From: Thermomicrobiales bacterium | Lineage (GTDB): Bacteria; Chloroflexota; Chloroflexia; Thermomicrobiales; UBA6265 | Assembly: GCA_037724245.1 (NCBI GenBank) | Contig: JBBJOX010000002.1 | Coordinates: 1-32,296 of the forward strand | Direction of reading: 5' to 3' | DNA length: 32,296 bases | Part shown: piece by piece, positions 1-32,296 of the stretch | How the letters are laid out: each line of letters starts with the position of its first letter | How positions within the stretch are numbered: the stretch's first letter is position 1 | The notes under the pieces: generated by a model | What the model was told of the DNA's origin: nothing | The model's input: only the letters and a program-made list of their open reading frames with translations | Database searches by the model: none | Position numbers and translations under genes: made by a program

Positions 1-713
1 GGAGTGGCGGCGGTGAGTTCAGTGAGAATCGCGTTCAGCACATCAACTTCGGCCTGCTGGGCGGGGATGACGCGCTCGGCAATGGTTTTGATTTCCGGAT
101 GAACGGCCATCGTCAGCGCGTCCTGTGATACTAGGATCGCCATTTTGTGATGCGGGATAACCTGCTGCACGAAAGCGAGATCAGGATTGTCGGCGGCGCA
201 GAATGTCTCGACCTGCCAGTCAGCGCTCATTACGTTGCCCCATTCCTCCATCGGCACCGACCATGTCGTCAGCGAAGGAAACGCGGTGTGCATCGACTCG
301 TGATCGTTGGGATCGCCGATCGCCGAATCTGGGTAGAACTGGTCGCGCAGCGTCTGAAGTTCCTGCATCTCGGCGGTTTGGGATTCGATAATATCGGCCG
401 ATATGTCGATCAGGCGCTGATCGGTCAGTGTCGATTGAGCAATCTCGGCGAGCGCGATGATGCTGCCATGGTGCGGGATCATCATATCGATGTAGGAAAG
501 ATCGAACTCGATCTCGGCCATCATCTCATGATCACCCATATCCATGTTCATGGGTGCCGGGGTGGCCGACGACAGCATGTCGCCACAGGCTGCCATTGCC
601 CCCGGTGTTGCATGATCGGTGGCGCTAACGGATGCGGGAATGGCAACCACCAGCATCGATGTGGCAATCGCGAAACCTGTGAGCGTGGTGCGGAACGATC
701 GTCTCTCAGTCAT
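1..713 (-). CDS. DUF305 family secreted protein (copper-stress associated); C-terminus cut by window edge
   Basis: Absent from the ORF track because it runs off the left edge. My reverse translation from ATG 713 (RBS GGAGGT 7 nt upstream) gives MTERRSFRTTLTGFAIATSMLVVAIPASVSATDHA..., a signal peptide. Two DUF305-type motifs follow: MIPHHGSIIALAE and VIPHHKMAIL. It lies immediately downstream of a P1B ATPase. Confidence 0.8.
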   Translation of the reverse strand, partial: MTERRSFRTTLTGFAIATSMLVVAIPASVSATDHATPGAMAACGDMLSSATPAPMNMDMGDHEMMAEIEFDLSYIDMMIPHHGSIIALAEIAQSTLTDQRLIDISADIIESQTAEMQELQTLRDQFYPDSAIGDPNDHESMHTAFPSLTTWSVPMEEWGNVMSADWQVETFCAADNPDLAFVQQVIPHHKMAILVSQDALTMAVHPEIKTIAERVIPAQQAEVDVLNAILTELTAAT

Positions 714-735
714 GATTGTGACCTCCTTCATTTCT

Positions 736-760
736 AACATACCCTATATGGGTAGTGGTA

Positions 761-764
<4 letters not shown>
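736..764 (-). promoter_or_regulatory. sigma70-type promoter with operator palindrome in the spacer (upstream of the DUF305 gene)
   Basis: Minus strand reads TTGATA(759-764)-17 nt-TATGTT(736-741). The spacer contains the palindrome TACCC-ATATA-GGGTA (740-754). The -35 overlaps the copB stop codon. Confidence 0.6.
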
Positions 765-2788
<2,024 letters not shown>

Positions 2789-2827
2789 GTTGGGAGACCC
2801 TTCACTGATCGGTCCTGTTCTCGTCCA

Positions 2828-2856
2828 ACTATACCCATAGGGGGTATATTAGTCAA
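2828..2856 (-). promoter_or_regulatory. sigma70-type promoter with operator palindrome in the spacer (upstream of copB)
   Basis: Minus strand reads TTGACT(2851-2856)-17 nt-TATAGT(2828-2833). The spacer and -10 contain TATACCC-N5-GGGTATA (2830-2848). This is the same architecture as at 736-764. Confidence 0.65.
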
Positions 2857-2957
2857 CATGGCAGGACGTATGGTGAAGGATTCGTGGGATATGGGTGGCT
2901 GTGAATGTGCCACGCTGTGAACTATTGGCTTGACCCGGGGTGCAAACAGGAGGTGGG

Positions 2958-4403
2958 TCAGGTCGAACTGCCTCGGGCGACTCGCGGGCGCAGGTTCATC
3001 GAGTCGAGCGCGGCGACGAGGGCGGCGCTGATCACGAGATCGTCGTGGCCATCGCTCTCGGGTACGGACCAGCGCAGGATGTTGCCAGGCCCGTTCATCA
3101 CCTGAAACGTCGTCGCCCGCATCTGGGCAAGGAATTCACGCGATTCGATCGCGTCATCGAACCGATAGTCACGAAAGCGGCCGGCGTCGATCAGGCCAAT
3201 GAAATCCCAGCCGAGCTGACTCTTGCTCGATCCCGTGAACAGGAATGGCAAGACGCGGATGCCACCTCGATCCAGCGTTGCCGCCAGAAACGAGGCCAGA
3301 CCGGCACCGATCCCGGTGGCATCGACGATCAACCAGGATGCCTTCCAGATGTTCCGGGCCAGATCGATGATCGTCTCGTGAAGCGCCGCATGACGCTGCC
3401 CGGTCCAGAGCCGACGGTCGACGACGCGATACACGGCGCGACCATCGGGACGTTCCTGCGTGTCGACCTCGACCACGGTCAATGCCGTGCTGTCGCGGCG
3501 CGAGCTGCTGGCGAAGGCGAGTGGCCCGCTTCCGGTTTCTTCCTCACCGGCAACATCGAGGAGCAGGGCATAACGCTTCCCCGGTGTGCCAGAGGTCTGG
3601 CGAGGGTGATCGCCTTGCATCTGGGCGAGACGATGCTCCGGGAAAAGACCGCCATCGCTGTCCAGTTCCTCCAGGCAGTACTCGGTGCGAACAAAGGGAT
3701 GTTCCTCCCCAAGTTGCTGCATGCGTGCCCGCACTCGCTCTCCGTAGACCGGAACATCTGCTGCCACGATTTGCCATGGAACGAGAAAAACACGCTGCGT
3801 GCCGTCGCGCGCTTCGAGGATGCGAAGGTGTCGCATCTGCCGCGCGAGCAAGGTCGAACTGCTCCAGACTGTGCCCAGAAAGAGGGTTGTGGCGTTGGTA
3901 CTGGCCGCCATCGGATCGAACACGGCGTCCCAGACATCCGGTTGAATGTCCTGCGCCTCGTTGGCGACCAGCAGGAGATCGGCAGTTTGGCCACGGGCGT
4001 TGGCTCCGGGCGCTGCCGAAACGAACCTCGCCCTGGCCCGACCGATCTGCGTGATTCCAGCGGCCGTACTCGTCAAGCAGGCAGTCAATGGATTCCCGCG
4101 CAGGCGATCGCGCAGGCGATCGCGGCTGAGTTCCGCCTGCGGTCTCAGCGTCGGTGCCGCAACCACGATCGTGCCGCCACGCTGTGAAAACCTCAACAGC
4201 AAAAGTGCCGTCAGTTGCGCCAGCATCTCGTCCTTGCCGGCCTGGCGCGAAAAGACGATCGCGAACTGGTGTCCGCGCTGGTTAATCACGCTGTCGAGGA
4301 TCGCCTGAGCCGGGATCTGCTGATAGGGGCGCAGGGTGTGCGACATCAGCAATGACGAGAAGATATCGATGTCGCTGACCAGTCGATGAATTGCCCGGTT
4401 CAC
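2958..4403 (-). CDS. phage terminase large subunit (TerL)-like ATPase/nuclease, orphan
   Basis: 481 aa. Deviant Walker A FSRQAGKDE, Walker B-like DLLLVANEAQD, then RNaseH-like nuclease motifs ALLLDVAG, WLIVDATGIGAGLASFL and DGHDDLVISAALVA. The GTG start overlaps the upstream stop (GTGA). Confidence 0.8.
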   Translation of the reverse strand: MNRAIHRLVSDIDIFSSLLMSHTLRPYQQIPAQAILDSVINQRGHQFAIVFSRQAGKDEMLAQLTALLLLRFSQRGGTIVVAAPTLRPQAELSRDRLRDRLRGNPLTACLTSTAAGITQIGRARARFVSAAPGANARGQTADLLLVANEAQDIQPDVWDAVFDPMAASTNATTLFLGTVWSSSTLLARQMRHLRILEARDGTQRVFLVPWQIVAADVPVYGERVRARMQQLGEEHPFVRTEYCLEELDSDGGLFPEHRLAQMQGDHPRQTSGTPGKRYALLLDVAGEEETGSGPLAFASSSRRDSTALTVVEVDTQERPDGRAVYRVVDRRLWTGQRHAALHETIIDLARNIWKASWLIVDATGIGAGLASFLAATLDRGGIRVLPFLFTGSSKSQLGWDFIGLIDAGRFRDYRFDDAIESREFLAQMRATTFQVMNGPGNILRWSVPESDGHDDLVISAALVAALDSMNLRPRVARGSST

Positions 4404-4672
4404 CCGCCAAGCACACGGCTGACGATATCGATCACGATCGCGCCGATAAGCACGAACACGAGATTGTTCAGTTTGCTCTTGATGTCGCGCACATCTTCGG
4501 AAATCGATTCGACCATCTGCCGGGTCACCATTTCGTAGCCGGATGGTTCATGCGAGGTCGAGCCCTGGTTAGGGTTGGCCTGTTGCAGCCGGCGGATACG
4601 TTCGACCTGGGCGCGGAGGGCATCACCCGACGGATCGCGGTGGGTTCCGCCGGGAAGCAGGGTGAGCGTCAT
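4400..4672 (-). CDS. small tail-anchored membrane protein, coiled-coil N-terminus plus one C-terminal TM (XhlA-like architecture)
   Basis: 90 aa. The polar/charged N-terminal part (ALRAQVERIRRLQQ, SEDVRDIKSKLNN) is followed by LVFVLIGAIVIDIVSRVLGG. ATGA overlap with the upstream gene and GTGA overlap with the TerL-like gene. RBS AAAGGA. Confidence 0.6.
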   Translation of the reverse strand: MTLTLLPGGTHRDPSGDALRAQVERIRRLQQANPNQGSTSHEPSGYEMVTRQMVESISEDVRDIKSKLNNLVFVLIGAIVIDIVSRVLGG

Positions 4673-5082
4673 TGCTGATCCTTTCGGGGGTGATCGATCG
4701 GATTCGTAATCGGCGCCAATCCGCCGAGTTCATCCAGCGCCTTGCTGAGTTCGTCGAGAATGTCGCTGGCCGATTGGCCGGTGAGTTCGTGGTGGGCCTG
4801 AACGGTACGCAACGTGACCGAGACGACGCGAGCGACGTTCATGGCGAGTCGGTTCAGGTCGTCTTCCTCGGCCAGTAATCGGGCGAGGACGACGCGCAGC
4901 GAGCCAATTTCCTCGGACAGACCGAGTTCGGCGAATTGCTCGACGGCCTGGGAGAAGATCGAATTGAGATGTTCGCCGTAGAGTGCTCGATAGTTTCCGT
5001 CCTGCAGACGCTGCACGAATTCCTGACGACGGGCCAAGGCGTTTGCCCGCGCGGTCGCGTTGGTGGTGGTTTTGGCTGACAT
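4669..5082 (-). CDS. hypothetical all-helical protein, first gene of the TerL-like operon (a TerS-like role is possible but unsupported)
   Basis: 137 aa with protein-like composition. A strong RBS (GGAGGGA) lies just upstream of the ATG, and the stop overlaps the next start (ATGA). I recognise no motif. Confidence 0.6.
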   Translation of the reverse strand: MSAKTTTNATARANALARRQEFVQRLQDGNYRALYGEHLNSIFSQAVEQFAELGLSEEIGSLRVVLARLLAEEDDLNRLAMNVARVVSVTLRTVQAHHELTGQSASDILDELSKALDELGGLAPITNPIDHPRKDQQ

Positions 5083-5100
5083 GGTCCCTCCGGAGTGAAC

Positions 5101-5114
5101 AGAACATATGTTCT
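5101..5114. promoter_or_regulatory. LexA (SOS) box, Gram-positive/Cheo type GAAC-N4-GTTC
   Basis: Perfect 14-bp palindrome AGAACATATGTTCT, 18 nt upstream of the ATG at 5082. Extra GAAC/GTTC half-sites occur at 5097-5100, 5121-5124 and 5133-5136. Confidence 0.6.
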
Positions 5115-5383
5115 ATTTCTGTTCTGATATTCGAACGCGCTGCCGGGTGCGGTCTGCGCCAGACGAACCCGTGCCTCGTGCACTCGCTACCGGATCGAGG
5201 GAACCACTGGCAACCCTGACGCGTTTAGACCTTGATTGCAGCGATGTCGCGACACATCGAACGCATGACTTTCGTTCGCAGCGGGGTACCGAAACGTCGA
5301 TGAGACGCCTGAAGTACCATTGCTTGCTGCGAACCGCCTTATCGGTCGCACGGGTCTTATTTGGAGAAGGAGGGATCATCTCC

Positions 5384-5941
5384 ATGCGGAAACTTTTGAC
5401 AGGTCTGTTCGCATTACTGATGCTCATCGGGAGCTCAGCTGGTGTGATGGCCGCGCAAGACGACGAAGCAACACCGGCAGACGATACAACTGCCGAAGCT
5501 GGCGAAGTGAATCCACGGGATCCACAGATTGGTGATCCGGTCATCTATTACAGTGAAGAGGGTGATCCTGTTGCCCAGTTCACGGTGACCGCCGTCGAAG
5601 CTGGCTGGGAGGGATACGATGAGTATTCCGAGCCACCTGCTGGGTCGCAGTATGTTGTGGTCTCGATGTCAGTCGAAAACCTGACCGAGCGCAGCACCTT
5701 CGAAGTCAGTGAGTATCGCTTCAGCGTTCAGGACAACCTTGGTTACCTCTATGGTTCGCCATACGTGAGCCCCGAGGAAGATCTGGATCCACCGCTGATC
5801 GAGAGTGATATCTCGCTCGAAGGTGAAGCCGTCGAAGAGTTCTCGCTCGTCTTCCTCGTGTACGAAGATATTGGCCTGAACTACCTCTACTACTCGGACA
5901 GCGGAATTCTGCTAACCCTGGTTGATCTCTCGGAGATCTAG
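5384..5941 (+). CDS. secreted DUF4352-like beta-sandwich protein
   Basis: An internal ATG at 5384, preceded by GGAGAAGGAGGGA, gives MRKLLTGLFALLMLIGSSAGVMAAQDD, a signal peptide. The body fits the DUF4352 pattern (GDPV..., QYVVVSMSVENLTERSTFEVSEYRFSVQDNLGYLYG). The upstream 92 codons of the track ORF are Arg-rich and not protein-like. Confidence 0.75.
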   Translation: MRKLLTGLFALLMLIGSSAGVMAAQDDEATPADDTTAEAGEVNPRDPQIGDPVIYYSEEGDPVAQFTVTAVEAGWEGYDEYSEPPAGSQYVVVSMSVENLTERSTFEVSEYRFSVQDNLGYLYGSPYVSPEEDLDPPLIESDISLEGEAVEEFSLVFLVYEDIGLNYLYYSDSGILLTLVDLSEI

Positions 5942-5971
5942 GCTCATCCAATCCGATGAACGCCACAGCCT

Positions 5972-5994
5972 CGCGACCTTGCTACAAGGTCGCG
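5972..5994 (+). terminator. hairpin between the two DUF4352 paralogs (possible attenuating terminator)
   Basis: CGCGACCTT-GCTAC-AAGGTCGCG, a perfect 9-bp stem. There is no clear T-tract. Confidence 0.3.
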
Positions 5995-6049
5995 GGGCTC
6001 TCCATCCAATCTCACCATTGCATCATTCATCGATACAGGAGATTCATCT

Positions 6050-6598
6050 ATGCGACGCTTGTTCGGAGGACTGCTGATTCTGATAGTTGCGGCCGCGCTG
6101 ATGCTTCCCGGATCAATGACTGCGGCAACACTCCAGGAATCGACACCTGTTTCCCGCGGTGGCGGGGATGTTCAGCCGGGAGAACCGGTTTCCTACATCA
6201 GTGAATCCGGAAGTGAAATAGCGACGCTCCAGGTAACGCAAGTTGTGCGACCCTGGGACGAATTTGATGAATTCTATGAGCCGACAACCGGTACCGAATA
6301 TGTTGCCTTTCAAATAGAAGTGACCCACCTTGGTCGACGCGGCGATCTCGTGATTCGCGGATCCGACTTCCGACTCCAGGATGTCGATGGATTTCTGATC
6401 GGCGAGGCGTTTGCCAATGCCGTCGATGATGCGGAACTGGCGCCGACCGAAGATGATTTGGCGATCCCATCCGGGGAAACCATGCAGGTTGTCGTGGTCT
6501 TTCAGATAATCGAGGGAATCGATCTCAGCAATCTCTACTGGCTTCCCGAATACGACCGAATGATTACCGTGGCCGATCTTTCCAGCCCCGAGGAGTAG
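6050..6598 (+). CDS. secreted DUF4352-like beta-sandwich protein (paralog of 5384-5941)
   Basis: 182 aa. Signal peptide MRRLFGGLLILIVAAALMLPGSMTAA, and the same layout as the upstream gene (GEPVSYISESGSEIATLQVTQV..., EYVAFQIEVTHLGRRGDLVIRGSDFRLQDVDGFLIG). RBS CAGGAG. Confidence 0.8.
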   Translation: MRRLFGGLLILIVAAALMLPGSMTAATLQESTPVSRGGGDVQPGEPVSYISESGSEIATLQVTQVVRPWDEFDEFYEPTTGTEYVAFQIEVTHLGRRGDLVIRGSDFRLQDVDGFLIGEAFANAVDDAELAPTEDDLAIPSGETMQVVVVFQIIEGIDLSNLYWLPEYDRMITVADLSSPEE

Positions 6599-6761
6599 CC
6601 TCGTGGTGCGTCGGTCGCCTCGGTGACGGAACGCACGGATTCAATCGCGGACGATCCGGCTATCGTGCGACAATACGGATTCAGAAACGCGTTCAGGGTT
6701 CCCGGCCAGCTCGTCATCCGGACCCTGTTGTCGCATGGTCGTCTACCCCCGGGGAAAGTTT

Positions 6762-7769
6762 GTGCGCATTACCATCGTTGGCGCTGGTGCCATGGGATCC
6801 CTGCTCACAGCGCGTCTGATCCATGCGATGGCCGAGGGTTCGACTGCCGATTCCGATCAGACGATCGAACGCGTCGTGCTGTTCGGTCGCCCTTCCGAGC
6901 ATCTCGAGGAAGTGGCCGCCAACGGCCTGACCCTGACCGAGCGCGATGGTACCGTTCGCAATTGGAAGATTCCGGTCACCAGCAATCCGAAAGATGCCGA
7001 AGGCAGCGATCTGGTGGTGGTTCTGGTCAAGGCCTGGGCTTCGGCCGAGGCGATTTCTCCACTCCGCACAGTGCTCAATCGGGATGCGGTGGTGCTAACG
7101 CTGCAGAATGGTCTCGGTAATTCCGCGTCGTTGCGAAGTGCCCTGCTGAACGAAGGTGTGCGCCCCCACGTCTGGCTGGGTGTGACCACGCAAGCCGCGA
7201 TCCGCACCGCTCCAGGACACGTTACCCACACCGGTGCCGGAATTACCGCGATTGGACGGCGTACCTCCAGTGCGAACTCGCAGTTGCGGCAATATGGTTC
7301 AGTGCTCAGTTCTGCCGATTGGCAAACCGTAGCGGTGGACGATATTCATCGCTGGGTGTGGCGCAAGTTAGCCGTGAATGCCGCAATCAATCCACTGACA
7401 GCGCTGGCCGGTGTTGAAAACTCGGCGATTGCTACTGATCCGGCATTGCGGCAGGCGGCCTCGGCCCTCGCCTCGGAAGTCGTAGCTGTGGCGGAAGCGC
7501 ATCAGGTCGCGATCGATCGCAACGAGATCCTGGCTGCCGTGGACGACGTGGCACGGGCAACCGGATCGAATCGCTCATCGATGCTGGTCGATCTCGAAAC
7601 CGGGCAACGCACCGAGATCGATGCAATTAACGGTGCGGTCATTTCAGAAGCGATTCGGGTCGGGGTTCGCGTTCCCGCCAATCAGTTGGTGACGGCGCTG
7701 GTTCGCGCCCGCGAACGACAGAACCGGGCGAATCCACTGGCAGCACCCGTCGATGTCGACAGCAATTGA
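6762..7769 (+). CDS. panE: 2-dehydropantoate 2-reductase (ketopantoate reductase)
   Basis: Rossmann motif ITIVGAGAMGS at the N-terminus, with an ApbA/PanE-like body. I prefer GTG 6762 (RBS GGGGAAAG); the alternative ATG at 6735 adds 9 codons. Confidence 0.85.
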   Translation: MRITIVGAGAMGSLLTARLIHAMAEGSTADSDQTIERVVLFGRPSEHLEEVAANGLTLTERDGTVRNWKIPVTSNPKDAEGSDLVVVLVKAWASAEAISPLRTVLNRDAVVLTLQNGLGNSASLRSALLNEGVRPHVWLGVTTQAAIRTAPGHVTHTGAGITAIGRRTSSANSQLRQYGSVLSSADWQTVAVDDIHRWVWRKLAVNAAINPLTALAGVENSAIATDPALRQAASALASEVVAVAEAHQVAIDRNEILAAVDDVARATGSNRSSMLVDLETGQRTEIDAINGAVISEAIRVGVRVPANQLVTALVRARERQNRANPLAAPVDVDSN

Positions 7770-7778
7770 CACGGTCTC

Positions 7779-8660
7779 ATGACGCAATCAGCTGACAATC
7801 CACCGCGCAAGCGGCGACCGATGACGGTGCCACTCCTTCGCTCGACGAAGGTCCGCAACGGTGCCGTTCCGTTGACGATGGTGACGGCCTACGACGCACC
7901 GACAGCGGCCCTGGCCGACAGGGCCGGGATCGATCTGTTGCTTGTCGGCGATTCGGTGGGCACGGCAGTCCTCGGATTCGACAGCACGGTGCCGGTGACA
8001 CTGGAGATGATGCTGCATCACCTTGCCGCCACCCGTCGCGGTGTGCCAACAGCGCACATCGTCGCCGATTTACCGTTTGGCTCGTACCAGTCAGGAACCG
8101 AACGCGCCATCGAAAGTGCAGTGGCCCTGATCAAGGGTGGTGCCGACGCGGTCAAACTCGAAGGTGGAGGGATGATCGCCGGTCGCATCCAGGCAATCGT
8201 CGATGCCGGCATCCCGGTCGTCGGACATATCGGACTGACTCCGCAAACGGCCGGTGCCCTTGGGGGATACCGATTGCAGGGACGCGACCTGGACAGCGCC
8301 AGGCACTTACTTGACGATGCGGCGGCGATTGAGGCGGCCGGAGCTTATGCGATCATTGTTGAAGTGGTGCCATCGTTGCTGGGCAAACTGATCACCGATG
8401 CGCTGACGATACCCGTGATCGGGATTGGTGCCGGGCCGGATACCGATGGCCAGATTCTGGTCTGGACCGATCTTGCCGGGCTGACCCAGGGACATACCGC
8501 TCGCTTCGTCCGCAAATACGCCGACCTCTCGTCGATTCTGGAAGATGCCTTCGCCGACTTTGCCTCGGATGTGAGGAACCGGACCTACCCAGCCCCGGAA
8601 CACGAGTATCCGACGCCGGACGAGTTGCTGGCGCTTGCGCCGATCGATCCTGACGCATGA
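7779..8660 (+). CDS. panB: 3-methyl-2-oxobutanoate hydroxymethyltransferase
   Basis: 293 aa with typical PanB motifs: VTAYDAPTAALADRAGIDLLLVGDSVG, VVADLPFGSY, VKLEGG. Confidence 0.95.
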   Translation: MTQSADNPPRKRRPMTVPLLRSTKVRNGAVPLTMVTAYDAPTAALADRAGIDLLLVGDSVGTAVLGFDSTVPVTLEMMLHHLAATRRGVPTAHIVADLPFGSYQSGTERAIESAVALIKGGADAVKLEGGGMIAGRIQAIVDAGIPVVGHIGLTPQTAGALGGYRLQGRDLDSARHLLDDAAAIEAAGAYAIIVEVVPSLLGKLITDALTIPVIGIGAGPDTDGQILVWTDLAGLTQGHTARFVRKYADLSSILEDAFADFASDVRNRTYPAPEHEYPTPDELLALAPIDPDA

Positions 8661-9496
8661 CCAAGATTCTGCGAACGTTGGCCGATTTGCGGGTTTGGCG
8701 CGCCGATCGGCGGGGGGTCGGGCTGGTGCCGACGATGGGTGCCTTGCACGCCGGACATCGTTCGCTGATCGAACGAGCGACGAACGGGAATGGCGAAATC
8801 GTCGTCAGTATCTTTGTCAATCCAGCCCAGTTCACGAATGCGGACGATCTGGCCCGCTACCCGCGCGATCTTGATGCCGATGCCGAGATCGTCGCCGAAG
8901 CGGGCGGTACGGCGATCTACGCGCCCGACGCGAGCGAAATGTATCCAGCCGGCTTCGCCACCTGTGTTTCGGTGACTGGCGTAACCGAGGATTACGAAGG
9001 TGAGGCGCGCCCCGGCCATTTTGATGGTGTGGCGACCGTCGTCACAATTCTGCTCAATCAGGTACGCCCGGATCGAAGCTATTTCGGTGAGAAAGACTTC
9101 CAGCAATTGGCGATGATTCGGCGAATGCACCGGGATCTCTCGCTCCCCGGGGAGATCATCGAATGTCCGACCGTGCGCGATCATGATGGATTGGCGCTGA
9201 GTTCGCGCAACAGTCGATTGTCGGAATCCGGACGCCAGGCCGCGCTCGTGCTCAGCAGTACGCTGTTCGCGATGCGGGATCATGCGCTGGACAATCTGGA
9301 ATCTCCGAGGCGATTGACGGTCATGGGGGCGGTGCTGATTAGCGCAAACCCTGCTGTTGCCCTCGACTATCTCGAAATAGTCGATCCGGCGACGCTCGAT
9401 CCTGTCGATGCGCTGGCTCAAGGCTCCCGCGCGCTGGTTGCAGCAACGGTGGACGGAGTACGTGTGATCGATACGATCGAACTGATCCCCCGGTGA
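8657..9496 (+). CDS. panC: pantoate--beta-alanine ligase
   Basis: 279 aa. GLVPTMGALHAGHRSLI (HIGH-like motif) and IFVNPAQF. ATGA overlap with panB. Confidence 0.95.
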   Translation: MTKILRTLADLRVWRADRRGVGLVPTMGALHAGHRSLIERATNGNGEIVVSIFVNPAQFTNADDLARYPRDLDADAEIVAEAGGTAIYAPDASEMYPAGFATCVSVTGVTEDYEGEARPGHFDGVATVVTILLNQVRPDRSYFGEKDFQQLAMIRRMHRDLSLPGEIIECPTVRDHDGLALSSRNSRLSESGRQAALVLSSTLFAMRDHALDNLESPRRLTVMGAVLISANPAVALDYLEIVDPATLDPVDALAQGSRALVAATVDGVRVIDTIELIPR

Positions 9497-10383
9497 CAGC
9501 GCACCCAACGTTCCGGCTATGGCTGGAGGCAACGCGACCACGGACCTTGCCGGTCGGTGCGGCCTCGGTACTGACCGGCGTGGCTCTCGCGATTCATCTC
9601 GATGGGTTTCACGCTCTTTCGGCGATTCTGGCGGTGATCACCGCCCTTTTGCTTCAGATCGCTGCCAACTTCGCGAACGATGCGCTCGATTTTCGACGCG
9701 GCGCAGACACGTTGGAGCGGGTTGGGCCGACCCGGTTGGCGGCATCGGGACAGGCATCGGCTGGCACCATCCTCGTTGCGACGGGCGTCGTTCTCGGTTT
9801 GGCAGTGATCTGCGGGCTCTATCTGGTCATGCGCGGGGGCTGGATCATTTTGGCGCTTGGGCTGGCGTCGCTCGTCTGCGCTGTCGCCTACACTGGCGGA
9901 CCGTTTCCGATCGCCTACAAGGGTCTCGGGGAGGTCTTCGTCTTTCTCTTCTTCGGACCAACGGCGGTCGCCGGAACGGCCTATGTCCAAACCCGGCACT
10001 GGGAGTGGCAGATGCTGGCAATCGCGATACCTGTCGGTCTGATTTCGAGCGCGACACTGGTCGTCAATAATTTACGCGATATCGAGACCGATCGTCGAGC
10101 CGGCAAGAACACACTTGCAGTGCGCTTCGGTGCGAGGAAGACGATACTGCAGTACCGTCTGCTCTGGCTTGTCGGCACGATCGCACCGCCCATCTTCTGG
10201 TTGGCAGGGTGGCTGTCGTGGACGTGGGTGGTAACACTGGTGGCAGTGCCAGGCATCGTCAAACTCTGGCGGCTCGTCGGCAGCAAACGCGGTCGTGAGT
10301 TGAACATGGTGCTTGGCGCAACGGCACGGCACCAACTTGTGTATTGTCTCGCGTTGTCCGCAGCGCTGATTCTCAGTACGTAG
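9493..10383 (+). CDS. menA: 1,4-dihydroxy-2-naphthoate polyprenyltransferase (UbiA superfamily)
   Basis: 296 aa polytopic membrane protein. NDALDFRRGAD and NNLRDIETDRRAGKNTLAV are the UbiA Asp-rich motifs. GTGA overlap with panC. Confidence 0.88.
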   Translation: MTAHPTFRLWLEATRPRTLPVGAASVLTGVALAIHLDGFHALSAILAVITALLLQIAANFANDALDFRRGADTLERVGPTRLAASGQASAGTILVATGVVLGLAVICGLYLVMRGGWIILALGLASLVCAVAYTGGPFPIAYKGLGEVFVFLFFGPTAVAGTAYVQTRHWEWQMLAIAIPVGLISSATLVVNNLRDIETDRRAGKNTLAVRFGARKTILQYRLLWLVGTIAPPIFWLAGWLSWTWVVTLVAVPGIVKLWRLVGSKRGRELNMVLGATARHQLVYCLALSAALILST

Positions 10384-10408
10384 AACACGATTCAAGGACT
10401 TCAGCGGT

Positions 10409-11164
10409 ATGAACCAGACTCCCGACAGCACACCAGAATCCGATCACCAGTCCACCCGCGGAGCGATTCAGCGTGCGACCGACGTGCGCCATATGTTCGA
10501 TCGCATCGTCCCCCGGTACGATCTGGTTAACCGGATCATGACCGGTTGGCGCGATGTGACGTGGCGGAAAATGGTCGCGAAACAGGTGGTCGCGGTCGAG
10601 GCCAAACAGCAGATCGTGCTGGATGTGGCGACCGGAACCGGTGATCTGGCGCTGGCGATTCGCAAGGCCGGGGTCAAGCACGTGATCGGGCTCGATTTCT
10701 CGTCCGCGATGATCACAGCGGCAGTTCGCAAAATCACCTCAAACGACGGCTCGGTGACCTTTCTCGTCGGCGATGGCATGCATCTGCCGTTCGAGTCTGG
10801 TGCCTTCGATGCCAGCACGATCTCGTTCGGGTTGCGCAACATGGCGAACTACGAGGCAGCGATTCGGGAAATGACCCGCGTACTCCGGCCCGGCGGTCGG
10901 TTCGTCTGTCTCGAAATGACACCATTCGGCCGGCCCTTGCTGGGGCCACTGTTCAAGGTCTATTTCGAGCGGATCGTGCCGATGGTTGGGGGATTGTTGA
11001 GCGGCAATCTCCGGGCCTATCGTTACCTGCCGCGTTCGGTTCGTGCCTTTCCCAAAGCCCACGATTTGGCGGAACTGATGCGCAAGACCGGGCTCGAGGA
11101 TGTGCACTACCAGTTGCTCGGGTTTGGCACCGTGGCGATTCACAGCGGATCGAAACCGGCTTAG
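10409..11164 (+). CDS. ubiE: demethylmenaquinone/ubiquinone C-methyltransferase (UbiE/MenG)
   Basis: 251 aa. FDRIVPRYDLVNRIMTGW, SAM motif VLDVATGTGDLA, FGLRN. Confidence 0.9.
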   Translation: MNQTPDSTPESDHQSTRGAIQRATDVRHMFDRIVPRYDLVNRIMTGWRDVTWRKMVAKQVVAVEAKQQIVLDVATGTGDLALAIRKAGVKHVIGLDFSSAMITAAVRKITSNDGSVTFLVGDGMHLPFESGAFDASTISFGLRNMANYEAAIREMTRVLRPGGRFVCLEMTPFGRPLLGPLFKVYFERIVPMVGGLLSGNLRAYRYLPRSVRAFPKAHDLAELMRKTGLEDVHYQLLGFGTVAIHSGSKPA

Positions 11165-11541
11165 TTCGTCAACACCGAGAGGATGTTGCCAGACGGATCG
11201 GTGAACCAGGCGACATCGGGCCCCATGTTCTGCGCCACGCCACGGAAGATGTTCTTGCCGTCGGTGCCCATTTCCGGATAGGCGATTGTCGAAATACCCT
11301 TGGCAACTAGTGGATCAACTGCTTCGTCGATGTTTTTGACGGTGAAGTTGAGGACGGGGAAGGTTGCCGGTTCGTGATTGTCCTTCACGTAGAGCAGTAC
11401 ATTGGTTCCACCGTGGAGGTGCAGGACGAGGCCTGGTCCTTCGGCTTCGACATCGAGTCCCAGCTGGTCGCCATAGAAATGCTGTGCAGCCCCGAGATCG
11501 CTGATCGAGATTCCGCTGTATGCCCTGATGTCTTTAAACAT
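11161..11541 (-). CDS. VOC/glyoxalase family protein
   Basis: 126 aa. The glyoxalase-like fold signature is inferred from pattern only (ISISDLGAAQHFYGDQLGL, FTVKNIDEAV). Its stop overlaps the ubiE stop in a convergent arrangement. Confidence 0.75.
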   Translation of the reverse strand: MFKDIRAYSGISISDLGAAQHFYGDQLGLDVEAEGPGLVLHLHGGTNVLLYVKDNHEPATFPVLNFTVKNIDEAVDPLVAKGISTIAYPEMGTDGKNIFRGVAQNMGPDVAWFTDPSGNILSVLTN

Positions 11542-11765
11542 GGGTCCCTCTCAACTCAGGAATTCACGAGCGAACGACTTCTTTCATCTGCTTCCATTCT
11601 GAGCGAGAGTGTGGCCAGCGGCTTCTCACAGGTTGTGGTATTTCCCGCTTTGAACCGGGTGACGGACATGTCGGCACACTGGACTACGGTCGAGTGCGCC
11701 CTAAAATTGGCTGGCAGATGCGTTGAAAGTAAGAACTCCCGAACAAAACATAGGCTTCAGGCACT

Positions 11766-11781
11766 TGTGAAAATGATCACA
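11766..11781. promoter_or_regulatory. CRP/FNR-family consensus-like site TGTGA-N6-TCACA
   Basis: TGTGAAAATGATCACA matches both consensus half-sites perfectly. The flanks extend it to TTGTGA...TCACAA. It lies in the 517-nt VOC/sucA intergenic region. Confidence 0.4.
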
Positions 11782-12058
11782 AAACAAAAGCGGCGGATTG
11801 GCTTGCAATCGGTGAACCTAATCGCCGTCAAAGGTTCGATTGTCATGCCTCATTGACACGGTTCGTGATACTCTTTTATGCGCGGTAATCGAACCGTGCC
11901 ACGGTCGGAACCAGCCGACTGCGCGGTTCGGAACACGGTCTCCCCGGCTTCTGATTCCTCATCGCCAGCCAGGTGTTGCGGGTCGTGTTTTTTGCACAGA
12001 TGATGTGAAGTGTCACAGAGTGGTGACTGCGCATATCAAGGAGCAAAACGGTAACATC

Positions 12059-14938
12059 ATGGGCGACCTAAGCGCGTTTTTTGGGCCAAATGCGGGCTAC
12101 GTGCTGGAGCTCTACGATCGGTTCGTCGCTGACCCTTCGACGGTTGATGACGACGCTCGCCGGTTCTTTGCCACGTTTTCCCCGGACAGTCTGAACGGAC
12201 TCAGCAGTGGTGCCACAGGTACCGCGATTCCGGAACTCGACGTTGCCAAAATAGCCGCCGCAGTTGGGCTTGCAACCGGCATTCGGGAGTACGGCCACCT
12301 GGCTGTGGATCTCGACCCGCTTGGCACCCCACCGACCGGAGCACCGGAACTCGATCCTCGGACCTATGGATTAACAGACGACGATTTACGATCGCTGCCG
12401 GCCGCCGCTGTCGGTGGCAGCGCCGCCGAAGGTGCCGCCAACGCCTTCGAGGCGATTGCCAAACTGCGCGATCGCTACACCCGAACTGCCGGATTCGATT
12501 TCGATCATATCCAGGTCGCCACCGAGCGAGCCTGGCTGACCCAGGCGGTTGAAACTGGTCAGTTCGAAAAGGCCCTCGACGACACCGCCAGCAAGCGGTT
12601 GCTCGATCGATTGAGTCAGGTCGAAGGCTTCGAGAAGTTCCTGCATCAAACCTATCTCGGTCAGAAGCGATTCTCGATCGAAGGCAACGATGTTCTCGTT
12701 CCGGTGATCGATCAGATCATCGATGACGCCTCGGCCCAGGGTTCGACCGAAGTGCTGATGGGCATGGCCCATCGCGGTCGACTCAATGTCCTGACACACA
12801 TTCTGAACAAGCCGTATGGCGCGATCATCGCCGCCTTCGAAGGCGGCAAGCGCAAGAAATCCTCGGCGACCGATGCGGGTCAGGAATTGCGGACTGGTGA
12901 TGTGAAATATCACCTCGGAGCCCGCCTGGCACGCAATCCGGATACCGGCGAACGCGTCAAGCTGCCAGTGGTTCTGGCACCAAACCCGAGCCACCTCGAA
13001 GCGGTCAATCCGGTCGTGCTCGGGATGGCCCGGGCCGGACAGGACGATCGCACCCACGGTGGACCTCCGGTTCAGGACAACAAGCGAACGCTGGCGATTT
13101 TGCTGCACGGCGATGCGGCCTTCCCCGGACAGGGTGTGGTTGCAGAAAGCCTCAACCTGGCCAATCTCCGTGGCTACAACGTCGGTGGCGCAATTCATAT
13201 CATTGTTAATAACCAGATTGGCTATACCACCGACTGGCAGGATTCGCGTTCGACCCATTACGCCAGCGATCTTGCCAAGGGATTTGAAATCCCGGTGGTG
13301 CATGTCAATGCCGACGATCCTGAATCCTGTCTCACTGCAGCGCGCATGGCCATGGCCTATCGCAAGGAGTTCGGCAAGGATTTCCTGATCGATCTGGTTG
13401 GCTATCGTCGTTGGGGGCATAACGAAGGTGACGAACCAGCCTTCACCCAGCCGCTCATGTACCAGAAGATCACGAAACACCCAACGGTCCGCGCCCTCTG
13501 GGGCGACACGTTGATCGCCAAGGGCATCGCCACCAGGGACGATGTGCAGGCGGCCGAGAAGCGAATCCTCGATCGATTGTCGAAGATCCGCCGCGGTGTT
13601 GCGGAGGGTACGGAAACCTTCGACGATGACGAAGTCACGCTGGTCTCGCCGCGTGAGGAAGTCACCACGGCAGTCACCCCGGAAGTCCTCCAGGTGCTGC
13701 AGAAGGCGATTCACGCAACACCGTCTGATTTCACCCCGAACGCAAAACTCAAGCGTCAGTGGCAGAAGCGATCCGCTGTGCTCGACGATCCCGAAGGGTT
13801 GTTCGACTGGGCTCACGCCGAGGCGCTCGCCTTTGCCGCGATTGTGGCCGATGGCACTCCCATCCGCCTGACCGGGCAGGATGCCGAACGCGGTACGTTC
13901 AGCCAGCGTCACATCGTGTTGCACGATGCGAAGACCGGGAATCAGGTCACACCGATTCAAACGATGAGCGAAGCAAAAGCAACCTTCGGCGTCTACAACA
14001 GTCCGCTCTCCGAAAACGCGGCGATGGGATTCGAGTACGGCTACAGCGTTCACGCGCCGGAAGTGCTCGTGCTCTGGGAAGGTCAGTTCGGCGATTTCGT
14101 CAACGGCGCCCAGATCATCGTCGATCAGTTCATCTCGGCAGCGCGCGCCAAGTGGAATCAGGAACCGTCGCTGGTGCTGTTGCTGCCGCACGGATTCGAG
14201 GGTCAGGGACCGGAGCATTCCAGTGCCCGTCTCGAGCGATTCCTCCAGCTGGCGGCGCAGGACAACATGAGGGTCGCCAACTGCACCTCGGCCGCTCAGT
14301 ACTTCCACTTGTTGCGGCGTCAGGCAGCCCGGCTCGAATCCGATCCGCGTCCATTGATCCTGATGACACCGAAGAGTCTGCTGCGCCATCCAATGGCCTC
14401 GTCCAAAGCCAGCGATTTCACGAGTGGCACCTTCATGCCGGTGATCGACGATGCGAAGGCGGCCGATCGGCGGGACAAGGTCACCCGGCTCGTGCTTTGC
14501 AGTGGTCGTGTCGCGATCGATCTCGAAACCAGTGACCAACGCGACACGTCGGAGCAGATTGCGATTGCCCGCGTCGAGCAACTGGCTCCGTTCCAGACCA
14601 CTGCCCTGCGCACCGTTGTGCAGCAGTATTCGAAGCTGGAAGAGATCGTCTGGCTACAGGAAGAGCCGCGGAACATGGGCGCCTGGAGCTTTATGGGGAG
14701 TCGCCTGGCTGAGACGTTTACCGGGATTCCGGTGCGTTACGTCGGACGTCCCGAGCGCTCCAGCCCGGCCACCGGATCGGCCGATTTCCATACACTCGAA
14801 CAGAATCAGCTGGTCGCCAACGCCTTTGCAATGGACGTAACGACCGCTCATGCCAACGGCAATGGATCCGCAAACGGGTCTGCCAACGGCACAGTTCGCA
14901 CCAAGAAGCCAGCCAAGCGGGCCGTCACCACATCGTAA
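12059..14938 (+). CDS. sucA: 2-oxoglutarate dehydrogenase E1 component
   Basis: The internal ATG at 12059 gives MGDLSAFFGPNAGYVLELYDRF, the typical SucA N-terminus. The body includes ThDP-binding regions (e.g. HGDAAFPGQGVV). The 73 upstream in-frame codons are not protein-like. RBS AAGGAG. Confidence 0.95.
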   Translation: MGDLSAFFGPNAGYVLELYDRFVADPSTVDDDARRFFATFSPDSLNGLSSGATGTAIPELDVAKIAAAVGLATGIREYGHLAVDLDPLGTPPTGAPELDPRTYGLTDDDLRSLPAAAVGGSAAEGAANAFEAIAKLRDRYTRTAGFDFDHIQVATERAWLTQAVETGQFEKALDDTASKRLLDRLSQVEGFEKFLHQTYLGQKRFSIEGNDVLVPVIDQIIDDASAQGSTEVLMGMAHRGRLNVLTHILNKPYGAIIAAFEGGKRKKSSATDAGQELRTGDVKYHLGARLARNPDTGERVKLPVVLAPNPSHLEAVNPVVLGMARAGQDDRTHGGPPVQDNKRTLAILLHGDAAFPGQGVVAESLNLANLRGYNVGGAIHIIVNNQIGYTTDWQDSRSTHYASDLAKGFEIPVVHVNADDPESCLTAARMAMAYRKEFGKDFLIDLVGYRRWGHNEGDEPAFTQPLMYQKITKHPTVRALWGDTLIAKGIATRDDVQAAEKRILDRLSKIRRGVAEGTETFDDDEVTLVSPREEVTTAVTPEVLQVLQKAIHATPSDFTPNAKLKRQWQKRSAVLDDPEGLFDWAHAEALAFAAIVADGTPIRLTGQDAERGTFSQRHIVLHDAKTGNQVTPIQTMSEAKATFGVYNSPLSENAAMGFEYGYSVHAPEVLVLWEGQFGDFVNGAQIIVDQFISAARAKWNQEPSLVLLLPHGFEGQGPEHSSARLERFLQLAAQDNMRVANCTSAAQYFHLLRRQAARLESDPRPLILMTPKSLLRHPMASSKASDFTSGTFMPVIDDAKAADRRDKVTRLVLCSGRVAIDLETSDQRDTSEQIAIARVEQLAPFQTTALRTVVQQYSKLEEIVWLQEEPRNMGAWSFMGSRLAETFTGIPVRYVGRPERSSPATGSADFHTLEQNQLVANAFAMDVTTAHANGNGSANGSANGTVRTKKPAKRAVTTS

Positions 14939-14998
14939 TCGACCAATCAGTGGGCCAGACCCCGGTTTGGGCTGGCCGTCAGGAGAGCAAGAACAAGC

Positions 14999-16336
14999 AT
15001 GGCAATTGAGATCAAGGTTCCGCCCCTGGGAGAATCGTTGGTCGACGCCGTCGTGGGCCAATGGCTCAAAAGCGAAGGCGACGCGATATCCCGTGGTGAA
15101 ACCATCCTCGAACTCGAGACGGACAAGGTAAATCTGGACGTCACGGCCGAGGACGATGGTGTGCTCTCCGCTATCTCCAAACAGGAAGGCGAAATCGTCA
15201 CGGTTGGTGAAGTGCTCGGTACGCTCGATGCCGGTACCACTGGCGCAGCCGCGGAACCGGTCAAGGTAGAGCCAGGAGCGCCCGAAGTCGATGAACCAGC
15301 ACCGGTCGCCGACGATCCAGCACCCGCTGTTCAACCAGCTCCAGCTCCTGCTGCCGATCCGGCCCCGGCAACCGCAGCTCCGGCCGCTGACGCAGGTGGC
15401 GATAGCCGCGCCGCGCCGATCGTGAAGCGCATGGCCGAGGAACACGGGATCGATCTGGCAACTGTTGCTGGCACGGGCCCTGGCGGTCGAATTACCCGGG
15501 ACGATATCGTTTCCCAGGTAGCGCGTCAGGGTACGGCATCCGCTCCTGCGGCGAACGTCGCGTCAGCAACTCCCGATCCGGCGCCATTGCAGAAATCGCA
15601 GCCAGGCACGCCTGCACCGGCACCTTCCGGTAATGCCGATCGTGAGGAACGGGTTCGGCTCTCGCGTCGTCGGCAAACGATTGCCACTCGCCTCGTCGAA
15701 GCGCAGCAAACCGCGGCGATGCTGACAACGTTCAACGAAATCGACATGAACGCCGTGATGGAGCTCCGCACGCGGCGCAAGGATGCGTTCAAGGAGCGGA
15801 ACGGGGTCAATCTTGGCTTCATGTCGTTCTTCACGAAAGCCACCATCGGTGCATTGAAAGCATTCCCCCAAGTGAATGCAGAGATTCAGGGCACGGAGCT
15901 GGTTCTCAAAAAGTACTACGACATCGGGATCGCCGTTGGCGTCGAGGACGGATTGGTCGTCCCGGTGATCCGCGACGCAGATCGCATGAGCTTTGCCGGA
16001 ATCGAGAAGGATATCGTCCGTCTGGCTGGCAAGGCCCGGGACAACTCCCTGGCGATCAGCGATCTGACAGGCGGAACCTTCACGATCACCAACGGCGGGA
16101 TCTTCGGGTCGCTGATGTCGACACCGATCCTGAACGCGCCGCAGGTCGGCATTCTGGGAATGCACACGATCCAGCAGCGTCCGGTCGCACGCGACGGCGA
16201 AGTCGTGATCCGCCCGATGATGTATGTCGCCCTGTCTTACGATCACCGCATCGTCGACGGTCGGGAAGCGGTCCAGTTTCTCGTCCGGATCAAGGAACTG
16301 ATCGAAGACCCGGAGTCCCTCCTGATCGAGGGATAA
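14999..16336 (+). CDS. sucB: dihydrolipoyllysine-residue succinyltransferase (E2o)
   Basis: 445 aa. One lipoyl domain ([11 protein letters not shown]), a Pro/Ala linker, a PSBD ([30 protein letters not shown]) and a catalytic domain ([13 protein letters not shown]). Confidence 0.95.
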
Positions 16337-16359
16337 TCGTTACATCGACACGAGCGTCA

Positions 16360-16386
16360 AACGGGCATCCACATTGGATGCCCGTT
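16360..16386. terminator. bidirectional hairpin terminator between convergent sucB and the Eis-like gene
   Basis: AACGGGCATCC-ACATT-GGATGCCCGTT, a perfect 11-bp stem. The flanking T/A runs are weak. Confidence 0.6.
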
Positions 16387-16420
16387 CTGGATTCCATCGG
16401 TTGTCGTCGATATCGATTGG

Positions 16421-17614
16421 CTAGAACTCCTCGTGCAAGCGGACGACGGCGCGGGGGAACATCTGGCGGAGTGACGACTGTGCATCGTGATCGGGATCGC
16501 CCCAGCCGCGAAGCCGGAAATCAGCCGGATCCTGCCCGGCGAAGACGAGCGCCGACAATCCCTGAATCGTCAAAGCTGCATTCGCCTCGCCACCACGGCC
16601 TACCTCGAGCATCCCATCGCTGCCGGCGGCCAGAGTCCAGGTTCCGGTATTCCAGGCACATTGCGAATCGACCAGTTCGATCGCAATCGAACCGGGACCA
16701 ACCTTCAACCCGGAAAGCGCTGCAACATCGACCACCCGACCCATCGGCGTCGTAAAGAACTCGTCGTGATTGACGACTTTCGAATACAGATCAGCCGCCC
16801 AGTATTCCGGAAGATCATCCCAGGCAAGACTGATCTTGATCTCGTTTACCTGATCGACGTGACGTCCAAACCACTGGAGCAACAGCAACCGGGCTTCGGG
16901 GCTGTCGTAGTAAAAGGAATTGGCATCGAGCGTGCCGGTGTACCCGGTGATCTTGAAGGTGGCCGCGCCGACCACCGTTCCCGACTGATCGCGTGCGAAC
17001 ACGATCCACTTGGTGTTCCGTTTCTTGTCGGAGAGGGCATTCGCCAAGTCGTTGACTGCGAAGCCGTGGGTTCGGCCCTGATATCGCTTCAGATACTCTC
17101 GCCACTCATCGAACCCATCGTGCATGAACACTTGCTCGGCACTGCCGCTGACCTCGATTTTCGCCAGCGGGGTCAACGTCGCCGATGCGAAACGAACGAA
17201 TTTCGACTGTGACATTGGCGCGTAGCCGAGCCGTTCGTAGAACGATTCGCGGAACGGGTAGAGCGTGGTGACAGGCTCCCCGTACTCGTGCATCGATTCG
17301 TAGAGTGTCGAGAACAGCGAGCGGATCAATCCCTGACGCCGCGCTGCGGGAAGGGTTGCGACACCGCCAACGCCACTCATCTTCATGACCTTGCCGCGCA
17401 CATTCTGCGTCATCGGAAAGAGTCCCGCCGCCGCCTGGGGTGCGCCATCGACAAAGGCGACGAAGGCGCGCACGTTCTTCAGAAAGGGGAGATTCTCTTC
17501 GTCCTTTGATGCGTCACGAACGCTCGGGGATGATCCGAACGCATAATCTGCGACGAGGCGCACCTTGTCGCCATAATCGCTGGCGGCAACTTGTTTGATG
17601 TCGATCGAACTCAT
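16421..17614 (-). CDS. GNAT N-acetyltransferase, Eis-like (GNAT plus SCP2-type C-terminal domain)
   Basis: 397 aa. The acetyl-CoA motif region is GVATLPAARRQGLIRSLF. Length and C-terminal region fit the Eis/three-domain family, judged from pattern memory only. Confidence 0.75.
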   Translation of the reverse strand: MSSIDIKQVAASDYGDKVRLVADYAFGSSPSVRDASKDEENLPFLKNVRAFVAFVDGAPQAAAGLFPMTQNVRGKVMKMSGVGGVATLPAARRQGLIRSLFSTLYESMHEYGEPVTTLYPFRESFYERLGYAPMSQSKFVRFASATLTPLAKIEVSGSAEQVFMHDGFDEWREYLKRYQGRTHGFAVNDLANALSDKKRNTKWIVFARDQSGTVVGAATFKITGYTGTLDANSFYYDSPEARLLLLQWFGRHVDQVNEIKISLAWDDLPEYWAADLYSKVVNHDEFFTTPMGRVVDVAALSGLKVGPGSIAIELVDSQCAWNTGTWTLAAGSDGMLEVGRGGEANAALTIQGLSALVFAGQDPADFRLRGWGDPDHDAQSSLRQMFPRAVVRLHEEF

Positions 17615-17671
17615 GCTGTGGTTCCTGTCTTGTCATATCGCGTGCAGAGAAGTCAACCTGGTGGCTCACAC

Positions 17672-17701
17672 AAAAAATAGAGGCAATCGTGAGACTGCCT
17701 C
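17672..17701 (-). terminator. rho-independent terminator downstream of the Yip1 gene
   Basis: Minus strand reads GAGGCA-GTCTCACGAT-TGCCTC followed by TATTTTTTG. Confidence 0.65.
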
Positions 17702-17732
17702 CACCCTCTGTTCGTGAGATCAACGGATGCAT

Positions 17733-18269
17733 TTACAGGTAGCCTACCCCAAATACAAGGGATATGATCCCCATGATCAGTCCAGCTGCGATCGCCGCGA
17801 CGATACCGGTGATGATCGCTCGCCCGGTCGTGATATTGAGGGATTGCCGGATGGCGATAATCGACGTCACAATCGCCCAAATGCCGCCGATCAATCCGAC
17901 GAGTGCCCCGAGAAATGGAATGAAGCCGACAAACGCGACAATTCCCGGAACCTGCGCGTAGCCGATCGTGCGGAGTACCGCTTCGAACGTGGTGTTGGTT
18001 GTCGGCGTTCCAAAGAGACTCGTGCCAAAGAAATAGGCGAGTCCGGAAAAGACCAGCCAGATGACGAACGCCCCGATCAGCCCGACGACAAACCCGGCCA
18101 CTCCTTCGCCAAGTCCACCGATACCACCAGCCACCGCGACGACGCCCACGACGATCGCGGCCTGCTTTGTCGCCACTGGGTCGTGTTCGATCGTCTCATA
18201 GGTGGGAACATCGAGCTTGATGACCCCGATACTTCTATCCACGATTACGTTGCCGGTTTGCTGCATCAT
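17733..18269 (-). CDS. Yip1-family integral membrane protein
   Basis: 178 aa. N-terminal VIKLDVPTYETIEHD is followed by multiple Gly/Ala/Ile-rich TM segments. RBS GAGGGAG. Confidence 0.75.
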   Translation of the reverse strand: MMQQTGNVIVDRSIGVIKLDVPTYETIEHDPVATKQAAIVVGVVAVAGGIGGLGEGVAGFVVGLIGAFVIWLVFSGLAYFFGTSLFGTPTTNTTFEAVLRTIGYAQVPGIVAFVGFIPFLGALVGLIGGIWAIVTSIIAIRQSLNITTGRAIITGIVAAIAAGLIMGIISLVFGVGYL

Positions 18270-18382
18270 CGTCCCGAAGCTCCCTCATTCGTCGACGCGG
18301 TCCCGAGGCCCACTGCCAGGATCGCGTTCGCCTTCGCTTGATCGAGCCTCAAGTGTACGGGCTCATTCCGAATGTGTTCGAA

Positions 18383-19090
18383 TCAGGCCACGATCACCAG
18401 CAGCGCTGTTCCGATTGCAGTGGCACTCGTCGCCAGAATCGCCGTAGCCAGTGCCTGATCGAGACGTAAACCGATGGTGTGACGAATGGCGAAGACCATG
18501 GTCAGCACCGCCCAGATCGGCACAATCACCGCCAGCATCAACCCGATCAGGGGAATGAATCCGAACAGTGCGAAGATACCCGGCGCATGCGCAAATCCGA
18601 CAGTTCGCAGCAGTGAAGCAAGCGGAGGCCCTGCCTGCAGCGGCGAGAGGCGTTTCGCCTGGTACCAGGCCACACCGGAAAACGAGAGCCAGCTGAGAAA
18701 CGGGACGGTCATCGCAACCGACGACCAGCCAAAGCCATCGCCCTGCGTTCCGAGAATGATCAGGCAGAGCAGGGCGAAGCCGGCAGCAACGATCCCGATT
18801 TCCTGACGCCGATCGAACTGCGATCGGATTGCCTGCAGACGCGACTGGTTGATCGAGCGGCGAGTAGCACTCTCGATCAGGGACAGGGCGCGTCCGGATA
18901 CCACGACCCAGGCAACCAGCGTCACCAGCAGAGCAACCGTCAGCCAGCCGAACTGGCTGACGCCACCGATGGCCGCAGCGACGGCGACGATTCCGACGAC
19001 GGCTGCTGCCTGTACGGTGCTTTTCCGATCCTGTTCGATCCGGCGATAGGTCGGCAGATCCAGTGTCATCACACCGACGAGACGACTCAT
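18383..19090 (-). CDS. Yip1-family integral membrane protein (paralog with insertion)
   Basis: The internal ATG at 19090 gives MSRLVGVMTLDLPTYRRIEQD, parallel to the neighbour's N-terminus. The C-terminal LLRTVGFAHAPGIFALFGFIPLIG aligns with VLRTIGYAQVPGIVAFVGFIPFLG. The upstream 67 codons of the track ORF are Arg/Pro-rich and were rejected. Confidence 0.7.
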   Translation of the reverse strand: MSRLVGVMTLDLPTYRRIEQDRKSTVQAAAVVGIVAVAAAIGGVSQFGWLTVALLVTLVAWVVVSGRALSLIESATRRSINQSRLQAIRSQFDRRQEIGIVAAGFALLCLIILGTQGDGFGWSSVAMTVPFLSWLSFSGVAWYQAKRLSPLQAGPPLASLLRTVGFAHAPGIFALFGFIPLIGLMLAVIVPIWAVLTMVFAIRHTIGLRLDQALATAILATSATAIGTALLVIVA

Positions 19091-19352
19091 GAAGGTGACC
19101 GGGGGATGAAGCTGTAGCACGTTGAAACTCCGTTGACGATGAAGCACGCGATCGGACTGAGCATTGTCCGTTCCTGTACGTTCAAGTCTAGGAAACCGGT
19201 GCCTTCCGGATATGGTGGCTAACCGGAAGACCGATGGTAGTGATTTTCGGTAGGGGCGGGGATCAGGGCCACCGGCGATGCCCATGCCCAAGGTTTGCGG
19301 GACGGATCGATCAGATCAAAGACAGGCTCGGAACCTGCGGCCGAAGTTAGTC

Positions 19353-20504
19353 CTAGCCGTGGAGTTGCAGGCTCTGATTGGCTGTTTTTTGGGCGGCGAA
19401 GCGGGCGAGGGCGAAAGGTGCAATCGGGAGCGAGGTCGATCCGTCCAGCACGAGATCGGCCAGGATCGAACCAGTGATTGGTCCGAGGCAGAAGCCGTGA
19501 CCGCTGAAGCCGGCGGCGATGTGCAAGCCGTCGATATCGGGCGAACGTTCGATCACCGGCAGAACATCCGGTGTGCGATCGATCAGCCCACCCCAGACCT
19601 GGGCCACGCGAAGGTCGGCGATGCCGGGCAGCACGCGGATCGAACTCTGGATCGTGTCGGCAATCTGCTGCACGGTTGGCTGCACATTGAAGGCATCGTG
19701 ATCTGTTCCGGGCCATGGCGTATTGCCGACGGTCAGGCGGAACCGGCCGTCCACCTGCTGCCGACCGGCGAACCGACCGGACGCAATACCGATCACCTGA
19801 TCGAGCATCGGCGGGGCGGGAACGGTTTGTACAGCCGGGACGTGCGTCAACTGCATCGGAAAGCTGAGGCCCAGCGGTGCGAGCAATCGGGGTGTGTAGA
19901 CACCGGCCGCAACGATCACCGCATCGGCGGGATAGGATGCGCCGATCGTCTCGACCCCGGTCACCTTGCCATTCAGTGTCGTGATCGCCGTCACTTTGAT
20001 CCCGGTCACGAGTGTTGCACCAGCACGAAGCGCGGCCGCAGCAAATGCCTGCACAGATTTGGTCGGATTGGCATGACCGTCGGTGGCGCAGAACGACGCA
20101 GCGTGTACGTTGTCGGTGACAGCAGGAGCGATTGCCCGGATATCGGCGACCGAATCAAGAAAGGTCATGCTGATTCCGGCGGCGTTTCCAACATCGACCA
20201 CCGTCGAGATCGTCAGCACGTCCTCGGCCTCGAGGGCGAGCCGCAGGTTGCCGAGCTGACGGTATTCCGTATTCGCACCCAGTTCCTCGTCGAGTGTTTT
20301 CCAGCGTTTGACTGCGGCTTCGGCGAGCGGCAGCTCGGCCGGATGGCGGCCGGATTGCCGAACTCCGGCCAATGTCCAGCCGGAGGCCATACTGGCGAGT
20401 TCGCCGCGTTCGAGTAAGGTGACTGATGCGCCGCGGCGGGCCAGCTCGTAGGCGGCTGCGGTCCCACTGATTCCACCACCGATGATGACGACCTGCGCAC
20501 TCAC
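19353..20504 (-). CDS. FAD-dependent oxidoreductase, DAO family (glycine/D-amino-acid/sarcosine oxidase-like)
   Basis: VVIIGGGISGTAAAYELARRGASVTLLERGE is the dinucleotide-binding motif. I prefer GTG 20504 because AAGGAG lies 8 nt upstream; the track start at 20546 adds 14 codons. Confidence 0.85.
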   Translation of the reverse strand: MSAQVVIIGGGISGTAAAYELARRGASVTLLERGELASMASGWTLAGVRQSGRHPAELPLAEAAVKRWKTLDEELGANTEYRQLGNLRLALEAEDVLTISTVVDVGNAAGISMTFLDSVADIRAIAPAVTDNVHAASFCATDGHANPTKSVQAFAAAALRAGATLVTGIKVTAITTLNGKVTGVETIGASYPADAVIVAAGVYTPRLLAPLGLSFPMQLTHVPAVQTVPAPPMLDQVIGIASGRFAGRQQVDGRFRLTVGNTPWPGTDHDAFNVQPTVQQIADTIQSSIRVLPGIADLRVAQVWGGLIDRTPDVLPVIERSPDIDGLHIAAGFSGHGFCLGPITGSILADLVLDGSTSLPIAPFALARFAAQKTANQSLQLHG

Positions 20505-20710
20505 GATGTGTACTCCTTGTAATGTTATGGGCCGATACGTCGACACTGGTTATCTGGACTTGAGGGTTTCCGTAGGGTCATCATCAAAAAGAAAATCGCT
20601 TGCGATGTAGCGGATGCGATCCATTGTCTGTAACCTGAAGTTTTTCGCCCCCAAAACCCGGTAGAGCCCAGCTCTGCGCCTACCGTTGGAGGAATGGCAG
20701 GTGGGTATGG

Positions 20711-21616
20711 TCAGGCTTTCGATCGTGGATCGAGCACATCCCGCAAGCCGTCGCCGACCAGATTGAAGGCAAAGACGGTAATCAGCAAGGCCACTCCCGG
20801 AGCCAGGCTGAGCATCGGCAGATTCGCGAGGTACGTCGTTCCTTCTCGAATCATCTGTCCCCACGTTGCCGTCGGTGGCGGAACGCCAAGCCCGATGAAA
20901 CTGAGACTGGCTTCGAGGCGGATTGCCGAGGCCGTCCACAGGCTCGCCAGCACCACAAGCTCGCCACCGATGTTCGGGAGAATATGCTTACCGAGAATGA
21001 TTGCGTTGTTCTGACCAACGGCTCTCGCTGCCTCGACGAACTCTTTCTCCTTGAGACCAAGTGTGGGACCGTAAGCGATGCGAGCGAAACGCGGCGTGAT
21101 CGTCAGCGCGATCGCGATGATCAGCTTGTCCATCCCGGAACCAAGAACCGCCATCACGAGGAGACCGGTAATCAGGTCCGGAAACGACAGCATGATATCG
21201 ACGAGGCGCATCAGCGCCGCTTCGAGTTTGCCACCGAAGTAGGCAGCGACCACGCCGATCGTCGTCCCCAGAATGCCACCGAGCACCACCGAGATCACAC
21301 CGACCTGCAAGGCAACGCGCGTGCCGTAGAGAATCCGCGAGAGCACATCGCGACCGAAGGCGTCGCGACCGAGCCAGTGCTCGGCCGATGGCCCCTGCAG
21401 GCGATTGATCGTGCTTTGGGTCATCGGGCTATGGGGCGAAATCAGTGGCGCCAGCAGCGCCACAACCACGATGAGCACGATCAGGACCAACCCGACCAGT
21501 GCCGATTTGTTACGCGAAAATGTGCGCCAGGCCCGTTGCCGTTGTGAAATCAGCTTGATCGGAGCACGTGGCGATGCAGCACCGCCAGTTGTACTCCGGG
21601 ACGTCGTTGCTGCCAT
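20711..21616 (-). CDS. ABC transporter permease, peptide/nickel (DppC/OppC-like)
   Basis: 301 aa with about 6 TM segments, an N-terminal OppC-type extension, and an EAA-like loop (FVEAARAVGQNNAIILGKHILPN). Confidence 0.9.
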   Translation of the reverse strand: MAATTSRSTTGGAASPRAPIKLISQRQRAWRTFSRNKSALVGLVLIVLIVVVALLAPLISPHSPMTQSTINRLQGPSAEHWLGRDAFGRDVLSRILYGTRVALQVGVISVVLGGILGTTIGVVAAYFGGKLEAALMRLVDIMLSFPDLITGLLVMAVLGSGMDKLIIAIALTITPRFARIAYGPTLGLKEKEFVEAARAVGQNNAIILGKHILPNIGGELVVLASLWTASAIRLEASLSFIGLGVPPPTATWGQMIREGTTYLANLPMLSLAPGVALLITVFAFNLVGDGLRDVLDPRSKA

Positions 21617-21617
21617 G

Positions 21618-22556
21618 TTAGCGCCTCATCCTGGGATCGACCCACGTATAGATGATATCCACGATTATGTTCACAATAATGATGATCAGGGCGTAAATGA
21701 CCATGATCGCCTGCAGCAGGTTGTAGTCCCGGGTTTTCGTGGCTCCGACCATCAGTTTGCCAAGCCCGGGTCGGGCGAAGACTTCCTCGGTGAGCACCGA
21801 ACTGCCGATCAGGCCAATCGTGAAGATACCGGTCAGGGCAACGATCGGCACCATCGCCGGTCGCAACGCGTGACGGATCATCACGACGCGATTGACCAGA
21901 CCCTTGGCCCGGGCCGTTCGCACGTAATCATCGGAAAGCACATTCAGCATTACGGATCGTGTCATACGGGTGACGTACGCTGTTTCGACGAGACCCAGCG
22001 TGATGGCAGGCAGCACCAGGGAGTGGAGATTGGCTGCTGGCTCCGAGAACGTTCCCGCCCCGATCGCTGGAAACCAGCCGGCCCTGGCCGACAGAAAATA
22101 CATCAGCAACAACCCGATATAGAACGCGGGGGCGGACAGCCCGGCCAGCGAAACCACGCGAACCAGATAATCGACCCAGGTATTCTGCCGGATCGCTGTA
22201 ATCACACCACCGGGAATGCCGATGGCCAGCGCGATCAGAATAGCGGCAAGTGTCAGTTCAAGCGTATAGGGTATGACATAACGAATTTGATCCCAGGCAG
22301 GTTGACGGGTGACCAGGGAATCGCCGAGATCGCCCTGAACCAGACCACCGAGATAGGTTACATATTGTTTCCAGATCGGCTCGTCCAGCCCCATTTGCGT
22401 GCGCAGCGCCGCCAGCGATTCGTCGGTCGCGTTGTCGCCGAGAACAGCCTGGGCCGGATCGCCAGGGATCACCCGGACGATCAGGAAAATGATAGTCAGC
22501 ACCGCGAACATGGTGGGTATGGCGAGCAGCAGTCGCTTCAGTATCAGCCTTAGCAC
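21618..22556 (-). CDS. ABC transporter permease, peptide/nickel (DppB/OppB-like)
   Basis: 312 aa. Typical OppB start MLRLILKRLLLAIPTMF...VIPGDP, and an EAA-like loop (DDYVRTARAKGL). GTG start. Confidence 0.9.
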   Translation of the reverse strand: MLRLILKRLLLAIPTMFAVLTIIFLIVRVIPGDPAQAVLGDNATDESLAALRTQMGLDEPIWKQYVTYLGGLVQGDLGDSLVTRQPAWDQIRYVIPYTLELTLAAILIALAIGIPGGVITAIRQNTWVDYLVRVVSLAGLSAPAFYIGLLLMYFLSARAGWFPAIGAGTFSEPAANLHSLVLPAITLGLVETAYVTRMTRSVMLNVLSDDYVRTARAKGLVNRVVMIRHALRPAMVPIVALTGIFTIGLIGSSVLTEEVFARPGLGKLMVGATKTRDYNLLQAIMVIYALIIIIVNIIVDIIYTWVDPRMRR

Positions 22557-22592
22557 GCGCTCCCCTTCGATTTAGACACGGCTACTGCTCCT

Positions 22593-22630
22593 CTAAAAAG
22601 AAAACAGGCGGCGTCAGCCCACGCCGCCTG
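22593..22630 (-). terminator. intercistronic rho-independent terminator/attenuator between the SBP and permease genes
   Basis: Minus strand reads CAGGCGGCGT-GGGCTG-ACGCCGCCTG followed by TTTTCTTTTTAG. A second 9-bp hairpin lies at 22654-22681. Confidence 0.6.
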
Positions 22631-22692
22631 CTCCTCCGGTGATCAACCTCACCACCGGGTCGAAGCTGGCTCCGACCCGGTTCCTGTCGTGA

Positions 22693-24294
22693 TTATCCGG
22701 TAATGGTGGTCGTCTCGTCGATGCCCGGGTAGAGCTGGGGAATCGAGACGAGTTCGTGCCCGTAATCGACAGTGTTTGCGCGGGCATAGACCTGATTCGT
22801 GTACATCAGACCGTAGGCCGCGAAATTCTGCTCGATGGTGACATTAATCGCCTGCCAGGCAGCAATCTGCGCGTCCGGATCGATTTCGGCTCGTGCCGCA
22901 GCGATTTCAGCGTCGAGCGTGAACTTCGAGAAGTTCGTGCTGCCGCCACCGGTCGTGAAGAACGTGCTCAGGTAGGTATCGGCCGAAGGTCGATAGGCGA
23001 TGTAGATCGTGATCGCGTTCGAACCTTCGCGAATCTGTTCGTGCATCGAGGCGTGCTGCACGGATTGCAGCTCGACAGTGATCCCGATCTGGGCCAGCTC
23101 TTCCTGAAGCACGGTGTAGTTCGTCAGGTAGGCGGACTGCTCGGATGTCACGAGATTGAGGGTGAAGCCATCGGCATAGCCAGCTTCAGCCATCAATTCC
23201 TTGGCGCGATCGATGTCCTGTGCGTAATTGACTCCGGCGGCATCTGCCTCTTCGACAGAAAGCGAGCCCGGAACGAGTCCCGATGGCACAACCGAGTAAA
23301 TCGGCTCGGCAACCGGGGAACCAGCCAAGGCGACATGATTGTCGCGGCTGACTGCCAGCAGAACGGCCTCACGAACCAGCGGATCGGACAGATACTCGTT
23401 GGTCACATCGAGGTTCAGCCAAACGGCTTCACCGACACCAAAGACATCGGCGGTGTAATCGCCGAGACCGTTGATGCGATCGACGAACTGTGCTTCGGGC
23501 AGACCATTGATGACATGGAGTTCGCCGGATTGCAGACCGAGTTCACGGGCGGTGTTGTCGGCGATGTATCGAACTTCAACTCCGGCCAGTTGTGGCGCGC
23601 CGCGGAAGTAGGATTCGTTGGCAACCAGCGCAGTGCTGGTTTGCGGGGTGTAGGCGGAGAACATGAACGGCCCGGTACCAACCGGTGCATTCATGAATCC
23701 ATCAGCACCGAGCGCCTCGTAGGCCTGCTGGCAGATGATGTATCCACCGGAGTAGTTGGCGAACTTCGGCATGAACACGGCCGGACCAATTGGCTCGGCA
23801 ACGATCACCTTGACCGTCACATCATCGACCATTTCGAAGGTCATTCCTGCATAGTCAGCAGAGACACCGGATGTCTCGACTGTCGCTGCTTTTTGCAGGG
23901 AGAAAACGACATCGGCAGCCGTCAGCGGATAGGCTTCCGATGACGCACTTGGATGGCACATGGCATCGGTGCGCAGCGTGAATGTCCACGACTGCGTGCC
24001 ATCGGCTTCAGCAACTGGTTCCGGGACCGCAGTCGCCAGATCCGCTTCGAAGGTCGAGGCATCGCCCGGTGTGAACCGAACCAGGCCGTTGAACATCATG
24101 TCGACGACGGTTCGATCCTGTGTGCCCGAGGCAAAATGTGGATCGAGAAAGGCCTTGTCACCCGAGTTGGTGCCAAGGATCAGTGTCTGTCGTTCTTCCT
24201 GAGCCGAAACAGTGCTGAACATGGCACCGAACGACGTCAGCAAGATGACGACAACACCGAGCATGGAGAGAGAGCGGGTCCGTCTACTCGTCAT
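22693..24294 (-). CDS. ABC transporter substrate-binding protein, family 5 (peptide/nickel)
   Basis: ATG 24294 (RBS GGAGGA) gives MTSRRTRSLSMLGVVVILLTSFGAMFSTVSAQEE, a signal peptide, followed by an SBP_bac_5-like body. The remaining about 475 N-terminal codons of the 1009-aa track ORF are antisense to the peptidase gene and were rejected. Confidence 0.9.
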   Translation of the reverse strand: MTSRRTRSLSMLGVVVILLTSFGAMFSTVSAQEERQTLILGTNSGDKAFLDPHFASGTQDRTVVDMMFNGLVRFTPGDASTFEADLATAVPEPVAEADGTQSWTFTLRTDAMCHPSASSEAYPLTAADVVFSLQKAATVETSGVSADYAGMTFEMVDDVTVKVIVAEPIGPAVFMPKFANYSGGYIICQQAYEALGADGFMNAPVGTGPFMFSAYTPQTSTALVANESYFRGAPQLAGVEVRYIADNTARELGLQSGELHVINGLPEAQFVDRINGLGDYTADVFGVGEAVWLNLDVTNEYLSDPLVREAVLLAVSRDNHVALAGSPVAEPIYSVVPSGLVPGSLSVEEADAAGVNYAQDIDRAKELMAEAGYADGFTLNLVTSEQSAYLTNYTVLQEELAQIGITVELQSVQHASMHEQIREGSNAITIYIAYRPSADTYLSTFFTTGGGSTNFSKFTLDAEIAAARAEIDPDAQIAAWQAINVTIEQNFAAYGLMYTNQVYARANTVDYGHELVSIPQLYPGIDETTTITG

Positions 24295-24600
24295 AGTTCC
24301 TCCCGGAAAGTCCTGTTTCATGCCGACACCAATGTCGACATTCGCGTTCCCCGTCCGCATGACGAGAATCGATCGTCGAACCGCCCGCAAACCCGGATCT
24401 GGATGTGCGATGTTCGACATAGGCAACGAGCCCACGTTGCGGTCGCGTGCCGCAGTGCCTTCCTTTCTCGTTTGCTTGATACGAATGTAGCAGAAACAGG
24501 CACTGCAGGCCGGAAAATGGCCACCAACAGGCTGATGTGCTGATGTCATCCTGCCATAGAATGTGATCTGGGAACGACGTCCCTCATTCCGGAGACATCT

Positions 24601-26181
24601 GTGCTCGAATCCCGACGTTTCAGAATTGCCCTGCGCTTGTGCAGGGAACACAAGGCGATCCACATTGGATTCGTGATTCTCCTGCTGTCTGGCCTGGTAC
24701 CGGGTCCGGTTTCCGCCCAGACACCGCCCTCGACCCCGGTGGCGACCGATGAACCATTTCCCGAGTACGAAATGGATCTCTTCTTCGATCCATCGAAGCG
24801 AAGTATCGAAGGATCGCTCAGCGTCGAATGGACGAATACGACCGGCGGCGAACAATCCGATATCTACTTCCGCCTCTATCCCAACGCGGACTATTACGGA
24901 AATGGAGAGACACTTGTCGGCGAGGTGAATGTCGATGGTCAACCGGTTGAGACGGAGATTCAGGACGATCCGACCGTCCTGCAGGTGACGCCGCCAGCAC
25001 CCGTGGCCGCTGGCGATTCCGTCACGATCGGCCTGCAGTTCCTGACCGTAATTCCGGTCGATTCCGCCGCCGGATTTGGCATTTTCCAGCACGACAGCCA
25101 GGCCGATATCTGGAATCTGGCCGACTGGTACCCGATTCTGGCCGGATATGAACAGGAAACCGGCTGGTATCTGCAGGAACCGACGCCGTTCGGCGATCCC
25201 ACGTTCAGCGAAACGTCCCGTTACGATGTCACGATCGAAATCCCTGACACCATGCTCCTGATTTCGACGGGTGAAACCACGGCCACCCAGCCGGGTCTGG
25301 CGGGAACGAGCAAGCAGTCCATCGAAACCGGCCCGGCTCGTGAGTTCGCGATGACGTTGCTGCCGGCCGACGTCGAGCAGGTCGCAACCGCCGCCGCCGA
25401 TGTGACGATTCAGGTCACCCTGCCTCGCGATCGCTCGGTTCCCGGTCTCGCCGAGTTCATGGCAGAGACTGCGGCCGGTGCACTGAAGCAATACGAACTG
25501 TGGATGGGAGACTATCCATCGCCCGAACTCGATATCAGCGTGGCCGATCTGAGCGGCGCTAACGCAGTTTCGTGGAGTGGCACCACCTGGTTTGGTCTCG
25601 AATCGATCGTTGCCGATGGTGAACTTTCGGAGGAAGAGAAAGTTGGGCTGGCCTTCGTGATTCTGCACGAGGTGGGACACCAGTGGATTGCCGACATCGT
25701 GGGCTCGAACAACAACGATCACGGATTCATGACCGAAGGGCTGGTCAACGCGCTGGCGGTGCTGGCGGCGAATGACATCTACGGAGCCGATCGAGCAGAT
25801 GTCTATCTCCGCTCGTGGGTTGCTGGTCCCTACTCGTCGCTGCTGAACGATGGTCGCGACGGAATCGCCGACGCCCCGATCAGCAACGAGACGATCGGCG
25901 TCCTGCGCACACTGCTTGTTTATGGAAAAGCCGCTGTCGGCTTCATCGCGATCTGGAACGATCTGGGCGAAACCGCGTTTCTCGATGCACTCGAAGCGTA
26001 TAGTCGCGAGTTTCGCTTCGCGATCAGCGAGCCAGACGATTTAATGGGGGCGTTCGAGGATGCTGCCGACGCGGAACTCGACGAACTGTGGTCGTTCTGG
26101 TTCAGTGAAGCGGACGCGACGCGGGAAGATCTGGATGCGGTGCTCGAAGCCTGTACTGCCGAACTTCAGGCTGCGAGCTGA
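24601..26181 (+). CDS. secreted M1-family (gluzincin) zinc metallopeptidase-like protein
   Basis: 526 aa. Signal peptide ...FVILLLSGLVPGPVSAQ. HEVGH-X18-E (H356-H360, E379). The position that should hold GAMEN reads GANAV. GTG start with GGAG upstream. Confidence 0.85.
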   Translation: MLESRRFRIALRLCREHKAIHIGFVILLLSGLVPGPVSAQTPPSTPVATDEPFPEYEMDLFFDPSKRSIEGSLSVEWTNTTGGEQSDIYFRLYPNADYYGNGETLVGEVNVDGQPVETEIQDDPTVLQVTPPAPVAAGDSVTIGLQFLTVIPVDSAAGFGIFQHDSQADIWNLADWYPILAGYEQETGWYLQEPTPFGDPTFSETSRYDVTIEIPDTMLLISTGETTATQPGLAGTSKQSIETGPAREFAMTLLPADVEQVATAAADVTIQVTLPRDRSVPGLAEFMAETAAGALKQYELWMGDYPSPELDISVADLSGANAVSWSGTTWFGLESIVADGELSEEEKVGLAFVILHEVGHQWIADIVGSNNNDHGFMTEGLVNALAVLAANDIYGADRADVYLRSWVAGPYSSLLNDGRDGIADAPISNETIGVLRTLLVYGKAAVGFIAIWNDLGETAFLDALEAYSREFRFAISEPDDLMGAFEDAADAELDELWSFWFSEADATREDLDAVLEACTAELQAAS

Positions 26182-26320
26182 TCGGTCGGCGCCCAGTTTC
26201 AGAATGCTGACGATCTGAAATCGCGATTCTATCCGCGAAATCAATCCACTTGTCATGGTTTCAACGCTATGCTCACTGTCGTTACTGTGAACGGTCGGTT
26301 TATGAGGAGAACGTTTTCGC

Positions 26321-27697
26321 ATGTGCGCCGCTTCGCAACAGGTATCCGGGTCCAGCCAATCAGAAACCGTGACGACCTTGAACATCATCGGACCGGCCTC
26401 GGCCTCGGTGGGGCTCGGAAGTCGGATCGATATCCAGATTCCATCGTTTAACCAGACCTGGCTCGATGCCGAACGTGATTTCGGGACCGTGGGCGATGGT
26501 GTGGCAGACGATACGATTGCCTTGAATAGCGCGATCCAGGCGTCCGGTGCGCAACGGCGACCACTGATCATCCCGGCGGGATCCTACAAGATCAGCACCC
26601 AGATGCTCGTTCCCAGCAACGCCGTCATTTTTGGATACGGTGCCGTGCTGCTGAACTACACCGATGTCGTGCCGGAAGAGAGCTATCTCGGTGTCGCCCT
26701 CGTTGTCTCGTCGGAGCGCGCCGATTCTCCGGTCACCGATGTCAAGATTTACGGAATCGAGATAGATGGTCGCCGCGCCAGTCAGACCGTGGGCAAGGCC
26801 GGACTCAAGGTTCAGGGAAATGTCCGCAACCTGCTGGTCAAGGATTGCTACTTTCACGACAACTCGACCGACGGCTGGCTGATGATCCGCTCATCGCTGG
26901 GGGACGATCTGATTCCGGAGCACTGCGTGTTCGAAGACGTCGTCTGCCTGAACAACAGTCGGCAGGGAGCGTCGATCTCGGTCGGACGTCACATCGTCAT
27001 CCGGGGCGGAGACTATTCGCAGACGGGCGGCGAGCCACCTTCGGCCGGCATTGATATCGAGCCGGACGTGCCGGGCACTGCCTGCGAGAACATCCTGATT
27101 CAGGGAGTCCGCTTCGCCGATAACGCCGGAGCCGGGTTGCTCTTCGATTACGTGGGCGCGGGCGTCTCCCCGATCCGCAATGTGCGGGTATCCGATTGCC
27201 AGATGTCGGGCAATGGATTTTCCGGGGTAACCATTCGCGCCGCCGAGGGTGTGTCGCTGCGCAACTGTCTGATCGACAACAATCTCGACTCGGGTATCGA
27301 ACTCAATACCTATGAGCAAAGTCCACTGATCGATATTCAGGTTCAGGATGGGCGTATCTACAACAACGGTTCTGGCGGCGTATTTGGTGTCCTCAACAAC
27401 GATGCAACCAGCGGAAAATCCTGGAAATTTCTGAACATGGCGGTCTTCGACAATGGATACACCGATTCGGATCAGTTTCACGGAATGCAGTTCCAGGGAG
27501 TGATCGATGACATTCAGGTCATTGGATGCACCGTCCAGAACCGCACAACGGAGAATCAGGCCTACGGTTTGGTAACGGGCGAGGGAGTCACCCGACTCCG
27601 CGCCGACCTCAACAACTTCTCGGAGAATGCGCAGGGATCTGTTTCACTGCTCGACGATTTCGAAACCCGACGGTACGGCTCCAGCAACAACGAGTAG
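26321..27697 (+). CDS. right-handed parallel beta-helix repeat protein (pectate-lyase-3 / tailspike-depolymerase-like N-terminal motif)
   Basis: 458 aa. DFGTVGDGVADDTIALNSAIQA is followed by repeated beta-helix turns (e.g. VKDCYFHDNSTDG, VRFADNAGAG, VSDCQMSGNGFSG, LRNCLIDNNLDSG, GRIYNNGSGG). No signal peptide is visible. Confidence 0.75.
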   Translation: MCAASQQVSGSSQSETVTTLNIIGPASASVGLGSRIDIQIPSFNQTWLDAERDFGTVGDGVADDTIALNSAIQASGAQRRPLIIPAGSYKISTQMLVPSNAVIFGYGAVLLNYTDVVPEESYLGVALVVSSERADSPVTDVKIYGIEIDGRRASQTVGKAGLKVQGNVRNLLVKDCYFHDNSTDGWLMIRSSLGDDLIPEHCVFEDVVCLNNSRQGASISVGRHIVIRGGDYSQTGGEPPSAGIDIEPDVPGTACENILIQGVRFADNAGAGLLFDYVGAGVSPIRNVRVSDCQMSGNGFSGVTIRAAEGVSLRNCLIDNNLDSGIELNTYEQSPLIDIQVQDGRIYNNGSGGVFGVLNNDATSGKSWKFLNMAVFDNGYTDSDQFHGMQFQGVIDDIQVIGCTVQNRTTENQAYGLVTGEGVTRLRADLNNFSENAQGSVSLLDDFETRRYGSSNNE

Positions 27698-27811
27698 CTC
27701 ATATCGGCATCTCTGTGTTTCTCGAACTACGCTGATTTCCGATGACCCACCAGTTGAATACCGGAATGTTCTTTCCACCGGACCAAAGTCTGCTTGATGA
27801 AGCATGTTGCG

Positions 27812-27842
27812 CGACCTGTGTCCCTATACTTGACACAGGTCG
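27812..27842. promoter_or_regulatory. 11-bp perfect inverted repeat (candidate operator) overlapping the hsp20 -35
   Basis: CGACCTGTGTC-N9-GACACAGGTCG. The right arm overlaps TTGACA. Confidence 0.45.
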
Positions 27843-27858
27843 TATAAGACTCTACTAT
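27830..27858 (+). promoter_or_regulatory. sigma70-type promoter of hsp20
   Basis: TTGACA(27830-27835)-17 nt-TACTAT(27853-27858), about 80 nt upstream of the ATG at 27937. Confidence 0.55.
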
Positions 27859-27936
27859 AGTGCGTATCAGATGAATGAAGTCTGAAAGACCGATAAAATG
27901 GGTCTCCAACGAGACAGCGTCGAACAGGAACAAGCA

Positions 27937-28467
27937 ATGGCAACCAGATTTCCAGTCTCGTCCGTCGTCAACGATGTTGTGAGTTTGCGTCAGGTTATGG
28001 ATCGGGCGCTAAGCGAAAGTTTTGCACCGGGTCGAACCCGCACCGTCTGGTCATCCAGTAAATCCAGCCGGAGTCAGGCGCCGGTGACGCTCGACGTCTA
28101 CGCAACTGACGACGAGGCGATTGTGCTGGCGGCCGTTCCCGGTGTCGATCCTGCGAACATCGACATCAGCATCGAGAAGAACACGTTGACGCTGAAGGGC
28201 GAATACGCCAACAACTCCGGCAGCGATCAGGCTCGTTCAGCGACCTGGTATCTGCACGAACTTCCGTGGGGCACCTTCCAGCGGTCACTCACGTTGCCGT
28301 GGGATATCGATGTCGATGCTGCCGATGCGACGTTCGAGCATGGACTGCTCCGCCTGACCCTGCCGAAGTCGCAGGCAGCGAAGCCGAAGCAGATCCGGGT
28401 TCGCGTCGAGTCGAACCAGCCGTCGGCCATCGAACACGAATCGACACCTGAGCTTACAGAAGCCTGA
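27937..28467 (+). CDS. Hsp20/alpha-crystallin family small heat-shock protein
   Basis: The alpha-crystallin domain is VTLDVYATDDEAIVLAAVPGVDPANIDISIEKNTLTLKGE...GTFQRSLTLPWDIDVDAADATFEHGLLRLTLPK. The alternative ATG at 27898 adds 13 codons. Confidence 0.9.
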   Translation: MATRFPVSSVVNDVVSLRQVMDRALSESFAPGRTRTVWSSSKSSRSQAPVTLDVYATDDEAIVLAAVPGVDPANIDISIEKNTLTLKGEYANNSGSDQARSATWYLHELPWGTFQRSLTLPWDIDVDAADATFEHGLLRLTLPKSQAAKPKQIRVRVESNQPSAIEHESTPELTEA

Positions 28468-28629
28468 TCCATTCCCACGACTAATCCGGGATCGCGCCAC
28501 TTGTGACAACGATGTCGCTCGCGCGGTCCGCGTTCCCTCCCTTTCCGGTACGCGATCGTTCATCCCCGTCCTGCCCTCTTCGAGCGATCGCGTCGCCCCT
28601 CCAACTTCGAACCTCATGATCCCCACCAC

Positions 28630-28674
28630 GTACCACCCCCGATGGCCCAGCCATCGGGGGTGGTACGCTTTTTA
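28630..28674 (+). terminator. very strong rho-independent terminator (17-bp perfect stem)
   Basis: GTACCACCCCCGATGGC-CCA-GCCATCGGGGGTGGTAC followed by GCTTTTTA. It lies 163 nt downstream of the hsp20 stop. Confidence 0.8.
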
Positions 28675-28798
28675 TCGAACGAGTTGATGTCGAAATCCTG
28701 CGTTGACGCTCTGTGTGTCGCTATTGCTGATAGCGTGTTGCATTCAGGAAACTCGAAAGCCAGGTCACAACGTGGTTGTAATAGTTGAGAGTTCAACG

Positions 28799-29614
28799 AT
28801 GCCCCAAGGCCATCGCGACTATCGAGAACGCCTCGTTCACGAGCTTCGGGCCGTCCCCGGAGCTCGTGTTCTGATCGAGTTCGGCTCCCACAATAGTGGC
28901 AATTCCGACCTGTTCTCGGACGTTGATCTCCAGTTGCAGGTCGACGACTGCACGATCGCGTTACCGGCGTTTCTGACAATCGTGGGCGAAGTCGTCAATC
29001 CGGAAGTTGAGTGGACGATCACAACTGATCCCGACCACTATTGGCTTATGGCAATTCCCGATGGTCTGCAACCGTGGTTGAAAGTCGACATCGGAATCGA
29101 TCCCTATCGCCCGGAGCAACCGGTCGATCTTGGCTGGACCGGCGACGTTGTCTGGAGTCAGGTCCCAGCTGCTGCCGAATTTGCCCAGCTGCAAGCACCA
29201 GATTGGCCGCGTCCCGTTCCCGGTACCCTCGACCACTTCATCGTCGGAAATCTGGTTGATCTGGGACGCCTCGCTAAGTTTCGGGCGCGTCAAAAACCGT
29301 TGAACATGCTGAAATTCGTGTCCCTCCTCGCCCGCGCGGTCTTGATCGTGGAGGCGACGCGGCTCGGTAGGCACGATGATTTCGACGACCTGCCGTCCAC
29401 CAGGCTGATTTCAGAGATCGACCAGTCGGAAAGTGTCCATCTTGTTGATCTGGACTTGCCATTGATCGATCATATTGCTCATCTCTCGTACCAGTTGTGC
29501 AACGCGATCGAAGATGACCAGCGTCTGCGAATTGCCTGCGAACGCATTGTGAATGGAAGTCTTGCGTTGCTTCAGGAACCGCTGGCCGTCATCGACAAGG
29601 AACTCACTAAATGA
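28799..29614 (+). CDS. Pol-beta superfamily nucleotidyltransferase, ANT/AadA-like size and layout
   Basis: ATG 28799 gives MPQGHRDYRERL... The GS-X11-DxD motif is EFGSHNSGNSDLFSDVDLQL, with a third acidic strand WLKVDIGID and a helical C-terminal half of about 150 aa. The 32 upstream codons (Cys-rich) were rejected. Confidence 0.7.
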   Translation: MPQGHRDYRERLVHELRAVPGARVLIEFGSHNSGNSDLFSDVDLQLQVDDCTIALPAFLTIVGEVVNPEVEWTITTDPDHYWLMAIPDGLQPWLKVDIGIDPYRPEQPVDLGWTGDVVWSQVPAAAEFAQLQAPDWPRPVPGTLDHFIVGNLVDLGRLAKFRARQKPLNMLKFVSLLARAVLIVEATRLGRHDDFDDLPSTRLISEIDQSESVHLVDLDLPLIDHIAHLSYQLCNAIEDDQRLRIACERIVNGSLALLQEPLAVIDKELTK

Positions 29615-30171
29615 CTATTCCAACACTCGAGACTCCGCGATTGACGCTGCGGGCCTTCGCTCCCGATGACTGGGACGCGTTCAACGAGACCATTTCCGAC
29701 GCCGAAGCGATGCAGTACATGCACTTCAGTTCGTGGAACGAGGAGCAGCGTCGCGAATGGTTCAAAAGTTGCCTCGCCACAGGGCAAGCGTTCAGCCTGG
29801 AGGGCAAGATCTGGGCAATTGTGCTGAAAGAATCGAATGAGTTGATTGGGTACTTCGGCATCGGGACGTCCACCGATCCCGAAAACGCCTACGATATCAA
29901 CTTCGGGTACGCCCTGGCACGTCAGCACTGGAATCAGGGGTACATGACGGAATTACTGCGCGCAGTGTTCGCCCACGAGTTCGACTCGCTGCATGTCCCG
30001 CAGCTTAGTGCCAATTGCCAGGTTCCAAACGTCGGATCGGCCCGAGCCATGGAAAAGGCGGGCATGCACCGGTACAAAACCGAATCCGGAACCGATATCG
30101 AGGGGAACTGGGCCGAGAACCACCACTACCTGATCACCCGGGACGAGTGGGATTCACAGAAACAAGACTGA
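29611..30171 (+). CDS. GNAT family N-acetyltransferase (RimJ/RimL-like)
   Basis: 186 aa. It opens with LETPRLTLRAFAPDDWDAF, typical of Acetyltransf_3, and also has HWNQGYMTELLRAV and NVGSARAMEKAGM. ATGA overlap with the nucleotidyltransferase gene; RBS AAGGAA. Confidence 0.85.
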   Translation: MTIPTLETPRLTLRAFAPDDWDAFNETISDAEAMQYMHFSSWNEEQRREWFKSCLATGQAFSLEGKIWAIVLKESNELIGYFGIGTSTDPENAYDINFGYALARQHWNQGYMTELLRAVFAHEFDSLHVPQLSANCQVPNVGSARAMEKAGMHRYKTESGTDIEGNWAENHHYLITRDEWDSQKQD

Positions 30172-30503
30172 CCGGATTTTTATAGACGTAGGGGGAGCTT
30201 TATGGGCTCCCGCGATACTCCGTCCGGCAGCCTCGGGGTCCCATGAAGGAACCCCCTACGAAATGTGGATCTTCTCCGTTTAGCCACGCCGTCAGGAGTC
30301 GGAGGCTCCGATGTTGGTTTTAGGCTCTTCGACCAAGGCACAGATGAGATCTGCGCCTACCATTGAGACCGGAATACCGCGTTCGATTGTAGGGTTCGAC
30401 CCTAGTGATCGACTGAAGATTCGCGCCCGCAGACCAAGGCAGACACAAGGTCTGCAACTACCGTTTACTTGAACGATCGTGCTGTCTCCTCATTTCGGAT
30501 ATG

Positions 30504-30544
30504 TACACAGAAAACACCCCCTGTGGCTGAGCCATCGGGGGTGT
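30504..30544 (-). terminator. rho-independent terminator of the ABC ATPase gene (related in sequence to the hairpin at 28630-28666)
   Basis: Minus strand reads ACACCCCC-GA-TGGC-TCA-GCCA-CA-GGGGGTGT followed by TTTTCTGTGT. It lies 29 nt downstream of the stop at 30573. Confidence 0.75.
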
Positions 30545-30572
30545 CGTCTGTTTCGTGAATTCGCGTGATGCG

Positions 30573-31679
30573 TTAGCGAATGGCCTGCTCGGTGGCGTTG
30601 TCGAAGAAGTGCAGCTTGTCTGGCTCGGCGACAACTTCGATCTGCTGACCACGCTCGAGCTTGATGTCCGGCTCCATACGGGCCGTCAACGTCGCGCCAC
30701 GGTTGGTCAGATAGACGAAGATTTCGTTGCCGAGAAGCTCAACCACATCGACAACCACCGGGATCACCGAGGTATCGAGTGACGAAGTCGCGCGGGATCG
30801 CTCGACCAGATGCTCCGGGCGAATGCCCATCGTGACCGACTTGCCAACGTAATTGGCGAGACCGGTGGCACGTGCCGTCGGAACTTCGATGCGGAAGCCC
30901 TGGGTTGCGGCGAAGAGCCGTCCGGAATCGCCTTCGATGGTCATATCGATGAAGTTCATCGATGGTGAACCAATGAAGCCGGCGACGAACTTGTTGTCCG
31001 GTGTGTCGTATAGCTGCTGCGGTGTTGCCAGCTGCTGCAGCACGCCGAGACTCATGACGGCGATGCGATCGCCCATGGTCATGGCTTCTGTCTGATCGTG
31101 CGTCACGTAGATGGTGGTGGTGCGAACGCGATCATGCAGCTTGACGAGCTCGGCACGAGTTTGCACGCGGAGTTTGGCGTCGAGATTCGAGAGCGGTTCG
31201 TCCATCAGGAAGACGTCGGCGTTACGGACGATCGCGCGGCCAAGAGCCACACGTTGTCGCTGGCCACCGGAAAGCGCCTTCGGCTTGCGGTCGAGATACT
31301 GTTCGATATCGAGGATTCGTGCCGCTTCGCGAACGCGTTGTTCACGTTCGGCTTTTGGCACCTTGCGCAGTTTGAGCGGATACGCGAGGTTGTCGCGAAC
31401 ACTCATGTGCGGATAGAGCGCGTAGGACTGGAAGACCATGGCCACGTTACGATCCTTCGGCGGAAGGTCGTTGACCACGCGGTCCCCAATGATGATGCGC
31501 CCATCGCTGATCTCTTCGAGACCGGCAACCATTCGCATGGCGGTCGATTTGCCGCAACCGGAAGGACCGACAAGTACGAGGAATTCCTCGTCTTCGATCT
31601 CCAGATTGAGGTTGGCAACGGCCGGTGGGGCGTCTCCAGCATACAGCTTGGAAACGTTGTCGAAAATAACGCGAGACAT
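30573..31679 (-). CDS. ABC transporter ATP-binding protein, carbohydrate-importer MalK/UgpC/MsiK family
   Basis: 368 aa. Walker A GPSGCGKST, signature LSGGQRQRVALGRA, Walker B VFLMDEPLSNLD, and a MalK-type C-terminal TOBE/regulatory domain. Confidence 0.93.
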   Translation of the reverse strand: MSRVIFDNVSKLYAGDAPPAVANLNLEIEDEEFLVLVGPSGCGKSTAMRMVAGLEEISDGRIIIGDRVVNDLPPKDRNVAMVFQSYALYPHMSVRDNLAYPLKLRKVPKAEREQRVREAARILDIEQYLDRKPKALSGGQRQRVALGRAIVRNADVFLMDEPLSNLDAKLRVQTRAELVKLHDRVRTTTIYVTHDQTEAMTMGDRIAVMSLGVLQQLATPQQLYDTPDNKFVAGFIGSPSMNFIDMTIEGDSGRLFAATQGFRIEVPTARATGLANYVGKSVTMGIRPEHLVERSRATSSLDTSVIPVVVDVVELLGNEIFVYLTNRGATLTARMEPDIKLERGQQIEVVAEPDKLHFFDNATEQAIR

Positions 31680-31858
31680 TCCGTCACTCCTTCACCGATT
31701 ACAGGACCTCGTCATTGCCGGTACATCCGACGACGGGTTCCCGAAGCGCCCTACGACATGCCAAGACGGAAGTACATGGCAATCGGCGATGTTTACCTGC
31801 GCGTGCCACGGCGCTTTATGGCTTGCACACGTGTTTTCTCACTCTTGCGAACAGCTTG

Positions 31859-32296
31859 TCAAGGGTTGGAGGGAACAGATACCCGGGAAAGTCGATGAAT
31901 CCGTACCACGACAGCTTCATCTTTCGGGTCTGGCCAAGGACCATCGATGCGATAAACCTCACGCTGCCAGCCTTGGGTGTCGGCGTGATCGAGGAAGAGA
32001 CGAGCCGGTTCGCGTCCCGGTTCGGCCAGTAATACCACTCCACCAGGCGCCAGCAGCCGATCGAACAGGGCCAGCAACGGCTCGATATCGCGCCGCTCGT
32101 ACAGCACATCCGCCGCCAGAATCACGGGAAACGTCTGCGAACCATCGAGCAGGGGATCGGACGTGTCCCGCCAGTTGACCCGAACCGTTACCGGCTCGGC
32201 TTCTCCGTTGAGAAGGCAGGTCAACCGGGTCAGGGTCAGGGATTCTGCCGCGTAGTCGGTGGCAATCAGGTTGGCCCCGAGCTGCAGTGCAATCGC
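31859..32296 (-). CDS. class I SAM-dependent methyltransferase (Methyltransf_16/lysine-MTase-like), N-terminus outside the window
   Basis: The reading frame stays open to the window edge. My translation is ...AIALQLGANLIATDYAAESLTLTRLTCLLNGEAEPVTV...FPVILAADVLYERRDIEPLLALFDRLLAPGGVVLLAEP. The track start at 32224 is only an internal TTG. Confidence 0.7.
   Translation of the reverse strand, partial: AIALQLGANLIATDYAAESLTLTRLTCLLNGEAEPVTVRVNWRDTSDPLLDGSQTFPVILAADVLYERRDIEPLLALFDRLLAPGGVVLLAEPGREPARLFLDHADTQGWQREVYRIDGPWPDPKDEAVVVRIHRLSRVSVPSNP

What the first reader, a model, noticed from the sequence alone, without database searches (positions are those of the whole stretch)
2958..5114. SOS-box-fronted, translationally coupled trio: helical protein, tail-anchored coiled-coil protein, orphan TerL-like ATPase/nuclease
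Three minus-strand genes (4669-5082, 4400-4672, 2958-4403) overlap by ATGA and GTGA, so they form one translational unit. The last gene encodes a clear phage large-terminase fold: a T4-like deviant Walker A, a Walker B region, and three RNaseH-type acidic nuclease motifs. Nothing else phage-like lies nearby. The downstream neighbour is a copper ATPase with its own promoter, and the upstream neighbours are secreted DUF4352 proteins. There is no portal, capsid, integrase or recognisable TerS. A small membrane protein with the architecture of XhlA-type lysis-cassette proteins (about 90 aa, coiled coil plus one C-terminal TM) sits where a phage would normally place TerS directly against TerL. A perfect LexA box lies 18 nt upstream of the first ATG. 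Together this looks like either a minimal prophage remnant kept under host SOS control, or a domesticated DNA-damage-induced module that couples a packaging-type nuclease/ATPase to the membrane. I know of no described system with this composition.
Basis: partly seen in the sequence, partly recalled or inferred. Interest (0 to 1): 0.8.

Follow-up and report, generated by a model that had tools for sequence, protein, structure and literature searches.

The report
Domesticated phage DNA-packaging operon, SOS-controlled
The three genes are the DNA-packaging part of an ancient virus-derived gene set that Thermomicrobiales bacteria have kept intact, scattered around the chromosome and apparently wired to the DNA-damage alarm, so this is probably a gene-transfer-agent-like particle system rather than a new kind of membrane nuclease.

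Summary
Three overlapping minus-strand genes (A 4669-5082, B 4400-4672, TerL 2958-4403) lie behind a perfect AGAACATATGTTCT palindrome. No other phage gene is in the 32 kb window. TerL is a genuine large terminase by profile and by fold.

"Orphan" is true only for this locus. The TerL family has more than 1,600 relatives, in 116 species genomes of Thermomicrobiales/Chloroflexia. In many of them, A-B-TerL sits in a compact 8-10 kb head cluster: scaffold-like gene, HK97 capsid, SPP1-type portal, SU10-type adaptor, MuF-like gene, a ~600 aa protein, and often lysis genes. In relatives that share the window's "trio alone" locus, those genes lie elsewhere on the same contig, 9, ~230 and ~300 kb away. 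Several of the separated modules carry the same palindrome.

TerL is as conserved as the flanking housekeeping genes (dN/dS 0.12-0.26). Its catalytic residues are invariant, and an Asp/Asn swap between Walker A and B covaries perfectly.

Best reading: this is the packaging operon of a vertically inherited, dispersed, probably LexA-controlled, GTA- or PBSX-like particle system.

Not shown: LexA binding, particle formation, the roles of A and B, and whether this MAG holds the other modules.

The parts
2958..4403 (-). TerL: phage-type large terminase with an N-terminal ASCE ATPase and a C-terminal RNase H-like nuclease.
   Evidence: Pfam Terminase_6C and PHROG phrog_2 hits. Foldseek top hits are solved phage terminases at 4e-11 to 1e-7 and BFVD terminases down to 2e-23. 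Catalytic motifs are invariant in 26 orthologs. Walker A GK-D pairs with Walker B N-E in 91 sequences, against GK-N with D-E in 15, with no mixed forms. dN/dS is 0.12-0.26.
4400..4672 (-). Protein B: 90 aa, with a conserved YE-VTRQMVE motif, an amphipathic helix and one C-terminal hydrophobic helix. Function unknown (XhlA/holin-like architecture).
   Evidence: An ortholog lies directly upstream of TerL in about 60 loci. The 4-nt overlap with TerL is conserved in gene calls. There is no Pfam or PHROG hit for the window copy. Among orthologs, 2 hit XhlA, 1 hits Phage_holin_9 and 1 hits a holin PHROG, all at E 1e-3 to 1e-2.
4669..5082 (-). Protein A: a 137 aa all-helical protein. Most orthologs carry an N-terminal Cys-rich zinc-ribbon-like segment (C-x4-C...C-x2-H) that is missing here. 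It is a candidate small-terminase-like DNA-recognition partner, by position only.
   Evidence: Orthologs lie upstream of B in about 55 loci. The conserved core is EIG[AS]LR.VLARLL.EE.D. Zinc-finger Pfam hits occur in 5 orthologs. The AlphaFold model is low confidence (pLDDT 57) and gives no significant fold match.
5086..5091 (-). Shine-Dalgarno-like GGAGGG for gene A.
   Evidence: Read directly from the sequence.
5101..5114 (.). AGAACATATGTTCT palindrome matching the GAAC-N4-GTTC LexA operator type. It is the candidate operator of the trio promoter.
   Evidence: One exact match in the window against 0.01 expected. An exact GAAC-N4-GTTC lies within 450 nt upstream of the A domain in 24 of 54 orthologous loci, against 2.3% of background 450-nt windows. 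The same palindrome stands in front of separated portal, scaffold-capsid and lysis modules in relatives.
5126..5138 (-). Conserved GCGTTCG block followed by a -10-like hexamer (AATATC here), 17 nt upstream of the palindrome. Probably part of a promoter shared by the modules.
   Evidence: An anchored comparison of 32 A-upstream regions and 7 upstream regions of other modules shows GCGTTCG 13-25 nt upstream of the palindrome, followed by TAnnAn.
5384..6598 (+). Two divergently transcribed genes for secreted DUF4352-type proteins (5384-5941 and 6050-6598). They are conserved neighbours of the trio. Whether they belong to the element or only mark its ancestral site is not resolved.
   Evidence: Pfam DUF4352 E=3.7e-7 for the first gene. 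Homologs lie divergent from A in 31 loci, including loci with the full head cluster.

Best explanation
The trio is the packaging operon of an old, vertically inherited, phage-derived gene set of Thermomicrobiales/Chloroflexia.

The full set holds these genes:
- A and B
- TerL
- a scaffold-like protein
- an HK97-fold capsid protein
- an SPP1-type portal
- an SU10-type adaptor
- a MuF-like protein
- a ~600 aa protein of unknown fold
- often a lysis pair that includes a holin

In many genomes these genes form one compact 8-10 kb cluster. In the window's lineage the cluster has been broken up. A-B-TerL stays at a fixed chromosomal site next to the DUF4352 genes and the pan/ubi genes, and the other modules sit elsewhere on the chromosome.

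Several of the separated modules keep the same promoter architecture, with a GAAC-N4-GTTC palindrome.

Proposed mechanism (inferred):
1. In undamaged cells LexA sits on these palindromes and keeps all modules off.
2. DNA damage leads to LexA self-cleavage and co-induces the modules.
3. Procapsids assemble. TerL docks on the portal, perhaps helped by A as the DNA-recognition partner, then cuts DNA with its RNase H-type nuclease and pumps it in with its ATPase.
4. The lysis genes release DNA-filled particles.

The outcome would resemble a gene transfer agent or the SOS-induced defective phage PBSX.

Shown: gene identities, conservation, synteny, dispersal, the shared palindrome and purifying selection.

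Inferred: LexA binding, induction, particle formation, what DNA is packaged, the roles of A and B, and the presence of the other modules in this particular MAG.
For: Identity. TerL is supported by profile and by fold.

Breadth. There are 1,676 homologs. The top 120 are 61-100% identical, nearly all full length, and some lie on contigs up to 803 kb. Relatives occur in 116 species-representative genomes.

Fixed locus. The flanks are the same in L001, L002, L004, L085, L086 and the P0004 contig: a DUF4352 pair and panE/panC/ubiA/ubiE on one side, and a variable other side.

Head cluster in relatives.
- L063 holds A, B, capsid PF05065, portal PF05133, SU10 adaptor, TerL, a glycoside hydrolase and a MuF-like gene.
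- L064 holds capsid, portal, TerL and an amidase.
- L022 has a capsid hit to phrog_212 at 3e-78 and a portal hit to phrog_64 at 5e-26.
- The arrangement table for about 100 loci is.
- Compact versions appear on IMG/VR contigs.

Dispersal in genomes with the trio alone.
- L001 genome: scaffold-capsid-[host genes]-portal-adaptor-MuF-632 aa-353 aa-holin lies about 230 kb from the trio on the same 803 kb contig.
- L004 genome: portal-adaptor-MuF-632 aa...holin lies about 300 kb away.
- L002 genome: portal-adaptor-MuF-625 aa-[IS200-like]-332 aa-holin lies about 9 kb away on the other strand.
- Portal and TerL share contig lengths in further genomes: 269,508, 380,713 and 44,432 bp.

Shared operator.
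- 24 of 54 A promoters carry an exact palindrome, against 2.3% of background windows.
- The palindrome lies 53 nt upstream of the L088 portal, 60 nt upstream of the L089 scaffold-capsid pair, and upstream of the L087/L005 332 aa-holin pair and the L088 holin.

Selection.
- TerL dN/dS is 0.12-0.26 with saturated dS.
- TerL identity is 63-77%, equal to or above that of the neighbouring UbiA, ApbA and UbiE.
- All catalytic motifs are kept, and the Walker A/B Asp-Asn swap covaries perfectly.

Motif type. GAAC-N4-GTTC is the LexA motif of Gram-positive bacteria (PMC3323433). From my own recollection, it is also that of Dehalococcoides, phylum Chloroflexota (Fernandez de Henestrosa et al. 2002, J Bacteriol 184:6073). 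I could not retrieve that paper here.
Against: - No capsid, portal or lysis gene is in the 32 kb window. None could be assigned to this MAG: the top 120 portal homologs hold no protein with an accession from the same assembly series.
- The closest relatives (72-82% TerL identity) were seen only on contigs that show the trio alone.
- No lexA or recA promoter of this taxon could be inspected. The palindrome could therefore be the site of another repressor.
- About 40% of orthologous A promoters lack a recognisable palindrome.
- No recognisable tail-tube, tape-measure or fibre genes were found, so the particle, if made, may be tail-less or have only a minimal short tail.
- A and B match no small-terminase family.
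- Walker A and Walker B both deviate from the canonical forms.
Confidence: 0.58

Rival explanations
1. Stand-alone module. In this lineage A-B-TerL has been co-opted to work without capsids. It would be a DNA-damage-induced nuclease/translocase acting at the membrane (through B), for example in DNA degradation, eDNA release or defence.
For: The trio alone occupies a fixed locus in at least 17 genomes with 5-6 kb or more of flank on both sides. B has a C-terminal hydrophobic helix and is always coupled to TerL. No head gene is in the window, and none was found for this MAG.
Against: Where long contigs exist, genomes with the trio alone still carry intact portal, adaptor, MuF-like and lysis genes, and in one of them a capsid gene, behind the same palindrome. 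A, B and TerL have the same sequence features in genomes where they are embedded in the head cluster. PADLOC gives no hit for TerL or B and only a marginal Orf5 hit for A, at E=0.003.
Confidence: 0.12
2. Mobile satellite or cryptic temperate phage. The gene set is a capsid-forming satellite (cf-PICI-like) or a small prophage that still moves between cells and borrows tails and replication functions from a helper. The trio would be its packaging module.
For: The compact 8-10 kb versions contain head and packaging genes and no tail tube, as in capsid-forming PICIs (own knowledge of that family). 25 IMG/VR contigs carry relatives. Gene order differs widely between lineages.
Against: The chromosomal flanks are the same across genomes whose housekeeping genes are only 52-83% identical. 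No integrase was called, and no replication or tRNA attachment feature was recognised, in the 6-10 kb flanks examined. Modules are separated by up to about 300 kb and interrupted by host genes, so the set cannot be excised or packaged as a unit. TerL divergence is comparable to that of neighbouring host genes.
Confidence: 0.13
3. Functionless prophage debris that merely persists next to a chance palindrome.
For: The trio is isolated from other phage genes in the window. A diverges quickly (27-43% identity) and has lost its zinc-ribbon segment here.
Against: TerL is full length with invariant catalytic residues in 26 of 26 close orthologs and near-universally in 110 sequences. dN/dS is 0.12-0.26, and conservation equals or exceeds that of flanking housekeeping genes. 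The compensatory Asp/Asn swap implies selection on the ATPase site. The palindrome is conserved across loci and across modules.
Confidence: 0.04
4. Same element, different switch. The palindrome is the operator of a dedicated, domesticated phage repressor or another host regulator, not of LexA, so induction need not follow DNA damage.
For: Every well-formed palindrome in 1.25 Mb of fetched sequence lies next to a module of the element, apart from one in L087 that lies upstream of pckA. A further conserved GCGTTCG block accompanies the palindrome. No lexA or recA promoter of the taxon could be checked.
Against: The site is a perfect match to the GAAC-N4-GTTC LexA motif class (PMC3323433). No repressor gene is conserved next to the modules in the flanks examined. 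The fetched sequence is centred on the element, so the lack of other sites carries little weight.
Confidence: 0.2

Closest known systems
Gene transfer agents (RcGTA of Rhodobacter capsulatus and other independently domesticated GTAs)
   Same: Phage-derived head and packaging genes are fixed in the host chromosome. They are inherited vertically under purifying selection, lack integration genes in the flanks seen and have no recognised replication genes. They are spread over several loci, as in the multi-locus RcGTA 'genome' (PMC5026251, title and abstract). Control is apparently by the host. LexA is known to influence GTA production in alphaproteobacteria (papers listed; mechanism recalled from my own knowledge).
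   Different: The phylum is different (Chloroflexota). The head module is unrelated: an SPP1-type portal and an SU10-type adaptor, pointing to a podovirus-like connector, with no tail-tube or tape-measure genes recognised. A candidate LexA operator sits directly on several modules, rather than indirect control through CtrA/GafA. Packaging of random host DNA and transfer to recipients are untested.
PBSX-type defective prophages of Bacillus (SOS-induced particles that package host DNA and lyse the producer)
   Same: Production would be triggered by DNA damage. The phage-derived genes are chromosomally fixed. Lysis genes are included, along with a small XhlA-like tail-anchored protein. (The properties of PBSX are from my own knowledge.)
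   Different: PBSX is one contiguous ~28 kb element with a full contractile tail and its own repressor (Xre) and late sigma-like factor. Here the genes are few, dispersed and apparently tail-less or short-tailed. The XhlA-like gene sits between A and TerL, not in the lysis cassette.
Large terminases of cultured phages (Bacillus phages vB_BboS-125 and BCD7; T4 gp17 as the structural reference)
   Same: The two-domain fold and the motif order are the same: adenine-binding YQ, SRQxGK Walker A as in T4 gp17 (own knowledge), Walker B with catalytic Glu, GT[VI]W coupling motif, and three acidic nuclease residues.
   Different: Identity to the nearest cultured phage is only 22-30%. A PDB sequence-profile search finds nothing. 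Walker A ends in Asp and Walker B has Asn in place of Asp, a swap relative to the GK-N/D-E form of the distant relatives.
Capsid-forming phage-inducible chromosomal islands (cf-PICIs)
   Same: A small head-plus-packaging gene set with no tail genes recognised.
   Different: No integrase was called, and no replication or regulatory module typical of PICIs was recognised, in the flanks examined. The chromosomal position is fixed, the genes are scattered, and divergence is comparable to that of neighbouring host genes.

Membership tests
Phage large terminase (TerL) | C-terminal RNase H-like nuclease domain with conserved acidic catalytic residues | tested here: met
   Pfam Terminase_6C covers residues 298-456 at 23.6 bits, against a 22.6-bit cut-off. 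D283, D361 and D454/D455 are invariant in 26 orthologs and near-universal in 110 sequences.
Phage large terminase (TerL) | N-terminal ASCE ATPase with Walker A, Walker B plus catalytic Glu, adenine-binding motif and coupling motif | tested here: met
   YQ, SRQ[AS]GK[DN], hhhh[ND]E and GT[VI]W are conserved. The site deviates from the canon (GK-D with N-E), but the deviation covaries perfectly with the GK-N/D-E form.
Phage large terminase (TerL) | Overall two-domain terminase fold | tested here: met
   Foldseek top hits are PhiV-1, HK97, T4 gp17, Sf6 gp2 and D6E terminases at E 4e-11 to 1e-5, and BCD7 TerL at 2e-23 in BFVD. The model has mean pLDDT 71.
Phage large terminase (TerL) | ATP-driven DNA packaging into a portal-bearing procapsid | not testable with these tools
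   This needs biochemistry. Portal and capsid genes co-occur with TerL in relatives.
Gene transfer agent-like domesticated element | Phage structural and packaging genes in the chromosome, with no integrase called and no replication or lysogeny genes recognised | tested here: met
   This holds for relatives: with no integrase in the called genes. For the window itself only the trio is visible.
Gene transfer agent-like domesticated element | Vertical inheritance with purifying selection over long times | tested here: met
   The flanks are conserved. dN/dS is 0.12-0.26 with saturated dS, and TerL identity is equal to or above that of neighbouring housekeeping genes. No formal tree congruence test was done.
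Gene transfer agent-like domesticated element | Particles package host DNA in pieces too small to carry the element, and deliver it to recipients | not testable with these tools
   This needs induction, particle purification and sequencing. Scattering of modules over up to about 300 kb makes self-packaging impossible in those genomes.
Gene transfer agent-like domesticated element | A tail or other adsorption device | tested here: inconclusive
   Only an SU10-type adaptor and a conserved ~600 aa protein with no family or PDB match were found. No tube, sheath or tape-measure gene was seen.
LexA (SOS) regulon | Promoter-proximal operator matching the LexA motif of the taxon (GAAC-N4-GTTC class) | tested here: met
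   AGAACATATGTTCT lies at 5101-5114, 18 nt from the ATG. The motif class is given in PMC3323433. Its use in Chloroflexota is from memory only.
LexA (SOS) regulon | Operator conserved in orthologous promoters | tested here: met
   24 of 54 loci have an exact palindrome, and about 5 more have one mismatch in the same context, against 2.3% of background windows. The palindrome also stands on separated modules.
LexA (SOS) regulon | Same motif at the lexA and recA promoters of the same taxon; LexA binding; induction by DNA damage | not tested
EMSA and RNA-seq are experiments.
XhlA family (PF10779), for protein B | Significant match to the family profile | tested here: not met
   The window copy has no hit at E up to 1. 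Only 2 of about 58 orthologs hit, at E about 1e-3. The architecture is similar: a helix plus one C-terminal hydrophobic helix.
Small terminase (TerS), for protein A | Homology or fold match to a known TerS family | tested here: not met
   There is no Pfam or PHROG TerS hit for the window copy or for 47 orthologs. The model has pLDDT 57 and no Foldseek hit below E=0.5. Only its position upstream of TerL and a zinc-ribbon-like segment in orthologs point that way.
Decaying prophage remnant | Frameshifts or truncations, patchy distribution, relaxed selection | tested here: not met
   A few split hits occur in long-read MAGs (L068, L079, L082) and look like assembly indels. This was not examined further.

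The most novel reading that the evidence does not exclude
Thermomicrobiales and related Chloroflexia carry an order-wide, independently domesticated, gene-transfer-agent-like particle system built from a podovirus-type head. Its modules have drifted apart on the chromosome. They are held together only by a shared promoter and LexA operator, so DNA damage makes cells package DNA and lyse. This would be the first such system in Chloroflexota. Its terminase has moved the metal-binding carboxylate from Walker B to Walker A.
Probability: 0.35. Interest if true: 0.8.

Novelty: new variant of a known kind. Interest (0 to 1): 0.6.

Why it matters
Known gene transfer agents come from a handful of lineages, mostly Alphaproteobacteria. 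How often phages are domesticated in this way, and how hosts control the result, remain open questions.

This case is a conserved head, packaging and lysis gene set in a poorly studied phylum, present in more than a hundred species. Its modules are scattered, and several carry the same candidate SOS operator. That gives a cleanly testable example of host capture by regulon formation.

It also matters for annotation. In these genomes an isolated 'terminase' or 'portal' is not evidence of a prophage, and IMG/VR-type viral calls for the 8-10 kb clusters are probably host loci.

The perfectly covarying Asp/Asn exchange between Walker A and Walker B is a small natural experiment on the terminase ATPase site.

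Tried and rejected
- A PDB sequence-profile search with the TerL alignment found nothing. Only the fold search worked.
- Protein A: 14 homologs were found by word-index search. The AlphaFold model has pLDDT 57 and no meaningful BFVD match, so the TerS idea stays positional.
- PADLOC gave no defence family for TerL, B or the DUF4352 proteins, and a marginal Orf5 hit for A at E=0.003.
- The PLSDB plasmid collection has no relative of TerL.
- Sequence searches of the ~600 aa, 332 aa and scaffold-like proteins against PDB gave only noise. Pfam and PHROG also gave nothing for them.
- A 295-aa ORF in the capsid position of L087 was rejected as spurious. Its composition is odd, and the opposite strand encodes a Rieske/DUF2231 protein. 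The palindrome at L087:5920 lies between pckA and that gene, inside a 15-nt-arm perfect inverted repeat, and may not belong to the portal operon.
- I looked for lexA and recA in all fetched loci, to test the motif on bona fide SOS genes. None was found in 1.25 Mb.
- I tried to retrieve the Dehalococcoides LexA paper. It is not held.
- I tried to find this MAG's portal among the top 120 portal homologs by accession series. None was found. This says nothing about absence.
- The genome contigs and metagenome-contig scans were each used once. The metagenome scan returned only the L002 contig again, which was useful to extend it.

Full report
OBSERVATION

The three minus-strand ORFs are as described:
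- A: 4669-5082, 137 aa
- B: 4400-4672, 90 aa
- TerL: 2958-4403, 481 aa, GTG start

They overlap by ATGA and GTGA. A perfect AGAACATATGTTCT palindrome lies at 5101-5114, 18 nt upstream of the A start codon, with GGAGGG in between. The 14-mer occurs once in the window, against 0.01 expected. The 12-nt core alone would not be remarkable, at 0.55 expected.

The rest of the 32 kb is ordinary chromosome:
- a P-type ATPase with its own promoter-like site
- two secreted DUF4352-type proteins
- panE/panB/panC-ubiA-ubiE
- 2-oxoglutarate dehydrogenase E1/E2
- peptide ABC transporter genes
- an Hsp20

There are no tRNA genes and no Rfam matches. The contig is a Thermomicrobiales MAG (locus tag WKF81_00210).

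TerL IS A REAL TERMINASE

- Pfam Terminase_6C passes its cut-off. PHROG phrog_2 'terminase large subunit' scores 3e-9.
- A PDB sequence-profile search finds nothing.
- An AlphaFold model (pLDDT 71) has only phage large terminases as its top Foldseek hits: PhiV-1, HK97, T4 gp17, Sf6 gp2 and D6E, and Bacillus phage BCD7 at 2e-23 in BFVD.
- The nearest cultured-phage proteins are only 22-30% identical.

Across 26 orthologs these positions are invariant:
- the adenine-binding YQ
- SRQ[AS]GKD
- LLLVANE
- the GTVW coupling motif
- the three acidic nuclease positions D283, D361 and D454/D455

Walker A ends in Asp instead of Ser/Thr, and Walker B has Asn instead of Asp. In 110 family members the combination is always one of two: GK-D with N-E (91 sequences, the chromosomal Thermomicrobiales type), or GK-N with D-E (15 sequences, distant IMG/VR contigs). 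There are no mixed forms. I read this as a compensated relocation of the metal-binding carboxylate, which would mean the ATPase site is under selection. That reading is an inference.

NOT DEBRIS, NOT UNIQUE

- The TerL search returns 1,676 homologs. The top 120 are 61-100% identical and nearly all full length, and several lie on contigs of 0.25-0.8 Mb.
- A scan of one genome per species finds relatives in 116 genomes of Thermomicrobiales, Sphaerobacteraceae and Chloroflexia.
- In the closest relatives with context (L085, L086, the P0004 contig, L001, L002, L004; 66-77% identity) the trio sits at the same place. The DUF4352 pair and panE/panC/ubiA/ubiE are on one side. The other side varies.
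- Pairwise dN/dS of TerL is 0.12-0.26 with saturated dS (1.1-1.9).
- TerL protein identity (63-77%) equals or exceeds that of the adjacent UbiA, ApbA and UbiE (52-83%) for the same genome pairs.
- B is moderately conserved (40-69%). A diverges fast (27-43%) but keeps its reading frame.

WHAT THE TRIO BELONGS TO

More distant relatives show TerL inside a compact phage-head cluster.
- L063 (complete 3.6 Mb chromosome OY970217.1): A, B, a scaffold-like gene, an HK97-type capsid (PF05065), an SPP1-type portal (PF05133), an SU10-type adaptor (PF24175), TerL, a glycoside hydrolase, a MuF-like gene, a 599 aa protein and a 140 aa protein, followed by a GntR regulator.
- L064: capsid, a 701 aa protein, portal, TerL and an amidase, followed by a catalase.
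- L022 (63% TerL identity): the order is A-B-TerL-scaffold-like-capsid-...-portal-adaptor-MuF. The capsid matches PHROG major head protein at 3e-78 and the portal matches at 5e-26.

Local profile searches over about 110 loci give four recurrent arrangements:
- A-B-TerL alone
- A-B-TerL-scaffold-capsid-portal-adaptor-MuF-~600 aa
- A-B-scaffold-capsid-portal-adaptor-TerL-MuF-~600 aa
- capsid-adaptor-~600 aa-portal-TerL

IMG/VR holds the same 8-10 kb clusters on short contigs. In none of the flanks examined was an integrase called or a replication, tail-tube or tape-measure gene recognised.

THE REST OF THE SET IN 'TRIO ALONE' GENOMES

A search with the portal of the L002 genome finds portals whose longest contig has the same length as the TerL contigs of L004 (658,730 bp), L001 (803,627 bp), L041 (269,508 bp), P0114 (380,713 bp) and P0060 (44,432 bp). 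Fetching two of them confirms it.
- L001 genome: scaffold-like-capsid-[four host-type genes]-portal-adaptor-MuF-like-632 aa-353 aa-holin-like lies about 230 kb from the trio.
- L004 genome: portal-adaptor-MuF-like-632 aa and a holin-like gene lie about 300 kb away.
- L002 genome: portal-adaptor-MuF-like-625 aa-[IS200-like transposase]-332 aa-holin (PHROG holin 3e-12) lies about 9 kb from the trio on the other strand.

So the set is split into separate modules that stay intact. For the window's own MAG I could not show the other modules. None is in the contig, and none of the top 120 portal homologs has an accession of its assembly series.

THE PALINDROME

- An exact GAAC-N4-GTTC lies within 450 nt upstream of the conserved domain of A in 24 of 54 loci. 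About five more have a one-mismatch version in the same AT-rich context (for example TAGATCATTCGTTCTA in L002).
- Only 2.3% of background 450-nt windows have an exact match, and that figure includes the true sites.
- The consensus is A.AGAACATaTGTTCT.aTt.

The same palindrome also fronts separated modules:
- 53 nt upstream of the L088 portal
- 60 nt upstream of the L089 scaffold-capsid pair
- upstream of the 332 aa-holin pair in L087 and L005
- upstream of the holin-like gene in L088
- upstream of the portal in L023 and L025

A conserved GCGTTCG block followed by a -10-like hexamer lies 13-25 nt upstream of the palindrome, both in A promoters and in other modules. In the window these are at 5138-5132 and 5131-5126.

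GAAC-N4-GTTC is the LexA operator of Gram-positive bacteria (PMC3323433). From memory, it is also that of Dehalococcoides (Chloroflexota). I could not retrieve that paper. I also could not inspect a lexA or recA promoter of this taxon. LexA control is therefore a well-founded inference, not a demonstration. About 40% of A promoters, mainly in one subgroup with the contiguous cluster, lack the site.

PROTEINS A AND B

A is all-helical, with a conserved core EIG[AS]LR.VLARLL.EE.D...LA. Most orthologs start with a Cys-rich zinc-ribbon-like segment (R-C-x4-C-G-R-F-V...C-x2-H) that the window copy and its nearest relatives have lost. Five orthologs hit a zinc-finger Pfam family. There is no TerS family hit, and the model is too poor for fold comparison.

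B has a conserved YE[AV]VTRQMVE motif, an amphipathic helix and a C-terminal hydrophobic helix with an embedded Asp/Glu. A few orthologs touch XhlA or holin profiles at E 1e-3 to 1e-2. The position of A next to TerL suggests a small-terminase-like role. The role of B is open.

INTERPRETATION

The best-supported reading is that the trio is the packaging operon of an anciently domesticated phage head, packaging and lysis gene set. The set is inherited vertically in Thermomicrobiales/Chloroflexia and dispersed in this lineage. It is probably switched on as a regulon by LexA cleavage, yielding DNA-filled particles and lysis, in the manner of a gene transfer agent or PBSX.

- Established: the anatomy, conservation, dispersal and shared operator.
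- Inferred: induction, particle formation, cargo, and the presence of the other modules in this MAG.

Rivals considered:
- a still-mobile satellite or cryptic phage
- inert debris
- control by a repressor other than LexA

The first is weakened by the intact head modules in genomes with the same locus. The second is weakened by the fixed flanks, the lack of mobility genes and the scattering. The third is contradicted by the selection data.

NOVELTY AND SCORE

I found no report of a GTA-like element in Chloroflexota in the literature held here. The search returned only incidental co-mentions. The concept of domesticated, host-regulated, multi-locus phage-derived particles is known. The lineage, the head type, the operator on several modules and the Walker swap are new details. 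I rate it a new variant of a known kind, with interest 0.6.

Noticed in passing
window 2828-2856 and 2831-2847 (minus strand): The P-type (copper-type) ATPase gene 761-2788 has a promoter-like TTGACT-17-TATAGT. Its spacer holds the near-palindrome ATACCCCCTATGGGTAT, which looks like a metal-sensing repressor operator of the CsoR type (from my own memory).
   Followed up: no
window 2958-4403; alignment of 110 TerL relatives: Walker A GK-D always goes with Walker B N-E (91 sequences), and GK-N always goes with D-E (15 sequences). This is a perfectly covarying Asp/Asn exchange between the two ATPase motifs.
   Followed up: partly
window 4669-5082, compared with L001:6520-6975, L086:9204-9671 and L063:441-878: Most orthologs of protein A begin with a Cys-rich zinc-ribbon-like segment (C-x4-C...C-x2-H). 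The window copy and its closest relatives lack it. In L004 the segment is a separate short ORF ending in a stop codon just upstream of A.
   Followed up: partly
window 5384-5941 and 6050-6598; 31 related loci: One to three genes for secreted DUF4352-type proteins lie divergent from gene A in 31 loci, including loci that hold the whole head cluster. They either mark an ancestral insertion site or belong to the element and share its control region.
   Followed up: partly
window 5126-5138; upstream regions in L001, L004, L007, L085, L086, L088 and L089: A conserved GCGTTCG block followed by a -10-like TAnnAn hexamer, often with a TTTTCC block about 17 nt further upstream, precedes the palindrome in A promoters and in promoters of separated modules.
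   Followed up: partly
L087:5906-5939: A perfect inverted repeat with 15-nt arms, GGAGTGAATAAGAAC-ATTA-GTTCTTATTCACTCC, contains a LexA-type box. It lies between the start of a PEP carboxykinase gene and the end of a Rieske/DUF2231 gene. Its relation to the nearby portal operon is unclear.
   Followed up: no
L002:18312-18830 (= L087, between the 625 aa and 332 aa genes): An IS200-like (Y1 transposase) gene is inserted between two modules of the element.
   Followed up: no
L089:7459-9813: Four host-type genes (GyrI-like, YjbR, a 78 aa protein, and a Rieske/DUF2231 gene on the other strand) sit between the capsid and portal genes of the element in the L001 genome. A Rieske/DUF2231 gene also lies directly upstream of the portal in L087.
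   Followed up: no
L068, L079, L082 (long-read MAGs): Capsid, portal, ~600 aa and TerL hits are split into several adjacent ORF pieces. These are probably indel errors of the assemblies rather than pseudogenes.
   Followed up: no
L096-L105 (IMG/VR contigs, TerL 42-45% identical): A more distant group has the canonical Walker B (D-E) and the order A...adaptor-TerL, on contigs up to 35 kb. It may represent free phages or another domesticated lineage related to the element.
   Followed up: no

Follow-up and report, generated by a model that had tools for sequence, protein, structure and literature searches.

A predicted LexA operator ahead of a stand-alone terminase operon in a Thermomicrobiales bacterium

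The perfect 14-bp palindrome AGAACATATGTTCT at positions 5101-5114 of the DNA analyzed here (a contig stretch of 32,296 nucleotides from a Thermomicrobiales bacterium, referred to below as the window) is, with a probability that we put at about 0.8, a LexA operator that would repress the operon p137-p90-TerL and be relieved by DNA damage. This candidate SOS operator, to which as a palindrome no strand is assigned, is marked by its symmetry, by its conservation in relatives, and by its score in a matrix derived from imuA promoters. Its sequence, read directly, agrees with the Bacillus-type consensus CGAACRNRYGTTYC at 12 of 14 positions, the core being perfect and the two mismatches being the outer bases; the letters, coordinates, and match count reported in an earlier note on this DNA were all verified. 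The proposal made there, that a Cheo-type LexA operator serves the operon of the 137-aa gene, is well supported, in that the box is conserved in diverged relatives and the same type of box is found in imuA promoters.

The box is in a 301-nt gap between two divergent start codons, one at 5082 (minus strand) for the 137-aa protein and the other for a secreted DUF4352 protein (5384-5941, plus strand; Pfam DUF4352), whose gene is the first of two tandem paralogues, the second (6050-6598, plus strand) being DUF4352-like with a weak match to phrog_806. It is located 19-32 nt upstream of the p137 ATG and is separated by 9 nt from the ribosome binding site, GGAGGG (5086-5091, minus strand), which was read in the sequence 3 nt before the ATG. 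The operon begins with p137 (4669-5082, minus strand), an open reading frame for an all-helical protein of 137 residues that belongs to a 23-member family found upstream of TerL. It is followed by p90 (4400-4672, minus strand), an open reading frame for a 90-residue protein with a C-terminal hydrophobic anchor that is kept between p137 and TerL in 22 loci, and by TerL (2958-4403, minus strand), an intact terminase large subunit of 481 residues recognized by Pfam Terminase_6C and phrog_2. Because the stops and starts of these three minus-strand genes overlap, the start of p90 overlapping the stop of p137, they are taken to form one operon. Control of the divergent DUF4352 gene by the box is unlikely, because 270 nt separate the box from the DUF4352 ATG.

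Taken by itself, the core GAAC-N4-GTTC is not significant, because 0.55 occurrences are expected in the 32.3-kb window against the one observed and 41 of 100 shuffled windows contain at least one. It is through its score in the imuA matrix, its promoter-proximal position, and its recurrence in related loci that the box rises above chance. The relatives were obtained by a search of genome contigs with TerL, which gave 39 loci with identities of 43-70%, all from Chloroflexota (Thermomicrobiales, Sphaerobacteraceae, and MAGs of Chloroflexia or Chloroflexota), and homologues of p137 and p90 are present upstream of TerL in most of them. It should be noted that genes in these loci were called by a simple GC3-based scheme, which is crude and leaves several small ORFs unannotated. 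At the same place, just upstream of the operon's first gene, an exact GAAC-N4-GTTC is present in 16 of the 26 testable loci (including L007, L008, L009, L014, L015, L019, L022, L024, L033, L035, L036, L037, L039, L040, and L043); a box with one mismatch occupies this place in L011, and one precedes p137-like genes in L006, L030, and L041. The aligned boxes give the consensus AAATAGAACATATGTTCTATTT, also written nAAATAGAACATATGTTCTATTTn. The other 10 testable loci, which have enough upstream sequence, carry the operon without any box, and the predicted control of the operon by the box is thus widespread, not universal. Since only about 0.005 cores are expected per 300 nt, the recurrence of the box cannot be due to chance. 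The intergenic DNA around the boxes is not alignable between relatives, and p137 is only 31-43% identical in three of them; the box is nonetheless conserved in orthologous promoters, as is expected of a LexA operator. A contig from another sample (L001) differs from the window at 4 of 2459 positions (window positions 4831, 5100, and 5377-5378); the base directly flanking the box, 5100, is one of those changed, and the box itself is intact.

The proposed link between this motif and LexA runs through the imuA-imuB-dnaE2 cassette of the Thermomicrobium lineage, which was used as the reference SOS operon and which comes from the same order as the closest relatives of the window, although from a different family. 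The LexA motif of Dehalococcoides ethenogenes, a member of the Chloroflexi, is reportedly GAAC-N4-GTTC (from a study of 2002). The same motif, GAAC-N4-GTTC, is that of Gram-positive bacteria (PMC3323433), and regulation of the imuA-imuB-dnaE2 cassette by LexA has been described in many bacteria (PMC6511836). Thermomicrobium roseum DSM 5159 has a 918-kb megaplasmid (NC_011961), which was read as a whole and contains 17 exact cores, of which 14 are well inside coding sequences according to the annotation tables. The remaining three are in an unannotated gap, right where a hypothetical gene starts, and upstream of an operon annotated as "recombinase A", hypothetical, and "error-prone DNA polymerase". 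This operon is imuA-imuB-dnaE2, its related copies having RecA_N, IMS_C, and DNA_pol3_alpha domains, and it is the only place on the megaplasmid where an exact core is in a clear promoter position. The first 500 kb of the megaplasmid contain no SOS gene and no site, the imuA cassette being located at 517-522 kb. Separately, at position 833013 of the NC_011961 record (L061:33013), a perfect CGAACACTGGTTCG coincides with the 5' end given in the annotation for a small hypothetical gene that precedes an amidase and a dCTP deaminase; were this start misannotated, the sequence could represent a second SOS site.

The T. roseum imuA promoter, CTCTTGACTGCGAACAGGTGTTCGACTATGATGCATACGAACGCATGTGCGA, consists of a −35 element (TTGACT), a 17-nt spacer that holds a perfect box, a −10 element (TATGAT), and then a second, imperfect box, the layout being TTGACT-GC-GAACAGGTGTTC-GAC-TATGAT. 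This design is retained in nine metagenome relatives whose ImuA proteins are 67-99% identical. The imuA promoters of the Thermomicrobium lineage (L055, corresponding to positions 516647-522260 of the NC_011961 record, and L064-L076) are near-consensus promoters with a perfect box in the spacer and a second box after the −10. Distant cassettes of the ImuA family (49-53% identity) have the arrangements TTGACTTA-GAACCCTTGTTC-TATTAT, which is of the AGAAC...GTTCT type, TTGATTAC-GAACATATGTTC-TACTAT, in which GAACATATGTTC is the 12-mer of the window's box, and TTGATTAC-GAACATCTGTTC-TCCTAT. The ImuA family was found solely in Thermomicrobium-like organisms. In a matrix trained only on sites from Thermomicrobium-lineage imuA promoters, the box of the window scores 18.7 bits, compared with 15.5-23.8 bits for the training sites themselves and 10.7 bits for the next best site in the window; the best sites of shuffled windows average 11.8 bits, and one of 50 shuffles reached 20.6 bits. 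The imuA sites include, at each position, the base found in the window's 14-mer. In the boxes of the element to which the operon belongs, the outer bases are A/T, and in most imuA sites they are C/G.

The distribution of strong sites in the related loci is confined in a way that bears on the identity of the binding protein. In 560 kb of these loci, every site that scores at least 14 bits with a matrix of the operon boxes falls within a phage-derived element, and these sites either precede the TerL operon or the portal gene (L019:554) or adjoin an amidase gene (L006:6646 and L007:19187). At the last two sites, the box has a divergent N-acetylmuramoyl-L-alanine amidase-like gene on one side and a small gene on the other; in L007 the latter encodes a protein of 91 residues with a CPFC motif, lies behind a TTGACA, and had no match in a PHROG search. 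A further box precedes a small pre-portal gene (L006:837) and has the core of the T. roseum imuA site. About 400 kb of flanking DNA in the related loci showed no SOS gene outside the element with a box, tblastn of all fetched loci with E. coli LexA and a RecA fragment returned nothing except ImuA, and the window contains no SOS genes, lexA and recA included. A search of PLSDB with E. coli LexA gave no Thermomicrobiales record among the matches listed. Two other matches were considered as operators and rejected: L008:5082, which is inside the capsid gene, and L035:19272 (ACGAACAATCGTTCCG), which lies between a membrane protein gene and a gene that, from its N-terminal sequence, presumably encodes a Rex-like repressor, and which is probably not an SOS site.

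It could be argued from this confinement to the element, and from the A/T outer bases and A/T-rich flanks that its boxes share and that are mostly absent from imuA sites, that a dedicated regulator other than LexA binds the box, for example a repressor or activator of phage type whose gene is elsewhere in the element, and that the box only resembles a Cheo box. We consider this improbable. No regulator gene is conserved beside the operon, where the neighbors are DUF4352 proteins and housekeeping genes, and operators specific to an element usually diverge together with their repressor, whereas here the core is invariant between operons whose TerL proteins are 51-72% identical. Moreover, the same 12-mer and the AGAAC..GTTCT variant occur in imuA promoters, and the site at L006:837, within the element, has the exact T. 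roseum imuA core, CGAACAGGTGTTCG.

The recurrence of the motif ahead of portal and amidase units, as well as ahead of imuA cassettes that are unrelated to packaging, also weighs against a second reading, in which the palindrome is not a transcriptional operator but a site used by the packaging machinery (pac-like, for a small terminase) or a recombination site. Phage packaging sites are often in or near the small terminase gene, and the palindrome does adjoin a gene in the small-terminase position; it is, however, always upstream of the start codon at promoter distance, and about one third of the relatives keep the operon without it, so that such a function seems very improbable. Least probable of all is that the palindrome acts as an RNA hairpin in the 5' leader, affecting translation or stability, or is a functionless chance palindrome: the 14-mer, if transcribed, could fold into a stem of 5 bp and a loop of 4 nt, and the core is by itself expected about once in two windows, but the GAAC and GTTC arms are exact in at least 16 diverged genomes with no compensatory changes, which is the signature of a DNA site bound by protein, and the box recurs at the same position where about 0.005 would be expected per locus.

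The region around the box contains other half-sites, GAAC at 5097-5100, GTTC at 5121-5124, and TTCGAAC at 5130-5136, all of which are present where the earlier note placed them. The suggestion that they might admit additional LexA dimers or alternative registers is not borne out by the relatives. The GAAC at 5097-5100 is GAAT in the near-identical L001 and has no counterpart in the other relatives, and the GTTC at 5121-5124 is not conserved among them. The third half-site is conserved and reads GCGTTCG on the operon strand (5132-5138, minus strand), at a distance of 18 nt upstream from the box. In 14 of 17 loci, GTTCG is found at −32 to −9 from the box, whereas shuffled sequences gave 0.39 on average and 3 at most. 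Its spacing from the box varies from 14 to 21 nt, and GCGTTCG is also present upstream of the operon in L025, L026, L034, and L042, which have no box. A second LexA site at 5132-5138 was therefore rejected, this being a lone half-site at a variable distance that is present in box-less relatives; for the last two reasons, GCGTTCG is probably an element associated with the operon's promoter. Either the transcription machinery or an activator could recognize it, and it may be a promoter or activator element shared by the phage-like system. On the operon strand, the upstream region strongly favors GTTC over GAAC, with GTTC at −91, −55, and −23 in the window.

No sigma-70 consensus promoter and no terminator was found between 4900 and 5500, in agreement with the lack of a convincing −35/−10 pair remarked on earlier, and none of the RNA runs contains the locus. 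Because only 9 nt separate the box from the ribosome binding site, transcription is expected to start at or upstream of the box. The homologous operon of L041 has the classical layout with the box embedded in the promoter spacer, as in imuA (TTGACTTATTA-GAATATATGTTC-TACTAT).

The palindrome, read as an operator of the GAAC-N4-GTTC type (Gram-positive/Chloroflexi) for the host's SOS repressor, LexA, is placed between the putative upstream promoter element GCGTTCG and the ribosome binding site of p137-p90-TerL. A bound LexA dimer would cover the −10 and start-site region, or the first transcribed bases, and thereby keep the operon off; upon DNA damage, activated RecA would induce the self-cleavage of LexA, and the packaging genes would be expressed. 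The presence of the same box ahead of the portal gene, the amidase/lysis unit, or the whole head operon in relatives suggests that these units may together make up a small SOS regulon for a phage-like particle. The sequence, position, and conservation of the box, and the occurrence of the same box in promoters of a canonical SOS operon of this order, are observed directly; from them we infer that LexA is the binding protein, that its binding represses, and where transcription would start.

p137 had no match in Pfam, in PHROG, or among PDB sequences; its AlphaFold model is helical with a pLDDT of 73, and comparison of the model with PDB folds also gave no match. By position alone, p137 is a candidate for the small terminase subunit. 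Most p137 homologues (L007, L008, L014, L018, L022, L024, L034, and L035) have an N-terminal Cys-rich motif, RCxxxGCxRF...C..H, that looks like a zinc ribbon; the p137 of the window is without it. The ATPase motifs of TerL are unusual yet conserved in the family, the viral contig L005 included: Walker A is SRQAGKDEM, with Asp after the GK, and the Walker B region is LLLVANEAQD. The best match of TerL among cultured phages is from a Bacillus phage, with only 30% identity.

In the window, the operon stands alone among housekeeping genes. A P-type ATPase gene is downstream of the TerL operon, pantothenate genes and then 2-oxoglutarate dehydrogenase genes lie beyond the two DUF4352 paralogues, and no portal, capsid, or tail gene is present in the 32 kb. 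A DUF4352 gene is divergent from the TerL operon in 14 related loci, and a tandem DUF4352 pair is also found in L007, L019, L025, L039, and L043; one or two secreted DUF4352 genes, often in tandem, are kept in this divergent arrangement across many genomes. The TerL trio is found alone in the window and in L007, L043, L015, L040, and L022. In L018, L030, L027, and L004, p137 and TerL are included in a compact cluster of 10-12 kb between host genes, and the clusters of L030 (∼10 kb) and L018 (∼11.8 kb) consist of p137, TerL, a scaffold-like protein, capsid, portal, adaptor, a protein of 600-700 residues, lysin, and holin. Families shared among the related loci are an SPP1-type portal, an SU10-type adaptor, a Mu-F-like head protein, a holin, an amidase (weak Amidase_3 match), and the 600-700-residue protein, which has no matches; an HK97/SU10-type major capsid protein is also present (phrog_212, E = 3e-78). 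No integrase, repressor, or replication genes were seen in the related compact clusters, for which the gene calling was crude.

The dN/dS of TerL is about 0.17-0.21, indicating purifying selection, and TerL identities (70-72%, and 80% between L006 and L007) track those of adjacent housekeeping genes, f12 (panE) and f22. The neighborhood of pantothenate genes is common to the window, L006, L007, and L043. Because of these three observations, long vertical inheritance of a domesticated phage-derived particle system appears to fit better than a series of independent prophage remnants. Purifying selection and vertical inheritance with the host are expected of gene transfer agents (GTAs), and the observations on TerL agree with both. 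The operon appears to be part of an old, chromosomally inherited, phage-like particle system of the Thermomicrobiales, and the regulated element looks like a GTA.

Operators of the GAAC-N4-GTTC class include the Cheo boxes bound by LexA (DinR) in Bacillus subtilis and other Gram-positive bacteria and by the LexA of D. ethenogenes. The box of the window (AGAACATATGTTCT, compared with CGAACATATGTTCG) is like them in its core, its A/T-rich center, and its promoter-proximal position, and presumably also in being released by the RecA-stimulated self-cleavage of LexA. It differs in that its outer bases are A/T instead of C/G, no −35/−10 is recognizable around it, its target is a phage packaging module instead of repair genes, and the binding of LexA is predicted. 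With the Thermomicrobium form of imuA-imuB-dnaE2 it shares the order and the type of box, one cassette having GAACATATGTTC and another the AGAAC...GTTCT variant, but in the cassette a box fills the spacer between TTGAC(T) and TATGAT and a second box follows the −10, whereas the window has a single box after GCGTTCG.

Phage genes are directly repressed by host LexA in several systems, such as the late genes of the Bacillus thuringiensis phage GIL01, rstA of CTX-phi, and tum of coliphage 186. The arrangement proposed here is similar in that an operator for the host LexA would be located on a promoter of phage origin, so that damage would switch on phage functions with no phage repressor involved. 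GIL01, CTX-phi, and 186 are, however, self-replicating phages or prophages, whereas the operon of the window is alone among housekeeping genes and appears to be vertically inherited, and no lysogeny or replication genes were seen in the compact clusters of its relatives.

Another comparison is with GTAs. The production of RcGTA in Rhodobacter capsulatus depends on LexA indirectly, via repression of cckA (PMC6363796), and GTA-like packaging has been described in Faecalibacterium (PMC12946183). The relatives of the window resemble these systems in having a head, packaging, and lysis set of ∼10-12 kb in which no replication or integration genes were seen; the set is under purifying selection, diverges in step with the host, and in many genomes is distributed over several loci. 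They differ from RcGTA in that the predicted operator in Thermomicrobiales is on the structural operons themselves, and in that the proteins are podovirus-like (SU10-type capsid and adaptor) and the system is known from its genes alone. A broader reading, which we advance tentatively and hold to be possible but rather doubtful, is that the box belongs, as one operator, to an SOS regulon common to the order, and that this regulon drives a domesticated GTA-like particle system of podovirus origin in Thermomicrobiales/Chloroflexia, whose packaging, head, portal, and lysis genes are vertically inherited, scattered over the chromosome in many species, and linked by LexA operators on each unit and by the shared GCGTTCG. 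If this were true, DNA damage would trigger particles that carry host DNA, and the system would be the first of its kind within Chloroflexota, and also the first case of a GTA-like element controlled directly by LexA.

The predicted operator is in itself ordinary, being of the known Gram-positive/Chloroflexi GAAC-N4-GTTC class with A/T outer bases; what appears to be new is its target, a packaging operon that stands alone, is vertically inherited, and belongs to a GTA-like element of Chloroflexota. The box would mark an intact and strongly conserved stand-alone terminase operon as DNA damage-responsive in an order of soil and desert bacteria that has been little studied. The imuA promoters provide reference operators for Thermomicrobiales from which the SOS regulon of the lineage may be reconstructed, and the boxes on the terminase, portal, and lysis units offer a testable handle on domesticated phage-like DNA packaging, possibly that of a gene transfer agent.
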